DNA of 64,000 bases from the NCBI RefSeq assembly GCF_009914755.1, contig NC_060944.1. One strand, given 5' to 3'. Below are positions 1 through 64,000 of this stretch, one piece after another; position 1 is the first letter of the stretch; every line of letters starts with the position of its first letter. This stretch comes from the human T2T-CHM13v2.0 reference genome, Homo sapiens. Both the position numbers and the translations under genes were made by a program. Under the pieces are notes generated by a model. It was not told the DNA's origin and searched no databases. It saw nothing but the letters and a program-made list of their open reading frames with translations.

Positions 1-638
1 TCAGAATCACTGATACACAAGTAGAAAAATTAGGCTAGTCAAACCAGAAAGAGAAGAGATGCAAGGAAAAACTTTAAGAATCAGTTTACAACAGAATAAA
101 TGTCCCACAGAGCACATGGATGGGCCTGGAAGAGGGACAAGTAAAAAGTGATGAAGCTGAACTGAAGAGAATTACTATATAAAAGATAGGGACAGCAGGA
201 AGTAACAGTATTTTAATACTAATTATTTTAAATTATTTAAGTATCTTAAATAATTTAAAACACTCTTTTTTTGGTATACTTGTTTATTTTACCCAAAAAC
301 TCATGTATCTTGTAAAGAAGATGCTGATAACAACACGTGTATTACATATAAAATATATACAACAGCATATACTCTTCTTCCCAGCTTCTTTCCATTAGAA
401 ATCATCTTGAAAGTCTCCAATTTGTTTTCAATGTAAAACTTCTTTTTAATGAACGCATAATAGTTGTACATATTTGTGGAGTACATAATGATGTTTTGAT
501 ATATATATAAAAAATGTGTAGTGATTGATCAGAGTAATTAGCATATCCATCATCCCAAACATAAAAAAACTAGAAATCCTCTTTCAGTTTGTCTGTTTTA
601 TAAATGAGGGTTTCCATATGTCTTGTTCACGTATGTGA

Positions 639-950
<312 letters not shown>

Positions 951-1778
951 TGAATTCAGAAGGTGGACACTAAGCCCCATTCATCAAATGGAATCCAGCT
1001 GGACAACAAGCACATTTCTGTCCTGTGCCTCCTGCTCTCCCCGTCCCAGCAGGGTTAGGCTGTCCTCAGCCGCTCTTGGTTTACACGCTCTAGGAACGCG
1101 TTCCCTGTGGTAGATGCCGCACTTGTTCTCTTGCCTGTTACTGCAGCCAGGCTGATGATCTTTCTCTTGGGATTTTGTCACATTCTGTGGGGACTGGAGG
1201 TTGCCTTGCTCCTCTCTGTGCCCAGCACTGACTGGTCAGTCTGCCTCTCAGAGCCCTCCTCCAATAGCCTGTTTAAAGTTTCAATGGGAGATACACCCTA
1301 AAATTTCACAGAGGGGTATACTGCTACTTCCTGCTGTCCCTGTCTTTTATATAGTAATTCTCTTCAGTTCAGCTTCATCACTTTTTACTTGTCCCTCTTC
1401 CAGCCCCATCTGTGTGCTCTGTAGAACATTTATTCTGTTGTAAACTGATTCTTAAATTTTTTCCTTGCATATCTTCTCTTTCTGGTTTAACTAGCCTAAT
1501 TTTTCTATTTTGTGTATCAGTGATTCTGAATTACTCTTTATGACCTTTTTATAAGTTAGGTATGTTAATCTTTTTTTATCATTTCTTCCCATTTTGTAGT
1601 TACAGTTTGTGTTTTTCAGCTGTCAGTGATCTTAGTTTTTAAATGTCTTTCTGTGATCATTTTCTATTTCCTTTGTGTTCTTTGATCAGATAGTCACCTA
1701 TGATTTCTTCCAATGTTGTTTCCTTTGTAATAGTAAGTTCTTTTATATACCTCAGGATCTGTCTTTATATGTATATAA

Positions 1779-1787
1779 ACACACACA

Positions 1788-1832
<45 letters not shown>

Positions 1833-1834
1833 AC
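1779..1834. repeat. (CA)n microsatellite
   Basis: Interrupted CA run. Confidence 0.95.
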
Positions 1835-1844
1835 GCATGCATGT

Positions 1845-1968
1845 AATTTGCAGAGATGGGGTCTTCCTACGTTGCCCAGGCGGTCTCAAACTCCTGGACT
1901 TAAGCAATCCACCCACTTCAGCCTCCCAAAGTGCTAGGGTTACAAGCATCGAGCCACCGCACCCAGCC
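1845..1968 (-). mobile_element. Alu monomer (FLAM/AluJ-like)
   Basis: Reverse-complement Alu left arm. Confidence 0.8.
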
Positions 1969-2289
1969 TGGAATTTGTCTTTAGTTCACATATTACTGCA
2001 TTAAATTCATTTGTTTTTATATCAGATTCACACTCTTATTTTAACTTTATAATATTTACTGATATTTAGTAGGTCTAATGTCTTTTTCTCTTTTTCCTTC
2101 TCTTAGAATATTTATCTCTTCTTGCCTGTTTAACATTTCAGATCAATTTTAGAACCAATTTTTCAAGTTACAAAACATAAGCAAACAGAAGGAAAAACCT
2201 CAACGAAACCTTCTGGGGTTTGGATTGTGTATTATTTAGGGTAAGGAATATGTGCTGCTTTAGCAAATGAACTTGAAAATCTTTTATAG

Positions 2290-2627
<338 letters not shown>

Positions 2628-2983
2628 TCACATAGTCGTTCAGAGACCCAGCTGGCAGAGGCTCTTTCATCTTCAACAGATGACTCCATTAGGGCCTCAG
2701 TGTTATAAGCAGGATTCTCGTATCTGGCTAGCAGATGGGGAACAGAGAGCAAGGAAAATTTTGTGGGAGGGTTTTATGTGTCAGGCCTTGAAGTAATATA
2801 AATCACTGTTACTCATATTCCATTAGCCACAACTCAGACACACACCACACTTAATTGCAAGAGAACAGAGAAGAAAAGAGAAAGTGGTGAACAGCTAGCC
2901 AGACTCTGCCGAAGATGAGAATTGTATTAAGCTTGTATTTATATTTAGGAAACGCTGATATCTGATATTGAGTCTGCCTTTCT

Positions 2984-3649
2984 TTTTTTTTTTTTTAATT
3001 TTTTTAGTATTTATTGATCATTCTTGGGTGTTTCTCGGAGAGGGGGATTTGGCAGGGTCATAGGACAATAGTGGAGGGAAGGTCAGCAGATAAACATGTG
3101 AACAAAGGTCTCTGGTTTTCCTAGGCAGAGGGCCCTGCCGCCTTCCGCAGTGTTTGTGTCCCTGGGTACTTGAGATTAGGGAGTGGTGATGACTCTTAAC
3201 GGGTATGCTGCCTTCAAGCATCTGTTTAACAAAGCACATCTTGCACCGCCATTAATCCATTTAACCCTGAGTTGACACAGCACATGTTTTAGAGAGCACG
3301 GGGTTGGGGGTAAGGTTATAAATTAACAGCATCCCAAGGCAGAAGAATTTTTCTTAGTACAGAACAAAATGGAGTCTCCTATGTCTACTTCTTTCTACAC
3401 AGACACAGTAACATCTGATCTCTCTTTCTTTTCCCCACATTTCCCGCTTTTCTATTCGACAAAACCGCCATCATCATCATGGCCCGTTCTCAATGAGCTG
3501 TTGGGTACACCTCCTAGACGGGGTGGCGGCCGGGCAGAGGGGCTGCTCACTTCCCAGACGGGGCGGCCGGGCAGAGGCGCCCCCCACCTCCCAGACAGGG
3601 CGGCGGCCGGGCGGGGGCTGCCCCCCACCTCCCGGACGGGGCAGCTGGC
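2984..3649 (-). mobile_element. 5'-truncated SVA retrotransposon (poly(A), SINE-R, part of VNTR)
   Basis: Poly-T, SINE-R (gatcattcttgggtgtttctc...), GC-rich VNTR units; 14-bp TSD GAGTCTGCCTTTCT at 2970-2983 and 3650-3663. Confidence 0.93.
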
Positions 3650-4279
3650 GAGTCTGCCTTTCTAAGAGCATGTCTTTTTCTTTTTTTAGAATTTTGCGTA
3701 TCTTCTTGAAATGTTTTACAGTTTTCTTCACAAAGATTTTTAATATTTTCTTTACCATTATTTCTAGGTATTTGTTGCTGATGTTTTGAAAAGCTAACTC
3801 TTTTCTGCTATTCTGTCTTCTAGATGGTTATTACTGCTGTAAAGAACATTTTTTACTGCATGTTATTTTGCATATTATATATAGCATTTAAAAGAGCTCT
3901 GAATATTTCACTGATTCTTCTGAGATATGGGCACATATCTGCAAATAAGAAGTGTCTCTTTTCTAATAATTCATACTTGTTTTGGTGACTAATTAAAAGT
4001 ACTTCGGATGCAGTAAGACTTGGACCTGACTTAAATTCTGCTAGTTTTTTCTTTGTGAACTTGAGCAATTTATTCTCTCTGTGCCTCAGTTTCTTTTTAA
4101 TCTACATAATGGGAATAATGATAGTACCATCTCGTTATAAGTATTGAAGAAGAAAAAGCATGTAAAACGGCATGATGCCTAGTGCATGGTAGGTGCTTGA
4201 AAGTTGCTATTATTACAGTTATTTCTGTATATTATTTTACTGCATCCATCAGAAGTAGAACACTGTTGAATTAAAGTGA

Positions 4280-4719
<440 letters not shown>

Positions 4720-4746
4720 CAGCAATTAAAAATTTTTAAAAATATA

Positions 4747-5322
<576 letters not shown>

Positions 5323-7377
5323 ATTAAATTAAAATATAAATAAACTATAGTACCGAATTGTTTCGAATAATATTTTTGGATCCATTTAAGCAATTAAGTG
5401 GTTTTTCTTCTTTCATCTGTTGATGTGAAATATTAATTAATTTCCCAATGTTGAACCATCTATCATTCCTGAAAGAAAAGTTTTGCTTGGTTATGGAATG
5501 CTTTTCTTTTAATGTTTTTCTGAATTGTCTGTAGTTCTATCTTTTCATGAATTGGATAGGAAAACTTTCTGTCCTTTTTTATGGTCTGTTGTGTCAAAGT
5601 TTTGTGTTCCTTAAGAGTTTGAAATAAATGAACAGTAAAACTCTAGTCGAGTCTTTTTTAGAGGTAGTACTTAGATAGTCTTTCTTCTTGAGCTGACTGT
5701 GGTACTTTAGTCAGAGTTATTTTGGATGGCAAAAAGAGGAGCCAACTTAAGCAAATGCAGGTGAGAAAAAGAGATTATGTGAAGATAGAGCAGTCTTACT
5801 AGGCTCCATGAAGCAGCGAACAACCCTTTCTCATGTTGGGGAGGGATGAAGGCAACCTCGGGACAAGCCACTCTGTCATTTGTTTCTCTTTGCTTTTTTG
5901 ATTCTCTTGTGCATGCACATTGTTCTTTCTCCAGCAGGCTTGCTCCTGGGTCCCTTTTTCCTCCTGCCTTTGAGAGGGGGACATGCAGTCTCTTGATAAC
6001 TGCCCAGTGGTGTAAATAGCTGTGATACTGTTTGACTTCAGTGTTTGTCCTTTCAGTTCACGGGGGCTTTCCCTTTGCTTAGTTTCTCCAAAGGGAAAAT
6101 TGGATCAAATTATCTTCGTTAATTAGGTCTCTGGCAGGCATCTGGATACCTCCTTTAGGACAGTTTTACCTCCTTTCTTAAATGAGCTGCGAGTGGGTAG
6201 AAGGCAGGTCATGAGGATTTTTTATGATTGTGATTATTTGTGATTGTTGGCAGATTTCCTAGGATGAAGGTTGAATATGATGGGGAGATAGGCATCAACA
6301 TTTTGTCTTGTGTGTTAGTGATTTATCTTTTTCCAGGAAAACCAAAAAATATTTTTCATTTTTGTTTCCATACTGTTGTCAAATGCTTGTCTTTGGACTT
6401 GTGTATGCCCACCTGCCCTTTAGGCCCCATCTGGAGATTGTTTCAGTAAATTTAGGTCTAATCTGGATTTTTTAACAGGTTCCCCAAATGTGTCAGGTAC
6501 ACGGGGCATTGGGAACTGCAGGAATGCAGTTGCTTTTAGTTTTTCATATCCTTTGTTACCCATTCTTATTTCAAGTTTTACTTACTTTCTTGAGTCTGTT
6601 CTCTAAATATTTGGGAGCCAATAAAATCATTCCTGGTTTACCTCTGGAGAAGCTGGTATGAATCTTTCTCTCTCCAGTTTTTGATTTACAGTAGACATGA
6701 ATTTAGCCAAGCTCTGTGGGACTTAGGTGTAGTTCCATTTCAGCTTTACTCCTTGTTCTTCTAATTTCTGAATAGTTGAACTACAGCCCCCAGCAGGCAC
6801 TGCTGCTGGAGACGAATCTCCCTTCCTCTGTCTTACTTGGTGGACTAGTCCAGTTCTATGGAAACAGTGTGCTACCACTGGAAGCCCATTTTTCTTACAT
6901 GCACACACGTTCTCCTTTCCGCAATTACAGTTACTTGAAATTAAGTCTTTTGGTGGGTGGAAAAAGAGGTTTTGAAAGGCAGAGCATGTATAGATCACTG
7001 ATTCCTATTTCTCAGCCTAGTTCTTTTGCCTTGTAGCTAGTGGAAATTCTGTTTACCGGCTTTAGATTATCAGTATTACTTTGAATTGGAGAGGCTTTTT
7101 AATGGAATGCTAAGCAGACCATTTGAGTGAAAAATCATAATCTGTTTTTTAATGGAAATATTTCAAACTGTTTGTACATAAAATGTAATTCAAACACAAA
7201 TACACCGTTTTGAAATTTATGGCTTTAGTACATACACATGAACACAACATAAAACTATTAACACTAATCCTGATTTTCAAATATAGTTGTTTTTTTTTAA
7301 TTGAAAATGTTAATATTAAAGTAAAATTTTCTCCTTGGAGCTTTTGTTGACATATTTATAGCTTTACCATTCCATTG

Positions 7378-7556
7378 CTTTTTCTTTTTTTCTTTTTTTC
7401 TTTTTTTCCTGAGATGGCATGTTGCTCTGTTGCTCAGGCTGGAATGCATTGGCATGATCATAGCTCACTGCAGCCTCGGCCTTGAACTCCTTGGCTCAAG
7501 TGATCTGCCTCAGCCTTCCAAGTAGTTGGGACCATAGGCACGTGCCACCATGTCCA
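7378..7556 (-). mobile_element. AluJ-like right-arm fragment
   Basis: T-rich tail plus diverged Alu arm. Confidence 0.8.
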
Positions 7557-7703
7557 TCTATTGCTTAATTCTTAACATATTAGAAAAAGCATCTATGTAT
7601 ACTCTCAAAATTAAAATTTTTTCTAGTCTTACTTTGATTCTCATGCTTGGAGTAGGCAATGTTCATGTAACCACACTGCAGATCTTCTGTAAAGAAGTGT
7701 TGA

Positions 7704-8051
<348 letters not shown>

Positions 8052-8217
8052 TAGATGTATGAAGAGCTTCATTTAGATAACTCTAGAGGCTAACCCTAGG
8101 AGTTATTAGAAAACATCCGAAGGAAAAGATGAACAGATTTGATGACAAATAACAAGCGAGGAAAAATTATTTGCAACAAATAAAATAGCCAGAGGGTTAT
8201 CGTTTCTATGTAAATAT

Positions 8218-8299
8218 TTAGATTGGTGCAAAAGTAATTGCGGTTTTTGCCATTAAAAGTAATGCGGCCAAAACTGCAGTTACTTTTGCACCCACCTAA
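8218..8299. mobile_element. MADE1 (Hsmar1-derived MITE)
   Basis: ~80-bp palindrome of mariner TIRs (TTAGaTTGGTGCAAAAGTAA...TTACTTTTGCACCcACCTAA) followed by TA. Confidence 0.92.
8224..8293 (+). ncRNA. MIR548O2: miR-548-family pre-miRNA hairpin (likely mir-548o-2)
   Basis: 5p arm AAAAGTAATTGCGGTTTTTGCC (8230-8251) pairs with 3p arm CCAAAACTGCAGTTACTTTTGC (8268-8289); arms match recalled miR-548o sequences. Confidence 0.8.
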
Positions 8300-9165
8300 T
8301 ACATCAAACAAAGTGCTAAGAACAAGAATTAGGCCTAGTAGATAAATGGACAAAGGATAAGAGTAAATGATTGCAAAAGAAAAGAGTGTTCATGCATACT
8401 AGCTATCCAGGAAAATACAGATGAAAATGCATTTGGGACCATTCTCATGTATATCATTAAAAAGCAAATTATACCTTTAGTGAGCCATTCTTTTAAGCTG
8501 TTTTTCACATTTTAGATATATGAAAAGTCAATTTTTTAACCTGTTGAAAGGCAGTGATTTATAATATTTTCTAAAATATTTATGTATACTTATTAATGTA
8601 CAGTTAATATGTTAGCTCTGATTAAGTTTGGCTGCCACGTAACAACCAAAAATCCTATTGTAAACAAGATAGCTTATTTTCACATATGTTAAATCTAGGG
8701 CTAGGCAGTGTAATGGTTCCATCACCAGCAGGGATCCAAGGCCCTTCCATCTGGTGGCTCTCCATTCTTTGCACAGTGCCTCATGGGCCATGATGGTTGA
8801 GTGAGTTCCAAACATCCTGTCCAGGAATTAGGAAGGAAGGAGAGTCTGCATATAATTGGTCCTTTAAGAAGATCTCTTAGAAGACCTACCCAACAGTCAC
8901 CAACTTCTTTATGGTCAAAATATGGCCACATCTAGGTGCAAAGGGAGTTTGAAAATTGAGTCATTTTTTTTCTGGGTAGCCATGTCCATCTAAAGTTTGT
9001 GTTCTGTTACTCAGGAAGAAATAGTGAGTAGATACTGAGAGGCAACTAGCAATCTCTGCTATAGTCTATGTGTCCCAAGCCTTCACTAGGTTACTGGGAG
9101 AAATTTTCTGATCATATATTTTGACCTATGAAGAATAATTTCATTTGTCTTTTTTTTTTTTTTAA

Positions 9166-9438
<273 letters not shown>

Positions 9439-9444
9439 TAATAG

Positions 9445-9795
<351 letters not shown>

Positions 9796-11900
9796 TAACC
9801 CCTTCCAGCTGAAGTAACAGAACTTAAGAAGTTTTCCTCCCTGTTCTTTTTATGTATGTTCTATGAGGTTTGGCCTTTTGTCTGGTTTTATTAGACATAC
9901 TTAAGGTTAGTCACATTTTGTTGAATCAGATTTCTTTCAGTAGGTGACCTGGAAGTTCCCTTCATGTCAGCCAGGATAATAAAATTTATATAAAGAATTA
10001 AAAATTCGAACTGGAAATTTACAAGAAGTGTTTTCGATTTTGACAGCCATTCACTCATTAGTATATGTAAACATCAGAAAATTTTTGCTTCACACTACAC
10101 TCTGACCTCTCAAATTTTAGTCTAGAGAACTTTATTTCAAGGGCACACTTTCAAAAATATTATTTGCTTTTTAACTTAATAAAATTGATTGGTGGAGAAT
10201 TAATAACTCAACCCTGATATCTTCATTTAGATTTTATTATAAAAAGGAAACTGTCTAAGAGCTGGTGGTTTTTTTTGTCATCTTAACTATTATATTTGAA
10301 AGTAATGGCATAGGGTGCAGGATGGATGGGTGGGGTAGGGCACAATGTTTTGAATATTTATAATATGTCTTAGAGAGCTGAAAAATGACAATGGCTGGCA
10401 TTTATTGAGCTGCTGTTACTATTGGCCAGGTACTGTGATATATGCATTAATGAGTGTATTGATTGTTTGGTAAGAAACCACTCTTCTACTGGGGTTGGAA
10501 ATAGATCAAGACAAAAAGATGTCTAATTAGTTTATGTATCTCTAGGGAGACTGTCAGTTCCAAGGATAAAACTAATACAATGACCAGAAGGGTCTCTGCT
10601 TTCTCTCAGAAATGAATTCTTAGCTGTTACTATAATTCTTAGCTATTATTATTATCATCTCAGAACTAGGATCTATGTCTGTGAACATTATACTCGTAAT
10701 TATTTTGAATATTCTTACAAATCTTTAATTTAGAAAAGTTGTGAATATAAAGATTTTTGGGAATATAATTTGAGAATGCCATGGTTGAGTTTAGGGATGT
10801 CTTTGCTTGCTTTATTTTGTTCAAATTCAGACACTTTATATTCTTCCATTTTCATATTATAATTTTATCCACAATTTGAAAGTAGTGCTTCTGGGATAGG
10901 TAAATGTGCTTACTTACAATAAGTGAAAACTTTAAAAAAATGACTATTGGGTTATTCTTGTCTTTATGTTCATGTACCTTGTATTTTGAGTTTTCTGTAC
11001 CATGTTTATATTTATTAATTTGCATTTTCTAGAATGAATCAGTCCTATTTTTCTTTTTTCTTTTTGTTAAGATGTAATTCTTACAATGTAACTTTTGGGT
11101 ATAGAGCTGTTGACACTGAAATCTGTGAATCTAGAATGGCTCAACCTGTTGCTTGGTTGGTGGGCTTGCTTAAAGGGAACTTATAGATCTTTTTGCTCTC
11201 CAGGGAGTTTGTAACAGCTTTGCTCACCCTCTTGCACCAGAAGATAAAAACCAGACTTCAAATCATACGTGAACAACATCTTACTTTAAAATTTTTCCTT
11301 GCTGGGGAGAGGATAGAAGCTCCTTTTCTCCTCATTGTGTTCAGAGATGATAAAGGCTGTTACATTACCCAGGAGATATGAGGTGTCCAAATAGTTAAAG
11401 GGGTTAGAATGCTAGGTGCCAATCTTGAGGTCTCAAGTCTGGTGGGAGGCATGGGTATATTAACTGTTTTTTAAGTACTGGCTGCCATCAAGGAATTCTG
11501 CCATGCAGTTCACCTCTAACTTAAAGTGTTTGCTTCTTTGAACTGGTTAGCTTTTGATTTACATGACAGTACACTGTGCTTTGTAAAAGTAACATTGAGC
11601 TGGGAAGGGTTAATGAACTAAAATTTTAATGCACGTTATGGGCACTTCAAAACCTCAGTTCTTTGTAGTTGTGTAATTTTCTTCGTTCATTGTTTTGCAT
11701 GATACAAAAATCATAATTTTGGACCTGAATGCACAATTTCCTATGTTTTTGAACTAGCTTGTGGTATCGTAAAGCTTTTAATTTAACTTTTAAAAAGCTA
11801 AAAAGCTTCTTAATTTATTGTAAAATTTCACCATCTTTAAAGTATTTTATAATTACTACTGTCCTTTGATTTGTTTCCATTTATTTCTATTATCTTGCAG

Positions 11901-11936
11901 CATCTTTTATCCAAATTCTTCTTTCTTATAAATCTT
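11901..11936 (+). CDS. RALGAPB: Candidate alternative 36-nt RALGAPB cassette exon (adds 12 aa; junction reads T-ASFIQILLSYKS-S-ITT)
   Basis: AG-free pyrimidine-rich tract + ttgcag| acceptor, |gtaagt donor; phase 1-1 matches the flanking exons; no stop codon. Confidence 0.7.
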
Positions 11937-13135
11937 GTAAGTAGGAACCAGAAGCTTCTCCTTAATTGCAGTCATGTTTTTATTTTTTTCATAATTCCAT
12001 TAAAAATTTGATTGTCATTGTCTCTTGTAGTTTTTGCACTTGGGAAGAAAAATACTTTTCTGTGTTTTGAATGGGGAAGATTGTTGGCAAGAGCAAATTA
12101 ATCTGCCTGAATCAGTCCCATTATTTCTGTATACTAGTCTGGTCATGTCATGAATTCCAGGACTTTGCACTAACTGTGTTTTGGCTTTTTTTTTTTTTTT
12201 TTTTTTTAAAGCTTTAAGCTTATTTTTATACAGATTTAGTGTTTGATTTGTATGCATTCTGCATGTAGTGTTTTTCAAATGTATTATTGCTGGATAGCTT
12301 ATTTAGGACTAAAAATGGCTCATGGGAAGTTGCATAAAGATTTATGCTTGACTCTGTATTCTATTAAATCTATTATAAAATAATTTAAGCATTTCATGTA
12401 GAGTAATAAAAGATTTCAGAGTGATTTTCAATACACTGTGAAATCTTTTGTTAAAAATAAAAGCAACTTTCAAAGGGCTTCTGTTTCAGTGATAACAAAT
12501 GACCATGATAATCTTTTTTATCAATCCAATTTTCTGATTTATCAGCCTCAAGTTAGCTGCTGTCTGTGGTTGTTAAAATTCATTCTCATTTTGCTTGGTT
12601 GAGCGATTCTTTGGTGTGTGTTTTGGAGTTGGGTGGGTGGTGGGAATGCTCTCTTTTTCTCCCTGCCCACTTCTCATCCTTACTTTGCCCTCTCCCTAAA
12701 GTATACAGACTGGCATAGGGTTGCCCATTTAATTAGGATGTCCATCTGGGGTAATGTGTAAATTGCAGTAGCTATTTTTCTTAACGTTTAAGCATCATTC
12801 TGTAGGGGGAAGAAAAAACAGAAAAGAAATAATAGAAAAGCCAAATTCTGTATTATATATCTGTATGTGGATACAGATATATACAAATGTACTCTGCTGA
12901 TCAAAAATTCAGTTGAAAAATGCTTCTTGTACCATCTGTTAAACTGACAATGCCACTGTAAATTAATTGTAACCTATTTTCAAAGAAGATTTCAGAGAGC
13001 CCTTTTTAAAAATATTAAGACATAGTTGCTAAACAAAAGCACTTATTGGATTCAAGTAGCTATTTAATGACACCAATATTTGATCTTTGTGTCCAGGGTC
13101 CCATGAGCCTACGTGGCATATTGCAAATATAATAA

Positions 13136-13537
<402 letters not shown>

Positions 13538-14666
13538 TAAGACCCTTTTTGTTTTAGAAGTGCTATTTATGTCATCTTATTTGAATCTTTTTAATATGGA
13601 GAGATTTCGAAGGACCACAATTATTTGTTAACAAATTTTTAGCACAGTATTCCCATGTAGGCAGTCCAGAAATAAGTCAGCTGTAAATCCTGCCTCCAAG
13701 GAGCTTATTTTCTGGGCAAAGCCCCAAACAAAGCCGTGTACACATGTAACAATGATCCAGCAGGAATTAGGATATTGATGGGAGAGGCACAGATAATGTG
13801 CTGTGGGCATTCAGGGGAAGAAGCAGCGCACATTTATTTACTGTAGGGGATTCAGGAAAGAGTTTTGGGGGATTAAATGATTATGCTGGACTTATAAAGG
13901 ATGAGTAGCATTTAGCCTATGTTAGAAAGTTGGTTAGGGTCATCTTCTCCAAATCTATGGCTTCAGCCATCTTTGTTAATGCCTCTGCCATCCATTCAGT
14001 TGCTCAGGCCAGAAACGAAGAGTCATTTTAGAATCCTCTTCTTCTGTATCTTTAGTTGATCAACCGATCAACCAACTCTTGCCTTCCTGCTACTTAACTC
14101 TCTTTCTGATCTCTCTTTTCACTCTATCCCCACCATTATACTTTAGACTTTGTCACTTTTCTCCTAAATTAACTCATAATGGCCTCCCGTTCTTCTTGAC
14201 ACTGTTTTGCCTTCCTTAACTGATCATTCACACAAGTGCAGAAGTGAGGTTAATATCAACAGAGTATTTAGATATCTGCATACTTGCTAGGTTCTCAGGA
14301 GATAGAATTAAACTGACCCTATCAGAGGGAACCAAGTACAGAATTTTATAGATATGAAAAAGAATGGTATATACAGGCAAATAGGCAGGGTTATCATAAC
14401 TATCGGCGCTTGGTTTAAGCAACAGAAACCCTCTCAATCTGACTTAAGTAAAAGGAGAAGAAGTTGTGAGAAGCTAGTGATATTTATTAAATTCTAAGGT
14501 CAGGAAATGCAGTATGGCCTCATGAAGAGCAGATACTCAAGGACCAAAACAACTTTATTCCTCTCTCTTTCTCTGTCTTCCTGGTCTGCCAGAACTGCTT
14601 CATTCTTCTCTTCTCTGCAGATCATTTTCTCTTATTGTAGTGTGCTTCTGAGTTCCCAGTTTTCAT

Positions 14667-14827
14667 TAGCCGGGCATGATGGCATTTGCCTGTAGTCCCA
14701 GCTACTCGGGAAGCTGAGGCAGAAGAATCGCTTCAACCCAGGAGGCGGAGGTTGCAGTGAGCCGAGATTGTGCCACTGCACTCCAGCCTGGGCGACAGAG
14801 TGAGACTCCGTCTCAAAAAAAAAAAAA
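14667..14827 (+). mobile_element. 5'-truncated Alu (right arm only)
   Basis: 16-bp TSD AGTTCCCAGTTTTCAT at 14651-14666 and 14828-14843. Confidence 0.9.
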
Positions 14828-16399
14828 AGTTCCCAGTTTTCATGGCCTTGGTCTAGGTGACCATCAGGACCAATTAGTATCTCTGAATTTTAATTATAGA
14901 CTCCTGCGAAGGAGGATCTAATTAATCTGCCTGTCTCTGGTCTAGTCAGCTACAGTTGTGAAGGTGGGTCACATAAGGGTGTTGGAGCTCACCCACTTGT
15001 TGTGGGGGCATGTTTCTCAGGAACTCTGGGCTGGGGAGATATCCTAAATGGTACTTTGGTAGTAGGGGAGAAGGCTATCACCATGAACTTTCTGACTGAG
15101 CCATAAGACTGAATGGGTGGTAGTAGGACAAACCAAAACAACAGATTCATGAGAGGGCAAGTTATTAGTTTAGTTTTGAATCGATTGAATTTGAAGTGCC
15201 TATGGGATATTTATCAACAAATATTTATTAAGTCCTACTTTGTGCCAGATATTGTGCACAGAAGTACCATAATAATCACTAGACATCCAGATATCCAGTA
15301 AGCTTTTGGGTAATAGATCTGGAGTTCAGTTGAGAGGTGTGGGTTAGAATGATTTGATTATATTTAGTGACTTAAGAAGTGTTTAAAATCAGGTTAGTAA
15401 AAGAGAGAGCTTTGAGAACTAAGGTTGTCAGACTGAGGAACACCATCTTTAGGGGGCAGGTAGAGTAAGAGGACCTGTAAAAGAAAATGGTCATAGAAAT
15501 CAGGGAAGAGCAAGGAGAGAAGGGAGTAGTTAGAGGGCTGAATGCTTTCAAAAGGCAGAATGAGTTAAGACTTAGTCATGTCTCTTGGATTTGGCAATCG
15601 AGAGCCCATTGGTTATTTGCTAGTATGGTTTTAGTTGAGTTCTAGGGAGAGAGATAGATTGAAATGGGTTGAGCAGTAACCAGTAGGTGATGAAGTTGTT
15701 TCTGAAGAGTTTTGCAGAGAAGAGAAACTCACCTCACAATAGAAGAGTATAACAGTGCAGCTGCTGTTGAATAACGGGAGATTGAATGCTTAGTAAGTTG
15801 ATTAGAGGTTGGGGGTGGAGTTAAAAACTAAGCTATATTCAGGTATATTCCTAAAAGGAATCTTATTCAGGTGACCTTCATGATGAATACAGATGATCGA
15901 ATGCAGGTTTCTTTCTTTCATTGTCCCCCCAAAAATAATGGGGAAGGGACAAAAATGTAAACACACCTTTTTCCCTAGGAATTACTAAATGTTGCAACAT
16001 TTTTCTCTTACGGAATTTAACTCAGCAGTTCCCCCAGTTTATTGAAAAGTACTGCAGCCTGTTGTTTTGTTTTGTTCTGGTTGCCTTATTTGCAGGCCCC
16101 TAGAACTTTGAGTTGCAAGGCTTAAGGTTTGAGAAGGTGCAACAGACATGAATTTTTTTTTTCTTCATTAAGAAAGATGATTTGGGTCTTAGTGTATATG
16201 ATTCAGAATTGTTCTAATTCCAGTAATATCCTTTAAAGGGTAAAATTCCAGTAATTCCAGTAATAACTTTTAAAGGGTAAAATTCTAATAAATTCCAGTA
16301 ATTCCAATAATGTCCTTTCTTTAAAGGGTAAAAATAGTGATGAGTGGAAATAGACTTTCAGTTAACTATGTAGCAAATAATAATTATGAAAACTTTTGA

Positions 16400-16606
<207 letters not shown>

Positions 16607-17028
16607 TAAGCTATCATTCTCTGCTATTATATCAACTGTCTGATTTGGCCTGGTCTGTTGGTGCTTCCTCCCCAGTTTCCTAATGTATCCTGTCCAGTTG
16701 TCTTCATAGTCCAAGAGAACTCAGGCGACATTAAATGAGTGTAGTGTGTCCAAACCCACCTCATCCCTGAAATCCTTCAGTTCTCATTTGTCTGTGGGCT
16801 TGTTGAATCGTTTTTGGCCTGGTCTAGAAGGGTAAGAACAACTCCAACACAGAGGTCTTACCTTTGTAGAGTAGGCCTTACGTTTTAGGTAAAGAAATCA
16901 ATCAATCAACTTCTAGTTTAATTCAGTAACAGTTTAACTTAGAAATATACAATATACAAATACACAATGCTTGGATTTGGAAAAATTGGCATTATATGTA
17001 TTTGGCAGTAGCTAAAAATGTGCTTTAG

Positions 17029-17190
<162 letters not shown>

Positions 17191-17554
17191 TAAAGTTTTT
17201 TTATATCCTATATTCTGTTTTTTGTACTAATTTAAGTCAAATCGAATGTTAAAAATGAAACAGGAGCTTTTTTTATTTTTCAATTCAAGTTATTTCATCA
17301 AGTTATTTCAAGTGAATTAACAAAGTTGACTTGTGATTTTTTTTTTTTGTTCTGTCAGTTTTTCTACCAGTTTTCAAGCAGTTATAGGCTAAGGACATCT
17401 ATTAACATATTGTTAGTGACAGATTCAGCACAGTGGCTAATATTAGACTGAAAGCCTTTCTCATTATACTGATCCGTTCCTCCATCTAGCTGTTCCCACA
17501 TGGGCATCATAAGCTGCAACAGCTGATGTTAAATATTATTTGTTTTTTCCATAG

Positions 17555-17702
17555 GTGGTCCTGGAAGGAAAGTTTAGTAACGATGACAGCTCTTCTTATG
17601 ATAAACCAATAACTTTTCTGTCCCTGAAGTTGAGACTTGTGAATATATTAATAGGTGCCTTGCAAACTGAAACGGACCCCAACAACACCCAAATGATATT
17701 AG
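17555..17702 (+). CDS. RALGAPB: RALGAPB coding exon (VVLEGKFS...NNTQMIL-G)
   Basis: ttccatag|GTG acceptor, G|gtttgt donor; 148 nt. Confidence 0.96.
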
Positions 17703-17924
17703 GTTTGTATTCACACGTTATTTTGTAAGTGAAACCAAAGTACTGTTGACTACAGGCCTGCTGAGGAGGCGGCAGTCGGTAATGGGAGCCTAAACCTAAT
17801 GTAGCTCTACTTACTCTGAATCAGAGGCACAAGTTAGTTTTTTAATGTAAAAAAATTTAAAGCAGTGAGATGAGGGAAGTAAAGTGTTACAGTTGTCTTG
17901 GTTGGTCATTTATTTGTGCTTTTG

Positions 17925-18100
17925 CTTTTCTTTCTCTTCTCCCTTCTCTCCTTTCTCCACTCTTTGCCTCTCCTTCCCATCCCTCTCTTCTTTCCTCCTT
18001 TCTTCCTGCTCTCCTTCCTCCTGCCTCTTTCTCTTCCTCCCGCCTCGTCCTCTTCCTCCTGCCTCTTCCTCTTCTTCTTGCCTCTTCCTCTTACTCCTGC
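17925..18100. repeat. CT-rich polypyrimidine low-complexity tract
   Basis: ~175 bp, almost entirely C/T. Confidence 0.9.
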
Positions 18101-19997
18101 CCATTACTTACAGGTCTCATCAGTCTGCACTTTCGTCCTAGTCCTTTTTTTCTCAAACACATCAGCTAATGATTTCTTCAGAACCTTACTTTATATCCCT
18201 CCTGCTGGGGTGTTCTTTCCCTAGATTTTTGTTTAGCTTTTCTTCATCATCTTCTTAAGAGAGAGCTTCCCTAACAATACTTGCTAAAGATTATCTTATT
18301 TCATCATTTTTTTCACAACACAAAACCTGAAATTATCTTGTTTGCTTAAATGCTTAAACTCCCCGCTTTTTACATGTTTTTCAAAATATATCATAAGGTA
18401 TTTGGTGATTGACAAATCTAGTGTTAGCACTAAGGGACAGTCTTATCTCCCTGAAAATCTTCAGAGAGACCCTGATGAACAGAGGAGCTCTTCTTTTCTT
18501 CCTCTAATCTGATGTTCAAATTGGGTAAACAGCAATGTATTACATTTGAAAGCAAAGGGTTTTCAGTTGTTGCTTCTGTGTCTCAGTGCCACTAAAGTGC
18601 AATCCTGGGTATTGAGATCACCACCCTTGACAGTGGAAGCTCTTAGGAAAGTAGGGCTTTCCTCAGCCACCTAACAGGAGTCCCCACTGAACCATGTGAA
18701 TGCAAATACCATCCCAGCCCACAAACCTGGGTGGCAGTTAGAACTCCCCGCTTATGGAGCAATTGATCTCTGAGGATGACTTGACCTTGGCAGTGGTTAG
18801 AGGCTTTCTTTCTTCTCTTCATTAGCAAGACTAGAATTCAGCTTCTTCCTAGCATCTTAGATTTTTATCTGTTCAAAAGTGGGATCAGACATTCCCTTTA
18901 AGCCCTTATGCCCCCAGAGGAGGTGGGGTGTATGTCCTTCCAACAGGAACACAATCCTTGAAATGGTTTCTAAAAGGCCTCTAAAACTGAGGGACAGATC
19001 CTGAAGAGATGGGTCACAACGGCCAAGAACCATATTTATCCAGAGACACCTAATTAGTAGGTGACTGGAGTTGTCTGTAGCTGGGCAAAAAGTTTTTTAG
19101 GGTTTCGTAAGTCTCAAAAGCCATTAATTGTGGACATGATTTTCTAGACTCACAAATGGAGTTTTTTGCTCTTTACATTCTCAGTTATGATGTATAGCTA
19201 TATTCTTGTTCAGGCTGGGCTTTTAGAGACCTTCTGAAGTTAATGTGGTCAGTCTGACCAAGGTTTGGAACCAGAGTCTACCAGTGGCATTGATAATATC
19301 TCAGATACATTCTGAACACAGAGGGTGGTTTATGTGGAGGGGGATGTTTTGATATGTGAGAACCTCCAAGTTACAATGTTTTAGGTTATTTAAATAACAT
19401 AATTTTGCTTGAAATTATATAATTTCTACGATTGAAGCAGTATTTGGTTTTGTTACACCCTTGCTCTGAGGCACTCCCTATGTACTTTCCAAGGAAGAGT
19501 CAGTTGTTACTCTTGCCATAAAGTGGCAAAGCTCTTTCCATCTTCTCTTTATCCATAGTGGGCAAGAGTACCTCCCACGGGGATGAGAAGCAGTGTGTTA
19601 GGCTCACCATCTCATTTCTGTCCTAGCCTTTCCAGGACAATGGTTTCCTTGATAATAAATAAATGAAGCTTACTTCAGGGTATGCAGATGTCAACAAGCC
19701 CCAGACTGTGTGGCTTTAATCATTCTTAAAAAGCAGTGTGGTCAGAAAGCTATTGCTGTGACTTTATTTTGTAATTTTTGTTTTATTTATTTGTTTCTTT
19801 TTCCCTGTAGAAAAAACAGACAGTAATGTTTGTTTTATTTTTAAGACTAGAACCTAGTTTTGAAAGTATTCCATAATATTTTCCTTAGTTTATATTACCC
19901 TTGAAATTGAGATGCTTACATCTGGTCTTTTACACCAGTTAAAAAATATCTGATAATGAGCATGTTTTTATATAAAGCAAGTTTGACCTTCACATTC

Positions 19998-20659
<662 letters not shown>

Positions 20660-20921
20660 TGACCAATCAGTGGATTTATTAGTAGAGTTGACCCTTGAAC
20701 AACATGGGTGTTAGTGATGCCAATTCCCTGAGTAGTTGAGATCCACATATAACTTTTTGATTCCCTAAAAACTTAACTACTGATAGCCTACTGTTGACCA
20801 GAAACCTTACCCATACCAGTTGATTAACACATATTTTGTATTTTATGCATATTATTAATATATACTGCATTTTTACAATAAAGTATGCTGGAGAAAAGAA
20901 TATTTTATTAAGAAATACATG

Positions 20922-21497
20922 TTGTAATCCCAGCATTTTGGGAAGCTGAGGTGGGTGGCTCACGAGACCACCCTGGCCAGCATGGTGAAACCCTGTATCT
21001 ACTAAAAATACAAAAATTAGCAGGGTGTGATGGCACATGCCTGTAGTCTCAGCTACTTGGGAGGCTGAGATAGGAGAATGTTTGAACACGGGAGGCGGAG
21101 GTTGCAGTGAGCCAAGATCATGCCATTGCACTGCAGCCTGGGCAATAAGAGCGAAACTCCGTCTCAAAAAAAAAAAATAAAATAAAAATAAAAATAAAGC
21201 TTGGGCGTGGTGGCTCATGCCTGTAATCCCAGAACTTTGGGAGGCCGAGGTGGGTGGATCACGAGGTGAGGAGTTCAAGACCAGCCTGGCCAAGATGGTG
21301 AAACCCCGTCTCTACTCAAAATACAAAAAAGAAAAAAAAAATTAGCCAGGCGTGGTGGCAGGCGCCTGTAATTCCAGCTACTCGGAGGCCGAGGCAGAGA
21401 ATTGCTTGAACCCGGGAGGTGGAGGTTGCAGTGAGCCAAGATCACGCTACTGGACTCCAGCCTGGGTGACGGAGTGAGGCTCCATCTCAAAAAAAAG
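20922..21497 (+). mobile_element. Two tandem sense Alus
   Basis: ~20922-21198 (partly deleted) and ~21199-21497. Confidence 0.85.
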
Positions 21498-22064
21498 AAA
21501 ATCATAAGGAAGAGAAAATACATTTACAGTACTGTATTTATTGATACCATAAATTGTCTGTTTATAAGATAAATCGTCTCAACTGTTGGGCAGTTGTAGC
21601 TGTAGACCCCAATCTACAGTACATATCAAGCAACTCAGCTTTTTCTTGTAATGTCATGACTTTTCTCTGCTTCTTGGGAGCACTTCCAGCATCACTAGTG
21701 GCACTTCCTATGGGTCCCATGGCGTTAGTCAAGGTTCATGGTGTTGCAGTAAACATGATGAAAACATGTGAGAACCATGGTATGCAATTTACTGCAGTGT
21801 TCAGTCTGTTAGAGAGATGAACTACTCACATGGAGATGGTTAGCATCACATTGTATTTTAAGCAGCATACTCATTAACACTTGAGCTCACCCCAGTAACA
21901 ACAGGAGGAGGCTACAAAATGATTACAGTAGTGCAGTATGTACTACAGCTAATTTTATACAGTTATTTAATACTACATCTTTGTTTACATTTCTCTGGAC
22001 TGCAAATGGCATCATGTATGGTCTGTAAGTGTTTGTGTACGTAAGTTTTTTGATAAATTTTAGC

Positions 22065-22538
<474 letters not shown>

Positions 22539-22769
22539 ATTTTTTTTTTTTTTTTAATATTTCTAGGCTATGCAGTTTGGGAGTTTTTTCAAATTGTCAC
22601 AGATCTCCAAAAAACTTTCTAACATGTTTATTGAAAAAAACCTGCATATGTACAGTTCAAGCTCTTGTTTAAGAGCCAACTATAATTTCATGGGTATTTC
22701 AGGAATGCTCAACCAAAATTATATTCTTATCTGTACTATTAATCATATAAAATGTCTTACGCATTTTAG

Positions 22770-22931
<162 letters not shown>

Positions 22932-23591
22932 TAAATTATATTCCAGAATGTCCATCTTTGTGAATTTTAAAGGCCTTTGGTTTGTAAATCCTGCTCATTG
23001 GCTCAGAAGTTTTCTTTTTAAAAATAATGTATATTTTGAGGTTTGCTTTTCAGTGCCTCTTCAGCTGTACATCAGGTTCCCGAGATATTCTGTATGAGAG
23101 AAACTACAGCTAAATCCAGTCTTTATTCCTGAACAGTGTCTGCTTAAAACTGTTACTTGTTTTGCTGTGGTGGCAAACTTGGTTGAATAACCTAGGAAAA
23201 GCCCTAGCCAGCAAGCAACTAGTTTAACTTTTTCTTACCCATCAATTCTTTCTAACCCCTCTAGACCTAAGTTTGCAGGTCCCTCAAAGCACCAATGCTT
23301 CCAAATCAAAAATGCTTCTCAGAGACTTCCAGTGCTCTCTGCTTTGTCTTCAAGATATATCATCCCTATACTTGGAGTATAGGCAAGACAATGGAGGGGT
23401 TAATAGGGTATACTGGGGTAAGTTGGGTAGATGTAGTAAGCTGAGTAGATGTAAGATGGGTGATCAAATTATTATTACGGAAATTACATTCGTGTCTCAG
23501 TAGATGGTGAATAATAATTTACTGATCTGAATATAATGAACTGTGTTTATATGGGGAAAAATGAGGGAAGTCTAACAGATAGGTTTATTAG

Positions 23592-24005
<414 letters not shown>

Positions 24006-24378
24006 TTATTCATGCTTTTTAAGCTTATATTTCTGTTCTGAGGTTTTGCTTGGGAGGCACTAGGGTATTCTTTTTAAGGACCTGGAATCTAGTGAAGTCT
24101 AGTAAAGATGAAAAAGCTGGGCCAGCCCTTTGTAAATAGTGGCAAAGAAGACCCCAGTATGGGCACTTGTAGTAGTACAAATCCTTCATACCCTCCAGTA
24201 GATTTGTGTGTGTAAAAATACCACAGTGGTTTTAATCCCTTGTCAATTTCTGTTACTATCAGTTTGTACTATTCAGTTGGCACATTCTGCTTTATCAACA
24301 TGGTTTTTAATGATTGACCTTTATTTATGCTTGTAAACTGTGATGTAATCCTCACTTGATTCATTTTCATTTGACTAG

Positions 24379-24510
<132 letters not shown>

Positions 24511-25462
24511 TAGTCGTGTTTCTTTTGAAATTCAAAGTTTAATAGAATGACTTTAATGCTTACATTTATAAAACAAAAACATTAAAAATGTTAATGTTCA
24601 TGTTTTTTATATACTTAAGTATAATAGAGAGGATGTCAGTCTTAAGAAGCTAAGAAAAAACAAATCTTTTTGATTTAGCTGTATAGCTTTTGGGTAGTAT
24701 ATTAGATTTGGGGTAGTATATTAGGTTTTATAATTGATAGTAATGGGTGATCAGTAAACATTTCTGAATTCTCTACCATGTGTGGTGGTAGAGAACCAAA
24801 TAAGATGTGGACTCTGCCTCAGAGCTCACAGTGTAGTGGCAGAGATGTCCAATAAGCCAGTTATTGCAGTGTGGCAAGGAGGGTAATGGGGGATGGATTA
24901 GATAGCAGCCCAGAGGAGAGCATGTCTTCATGTTAAAACCTGTGTACCCCCTACTGTAGCTCACTAGATTCTTTAGCCCTGAAACATTTTTATTTTCTGC
25001 CCTGCCAAGTAAAACATTTGCCAGCCAAGCATCCTATACAAGGTTGTCCCCTACCTTGGGCAGTTGTTTTATGGATTCTGTGAGTTTGTGGGTACCTTTA
25101 TGTTTTTCTACACAAGTACTAACAGTGTATTAAATCTGTGAGCACTTATCCAGCTAGATTGGAGTGATATCTAGATTCTTAGATGTGAGTTTAATCCTTT
25201 AATCATCTGGAGAGTTCATGAGCCATGTTCATGAGGTTCATGAGGCATGTCATGAGCCATGTTCATGAGTTCATGAATTCATGAGGCATGTTTCTATGGT
25301 TTAAGTTTGCAACAAGTATCCTTGAACATGTCAGATATACATAAAGCCATTATGTGGATATTTGACACATTTAAATATTATATTCGTGAAGAAGTTATTT
25401 AAATTATCTTATTCACTGTGTATGTAGATTTAGGTATTCTATAGGTTGAAAATTATTTTTCA

Positions 25463-25834
<372 letters not shown>

Positions 25835-26033
25835 TCATTACTGCATGTGTTCTAATATAAATGTTTTAAGTGATTATTGTTTGTTTCAGCATTTTGAGCT
25901 GGTGTTAGTGAGCTCTGCTTGTAATGTCGTAAAATATTTTTTACTAAGAAATCCTGATTTGTGTTAGTGTCGCATGAGTGTCTCTCTTTAATGATCATTC
26001 CTTTTTCTGTTGTCACTGCCCTCTTTCTGATAG

Positions 26034-26042
26034 GATCGACAG
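26034..26042 (+). CDS. RALGAPB: Candidate 9-nt RALGAPB microexon GATCGACAG (adds G-S-T)
   Basis: 53-nt AG-free pyrimidine tract with TGC at -17..-15, tag| acceptor, CAG|gtataa donor; phase 1-1, in frame. Confidence 0.7.
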
Positions 26043-26670
26043 GTATAATGTCCCTAAAGCTTCCTTTATAAATTCAGTTTAATTTGTCTTTATTTAATTT
26101 TTCCTAATTTCCTATTAGCTAACTAGTGATTGCTTTTACATATAGATTGGAGCCCAAATAAAAATATGGTGGCTTGGTTATTTAATTTTTTTAGAAGTAT
26201 TAAAGTAATCCTGGAGAATTAAATGTTAAAGTATGTTTGAAAAGGCATTGCATGTGAGTTTTGATGGCTTAAACCCTGTAAGTAATTTCAACAGATGCTT
26301 GCTTCAGAGTAATTCCTAGCATCTGAGGAGGCCGTAAAATTAGAACTTTCCTCTGTAAAGTTTCAAGGAAATAATTGATAGCCTTTTCATCACTCTTTTT
26401 GAAAATGTAGCTATGAGTTGATAATTTAGAAACTTTAAATTACGTTGTTATGAAAATGACACTGAAACTGCCAAATCCCACGGTTGTGTCAAAGTGCGTG
26501 AACCAGGAACTAGAAGCTGCTCTGGTCTAGCACATGTGCCTGTGCACCGTGTAGTCAGGCTTGGCACTCAACCCAGTGGGGTGGGGAGCGTAGCACTGTG
26601 TGGGTGCCCGTCGTTCTCACTGTGGCTGCTGTGGTCTGTGCCTAGTGGATGCTGTGCTTCTCGTTACTAA

Positions 26671-26880
<210 letters not shown>

Positions 26881-27242
26881 TAACCCAACAGCCTTGGGCC
26901 TTGGCTGTTTTTTCTGTATCTCTTAACCCCTTGTGTGGGTATTTTAGTGTTGATCATGCTCAAACATAGTTTATATTATATCCAAAGTGTACAAAATTTA
27001 GCCTCCAAGTGATATTCTATGCAATGAACTTTACTTTTTAAAAATAGGTTCAAAGAGTATGAATGAGATTTTTACCGTTAAATTATAGGAAACATTTCAA
27101 TACTTGCCATTTATTTATTTGCATATAATACTAGAATGCATATTGATTTTGTAAAAAATGATTATCCTAATGTATGCCATTTGGGATTACCTGTGGCTCT
27201 GCCATCCTCCATTATCAGAGATAAGTGAAAACTGGCTACACC

Positions 27243-27533
27243 TTTTTTTTTTTTTTTTTGAGACGGAGTCTTGCTCTGTCGCCCAGTCTGTAGCGTAGTC
27301 GTGCAAACTTGTTGCACTGCAGCCTCCGCTTCCAAGCAATCCCCCTGCCTCAGCCTCCAACTAGCTGGGATTACAGGCATACGCCATCACAGCCAGCTAA
27401 TTTTTGTGTTTTTAGTAGAGATGGGGTTTCACCATGTTGGCCAGGCTGATCTCGAACTTCTGACCTCAGGTGATCCACCCGCCTTGGCCTCCCAAAGTGC
27501 TAGGATTCCAGGTGTGAGCTACTGCACCTGGCC
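27243..27533 (-). mobile_element. AluS-type element
   Basis: Full dimer; TGGCTACAC at both flanks. Confidence 0.9.
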
Positions 27534-27619
27534 TTGGCTACACTTTTTAGATTTCTTTCCCAGCCGTTACTTCAGTTTTTTGGAAACTTAGAACTTGGTG
27601 GTCATTTGTGCTTCTCTAA

Positions 27620-28275
27620 GTGTATTCTTTTGAGATGAAATTTGTGTAATATAAAATTAGCCATTTAAAAGCAAACAATTCAGTGACTGTTGGTACATTC
27701 ACAATGTTGAGCAACTTCTACTTCTAGTTCCAAAATGTTTTTATCATCCCTAAAGGAAACCCCATACCCATGAAGCAGTTTTGCTTCAGTCTCCGCACCC
27801 CCTCCTCTGACAACCACCATTTCATCTCAATGGGTCTACCTATACTGGACATTTCATATAAATGGAATCATACAATGTGTGACCTTTTGTGTCTGGTTTC
27901 TTTCACTAAATGTAATGTTTTTGAGTTTCATTTATGTTGTAGAATGTGTCAGAACTGTATTCCCTTTTATGATTGGATAATATTTCATTGTGTGTATATA
28001 CCCCAGTTTACCCATTTATCACTTGATGGACATTTGGGTTGTTTTAATCTCTAGGCTGTTGTCAGTAGTGCTGCTGTGAACATGTATGTACATGTATTTG
28101 TTTGAATACCAGTTTTCAGTTCTTCGGGTGTACACTAGGAGCAGAATTACTGGGTCATATGGTAACCCTATGTTTAACTTTTTGAGGAACTGCCAAACTG
28201 TTTTTCACAGTGACTGAATCATTTTACATTCCCAGTGTATGAGAGTTTCACTTTCTTTGCATTTTCTCTAACATC
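27620..28275 (-). mobile_element. Old L1M-type 3' fragment
   Basis: Reverse L1 3' motifs (atttcatataaatggaatcatac, tttaactttttgaggaactgccaaac). Confidence 0.75.
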
Positions 28276-28699
28276 TAGGTGTTTTCTTGACAGTAAGATG
28301 AGCAGGATTATCTTACATATAATATATAATTGAGGAAATACGTAAAATATTTTGTGAACAAAGAGCCGATAACCAGGTGCTACTGTCTGGGATGATATGG
28401 TTCAAATCCTTATTTTTCAGTTATGGGAATAGTTGTCAGAGGCTGTGACTTACCTAAGCTGTAAGAAACAAAATAAGCAATAAAACCTAAGGTGTTCTTA
28501 CCACCACTTAGAGCTTACCTCAAAGATCCTCCAGGATGGACATCATAACTTTGCGAGAAGCAGTTACTGGTACAGAAAATAAAAAACAGCCATTTGTGAG
28601 ACATACAGGACCACACTGTCTTTGAGAGCAAGGTACTGTTTCCTGTGACCTTTAGTACACTCAGTAGTAAGCAATAATTAGTCCTAAATGGAGCACTGC

Positions 28700-31050
28700 T
28701 CTGGACCTGCCTAACAATTCATAAAGGGCTAACACTACCTGATTTGATGATTTACTGTAAGGCTACAGTAACACAACAGCCTGGTATTGGCATAGGGGTG
28801 GACAAATTGATCGGTGGAAGAAAATAGTATATCCATACTTAAGTGGTCATCTGATTTTTGACAAAGGTGCAAAGGTAATTCAAAGGAGAAAGGGTGGTCT
28901 TTTCAACCAGAGGTACTATAAAACAATTGGATAGTCATACACACAAAAAAAAGCCAAAAAATTTTGATTCATACCTTGCACTATGAACAAAAATTAACTC
29001 AAACTGGCTGGGCATGGTGACTCATGCCTATAATCCCAGCACTTTGGGAGGCTGAGGCAGGAAGAGACCAGTCTGGGCAACATAGTGAGACTTTGTCTCT
29101 ATTACATAAAAATATATATATAAAACCTAAACAATAAAACTTCTAGAAGAAAACAAGAGAAAATCTTTGTGACCTTGGGATAGATTTCTTAGGTGTTACG
29201 CTAGAAGAACAAACTGATATGTTGGACTTCAAAATTTAAAACTGCTGTTCTTTAGTAAACACTGTTAAAAGAATGAGATGACAGATCACAGGCTGGGAGG
29301 AAATGTTTATAAAGCATATATTTGATGAAAGATTTGTATTCAGATTACATAAAGAACTCTCAGAACTCAATAATAGCCTTTCCTTTTGGTGGTGCACAGC
29401 AGCAATATGGTGGTGAAAATTTCTAAGAAGAGGAAGTTTGATAGCATCTTCAGAAATAAACTGAGCGAATTCTTCACTCAGAAGCTTGCAGAAGGTGACT
29501 ACTCTGGAGCTGAGGTCCAAGTTATGCCAACCAGGATAGAAATCACTACCTTAGCCTCCAGGATGCAGAGTGTTCTTGGTGAAAAGAACCACCGGATCTA
29601 TGAATTGGCTGAGATAGTTCAGAAGAGGTTTGGCTTCCTTGAGGGCAGGGAAAGCTTTATGCTGAAAAGGTGGCCTAAAATAATTCTCTATGCCATTGCC
29701 CAGACAGAGTCTGTGCTGTAAACTACTATTAGGGTTTGCTGTGAGGAGAGCCTTCTGTAGTGTGCTGTGGTTCATTATGGAGAGTGGGGCAAGAGCTACG
29801 AGGTCATGGTGTCAGCGAAACTCTAAGGACAGAGAACTGAATTCATGAACTTTTGTGTGTGATCTGATGATCCACAGCAGAGACCTTGTTAACTACTGCA
29901 TTGATACTGCCATCCACCATGTGCTGCTAAGACAGGGTGTGCTGGGCATCAAAGTGAAGCTCATGCGTCCTGGGCCCAAGTGGTAAGATTGGCCTTAAGA
30001 ATCCCCTGCCTGACCACGTGAGCACTGTAGACCCTAAAGATGAGATACTATTCGCCATGCCCATCTCAGGACAGATGGTTAGGAAGCCATGCTCTACCCA
30101 GCCCCAACTGTGTAATAGGGTCTCCTTGGCAGCTGGATCTGGAGTCTGGATGTTGCCTTGTAAAGACCTTTAATAAAATCTTTTAAGACAACAAAACACA
30201 ACAACAAAAGCCCTTAATAATACAACAAACAACCCAATTAAAAATTGGGCAAAAGATTTGAATAGATGTTTTATCAGAGATGATATACAGATGACAAATA
30301 AGCACATGAAAAAAATACTCAATATCATTAATTATTAGGGAAATTCAATTAAAACCATGATGAGATACCACTGCAAATCTATTAGAATGGCTGAAATATA
30401 AAAGACTGGTCATACCAAATGTTGGTGAGGATGTGGAGGAACTATTGACGAGAATGTTAAATGGAGCCACCATTTTGGAAAACAGCTTGGCTGTTCCTTA
30501 AAAAGGTAAGCATACACCTACATATGACCCAATAATTCCACTCCTAGGAGATAAGAGAACATTTATCGATATAAATACCTTGTACATGAATGTTTATAGC
30601 AGCTGTATTTATAATATCCAGAAGCTGGAAACAACCCAATGTCCATTAATAAGTAACTAGATAAATTGTGGTATATCCATGCAGTGGACTACTATTCAGC
30701 AATAGAAATGAATGAACAATTGATACACCCAAAAGTGTAGCTAAGTCTGAAAATAACTATGCTGAGTGAAAGAAACCAGACCAAAAAAAGTACATATTGT
30801 ATGATCTTTATATGACTTTATTTATTTAAACTCTAGAAAATGCAAGCTAATCTATCGTGACAGCAGATCAGCAGTTGCTTAGGGAGAGGGGCAAAGAGGA
30901 GTGGGAGGAAGGATTACAAAGGTGCATGAAGAGATTTGGAGGTGATAGATACATCCGCTGTCGATTGTGGTGATAGTTCACAGGTGCATACTTATGTCAG
31001 AATTGACCAGTTGTATACTTGAAATATTGGGCAATTTATGACAATTATGC
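28700..31050 (+). mobile_element. Old L1M-type ORF2/3'UTR fragment hosting an Alu fragment (~29005-29100) and the RPS3 pseudogene
   Basis: L1 sequence gaactcaataata...caaacaacccaattaaaaattgggcaaaag is split by the pseudogene. Confidence 0.8.
29377..30209 (+). pseudogene. RPS3P2: RPS3 processed pseudogene (probably RPS3P2; number recalled, not verified)
   Basis: 5'TOP-like CCTTTCCTTT; ATG at 29407; ISKKRKF...LAEGDYSGAEV...TRIEI resembles RPS3; intronless; frameshifts; in-frame TAA at 29824; AATAAA at 30172; decayed A tail. Confidence 0.9.
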
Positions 31051-31382
31051 CTCTGAGCAGCTGCACAGAACTTTCTGCAGAGCCTAGTGCATCACTGTGA
31101 GGTTGGGTTAGGGGTTTAAAAATGTGCCCATGTTCTTTCAGTCTCTGGGAATGATGAACAGGTATACCCAATGGGTTTGGGTTTTAGGGCATGAAAAACT
31201 ATGCTAATGAAATACTGTTTGAGCACTTGAAAAATGCCACTATTTTTTGTGGAGTATTACAATACATCTGAAATAATCTGTTCCTGTATATAAATAATAT
31301 AAAAAAGCAAGGCTTCCTGTAGTGTATGACATTGTCAAATAGGTCAAGCTTCAGTGCAAATGCTTTGAAATTGGTACAGTAA

Positions 31383-31655
<273 letters not shown>

Positions 31656-32689
31656 TAGCAAAATGCCTTTTGAAAGAGAATATCTAAATTTAAATACAGT
31701 ATTGCACACTTTAAACTGAAAATACTTGTTAGATTACAGTGGAACACTTGTCCTTTTGGGTACAACTTGAAAACTGTCATTTTGCTTATATTTGGTTGCA
31801 AATTAACTCATAGAGAAATTGTTTAGAAAGATGAGACCTTGGCTAATTTATCTGAGCTATCAAGATTGTTCTTTCTTGAAAGGATGGTAGCCTGGAGATA
31901 GCTAGTAGGCACTTTGGTCACCCTTCACCAAACAAAGAAGGGCAGATGATTGCCAGGCTGCAAACCTAGAGCACAGCTCATCTATAAAGGTTGCTTCTAT
32001 CGAAAAATGTTACTCCATACTCATTTCTTCATTCTCAAGTGGATGCAGATAACTAGTCCATGTTCCCTACCATTGTTCTGTGTAATGTCTTCCTTATAGG
32101 GAAGCAGGTGTTATAAGGAATTCACAGTGCAAATCAAAGGAGAGATCATTGGATATTTATAGAAACCTTTATGTAGTTTAAGGAATAATATTGTTGATTA
32201 AATCTTAGTCATTTTCATTATGGCTTCTGAAGTTGTAATACCAGAAATTACTTAAAAATGTCAATGACAAGATTTCCTTTGGATATTATAATATGTCTTA
32301 AACCATCCCCCTCCTTTGATAGCTAAGTCCAGAGATGGTGTCTGTCTCTCTGTGGTTACACTATCCCAAGCTTAACTGAATTACTATTTAATCTCTTTGA
32401 TTTGTGCTTTTGTGATTTATAGTCTTCAGTAATTTCACAAGAAAGTTGAATTGAATTTATTTATCTAACACTCTAAACACCAAAATTTAGTTCTTTAATG
32501 AGAAATTGGGGGGAGGGGGTGTAAAGTTTATTATATTACTATGAAGTTAATATATATCCATTAAAGAAATTACCAAGAAACTGGAGCCCTTCCACCAAAA
32601 CGCAACCACTGTTAGCATTTGGATGGATTTCCTTGTCTTCTCATGAGAAAGGTGTGTTCTAAAAATTGATCTGCCTTTCCTGCTTTTAG

Positions 32690-32878
<189 letters not shown>

Positions 32879-34260
32879 TAGATGGGGTTAGCAGTGATCC
32901 ATGTTGTTTCATTTCCTTCCTGATTGTTCAGCATTGCGTGATGCAGCCCCTTTAGAATATACTTTTTCTCCAGAAATAAAATGGGAAGAAAATCTCTATT
33001 TTTTTTTTACGTGTTTTGTAGACCAAAAGAAACTAGGAACTTGGGGTTGAGAGTTTGAGTCCTTTTTCTATACCGTTTGATGTTAATTCAAGTAATACTG
33101 TGTTAGAGCTAGACTTACTGTACCCCCTCACTTTGATAGCTAAGTCCAGAGATGGTGTCTGTCTCTCTGTGGTTACACTGTTAGATCTGCTTTCCAGCTC
33201 AGTGGTCTGTATTCTCTGCTATACCATTTATATTACATAGTATAGGTTCATTCAACCAAGATTTATGAACTCTCTTAACAACTGAGAATAGGATCTTAAA
33301 GATAAGTCTGATTTAGTCACCACTACGTCTACCATCTTGTCTGGTAGGGAAGATAAAATATGAACACAAATAGCTATAATATTAGGTGGAAAATAAGTGC
33401 TGCAAAAGAGGTATAAATAAAATGCTGGGGAGTTGAAAGGAGAAAATGAATACTTCCAGATAAGGGGAAGTCAGAGTAACATTTCTTGAGGAAAATGACA
33501 CTGGACCTGACTCTGGGAGGATGGGTCAAGTTTGAGCTGCAAGCCAGAGTACAGGGTGGGTAAAAAGGCACCACGACTGCTGTTTTGAGAATTTTGGTGT
33601 AGTAAAGTGGTAAAGACAGGGAGTTTGGTACCTTGAAAAAGAGTAGCAGAGAAAGTTGAGAGAGTTTTTGTTTGGCTTGTAAGTGAGCATACTGGAAAGA
33701 GGGAAGGAAGGCAGCTTAGCCACATTTGTGGACTGAATGGAACAGTTAGTGGAAATTAGGTGGAACCATAGTACACGTGGAAAGATGGGGCTTATGAAAG
33801 GATATGTGCAGATGAAGGCTCAGAAAATGTAAAAGCAGAAAGGAGGAGTGGCAAGTTAGTGTGGGCTGGGGCATCTTGGTCTTAGTAAAGTAGCAGGCAA
33901 AACCGCTTGAAAATTCGTGTGTAAGTCAGCCCTTACCAAGATCCCAGCATCTTCTGTGAGTTCAGTGGCCTGTTGCTTGCTTGGGACATGCACAGTGAAG
34001 TTGGATTTGTTTCTATTCCTGTGGGCTTAAGTCATTCAGTGAATTTTTAGAAGAATGCTTTCTGTCATTTAGTCCTGCTCACTATGCAAATGCTGGACTT
34101 TCGGTGACTTGATGGAGGTTTGGCTAATAGCTAGAAAATTAAAAAAAAATGTGAATACAGCTACTGAAGCATGTGCTTATGCTGATGATGAATACTAGAA
34201 GTAATATAAGTTCAGAAAGAAGACCATGTGTGGGCCAGGGTACCCTTAAAAGTGTCATAG

Positions 34261-34520
34261 GGCTGGGCGCAGTGGCTGCACTTTGGGAGGCCGAGGCGGG
34301 TGGATCACAGGGTCAAGAGATCGAGACCTCCTGGCCAGCATGGTGAAACCCCACCTCTACTAAAAATACAAAAATTAGCTGAGTGTGATGGTGCACACAT
34401 GTAGTCCCAGCTACTCAGGAGGCTGAGGCAGGAGAATCGCTTGAACCCAGGACACGGAGGTTGCAGTGAGCCGAGATCACACCATCCTGGCAACAGAGTG
34501 AGATTCCATCTCAGAAAAAA
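34261..34520 (+). mobile_element. AluS-type element with small deletions
   Basis: 13-bp TSD AAAAGTGTCATAG at 34248-34260 and 34521-34533. Confidence 0.9.
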
Positions 34521-36107
34521 AAAAGTGTCATAGAACTAAAACTTGATGCATGTCTTAAAGAGTAAGAAGGATATGGAGAGAAAGGAGGGGACATTTCTCA
34601 CTAGAAACTCTTCATTATACAAAAATAAGCTTGCTCCATCCTAGCCTGGATGGGGTGTTCTTTGAGTGCATGGCTAGCAGTGAGGATTGGATATGTGCTC
34701 AGGGTGAGTAGAGTCTTGGGATGCTTCTTCTCAACCTCACCAGTAAGCTACATGGCTCATCTGTTTCGCTTCAGCTGTCTTGTCTCTGCTAGCAGCTTGA
34801 CAAATGGTATCTCCAGTTTTCAGTCTTAACTGTCATCATGAAACGTGTCTCTAACCAGATTTCTCTGTTCTCTCACAATTGCTGCTTTATGTTAGTATCA
34901 TTGCTGTTTGCCAGTTATGCAAACACAGAACTTTGGCTGTTTCTCTGATTTATCTTTCTGTCATTCCCCATGTACATGAGCCAGTGACTGAGTTAAACAG
35001 ACTTTATTTTTGTAAAGTATTTCCTCCATCCCCTCCAACCTGGATAGCATCCTAGTCCAGGCCCTCCTCACTTCTTGCCCAATTGCCCTATTTTCGATCT
35101 CTTAGCCCTTCTTGTTCATTTTGTATTCTATTGCAAAACTCATCATCCTTAAGCACAATTTTGATCCTGCTGCTTGAATGATTGAAAACCTTGAGTAGAT
35201 CTGTTTCCTTCCTTGTTGTCTAAACTCCTCAATCTGGTTTTTAAGGGCACCATCTGATCTTTTCCACCACTGCTTTGCAACTTGTCTGTTTTGCCGTTGT
35301 CAGGCCTGACAGAGCACTGTGGCTATGAACTAGCCATGCTTATACCTGCTTATGCTCTTCCCCTGGGTTTCAGGACCTCTTTTTTCTTCACTTGGCTACA
35401 TCCTCCGCTGTTCAGTGCTTATAGCAAATCTATCTACCTCCATGGGGCCTTTGGTTATTCTGCTTCTGAAGATGACTCTTTTCTGTACTTCCGTGCTCAT
35501 TCTGTCTGACCCTGCTGCACGGCATGGAGTTTTATACTGTCATGATTGTACCTGGTTACATGTGATCCGTGCTAGTGTTGTCTCGCCAGTCTGGGGAGCA
35601 CATTTACCTCTTTGCCAACACAGTGCTGAACACGTAGTAGAAAATTATGGAGTGCAGATTAGCTGGTTAGGTTTTTTTTCCTCTCTGTGTACACTAATAC
35701 AAATTCAGGATTAGGGCTCTTGGAAGTCATTTCAACAGTCCCTTTGCCTGTCACCTTTAAGACATGTGTACCAAGTTATTTAGCCTCTAATTTGGAGATT
35801 TTCTAACCCCCAAGGTTGCCCATTTCATTTTAATTGTTAAAAACTTGATACTTTACATTGAGCTAAAATCTCTCCCACTTCTATGCGTTGGTTCTAATTC
35901 ATACATTTGATCGTTAAATCCTTTTTGTCCAGGCAGTAGCAGTATCCAGAAGCAGTCTTCATGTTCTCTCTGGTTCATTTCTGCTGTTACCTTCAGTTTT
36001 TTTTTTTTTTAAATATTACAAAGATTCAAGTACCTTTATCATCCTGGTTATTCTCAACTGGCATAGATTTGACTATGAGCCTCTTACAGGTGGTTTACAG
36101 AGTATAA

Positions 36108-36416
<309 letters not shown>

Positions 36417-37664
36417 TGAGTACAGTATTCTAGATATGATTTGATGATCTTTAAACTCTATATAATACTACATTTTCATTAAAATGTACTCAGACTGCAT
36501 TGCATTTTTGAGAACTTGATGATTTGCATTAAGTCAACTAAAATCCTTGAGTTTTTTTTCACACGTTTACCTTTCATGTGTTTTTCTCATCCTGACTTGT
36601 TTGGGAGTGTTTGAAAGTAATGCACAGAACTTTACATTTAAACCTGAAATTTCTTCATCTAAGATTTACCTCATTATTTTTAGTCTTTAAGATTCTTTTG
36701 GATCTCAACTCTTTCTATGGTATATTATCTCTGCAGCTCTGCTTTTGGGCAACTGGACATTTAATGAGCATATCCTGTGTGTTCTAAATACCTTGATAAA
36801 AATATTGAACAGATAGACTCGCAAAGCACATCATCAGAGCACTTCCTTCAGGTCCACAGGGATTTTTAAATTTAGCTACAAGTTCATGATATTATATGAA
36901 ATGTTATTTCATATAATATGAAATGGGAATAATAATGGTATATGGGAATAATAGTGGTACCTATTGTTAGGATATTATGTGAATTGTTGTGATATTATGA
37001 TACTATATCACATAATATTATAACAATCCTATCAGATAGGTACCATTATTCCCATTTTATAATGAAGGAACTGTAGCACAGAAAGAAAATATCTTAAAAT
37101 GAAGATTTTATCTTGTGGTTCTAATATCATCTGGCCCTTCATATGCATCTCAATGGGAAGACCAGTATTCTACAGCACCACATTTGTCATCTCAACTCTC
37201 AGCTTGAATGGCCTCTCCTCTTTCACTCTAAGGTTTGAACCTAAAGCTCTCTAACAATGGAGAGCAACATTGCTCAACAGATTATTTTTCTTCCATTTCC
37301 TCTCCTCCTAAAACGAAGACTGTCTCAGAACTTCAGGGACCAGGAGAACTTGGCATTAAGTTCAGGCCTCTAATGGTTTGCAGAAAATAGGAGAAACACC
37401 AGGAGATCAATAATGAGAAAATATGGCTTTTAAACACCAGGAGATCAATAATGAGAAAATATGGCTTTGGTTTTCTAAAATGGGATAGAGACGGTTGTCA
37501 CAAAGCATATGGAATATGAGCTTGCTGTGTTCCATGCAAGATTCTAAGATATCAGATAGGTTGCTGGTAAGGGAGTAGGTCACTAAGATCAAATTATACC
37601 AGCCTAACTGCATTTTCTGTTCCGGATATTGACCAGACTGGAAAGGCAGATTAAATGTCTCTGA

Positions 37665-38096
<432 letters not shown>

Positions 38097-40337
38097 TGAG
38101 CCTTCTCTACTGCTTAATCAGTGTTACCAGTACCATGAAGCTGTTTCCAGGATCAGGGAAGGACAGCCTACAGATTCTAAGTAGGTCAGAAAGATTTCTA
38201 GCTGTGGGACAATAGCACCTGAAAAATAGGGGGGCAAAAAAATAGAATATACATATTACATAGAGTCTTTTAAAGGCTCTTGATGTGCATCTGAACTAGC
38301 TCTGTAGTTTTATAAAAGGTGGTGTTTTAGTGGGTTCCATTGTGTTGTTTATCTTTGTCACTTTTTCTTCCCCCTTGAACTTCGGATCCTGCCCCTCTGC
38401 TCCCCTCCCTCTCACTCCTCATGTTCTGTATCAATTGTTGGTGCTACCTACACAGGCTAGAAACTTGAGGAGTTATCTTTACCTGCCCCTTCCTGTTACT
38501 CACTTATATAATTAGTTTCTAAGTTTCCATCTTCCCAGGGACCCTTGAATTTTTCCTTTCCTCTGTATTTTCCCAATACATCCAAGTGCAGGTCCTTATT
38601 ATTTCTCACCTAGATTATTACAGCTGTTTCCTACCTACTCTGATTCCCTCAACCCCTAAACCCCTTGCCAGTTCTAACATGTGTTTTCCCTACTTTCATC
38701 CTACTTGCTGCCACCATAGTATTCATCTTCAACCACAAATGACCATGCCAGTGCCCTACTGAAAATCCTTCAGTGATTTTCCATTAACACAACATGCACT
38801 GTTTTCCTCCTTTCCCTCCCCCTCAGTTATAAGCCATCTCACAATATGTGATTATCACTGCGACCCAAACTATCCACAAGTACATTTTTTTTTTCTGATG
38901 GTAATTGGCATCAGCCAGTATGTAAAAGAAGCATGTTCTCAGACCCTTATTGCTGGGAAGGGGAAGGAAAGTGAAGGTTACAGAATCTGTGGGTATAAAG
39001 TGACCCATGGAGTCACCTGGTATACAATTCCCTTAGTTATGAGTGAAAAAACTCAGGCTCACAGAGGGTATATGACTTGCCCAGGGTTACTTGGGACTAG
39101 AGCCCAGATTTTCTAAACCCTGTATTGTCCCTTTCTATTATTATTGTCGCACAGTGATAGGATTTGCTCAGTGATTAAAGATTTGCCTTCTTGCCTTTGT
39201 AAAGGTGAAGAGTTCTGTGCCAGTTTTGTTGATTATATGAGTAAGAGCTCATAAATCCATGAAGTGAAAGTGAGACATTTCCCTGCAGTTTGAGATGAAA
39301 AGAATACCATCATAAACTTCTGTTGTGTTGTGGTGAGATGCGGTGACATTAATGTGAAATGGAATGGTGCCTTTTATTATTGTCTAACTTCAGAACTGCT
39401 ACTCCCAAGTCTTTTCTACAGGCATCTCATCCTTCTCTACCCTAGACATGGAGCTTGCTTGGCTTTCTTTCCTAGCCTGTGCCTGTTCATGATTCCTCCA
39501 GCCTCCTACTCCAAGCCATCTGCTGAGGAGTCTGCAAAATCCCAGTGTCCCCTTCAGGCTTCCTGGCCTTTTTCCAGCTTTTTAAAGACTCTCCTACTTT
39601 CATTCCAAATAATTTCATTGCATAGGAAGTGTACCAAAAATACAAGCAATTGGAATTGTATAGATTTACAAGGACATTTTAATAGTTTATTGTAATAATA
39701 AGAAATTATAGAGAAGTTTGAAGGCGTTTGACTCCCATATCTGAGACGGAAGAATAAAAAAAAGGATCTGGGTCACTCGGGAAGTCCATCCTGAGTGTTT
39801 TTTTTAACACCCCCATCATGTCCCTGAACTTCTGCTGAGATGGAACAGTGCCTGCCTGTGGTGGGCAGTGGTACACAAAGGCATGGGCAGATATAACACT
39901 AACACTGCAAACACCCAGTCTGTCTTTCTACACTTAAGTTGTTCCCAACATTGGGAGGTTAAGAGTATTTACTAGGACAGTGTTTCCCACAAATGTGTAC
40001 ATGTACCATTGGAGGTATGTGAGATGATCTTAGTTGATACATTAGTGAACATTATTTTATGTATTTTTAAGCATGTGCTTTAAAATTATATAATTAGTAC
40101 ATGCCAAAATTCATGATTTTCCATTTAGAGATGCACAAGAGTGGTTGATACAAAGTAATAGTACTTACAGTACACGGGTATGGGTACGGCAGAAACCACA
40201 GAAGTGGTACACAAAAGATCAAAGCTTAGGAAACACTGTTGGGCCTTTGATTATGAGAAGCTCTGCAGTTGATAACAAGTTTATTTTAAATGGTTGTTGT
40301 CTGAAATTAAAACTTTTATATACATATTTTATTCTAG

Positions 40338-40444
40338 ATGATTTTTTCCCCTCTGTCACTGTGCTGGTCCGGGGAATGTCTGGAAGACTTGCTTGGGCAC
40401 AACAGCTTTGTCTTTTACCCAGAGGAGCAAAAGCAAATCAGAAG
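40338..40444 (+). CDS. RALGAPB: RALGAPB coding exon (N-DFFPSVTV...GAKANQK)
   Basis: attctag|AT acceptor, AAG|gtattc donor; 107 nt. Confidence 0.96.
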
Positions 40445-40877
40445 GTATTCATCAGAAGTTACAGGGAAGTGTGTGTGTGTTTTGTAATTTAAAGGTTAGG
40501 TAACATTCCAACAGAAGACACAGATCAAATAAATATTTTTGATCCCTAGCCAGATTCTCAGTCAGTGGGTTCATATCAGAATCATCTAGGAACCTAGAAT
40601 TCCAGATGTACTCAATTACTCTTTAAAGACATCTTCAAGGCAGGTGTCTTTTCAAAAAGCTTTCCAGGTGATTCTGACATCTACTTAGGAGTAATTGCTG
40701 TTGTGGACAATGGCCCCAGTTTTTTCCATGTAATTTTACAAATGTAATAAAAGTCAGATATATACCATACGTGAAAAAAATTTGGTGGGACTTTTGATTT
40801 GTCCGCAACAGGACTTAGTTTGAAATTGTTTTATATGATTTGTTCTTATATAATAATTGGTAATATATTGTATAAAT

Positions 40878-41178
40878 TTTATTTTTTTTATAAAGAGTCA
40901 GGGTCTTGTTCTGTTGCCCAGACTGGAGTGCAGTGGTGTAATCATAGCTCACTGCAGCCTCAAGCTCCTGGGCTCCAGTGATCCTCTTGCCTCATCCTCC
41001 TGAGTAGCTGAGACTGTAGGCACATGCCATGGCACCCAGCTCATTTTTAAAATTTTTTGTAGAGATAGGGTCTTGCTTTGTTGCCCAGGCTGATCCCAAA
41101 CTTCTGTCTTCAAGTGATCTTCCCACCTCAGCTTCCCAAAGTGTTAGGATTACAGATGTGAGCTGTCACACCCAGCCT
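40878..41178 (-). mobile_element. AluJ-type element
   Basis: Diverged reverse dimer. Confidence 0.85.
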
Positions 41179-41182
41179 AATT

Positions 41183-41213
<31 letters not shown>

Positions 41214-41250
41214 CACACACACACACATACATATACACACACACACACAT
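41183..41250. repeat. Compound (A)n(AT)n(AC)n microsatellite
   Basis: Seen directly. Confidence 0.9.
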
Positions 41251-41547
41251 ATGTATGCTGTGTATAATTTAATGAAATCTTTTGGGGTGCAGTTTATTTT
41301 ATTACATTTGTAATTATGTGAATAATACTTGAGAAGTTGGAAAAATTCAGATAACGAAGAAATTTTAAATCACCTTTACTCACTATCCAGAGGAATATAA
41401 CCACTGCTAATATTTTATTGGATTTCCTTCCCTTTTTTTCTTTTCATACACAATAACACTTGAATAGAATTTGAGTCATTTTGTATACTGCTCTTTTCAT
41501 TTATAACATTGTAAGCTTTTATTTCTGCTATTAAAAATATAAAATGT

Positions 41548-41961
41548 CCAACAATGATAGACTGGATTAAGAAAATGTGGCACATATACACCATGGAACA
41601 CTATGCAGCCATAAAAAATGATGAGTTCATGTCCTTTGTAGGGACATGGATGAAATTGGAAATCATCATTCTCAGTAAACTATCGCAAGAACAAAAAACC
41701 AAACACCGCATATTCTCACTCATAGGTGGGAATTGAACAGTGGGAACACATGGACACAGGAGGGGGAACATCACACTCTGGGGCCTGTTGTCGGGTAGGG
41801 GGAGTGGGGAGGGATAGCAATGGGAGATATACCTAATGCTAGATGACGAGTTAGTGGGTGCAGCGCACCAGCATGTCACATGTATACATATTTAACTAAC
41901 CTGCACATTATGCACATGTACCCTAAAACTTAAAGTATCATAATAAAAAAATGTGATTAAA
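41548..41961 (+). mobile_element. 5'-truncated L1PA (PA2/PA3-like) 3' end
   Basis: ORF2 C-terminus IDWIKKMWHIYTME...SLIGGN; 3'UTR with GAG (not ACA) diagnostic; A tail; near-perfect TSD AAAAATa/tTAAAATGT. Confidence 0.88.
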
Positions 41962-42717
41962 AAAAATTTAAAATGTGACTTAATATTTCACTAGCATTTG
42001 AGAGACACCACAAAATTGGAGCATGTGCCTAAAATCATTTAATATCTTAGATGTCTCTGTTAGATGTGATGTGTTTATCACCCAGTCCTCCATTTTTTTG
42101 GAGGGGGCAGTACAGAGCACATCCTGTCATCAACTCTGTAAGCCAGTAAGTTAGCATTGAAGACTGAAGAGGAAGGGGACCAGGAAAGGAGCTAAAATTT
42201 GTTTAGGGTTCACCATGTACCCATATACATATTAAAGCATGGATTTGGAGCTGTGAAGACCTAGATTTGGTGCCCATACTCTCAATTAAGCCGTATTAAG
42301 ATTCTTGTTAAAATCACTTTCTAGAGATGCCCAGTGAAGCCAAACTTGTCTTTAATTATATTGAATGATGTGAGAGCCCCTGGGGAAGAGAGTTTGAGTC
42401 TTAAAGCTCCAAAATGCTATACCCATTGGATAACCACTGAATGTGGGAGATTCAGGCCTGCAGCAGTAGAGGTCCACAGCCCATTTGTCAGTCATTAGAT
42501 CTATAAGAAGTCGATGAATATTTTTAGAAAAATAGAGTACACAGGGGCACAGGCTGCTTCCCTTTGCTGTTATCTGTAGCATTTGCAGGTTCTGAGTGAG
42601 TTTTTGTGACATGTAATCCTAGGGAAACACAGGCATCTAAGAGACCAGGGAAATACATGTCATTACAGATGGGTATTGGACCCTGTGTAATAAACATAAT
42701 GTTACTTGTTTTAACAG

Positions 42718-42870
42718 CTTTTTGTACCTGAACCTCGCCCAGTTCCTAAAAATGACGTTGGATTTAAATATTCTGTGAAACATCGGCCATTTCCTGAAGA
42801 GGTGGACAAGATTCCTTTTGTGAAAGCAGATCTCAGCATTCCAGATTTGCATGAAATAGTCACTGAAGAA
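42718..42870 (+). CDS. RALGAPB: RALGAPB coding exon (LFVPEPRP...HEIVTEE)
   Basis: ttaacag|CTT acceptor, GAA|gtaagt donor; 153 nt. Confidence 0.96.
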
Positions 42871-43786
42871 GTAAGTACATTATTTTTAGCTGTTGTCAAG
42901 GGGATGAATAGAAACATTCTTACGACTTCCTTGGTCAAGACAATGCTTTTAGTGTTGTTGGAGATGATTTTTAAGATGACATGGGCCTCCATCATCCAGG
43001 AGGTTGCCATGTTTAAGACGAATATAGATTGTGGCTGATCGAAAGGAACTGCATATCTCTTAGAGGTGTTGCTGGGCTGCCTGGCTGTTCGTGGTAGGTT
43101 TCAGTACTGTAGTGACATGATCAGACTCTGGTAGTAGAGTTATTTGGAAAAGGAAGACCAGTTCAGAGACTATTATGAGAATCTAAGTCTTTATAAGAAA
43201 GGAAGGACTATTTCACTCATATGGAATTTTAATATATAAAATGTATTGTGGAGGTAGATCCAAGCAGTCTTGAATTGGTGAGGGAAGGAAAAGAGCCAAA
43301 GAATTTCAGATTTTGAGCTTGAGTGACAAAGAGATATCAGTGCCATTTACAGAAATGCAGACATTAGGAAGAGGATAGATTTGGGAAGATGGGAAAAATT
43401 TATTTGGCTTTGGATTAATTTAGAGAGTTAATTAAGATAACTGTCTCTTAGGTCAAGGGAGAAGAATTTTAAGAAGTCGGGGACAGAAGTATGTCAGGAC
43501 ATGAGAGAACAGAAGAGCAGGAATGGAGGAAGGGCTACACTCTCCAATGCTGGAGAGACCAGGGAGAAGAAGGAATAGAAAAAGTCCCCTGAATTTTGGC
43601 ATGAAATTTAGGTGACCTTTGAGAACAGGTGTGTACAGTAGGAGGGATAATTCAAAGGGCTGGGGAGTGAATGTATTGAGGGACAGGCAGTGAATAGAAA
43701 CTACACTGTTAACAGTAAAGGCAAGGGTACAGAATGGGTAATATTATAGCTTAAGGAAATGGCCTCGTTAAGGAAAGAAAAGGCTG

Positions 43787-44101
<315 letters not shown>

Positions 44102-45311
44102 TAGTTTTTAAATATTTTTTTACATTCAAGGATGTGAGGATTATGAACATGCTTATAGATTGAAAGGAAGAAACCAGTAGAGAGGAGTCTGGCTAACACT
44201 GTAAGATGGGCAGTGGGACTTACAAGTAATAGAGGCAGTAGGGTCAAGAGTCTAGTCTAGAAAAGAGATGCTTCTAAGACAGAAGGAGAGAGTAGGTGAA
44301 GGTTCAGAGACATTTAGAGAGGAAAGGAGGGAAATTGAAGAAGTTTATGAAAATTTTAATCCTGGTTCTTGGCAGTGTAATAGGGGATCCCAGACAGTTC
44401 TTAAGAATTGCCAGGCAGTGCAACTGAGGTTAAGTAGCATTATCTATAGTGAAGTTATTTAACTCACTCTGCTGACTTTCTTCAAAAGTCCTTGGGATCT
44501 GGAAGCATAAGTAAAGAATTTGACTGGTGTGGAGATTGACAGGTGTGGAAATTTGGAAGGAGGTTCAACACAGCCATTTAATGTGCTTAAGGAGAGGGTA
44601 TTTAGCTGTTAGATGTGGGGGCTTCAGTTTAGTTGGGAAGCAGATAAAGCCAGAAGGATGCTAATGGAGTGGGAAAGCAGGGGGAGGGATTGAGTGCCCC
44701 ACCGCAATAGTAGAGCACGAGCTCAGGAAGTGAAGGGATAGGAGTTGCACAAGGGGGCTTATGATTGGAGAGGGAATTTCAGACTTACAGCCCTGGAAAG
44801 CAGGGCACATATCAGGTTCAAGTTTGTTTTCATGGATGGCCAAAATTGTGAAGGTTGAGGAGCTTGTAGAATTCTGAGCCAGGTTGTTAGAAGGATCGTT
44901 ACTCACCCGGGAATGGAACTTTAAACAAGGATTGATCAGAAGGAAAGGTGGGAGAAGTCTCTAAGAGTACAGTCATGTCATCCATACAGATGAGGAATTA
45001 AACACAGGGAGCACGTCAGGGTGAAGATGGACAGTGATCTGCAAGCGAGGGGTGAGAGTGACAACTCTGCCCCCTTTCTTGCCTATTTGAAGGGAACCAG
45101 AGACTGAATGTTTTCATTTACAGTGAAAACATGAAGGAGCAATTGTTGAAGGTATAGGGAAGTTTTTTTGGCATTTGTTTTAACCTTGGACCATGTTTGC
45201 TTAATGGCATACTCTACATTGAACTGAATCACAATGTTGATCACTGAAAATTATCTTCATTTTCTTTGTTGCTTGTAGCTTTATTTTCATTTTAAAATTA
45301 AGATTGACTTA

Positions 45312-45750
<439 letters not shown>

Positions 45751-46444
45751 TAAATATATTCACAAGTTAACATTCAGCTGACAATAGCTAAAATATTTTT
45801 ATCAGGATAGAAGCGAATTAAAAAAAAAAAAAACTGGTTAAAATTTTAGCCTGCATACAAATAAATGAAATTCTGTGCTGCTGTAGGTTATAGTTTGTGC
45901 TCCAGGACAGGTCACCCCATGAATGCATTCAGAGTTCTGTCTGAGGGGACTGGTTTGATGATACATCTAACTCTGAATTTTCCTAGATAACACAGTACCC
46001 ATATTACACAGATAAATGAAATCTATAGATAATTAGAAGAAGAATGTTAAAAATCTTCCCCTAGTAAGCATTATTACTAAAAATATAAGCTACAATTAAC
46101 TTTGCTCTTTCATGCCACTTTTAGAAAAGAATGAAGTTAATACTGTAGTATTTGTAAGTCAAGCACTTCTTATGTTGTCCAGTTTGTAAGATCAAACTGT
46201 CTGGCTTTATGTCCTGGAATCACTGCTTGCCAGCTATGTGGTCTTTGGTGAGTTTCTCATCTTGTCTTAGTTCCTCATCATCTATAAAGTGAGGATGATA
46301 AAAGTATCCATCTCATTGATCATGTGAAGATTAAATGTGTTAACTCATAGAAGATACTTGGTATAGTACTTAGCACAAAGTAAGCCAGCCTATAAGATAA
46401 ATATTGCTATTATTCTTAATTCCATTAGCCTTAAAACAATTTTA

Positions 46445-46748
<304 letters not shown>

Positions 46749-48854
46749 GTACAAGACAAGTGATGCAATTCCTGTTTTATAGATGTGGACATAGAGGCTT
46801 AAATATGTGAAATAACTTGTCTGGAGGTGGACTTGGAATTTACTCTAAGTCCTGTTTGTTTTGAAAAGTACAACTGAAGATTGCCAAGCAAGAAGTTGCT
46901 TATTGCATAACTTGTCCCTTGCCCTTACTGCCTAGGAACTACCTGGTTATAGGCCATTTAGCTTTGTAGGAAAGTAATGGGGACATTGCTGTTTGATTTT
47001 GTATTTCAGCATGTAGCGGGAAAATTTTTTTTGTATTTTTGTATTTTTTTTGTAGAAAATTGAGTTTGATGCAGCATATGAACATAAAAACTTAAAATGC
47101 AGAATAAAAGAGCAGAGAGAGGAAAATTATAAGAAACATAGTGGTAAATATGGAAGGCAAGGAAAAAAGACACAACTTGCAAATCATTAGTGATATTCCT
47201 AGTGGAGAAAATTGAACAGAGTAGAAGCAGTAAATAAAAATATACTAGAAGAAAATTAATGCTTCCTATGGACTTCAGGGACACAAGAAAGGCCCTAATA
47301 GCCTTGTTTCTGAGATTATAGTTTTCCACTTCTGTTATCTGTTCTAGTTGAAACTTAAGCTTTTAAGAAAATAATTATCATGCTTTCTCATCTGTATGAG
47401 AACATAGGAAAAATAAAGTTACCTGGTTTATGAACCTTAGAATATTTCTAATAACTTAAACCTGACAGCTCATACATACAGAACTACAAACCAGTTTTAC
47501 TTATGAATGTATGTACAAAAGTATTAAAGGGAATGCTAAGCAGACTTAGTTCTGAATTAATAGCATGTTAAGTGAATTGTTTTCCATGATCAAATAAGGT
47601 TTATCCCAGGAACTTAGCAATTAATTACCAGGAAATATTAATAAAGCTATTAAGAAAATAATTTGGTCCCATTAGCAGTTCAGTCAGTGAAACAGTAAGT
47701 CAGTATTTACTAGAATCATATTCTGATTCTTAAAAAAATAACAAACTAAGCCAGCACTACTAGTGTAGGTTCTTACTTTAAAAGATTCCTCTAATGAAAC
47801 CCAGGAGCAAACTAGAGGAATCTTTTGTTAAAATCAGAGGTAAAAGTTATCTATCTTGACTACTATTTAACAAAGAGAATTTTTTAGTCAATGACGTTTT
47901 TTAAACTTTCTAGTTTTAAATAATTATAGATTAGCAGGAAATTGCAAAATAAAGACATGAGGACCTTCCTGCGATGATAAATTCTTATATAACTACAGTA
48001 CAGTATAAAAATGAGGAAAGTCAATGAAATGTTAAACTAAGAGGTAAAAATCATTGGAAATGAGAAGACAGTTTGTAGGTAGTATGACTTCTAGTTTGAC
48101 AACCGTAAGAAAATCAATAAAATATTTAAAATAAATGAGACTTAAGGTTGCCATACAAAAAAGTACAAAAATTAATGATTATGTCTATGATATTCAGTTA
48201 AAAATACAATGCAAAAATGCCCCATTTACAGCTGTGATATTGACAAAAGTTACCTTAACAAACTATGTACAAGACCTAGAGGAAGAAACTTTTAACAATT
48301 ATTAAGAGATATAAAATATGTATGAGTTATGTTCCTGGATTAGAAGATCACACAGAAGAACAAGCTGAGGAAATACCTTACTTTAAAAAAAAAAGAAGAA
48401 TGGGGACATTCTGATCTACAAGGTGTATTGCAACATGCTTCAGGTCCACAGTTCCTTTTCCATGATTTCAACGTAAAAACTGAAAACTGGAAAATTTTTT
48501 ATATATTTGTAGTAAATTCATTTAGTGGCAAAATTGGACCTGAATTGACATGAGGCTGTTTGTAGTTTTATGTCACTTAGTGTGAATACACTTATGTTTG
48601 ACTGCAGAAATATTAATGTCTTTTATTAGAATATTGCCCTAGACCTTGCTAGGAATGTTATGTAATTGACTAGAAGGCTAGACTCACAATCCTTGTCAGT
48701 GTGAAAGACAGTCATTCTTGCTTTCTCTGGAGGATGCTTTCCTGAAAGATATACTATGGTTAGCAAAACCTTGTTTGGCAAGATCAAGATCTCAAAGAAG
48801 ATAGGGGATTAAGAGGAAAACAAAACAAAAATGCATTTTTGAAAAATGTGTAGA

Positions 48855-49645
48855 CTTAATTTTTTTAGAGAAGATTTAGGTTTTCAGAACAATTGAGCAG
48901 AAAGGGTAGAAAGCTGTCATACACCTTCCCCACAGCCCAGTTTCCCCTGTTATCAACATCTTGCATTGATGTGGTGCATTTGTTGTGACTGATGAACCTG
49001 TATTGGTGCATTACTAACCGAAGTCGGTGATTTACAATAGGGTTCACTCTGTGCTGTACAGGTCTCTGGGGTTTGACAAGTGTATAATGACATGTGTCTA
49101 CCATCAGTTGTACAAATAGTTTTACTGCCCTAAAAATCCCCTGTACTCCACCTATTCATCCCTCCCTCTTCACTCCTCACTCAACACCTAGTAGCCACTG
49201 GTCTTTGTACTGTTTCTCTATAGTTTTACCTTTTTCAGAATGTCATATAGTTGGAATCATACAGTATGTAGTCCTGTCACACTGGCTTTTTTCACTTTTA
49301 TCAGTATGCATTTAAGGTTTCTTCATTCAGTATGCATTTAATGTGTCTTTTTGGGTTGGTGGTTTATTTCTTTTTATTGCTGAGTAATACTCCATTGTAT
49401 GGATGCACCACAGTTGATTTATCCCTTCATCTATTGAAAGACATCTTGATTGCTTCCACGTTTTGGTTATTATGAATAAAGCTGCTATAAACATTTGTGT
49501 GCAGGCTTTTGTGTGGATGTTTGTGGGAAAATACCAAGGTGTGCAGTTGCTGCATTGCATGGTAAGACTGTGTTTGGCTTTGTAAGAAACTGCCAAACTG
49601 TCTTCCAAAGTAGCTGTACCATTTTGCATTTCACCAGTAAGGAAT
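48855..49645 (-). mobile_element. Old L1M (MB/MC-like) 3' fragment
   Basis: Reverse L1 3' motifs; ORF track shows L1-like TQMFIAALFII...HTMEYYSAIK. Confidence 0.8.
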
Positions 49646-49911
49646 GAGAAAAAAAGTACATTAAAAGTAAGTTCTAGAAAGCACAATATTATAGAGAAAA
49701 CTGGATCCAAAAATTATATACACAATATAATCTCAGTTGTCTTTAATTTAAAAAGAGGCAAATAAAAGAACTAAAAGGAAGTATGTTAAATAGTTTCTTT
49801 AGTTTAGGATTATGGTTGTGTTTATTCCTACCATTCTATATTTTTTAATTTTATTTTTATTAAACCATGAGCAAGTATTGTTTTTATAATTATAACAATG
49901 AAAGAAAATAG

Positions 49912-50211
<300 letters not shown>

Positions 50212-50995
50212 TGAGGACTGCAGCCTGGGAAGTGCTGGAAAGTGCTTCCAAGAACAAAGGAGAGGCTCAAGTTTTTAAAGATAAAAAGGATGAGTCAGGA
50301 GAGTAGGCAATTACAAAAGTTGTTTTTCAGGACTTCTCATTGGTTTACAGAAATAACATTGATTAATGAGTGGATATAAATTATTGAACTGTAGGATATG
50401 AGCTATGGTGTCCAGCACTGTTAGATTAGCTAATGAACTGTTGGTGGTGACACACAGTCTAGAGTCCATATAGCACGCAGCTTCAAAGTGATTACTTAGC
50501 TCAAGCGGGAGTGAGATGTGACTGCTATCAAAAAAGTGCCTTTCTAGGCATGATAATTTGAGGGAGACTCACATTCCTTAAAAAGTTTCATTTTCATATA
50601 CAAAATTTTACATGGTATGCACTTGTCTATGGTAAGAAGTATTTTGTACTTGATGCCTAAAGACTTGCTATGAACCAGTTTGAAAACAGAATTAATGAAA
50701 ACTATGATGCTTAGAGTCCTGAGTCTTTTGACCCTTAAGGAATGTGATTTAAATAGGAGCTGTAGGATATCTTTCTTCCCCTTAAGGAATTCAGATTCAC
50801 AAGACAAAAGAAACTGAAATAACGAAGGTTAGTCATAAAAGTTAAAGTAAGGCTCAAGAAGAATAAAACAATAGCAACAAATATTTATGGAACATCTTCC
50901 CTGTGGCTCAGCATCCCAGGATATAGAAGTGAGTAACAGTTTCCTTTTTGAGAAGCAGCTCACCTTCCTAGTAATTTCAGAAGCAAATCATTTCA

Positions 50996-51403
<408 letters not shown>

Positions 51404-52694
51404 CTAAGAGAAGGACGAAGAAAAATGTAAGATAGGTGAGAATGGAAAACTGAGAGCAAAATGGCAGGAGACTTGAAGTGCTTTTTGGAAAGGAATAATT
51501 GAAATATGGAATAGGCAGGAAGTTACTGACTGTAACTAGGAAAGAGCCGAAGGAAGACTTGTAAAATGTCGTATTCAGATGTGTAGGGCACTGTGACTAC
51601 ATGATCCTGGAATTTTACTGTAGTCATTTTAAGACAATCAGCTAATCAAATTAGCATGCCTAAAGAAATTTACCAAAGTTTCCAAATGTTTACACTAGAA
51701 GCACTGTTTCAAATGATTTGTGAGCTCCTAGAAAAGAACACTGATTTATGAGAAAGTTTTTTTTTTTTGTTATTGAGTCAATAAAGTTAAGAAGTGTCTG
51801 TTGTTAGGTACCAGGGTTATAGTGCCGAACAAAATCTACAAGATTTCTGGCCCCCTAAAACTACTGCATAGAAGGGAAGGCAGATGATTAAATAAGCAAA
51901 CAACCATTGTAAAGGGTGTTAATAGGGTCATTAAAGCATGTTATAGGAGCCATAGCAGGAAAACCTAATCTGGTTTTAAGAAGGTGGCCTGGAGGAAAAG
52001 ATATTCTAGCTGGTATTTAAGGTGTGCCTTAACTGTAGGTAAGGAGGTAGAAGCAGATTGTCACTGACAAAATAATAATAACGTGTAAATTCTTCAGGGT
52101 AAAGAGAGCATTTCTTCATGAATTTCATTATGGGGTCTAATATGCTTGGAGCTTAAGAGAAGGTGGGCTGGGGGTAGCCAGAGATGAGACCGATGGAGTC
52201 AAGTGTTTTAGAAGAAGCTCAGTAAAATTGGATTAATTATGGAGGTGGGGATCTGTTTTGCAGCAAATCAGTGCATTGTTTTGTATAAGAATAATGGAGC
52301 CACTTTTCTCCTGCCTGTACAAGAAGACACAAACCCTTGAGGCACCTCCTAACCCAGTTCAGTTTCCTTAGCTTTTTAGAAGCTGAGGGTGACTAGGAAT
52401 TAATGAAGATTTCCTGAGATCTCCTTTGGAATGTCTAAGACCTGCCTTCCCTAGCCGTAGGGTAGATTAAGATTAATTTCTGTCTGCCAGCAAGTGGCAT
52501 GAAAGTTGAATTTGATTCACTTACTGCTTCTTGACTAAATTTTCAAAAATTGTTTATTTAAAAGTTTTACTTCTAGATAAAAATTTGAATTGCAAAAACT
52601 AGAAATGGTTGTTAAGTCAGTTTCTTGGCGTCCATAAGAATGTGAAGGGATATGGGTAAACTAAATAGGTTCACTTCAAAAGAGACTGGTTTTA

Positions 52695-53005
<311 letters not shown>

Positions 53006-53354
53006 TTAAGAGGTAATGACCTTGAGATGATTTGCAGTGGGTCAGATGTAATGAATGTAACTTCCTATATTTTGACTTTCACAGGCCTCTGTATGATCTT
53101 GGTATAGATTAGCATTGTATGAATGACATCAGTGATTTGTGGACTGGCTGCATCACAGTCATTTGGAGGAATTTTTAGAAATAGTGATTCCAGGATTCCG
53201 CCTTCACTGATTTTAATGTAGAAGGTCTAGAGCAGGCGAAGAGAACCTTATTTTTAGGAGATTTCCCAGATGATTTTGATATACTCTGCTCTCTACCCTC
53301 CCCCTTTTATTTTTCATTTGCAAGGGAATTTCTTAGTTTCCTTCCTTTAAAAGT

Positions 53355-53567
53355 GAGTTTTTCAAGAGCAGCACTATTGCCATCTTGGGCCAGATAAGTT
53401 CTTTGTTACGGGGGCTATCCTGTGTATTTTAGAACATTTAGCAGCATCTTTGGCCTCTACCACTAGATATTTGTAGTGTGCCTCACCAGTTATGACAACC
53501 AAAAATGTCTCCAAATGTTGGATGTCTGCTGAAGAGCAAAATCACCCCTAGATGAGAAGCACTGTTT
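53355..53567 (-). mobile_element. MER20 (hAT) fossil
   Basis: Matches the reverse complement of the recalled MER20 consensus (gcactattg...tttagcagcatc...tggcctctac...aatgtctcca). Confidence 0.7.
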
Positions 53568-54118
53568 TAGAATGAAGGACTCTTTGTGAGGCCAGTAGAA
53601 ACCCCACGCATTACATTTAGTGCTTAGTGAAGAGGAGAGAACTTTCTGGACACTTCATTTTTCCTGGAATTCTCTTCTTTGGCCTAAGAAAAGGATATTT
53701 TCATACTCATTTATTAATTACACCTAATGTTTATTGAATTTTAGTAGATTTTATAGCATTTATCAAGATTTATAGTTAAATAATTGCATACCTATGTAAT
53801 GTTTCTCATTAACCAGACAGTAAACTCTGTGAAGGCAGGGACATAGTGTCTTTTAGTAAACATGCCTGGTTCAGTAATTGTTTTGCCAGGAAGAGAGCTC
53901 AGGGCTTTTCTTGCATTACTTCACAACCATTATTATTATCTCTACTTTATGGATTAAGAAACTGAGGCAGTGGGGTTAAGAAACTTGCCCAAGGCTCAGC
54001 CAATCCAAATCTGTCTAACTCTGGAGAATGCATTTTTCTCTATAGTGATATATCCTCAAATTTATTCTGAGCTTGGACATGATTTGTCAGAAGCTTCAAA
54101 ACTAACCAATTTTTATGA

Positions 54119-54421
<303 letters not shown>

Positions 54422-54453
54422 TGATTTATAGTCTTGTTAAAAATACAAAACCA

Positions 54454-54725
54454 GGCTGGGTACAGTGGCGCATGCCTGTCTTCAAGAAGCCAAGGTGGGA
54501 GGATCGACTGAGGCTAGGAGTTCAAGACCAGCCTGGAAAACATAGCGAGACACCATCTCTACAAAAAATGAAAACATTTCTAGGCTTGAGGGCCATGTAT
54601 TTGTAGTCCTACCTGCTCAGGAGGCTGAGGTGGGAGGATCACTTGAGGCCAGGGATTGGAGCTATGATCATGCCACAGCATTCCAGCCTGGGTGACAGAG
54701 CAACTCCCTGTCTCTAAAAACTAAA
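54454..54725 (+). mobile_element. AluJ-type element
   Basis: Diverged dimer. Confidence 0.8.
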
Positions 54726-55864
54726 CAGAGGTATATAGAGGAAAAGTATCCTTCCCCTAATCCCAGTCCTGACAGGGTAACTTAGTAACAGTTTATATAT
54801 TCTAGACATTTTCAGTGTATATGAAAGATATGTATACACATAATGATAGAGTTAATACAAAATGACTGGCTTATTACAATGCTGATAAGTTCCTTTTTTA
54901 TAATATGCATAAGATTCAATTTTCTATACAAATGGTGTAATATAGGTCATCCATACAAACAATACAGCTTCCTAACAAGCATGTTTTGTCTAATAAGTAG
55001 TTTTCTATTAACCAGTGTGTTTTACCAACTGTGGCTATCAAAACAGTCACACTTAAAGGTTATATTCTTGGGATATTATACCAAAACCTTTGTAGTAAAC
55101 AGCTGACCATCTCTGAGGATTCTTGCCCATCCCCGCAGATCCTCTGAGGAACTGTAATCAGGATAACAAGTAGCAGAGCAAGTATAAACTTAAACTTAAG
55201 ACCTTTGCCCCACCTGGCTAATGCTTTCTGTTCCTGGGCTCCTGAGGTCACTGGAAAGTTAGTGTTACCTCTCTAAAGTGGATAATGCCTATGCCCAGTG
55301 CACATTTTTCCTTTTGATAAATATATCAGTTGGATACTTATGGTTGCAAGTATCAGAAAACGTGACCCAAACTGCCTTAGATTTTAAAGATAATTTATTG
55401 CCCATGTAACTAAAAATTCCAGAGGTTGGTTAAGTTTTTGGTGTCATTTGATTAGCATTCCTGTTTTATTTCTTTACAATTTTCCTTTAGCTTTGCTCTC
55501 CATATTTTGGCTTTGTCCCCAGCCTGGCTTCTCTAATAGTGCAGAAAGGCAATTCCAGGCTTTACATTCACATACCACAGCAGCCTGAAGAGGAGAGATT
55601 AGCCAGATCTCAGAACTCCCTACTCCCCGAATCCGGAACTATATGGCGATTAGACTATCCCAAGCCTGTCCTTATGGCAAGAAAGATAGAATGACTCTGG
55701 TAGAGAGATACAGGCAAGCTAGAACTAGTATCAGAGGTCAGTCCCACCTGCACATTTTGCCTGCTGCAGAATAGGGGTGGATAGAGTGGCTATTGGGATA
55801 GTAACCACAGCATCTACTACATCAAATACAAAGTGCCTGCCCGGAGCCCACACCAGGAGTCAGA

Positions 55865-56055
55865 AAACTAAAGCCCTGTTTTTGTAAATAAAGTTTTATT
55901 GGAACTCGGTCACACTCTAGATTATACATTGTCTATGACAGCTTTCATGCTACAATGACAGAATCGAGTAGTTGTGGCAAAGACCCTGTGGCTTACAAAG
56001 CCTAAAATGTTATCTGTCTGGTCCTTTACAGAAAAAGTTTGCTAACCTCTTGTCT
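55865..56055. mobile_element. MER58-like (hAT-Charlie) fossil; a second shorter copy at ~58448-58628
   Basis: tttgtaaataaagttttattggaac...aaagcctaaaat...cctttacagaaaaagtttg. Confidence 0.65.
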
Positions 56056-56474
56056 AAAGCTTCCTATTTGCCATACCTTCACCAGAATTAGGTATCTTCC
56101 AATTTTTTCGGTGAGAAATTTTTAATTTTTAATAATGGTTGAGCATATCTTATCATATTTTTATTTATTCCCTGAGAAGTACTTGTCCATTTCCCCTTTC
56201 CAATTTTTGGTCCGATTGTTGGTCTTTTATGTATTGCTAGTAGGACACTGAGTTCATTTTAATTGAGAACTATATAGCTCTCATGAATGTTTCTTTTGTT
56301 AATTCAGTCTTCCTGGCTTAGAGCAGATACTATTACTAAAACTGGCTGTACATTTTTATACAGTGTCACTGACCATTGAGGAAGGTGGAACATAGGCCAA
56401 CTTGAGGAGCCATAGAGAGAGACCAGGGATAGAAATGCCTTAAAAGCAAGAGTCCAGAGATAACGCACATGTGC

Positions 56475-56657
56475 ACTCTCTCTCTTCTCTCTCTTCTTCT
56501 CTCTCTCTGTCTCTTCCTCCCTCCTCCTCCTCTTCCTCCTCCTCTTTTCCTCCTCCTCCTCCCTTCTTCTTCTTCTTCTTCTTCCTCTTCCCCCCTCTCT
56601 CTCTCTCTCTGTCTCTCTCTCTCTCTCTCTGCCTGCCTGCCTGCCTGCCTGTCTCTC
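56475..56657. repeat. Compound (CT)n/(CCT)n/(CTT)n/(CCTG)n microsatellite
   Basis: Seen directly. Confidence 0.92.
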
Positions 56658-56989
56658 TGGCCCAACTCCCTTCTGAGGGACTGGGATGGTCTTCCTTTTG
56701 ATTATTTATTTACTGGATCCAAAGGACTGCTCCCTTAATCTGCTTCATACACTTGAATTAAAAGCCCTGCTAATCAGAAGTGGTCTGATATACAGTCGTT
56801 TCAGAAATTATGAAATTAAGATTTTATTATTTAAAAATAAAGACATCTAATAAGCATTATATTTTATTCTTTCATACTAATTGGTTCTTGTTGAAAACAT
56901 ATATTCTATTTATCACTTTATTAACCAGTTAACATTTCATGTAGCAAGATGATACTGGTTTTTTCCTACTTTTTGAAGCGGTAATGTAG

Positions 56990-57217
<228 letters not shown>

Positions 57218-58720
57218 TGATCTAAGGCATTCTTTAGCTTCTAAGGCATTATAACAATATACAGAAGCACAAGATGTCTTCTCTTAACTTTTTTATGGAA
57301 AGTAGTTAAAGACAAGCAGACTGACCCTCTAATAATCTTTAAATAGTGAAGGAATCCCATTTCAACTGATATTTTGCTTTCTTTAATCTAATTAATCAAT
57401 ACATAGGCTTATTTTCCAGTTCATTTCTTTCTCTAATTACGAGTGATCCCTCACCTACTTTTCTATTCCCATATGAGAGCCTTTGCATGGAACCACCTAG
57501 AATCCTACAACTGGAAGTATCTCATGATAGCATATGGCCATTCTTCTAACACTGAGCAAGAGAAACTTCAGCAGCCTAGAAAAGATGGTGGTCCAAGACT
57601 TTTTAAGAATTGGGAGTAATTATTACTTCTTAGTCTGAACTCACAGTTTTATTTTGCCCAGAACCTTTGCTCTTTGCAAATTAAGCCTGTTTGTTCATGC
57701 CTGACCGAGTAGGTGGTCTGGCAGTAGGTGGGAAACTTCACCTTCTTCTTTGAGATCATTTGTAGGATGGGATACTATACATCACGATTTCAGTCTTATT
57801 TCCAGACTAATGACTTTTGTTGTGCCCTACCTTGGTAGCTGCCTAACCTTTGTACTTGGACCCTTGATTTCTCACTCTAGGCCCCTCCCTGTCTTACTCT
57901 CTGGGGCCGGCTGTGTTCCTGGAAGGTTGGACCTTCCATGGTTTAGGTTTGAATTATAACAGCTGTTGGGCTTCCCGTCAAGGTTCTGGTTTACTACTTA
58001 TAATTCCAGAAGCCAGAACCTGTCCGTCCTCTTTGGGGACATACCTGCCTGGTTTCTCTGGCCCAGCCTGTTAGTACCAGACAAGTCCTCCCAGAGCTAG
58101 AGCCTCGTCCTTATTCTATAGCTCCTGCAATTGGGTCTTTGTCTCCTGTTGTGAAACATCTCCTATGCCAACTGTGCCCACTCCAACTCAGCTTCCTCCT
58201 ATTTCTGATATTTGGGGATTTTTTTGGATGGGGTGGAGGATAACTTTCTGTGTACTTATCTCCAACCAGATTGCTCTTAATCACAGAGACTAGATCTTCT
58301 GTAGCTTCTGGATGTCCCAGTGCCTATTTGGCACAATGCTACATGATTGAATATATAATCTAAATAATTCAGAGAGTAATAATGGCATTTATTATATTCT
58401 ACATCTGAAACGTCAAATATTTTCTAGTCTTATTTTGGTTATCCTTTAGAGCAGGAGCTGGCAAACCACAGTGGCACAAGCCAAATGCCGCCAAGAATGG
58501 GTTTTACATTCTTAAAGGGTTATAAATAAAATATAAAGAAGAATATGCGAGAGATCTGTATAGCCAGCAAAGCCTAAAATACTTAGTACTTGATCCTTTA
58601 CAGAAAAAAGTTTGTCAGCCCTTGCTCTCGAAGCAATGCTTTGTTTAAGTGATTTAGGTTAGACTGGTGAGCATAATTAGTTTTAACAGCCTTGCTCCAA
58701 ATAAGTGGTATGTATTATAG

Positions 58721-58960
<240 letters not shown>

Positions 58961-59889
58961 TAACCCAGAGAGTATTTATATCAGAGTACTGATTCCTTAG
59001 TAACTTAATTTTTTAAAATAAAATTCTCACGATTTTCTCTTTTTCAGCCTGTAACAAATAGTTCATTCTGAGACAGCCTTTGTGGTTTCTCTTGATTTCA
59101 CCATTCTGGTCCCGTACTTGATTCTCTCATCTGTTCCTTTTTAAGCCTAGGTTTTAATTTTGTCCCTGAAATATCCACTAAAGTTACTGCAGTAACTACA
59201 TGTTTTTTTATCTTTAATCTTGCAATGTTCATCTTAAACAAGTCTGACCATATAAAAATAGGAACATTAGGGAGAATAACTCAGTATATGGATAAATATT
59301 CTGAGTGAGGAACACAGCACCTACTACAAGAGGAGCTTTTTGCTTTATCTTTTTTCTTACCTTATCAGCAAATGTTACTTTATCTGTGATCAGGTCAGAA
59401 GTGTAGGAAGATTGACTTAGAACAAAACATAACAAAGACAGAAGTGTCAGCTTGACTAAAGGTGTTCCTCCATTGTACAGGATTTTAGGTTAGCTTCCTT
59501 CCACAGTGAAAGTTATTTTTAATGTAAGTGTATGCTTAAAAGAGAATACGGGGAGGTTTTTACCTTTAAAATTGATTTAGGAAAAAAATGCCAGGTGGTG
59601 TAATAGTCCCTGGAGTAGATTGATTTGAGAATCAGGAGTTTTTAAAAGGTTTTACAGAATACAGTTTAGAGATGATCAGTCAGTATTGCATAGCAATGCA
59701 AGATTTTAGCCAAATCTAATACTTACTTTAAAAGTTTTTTTTATTTGAGATTTGTGGACAGAACTAGTATTCAGTGATTAGCTGCCCTTATACTCATTTT
59801 CTGAATGCCAGCATAGTTATTCCTTAGAACCCAGATAAAGCACCATGTTTTTGTTTCTCACTTATACTGTACTTTGCAGACACTAACAG

Positions 59890-60345
59890 ACTAAAAACAA
59901 AAAAACAAAAACAAAAAAAAAACAAAGCAAAACCATATGGTTATCTCAATAGATGGAGAAAACGCAGTTGACAAAAATTCAGTACTCATTTATGAGAAAA
60001 GTTCTCAGCAAACTATGAATAGAACTTTCTCAACTTGATACAGAGCATCTACTAAAAACCTACAGCTAACATTATACTTATACATTGTACATTATTCTTG
60101 AATGCTTTTCCTCTGAGGTGGAGAACAAGGCAAGGATGCCTGTTCTCACCACTTACGTTCAACATGGTAGAGGAGGGGCCTACACAGAGAAATAAGACAA
60201 AAGGAAACATAGTACATAAAGATTAGAAACAAAGAAGTAAAACTGTATGTATTTGCAGATGACATGATCATGTAAGTAGAAAACCCTCAGGAATCTTTTT
60301 AAAAATCCACTAGAACTATTGAGGTGAGTTTAGCAAGATTGCAGG
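59890..60345 (+). mobile_element. Old L1M ORF2 fragment
   Basis: atctcaatagatg...tttgcagatgacatgatc (degenerate RT FADD motif). Confidence 0.75.
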
Positions 60346-60369
60346 AAAAACGCCAGGGTGTTGGGCAAA

Positions 60370-60620
60370 ATTTTAAGGTAACCCCCAGCGACGTTTGCCT
60401 GTGTACAATGTCCTCTCCTTGCGTGTGGGTGGAACTTGTGACTATGATAGGATAACTGTGATTATGTTACATTATTTGGCAAAGGGATCCTGTGGGTTTA
60501 ATTGGGTTACTTTGAGTTAATCAAAAGGGAGATTTTCCAAGTAGACCTGACCTAATCACAGGAGCTCTTTAAATCTAGGGCTAGAGGTCAGAGATGGAAG
60601 AAGTTAGAGAGAGAGTCAAA
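60370..60620. mobile_element. MLT1-type MaLR LTR fragment
   Basis: gattatgttacattat...ggcaaaggg...tttgagttaatcaaaagggagatt. Confidence 0.55.
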
Positions 60621-61537
60621 GCTAAATAGGGACCTTGATACTAAGAAAGTAGTCTGTGAATATGGCCAGATGTTTGTCACTAGTTTGGGAGAAATCTCTT
60701 GGTCTGGACATTTTCTGTGAATGTCAGAGTAGATGTAATTATCCGGGGGGACTTGCCATGGACTCTGGTCATCTGGTAAAGACATGTATATTTCTGTGCT
60801 AATAAAGTAGTTTTAATTTTAAAATTCACCTCAAGTATGAGATTCTTCCCTCTGTACACATGAGCTTTGTTTAGGGCTTTAGCACAAACTTAGCTCTGCT
60901 GCATGCCTCAAAAGAGGTGCAGCTCAGGGTACCAGTTTGCTAAAGGGGAGCCACATAGTCCTGTTAACCTTGCAGTGAAACTTAAGAGTTGATTAGGGTG
61001 GCAGGAAGCCAGAAGCACACTGCATGGTAATGAAGCCCCAAACAACTCGTTTTTCTTTCTACTGATGAGAAAAAGGAATTAAGCATAAATTGCAGTAGGA
61101 GACATTTGGTCTGGAATCTAGGAATAACTTGCTGATGGGACATTTTAGAGATTAGGATCCCCAGACAAGTAGTGATGTTGCTGTGATGGGGAAGGATACT
61201 GCTTTCTGGCCCTAACAGAGATAGACTCAAATCTTTTAAGCCCTCATTAAGATACTGTGTGTAAATTTTGTTTTTATTAATGCAAATTATAATTATTCAG
61301 TATTCCTTCCTTTTTTTTTCTTTGACAATTTTAAGCCTTGTCCTAGGTTAAGACTGATGAACAGGAGCCAAAGAAGAGCTTTGTTGCAAATGTATACACT
61401 TTTTCCTAAAGTGATTTTCCATGACCTGATACTTGGTCACTGAGCACCTTGACAAATGAATGACTGGGTAGTTTTATTAAGCCAGTTTTTTGTTGCTGTT
61501 GTTTTTCCCGCTCTCTGTCTTCTTCTTCTTCATGTAG

Positions 61538-61654
<117 letters not shown>

Positions 61655-62399
61655 TGAGGACTTTGTCCATAAATAAAATGGCAATATATGACAGTGACTT
61701 GCTAAATGTCTACAGGGAGTGGGCACATAAGCCTGGTGTGGCCAGGAGCTAGTCCTGGAGTTCAGCAAGCCTTGGTTTGTACCCCAGCTCCACTACTCAG
61801 TTTCTTTAAGCCTTAGATTACTCCTCTGTTAAATCCTGGTACTTTTTTCATAGTTGTGAAGATTCGATGAGACCAGTAGATACAAAGCTTTTGGCTATTC
61901 ATGTTGGCATCACAGTCAGTGGTTTGTTGCCAGTTGGTCTCAGTCATCCCAGGACCTTTGGAAAGGGGAAGGGGAAGCACTTCACTTACCCTCTCTCCAC
62001 CCACATGTCCTACTGTCTCGTTTTAGTATAAAGCTTAATTTGTCCTTAAGAGTTGCACTCTGGGTAAGTTTCTCATGATTTTTACATAAGCAACATTAGA
62101 GCATTAGAAATATATACTTGCCTAAAATCCCATCCAGCCCAGAGTTTGTGGGAAAGTGTGATAGTTACTTTTCAACCAAGCCCTCAAAGATCACAGAACA
62201 TATTTTCTAAAAACTCTTTGCTTTAGATGAAATTAGCTAAAAAATGTCTTGAGAGAGAATTTTTTAATTTGTAGAGAATAATTAAGATGATATTTCAGGA
62301 CAGCACAGTCCATATATTTGCCACTCACTTATGTAAAGCGATTAGAAAATTAGATTTCCTATTATCTGTTTGGGAAAATGAGGGAGATATTAATTGTAA

Positions 62400-62513
<114 letters not shown>

Positions 62514-62674
62514 TGAAGTTCATCAGCGTGTCTTTTTTTAACATATTGATTGCAGCTTAATAAATAAGGAATTATGAAACGAAAGAGTTGTAGACAACTA
62601 GAAATAAAAACAAAAAAGATCAAAGAAAGAAGTTTGTATACAATGTACAAGGTTATCAAATTATTATAGCATGG

Positions 62675-63620
62675 ATTTTTTTAAAACCACTTTATTGAAG
62701 TATAACTGATTGACTTGTTAAAAGCTATACGTATTTAATGTATACAACTTGATGAGCTTGGAGATAAGTATATATGCATGAAACCATCACAGCAATCTAT
62801 TCCTGAACACTTCTACCATCTCCAGAAGTTTTCTCCTGCCCACTTAATTCATTATTATTATTATTTTGTAATAAGAACCACTTAACATAAGATCTACCCT
62901 CTTAGCAAATTTTTAAGTATACAATACTGTATTATTAGCTGTAGCCACTGTACTATACTGTTGATCTTTAGGACTTATCCTGCATAACTGAAACTTTATA
63001 CCACCTTTTGGCTAATACCTCCACATTTTTCCCTCCCTGCAGTTCCTGACAACTAGAATTCCACTCTCTGCTTCTCTGAGTTTATTTTAGATTTGTCATA
63101 TAAGTAATATCATGTGGAATTTGTCTTTTTGTGCCTGCCTTAGCGTAATGTACTCTAGATTCACCCATGTTGTTGCAGATGGCAGGATTTCCATTTTAAG
63201 ACTGAATAATATTTCATTGTATGTGTACACCACATTTTCCTTGTCTATTCGTCCATTGATGGATATTTAGGTTGCCTCCATATCTTAGCTATTGTGAAGA
63301 ATGCTGCAGTGAAAATGGGAGTGCTGCTGTCTCTTTGAGATCCTGGTTTCAGTTCCTCTGGATATACACCCTGAAGTGGGATTGCTGGATCATATGAACA
63401 TTCTATTTTTAATTTGTTGAGGAACCATACTGTTTTCCACAGTGGCTGTACCAGTTTACATTTCCACCAACAGCATACAAGGGGATTCCCTTTTCTCCAC
63501 ATTCTCGCCAACACTTGTTTTCTTTTGGTTTTTTTGAAAATAACCATCCTACCTGGAATGAGGTGCTATCTCATTATGATTTTGATTTGCATTTCCCTGA
63601 TGATTGGTGATGTTGGGTGC
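62675..63620 (-). mobile_element. L1MA-type 3' fragment
   Basis: ORF track shows L1 ORF2-like CWWKCKLVQPLWKTVW...YDPAIPL. Confidence 0.85.
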
Positions 63621-64000
63621 TTTAGCAGGAGTTTTAATAGTATAATTAATTGCTATTTTACATTTATCTAGAGCAAAAAGAAAAATGGAGAAGTAGAGGC
63701 AATTAAATATTAATAAAGACCGTAATAGTAGGGCAGCAATATTAGATTGAAATAATGGAGTTAAATTGGCCAAAACAGTGTGGCCAAATAGCAGTTAAAA
63801 TATCCTAAATCATATGAGCTAATTAACGGAAATATGTTTCTAAGCAAAATGTAATACTTTATAATTGGGTTAAAATTTGTTTTACCTGCCCATACACAAG
63901 AAGGATAAAAAGAGAATAATCTGATTCTAAGAATGGTAACAATGTATTTGTATAGGCTTTGTAGTTTTCAAGGTTTGCTTACTTGTTTTTGGTTTATAAC

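What the first reader, a model, noticed from the sequence alone, without database searches (positions are those of the whole stretch)
11901..11936. Candidate 36-nt in-frame cassette exon (ASFIQILLSYKS) in an Alu-free intron
Seen: no AG between 11843 and 11898, then ttgcag|36 nt|GTAAGT (consensus donor). Phase 1-1 fits the exons ending at 9661 and starting at 13158, and there is no stop codon. Nearby motifs are TGCATG at 11696 and 12260 (RBFOX) and ACTAAC at 12169 (QKI). The 3.5-kb host intron has no recognisable Alu or L1, unlike most long introns here, which suggests constraint. Inference: a tissue-regulated (neural or muscle) hydrophobic 12-aa insert in a disordered region just before the RRKGS motif.
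Basis: partly seen in the sequence, partly recalled or inferred. Interest (0 to 1): 0.7.

Follow-up and report, generated by a model that had tools for sequence, protein, structure and literature searches.

The report
Known neuronal 36-nt RALGAPB alternative exon
This is a real but already catalogued 36-base alternative exon of the human RALGAPB gene that adds twelve amino acids almost unchanged from sharks to humans and is switched on as brain neurons mature; what the extra peptide does is still unknown.

Summary
Window 11901-11936 (+) reads ttgcag|36 nt|gtaagt, has a 60-nt AG-free run upstream, is phase 1-1 and has no stop. It turns ..MT-A-ITTQ.. into ..MT-ASFIQILLSYKSS-ITTQ...

It is not new.
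- RefSeq already lists 11901-11936 as an exon of other RALGAPB transcripts (hub table).
- Li et al. 2015 found a 36-nt RALGAPB micro-exon in GTEx brain, muscle and nerve RNA-seq.
- Weyn-Vanhentenryck et al. 2018 list a mouse 36-nt Ralgapb exon with matching intron geometry. It is marked known AS and under selection. Inclusion in cortex rises from 3% at E14.5 to about 60% from P15, and it is a predicted direct Rbfox target.

In 176 fetched orthologue proteins, 96 carry the insert. The core SFIQILLSYKS is identical in 67 of those 96, from chimaera to mammals, and is more conserved than its flanks.

His motif evidence is at chance level. QKI, muscle specificity and "disordered region" stay untested. 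The function of the insert appears unstudied.

The parts
11901..11936 (+). 36-nt phase 1-1 cassette exon of RALGAPB. It encodes (A)SFIQILLSYKS(S), is 75% pyrimidine and carries five TCTT.
   Evidence: Sequence and translation. RefSeq exon of other transcripts: hub table. Li 2015 Supplemental File 1. Insert present in 96 of 176 orthologue proteins.
11843..11900 (+). 3' splice region. It holds an AG-free run, a pyrimidine-rich tract and ttgcag. Branch-point-like yUnAy sites have their A at 11849, 11869 and 11883.
   Evidence: The branch points are consensus matches only and were not tested.
11937..11944 (+). 5' splice site gtaagtag. Intron positions +1 to +6 match the consensus, but the exon side is CTT instead of MAG.
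   Evidence: The consensus is recalled, not taken from a call.
9445..9661 (+). Upstream constitutive exon, ending ..NRDSSMT plus the first base of a codon.
   Evidence: It maps to PDB 9qwp chain B residues 435-506.
13158..13359 (+). Downstream constitutive exon, starting in phase 1 and encoding [14 protein letters not shown]..
   Evidence: It maps to PDB 9qwp chain B from residue 508.
9662..13157 (+). Host intron of 3496 nt, 33% G+C, with no similarity to the rest of the window.
   Evidence: Rfam found no family at gathering score in 7800-13400.
12260..12265 (+). TGCATG 324 nt downstream of the exon. It is the best-placed candidate RBFOX enhancer site.
   Evidence: Its function is inferred. 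Which site the published Rbfox call rests on was not seen.
11696..11701 (+). TGCATG 205 nt upstream of the exon. With GCATG at 11449 and 12261, it makes up the only three GCATG on the + strand of the intron.
12169..12174 (+). A single ACTAAC 233 nt downstream.
   Evidence: 27 observed against 33 expected in the window. No TAAY half-site follows within 20 nt in the sequence; the bipartite QKI motif definition is recalled.

Best explanation
Window 11901-11936 is a genuine, ancient alternative cassette exon of RALGAPB. RALGAPB encodes the non-catalytic beta subunit of the RalGAP complexes.

Splicing. The exon is mostly skipped early in development. The likely reasons are that it is very short (36 nt), has a non-consensus exon side at its 5' splice site (CTT|GTAAGT), and is itself pyrimidine-rich. 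As cortical neurons mature, RBFOX proteins promote its inclusion, most plausibly by binding (U)GCAUG in the flanking intron. Inclusion then reaches about 60%.

Protein. Inclusion inserts twelve residues, so that A becomes ASFIQILLSYKSS. The site is at about residue 473, between two helices of the N-terminal HEAT-repeat region of RalGAP-beta. This lies upstream of the part (aa 576-1494) that suffices to activate the alpha subunit in vitro. The insert therefore most likely changes regulation, partner binding or localisation of the complex in mature neurons, and not catalysis.

Shown: the exon, its frame, its annotation, its inclusion in human and mouse RNA-seq, the developmental switch, and the conservation of the peptide.
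Published prediction: direct Rbfox control.
Inferred: which motif acts, why the exon is skipped by default, and what the peptide does.
For: Sequence anatomy.

Annotation: the hub table lists 11901-11936 as an exon of other RALGAPB transcripts.

Human RNA: Li 2015 Supplemental File 1 ('Predicted novel micro-exons') has hg19 chr20:37148882-37148918, + strand, 36 nt, RALGAPB. It was discovered in 307 brain, 74 muscle and 47 nerve GTEx samples.

Mouse (Weyn-Vanhentenryck 2018):
- Dataset S5 row 259 is exon CA-228850-30624-32676-32712-33917, which is 36 nt long. It lies 2052 nt after the upstream exon and 1205 nt before the downstream one. The human distances are 2240 and 1222 nt.
- It is marked coding, known AS 1, under selection 1, module M1 and core member.
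- PSI in cortex is 0.03, 0.09, 0.24, 0.30, 0.46, 0.64, 0.62, 0.60 and 0.58 from E14.5 to 21 months. A second frontal-cortex series agrees.
- Dataset S9 gives Rbfox 1 and Mbnl, Nova and Ptbp 0.

Conservation:
- Of 176 fetched orthologue proteins, 96 have the insert, 69 lack it and 11 are truncated or aberrant.
- The core is SFIQILLSYKS in 67, TFFQILLSYKS in 22, TFIQILLSYKS in 4, TFFHILLNYKS in 2 and TFVQILLSYKS in 1.
- Carriers include a placental cluster of 1637 members, marsupials, birds, reptiles, amphibians, gar, bichir, paddlefish, teleosts and the chimaera Callorhinchus.
- Mean identity to human is 0.945 in the core, against 0.81 and 0.66 in the 12 residues on either side.
- In the chimaera the residue after the core is C, and the skipped form in a shark (Heptranchias) has G at the junction. 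This is what a conserved phase 1-1 split codon predicts.

Structure: 9qwp chain B has one residue between the two flanking exons, so it is the skipped form. RalGAP-beta aa 576-1494, or the hug domain 973-1118 alone, suffices for GAP stimulation.
Against: - The splice signals alone are not beyond chance: six look-alike sites occur on the + strand.
- TGCATG is not enriched in the window. The nearest downstream site is 324 nt away, and I could not check its conservation.
- The Rbfox call is a Bayesian-network prediction. I saw no CLIP or knock-out values for this exon, and I did not establish whether '1' also encodes direction.
- Neither RALGAPB micro-exon is in Li 2015's list of 145 brain-specific micro-exons; the gene name occurred in Supplemental File 1 only. 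Inclusion may therefore not be confined to brain.
- Identity of the hg19 entry and of the mouse exon with window 11901-11936 rests on gene, strand, length and spacing, not on aligned DNA. The spacing to the 9-nt micro-exon differs by 12 nt between hg19 and this assembly.
- Most orthologue isoforms are automatic gene predictions.
- The structural setting of the insert is unknown, because the fold had mean pLDDT 38.
Confidence: 0.92

Rival explanations
1. It is a chance pseudo-exon, or an artefact of automatic annotation that is never meaningfully spliced in.
For: Six sites on the + strand of the window meet the same splice-signal criteria. Many orthologue isoforms are predicted models.
Against: - The exon was detected independently in human RNA-seq.
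- Mouse cortex PSI reaches 0.64 in two data series.
- The 11-residue core is identical in 67 of 96 insert-bearing proteins from chimaera to mammals, and is more conserved than its flanks.
Confidence: 0.02
2. The exon is real and neuronal, but RBFOX is not its main driver. Loss of PTBP repression, or QKI, MBNL or other factors, would set its inclusion, and the published Rbfox flag would be a false positive.
For: - The exon and the 50 nt before it hold 6.98 TCTT per 100 nt, against 1.29 in the intron. That is a PTB-like signature; the motif is recalled.
- The paper attributes late (M1) switches mainly to Mbnl, and early ones to Ptbp, Nova and Rbfox.
- The nearest downstream TGCATG is 324 nt away.
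- One ACTAAC lies at +233.
Against: - The same integrative analysis scores Ptbp, Mbnl and Nova as 0 and Rbfox as 1 for this exon. The paper states a specificity of 95-98%.
- All three GCATG on the + strand of the 3.5-kb intron lie within about 450 nt of the exon.
- ACTAAC is not enriched.
Confidence: 0.2
3. The constraint acts on the RNA or DNA, for example a splicing-regulatory or other nucleic-acid element, and the encoded peptide is incidental.
For: - Regulated alternative exons are often conserved at the nucleotide level together with their flanks. The 'under selection' flag is based on synonymous and intronic conservation (Methods passage).
- The intron is free of intra-window repeats.
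Against: - The reading frame, the exact 12-residue length and the split-codon phase are kept across jawed vertebrates.
- The changes seen are conservative (S/T, I/F/V, Q/H, S/N).
- No Rfam family was found in 7800-13400.
Confidence: 0.06

Closest known systems
The RefSeq alternative exon of RALGAPB at this position, and its mouse counterpart (Zhang-lab exon CA-228850-30624-32676-32712-33917)
   Same: Same gene, strand, 36-nt length and position between the same two exons. The intron split is similar: 2240/1222 nt in human against 2052/1205 nt in mouse. Rodent proteins carry the same 12-residue insert (hub table).
   Different: Nothing found. The identity with the mouse and hg19 entries is inferred from geometry, not from aligned DNA.
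RBFOX-regulated micro-exons of 51 nt or less in brain transcripts (Li et al. 2015, PMC4317164)
   Same: The exon is 36 nt, frame-preserving, alternatively spliced and highly conserved. It appears in that paper's own list of newly found micro-exons. The mouse exon is a predicted Rbfox target.
   Different: It is not in that paper's list of 145 brain-specific micro-exons. The flanking UGCAUG sites lie 205 and 324 nt away, not immediately next to the exon.
SRRM4/nSR100-dependent neuronal microexons of 3-27 nt (Blencowe-lab definition; Dupas et al. 2026, PMC12868881)
   Same: A short, frame-preserving, neuron-enriched exon in the same gene, which also has a microexon studied in that paper.
   Different: At 36 nt and 12 residues it is above the 3-9 residue range of the exons targeted there. 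The Ralgapb microexon of that paper is therefore a different exon, probably the 9-nt one at window 26034-26042. That last step is inference.

Membership tests
Alternative cassette exon of a protein-coding gene | Bounded by AG and GT, with both inclusion and skipping forms in transcripts | tested here: met
   The sequence is ttgcag|exon|gtaagt. RefSeq has transcripts with and without it (hub table). Mouse PSI ranges from 0.03 to 0.66. Both forms are predicted in the same species, for example Rhinatrema, Podarcis and Polyodon.
Alternative cassette exon of a protein-coding gene | Frame-preserving, with no stop in the frame used | tested here: met
   36 nt, phase 1-1, no stop. It is marked 'coding' in Dataset S5.
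Micro-exon, Li et al. 2015 definition (51 nt or less) | Length of 51 nt or less | tested here: met
   36 nt. It is listed in their Supplemental File 1.
Microexon, 3-27 nt definition (as used by Dupas et al. 2026) | Length 3-27 nt, inserting 1-9 residues | tested here: not met
   36 nt and 12 residues. The paper's targets insert 3-9 residues.
RBFOX-activated neuronal exon | (U)GCAUG in the downstream intron near the exon | tested here: inconclusive
   One TGCATG lies at +324 and another at -205. The motif is not enriched in the window (29 observed against 37.5 expected). However, all three GCATG of the intron lie near the exon. Conservation of the sites could not be checked.
RBFOX-activated neuronal exon | RBFOX binding (CLIP) and RBFOX-dependent inclusion | not testable with these tools
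   I saw only the published summary flag Rbfox = 1 at FDR<=0.01 for the mouse exon. I did not see the underlying CLIP or knock-down values.
RBFOX-activated neuronal exon | Inclusion rises during neuronal maturation | tested here: met
   From published data: mouse cortex PSI is 0.03 at E14.5 and 0.64 at P15, in module M1 as a core member.
QKI-regulated exon | ACUAAY core with a UAAY half-site within about 20 nt (definition recalled), plus QKI-dependent splicing | tested here: not met
   There is a single ACTAAC at 12169, and no TAAY within the next 20 nt of the sequence. The motif is not enriched (27 observed against 33 expected). No QKI data were found.

The most novel reading that the evidence does not exclude
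The invariant SFIQILLSYKS insert could be a neuron-maturation-specific docking or packing element. Possible forms are an amphipathic helix or strand, or a short linear motif. The F-x-x-I preceded by S/T-rich sequence resembles an LC3-interacting motif, but that resemblance is recalled and untested. Such an element would rewire the partners, localisation or regulation of the RalGAP complex without touching its catalytic core. It would give mature neurons a distinct mode of Ral control in a gene linked to autism cohorts. No paper found in searches addresses the function of this insert.
Probability: 0.35. Interest if true: 0.5.

Novelty: already known. Interest (0 to 1): 0.2.

Why it matters
As a discovery it does not matter much, because the exon is annotated and sits in two published catalogues. 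It is worth a note for two reasons.

First, a twelve-residue insert that has stayed almost letter-perfect since the common ancestor of sharks and humans, and is switched on as cortical neurons mature, is very likely to do something specific. It lies in a tumour-suppressor and neurodevelopmental gene, and nobody appears to have tested it.

Second, the solved RalGAP structure and the biochemistry read here used the form without the insert. The neuronal form of the complex therefore remains uncharacterised.

Tried and rejected
1. Structure prediction. I folded an 887-residue fish orthologue that carries the insert (P0134) with a 30-sequence alignment. Mean pLDDT was 38 and pTM 0.30. The model shows a helix over the insert, but at pLDDT 25-38, so I drew no conclusion about order or disorder.

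2. Earlier findings of this scan were not open to the session.

3. Two papers that mention RALGAPB near 'splicing' were irrelevant. One was an allelic-expression table and the other a cow transcript table.

4. The supplement of a Snap23 microexon paper on MBNL/QKI/RBFOX2 in muscle did not mention Ralgapb.

5. The original 2014 Rbfox target paper is not in the searchable library; only papers citing it came up. I therefore could not see direction, CLIP or motif scores.

6. The Dupas 2026 'Ralgapb microexon' was considered as the same exon and rejected on size. Its library table was not among the supplements held.

7. Rfam found no family at gathering score in 7800-13400.

Conservation of the splice sites, the GCAUG sites and synonymous positions was therefore not tested.

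9. The protein search centred on the insert returned no lamprey, hagfish or invertebrate protein carrying it. This is weak evidence only that the exon arose in jawed vertebrates.

Full report
**1. The observation**

Window 11901-11936 on the + strand reads CATCTTTTATCCAAATTCTTCTTTCTTATAAATCTT. It is preceded by ttgcag and followed by gtaagtag.
- The RefSeq exon ending at 9661 ends on the first base of a codon, and the exon starting at 13158 begins in phase 1.
- The 36 nt are therefore phase 1-1. In the frame used they read A-S-F-I-Q-I-L-L-S-Y-K-S, then a split Ser codon, with no stop.
- Skipping gives ..[21 protein letters not shown]... Inclusion gives ..RDSSMT-ASFIQILLSYKSS-ITTQ...
- TGCATG at 11696 and 12260 and ACTAAC at 12169 are present.
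- The 3496-nt host intron has no similarity to any other part of the window. The seven other introns of 3 kb or more have 6-37% of their bases matching elsewhere, which is the signature of interspersed repeats.

All sequence statements are confirmed.

**2. Is it more than chance?**

The splice signals alone are not.
- I scanned for YAG, at least 70% pyrimidine in the 20 nt before it, an AG-free run of 30 nt or more, 9-60 nt of exon, then GTAAGT. Six sites on the + strand and two on the - strand qualified. Two of the six have a length divisible by three.
- TGCATG (29 observed, 37.5 expected from shuffles) and ACTAAC (27 observed, 33 expected) are not enriched in the window.
- One mild point in favour: the + strand of the host intron has only three GCATG (11449, 11697, 12261), and all lie within about 450 nt of the exon. 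This was noticed after the fact and is not a formal test.

**3. What it is**

The hub's RefSeq table already lists 11901-11936 among 'exons of other transcripts' of RALGAPB. Two published catalogues also contain it.

*Li et al. 2015 (PMC4317164).* I read Supplemental File 1 part 1 and searched it, read the legends file, and read passages of the main text.
- The authors mapped 307 brain, 74 muscle and 47 nerve GTEx samples to find micro-exons of 51 nt or less that were absent from Ensembl 70.
- Their list of 310 'predicted novel micro-exons' includes hg19 chr20:37148882-37148918, + strand, 36 nt, RALGAPB.
- The same file lists a 9-nt RALGAPB micro-exon 14,145 nt downstream. In this window a 9-nt exon with splice sites lies 14,133 nt downstream, at 26034-26042.
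- The two spacings differ by 12 nt, which I attribute to small indels between assemblies. The identification is therefore an inference from gene, strand, length and spacing.

*Weyn-Vanhentenryck et al. 2018 (PMC5989265).* I searched Datasets S5 and S9, read their first parts, and read passages of the main text.
- They list mouse exon CA-228850-30624-32676-32712-33917 in Ralgapb. It is 36 nt long, 2052 nt after the upstream exon and 1205 nt before the downstream one. The human distances are 2240 and 1222 nt.
- Dataset S5 marks it as coding, known AS, under selection, module M1 and core member.
- PSI in cortex is 0.03 (E14.5), 0.09 (E16.5), 0.24 (P0), 0.30 (P4), 0.46 (P7), 0.64 (P15), 0.62 (P30), 0.60 (2 mo) and 0.58 (21 mo).
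- A second frontal-cortex series runs from 0.03 to 0.66.
- I did not establish whether the value 1 also encodes the direction of regulation.

**4. Conservation**

I ran two protein searches. The first used the upstream exon's translation. The second used a 43-residue window centred on the insert in a rodent orthologue. Together they returned 176 RalGAP-beta proteins or fragments.
- 96 carry the insert, 69 lack it, and 11 are truncated, intron read-through or aberrant models.
- The 11-residue core is SFIQILLSYKS in 67, TFFQILLSYKS in 22 (carps, loaches, characins), TFIQILLSYKS in 4 (axolotl and a herring relative), TFFHILLNYKS in 2 (anchovy) and TFVQILLSYKS in 1 (a trout).
- Carriers include a placental cluster of 1637 member sequences, marsupials, birds, lizards, snakes, turtles, an alligator, frogs, a caecilian, gar, bichir, paddlefish, many teleosts and the chimaera Callorhinchus.
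- Mean identity to the human residues is 0.945 in the core, against 0.81 and 0.66 in the twelve residues before and after it. Over 35 distinct local sequences the figures are 0.958, 0.81 and 0.64.
- In the chimaera the residue after the core is Cys, and the skipped form in a shark has Gly at the junction. This is what a conserved phase 1-1 split codon predicts.
- Many species have both forms predicted.
- No lamprey, hagfish or invertebrate protein with the insert was returned. That is weak evidence only.
- Most of these proteins are automatic predictions. Their value lies in showing that the coding potential and the splice phase persist in the genomes.

**5. Protein context**

The only solved structure with this protein is 9qwp chain B (1528 residues). 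The upstream exon maps to residues 435-506 and the downstream exon to residues from 508, leaving one residue between them. It is therefore the form without the insert.
- In the rodent orthologue the junction alanine is residue 473.
- I read passages of the cryo-EM paper (PMC12311180). [quoted passage not shown]
- It also shows that aa 576-1494, or even the hug domain 973-1118, suffices to stimulate the alpha subunit, and that residues 29-65 mediate beta-beta dimerisation.
- The insert lies outside all of these regions. A role in regulation, partner binding or localisation is therefore more likely than a role in catalysis. This is inference.
- My own fold of an insert-bearing fish orthologue was too poor to use, with mean pLDDT 38.

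**6. How it most likely works**

The exon is far below the usual exon size, its exon side of the donor is CTT and not MAG, and it is 75% pyrimidine with five TCTT. Default skipping is therefore expected; this is inference from recalled consensus. Against this, the intron side of the donor is a perfect GTAAGT, and the acceptor has a long AG-free pyrimidine-rich run with three branch-point-like sites. The published model calls the exon a direct Rbfox target, and RBFOX proteins rise as neurons mature. The TGCATG at +324 is the best-placed enhancer candidate, but I could not test it.

A rival is that relief from PTBP repression, or another factor, drives the switch.
- For the rival: the TCTT density, and the paper's remark that late switches are mainly Mbnl-driven.
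- Against the rival: the zero scores for Ptbp and Mbnl.
- I put this rival at about 0.2.
- QKI has nothing behind it beyond one unenriched hexamer.

**7. Comparison with known kinds, and novelty**

This is the annotated exon itself, so it is already known.
- It meets the 51-nt micro-exon definition of Li et al.
- It does not meet the 3-27 nt definition of the Blencowe laboratory.
- The 'Ralgapb microexon' whose deletion altered neurogenesis timing in Dupas et al. 2026 (PMC12868881; I read the abstract, passages and two sections) inserts 3-9 residues. It is therefore another exon, probably the 9-nt one at 26034-26042.
- Four full-text searches found no paper on the function of the twelve-residue insert: RALGAPB with alternative splicing and exon; with microexon; with splicing; and RalGAP with splice variant.
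- Supplements of papers I did not open may hold more data on it.

**8. Verdict**

Interest is low as a finding. What remains open is the function of a peptide that has been kept almost unchanged for the whole history of jawed vertebrates.

Noticed in passing
window 26034-26042 (+): A 9-nt micro-exon GATCGACAG (tag|exon|gtataa, phase 1-1) would add Gly-Ser-Thr after ..RDY. It is not in the hub's RefSeq exon list. Li 2015 lists a 9-nt RALGAPB micro-exon at hg19 chr20:37163027-37163036, and a rodent orthologue (P0015) carries RDYGST. It is probably the Ralgapb microexon studied by Dupas et al. 2026.
   Followed up: partly
junction of window exons 7853-8031 and 9167-9315; orthologue proteins such as P0017 and P0026: 34 of 176 fetched orthologue proteins (reptiles, amphibians and others) carry a 16-residue alternative insert of the form GVA.F...ERLP.Y after SCLVDAFL. 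tblastn found only the flanking exons in the human window and no counterpart of the insert.
   Followed up: partly
window 9662 onward; proteins P0002, P0003, P0013: Some database proteins, including UniProt 'isoform 2' of mouse RalGAP-beta (490 residues), end in a read-through translation of this same host intron straight after the exon ending at 9661. This suggests intron retention or early polyadenylation products.
   Followed up: no
window 8224-8293: The annotated MIR548O2 hairpin gave no Rfam match at gathering score when 7800-13400 was scanned.
   Followed up: no
window 12184-12207: A long T run lies about 250 nt downstream of the cassette, between the ACTAAC and the downstream TGCATG. 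It is a likely source of length differences between assemblies.
   Followed up: no
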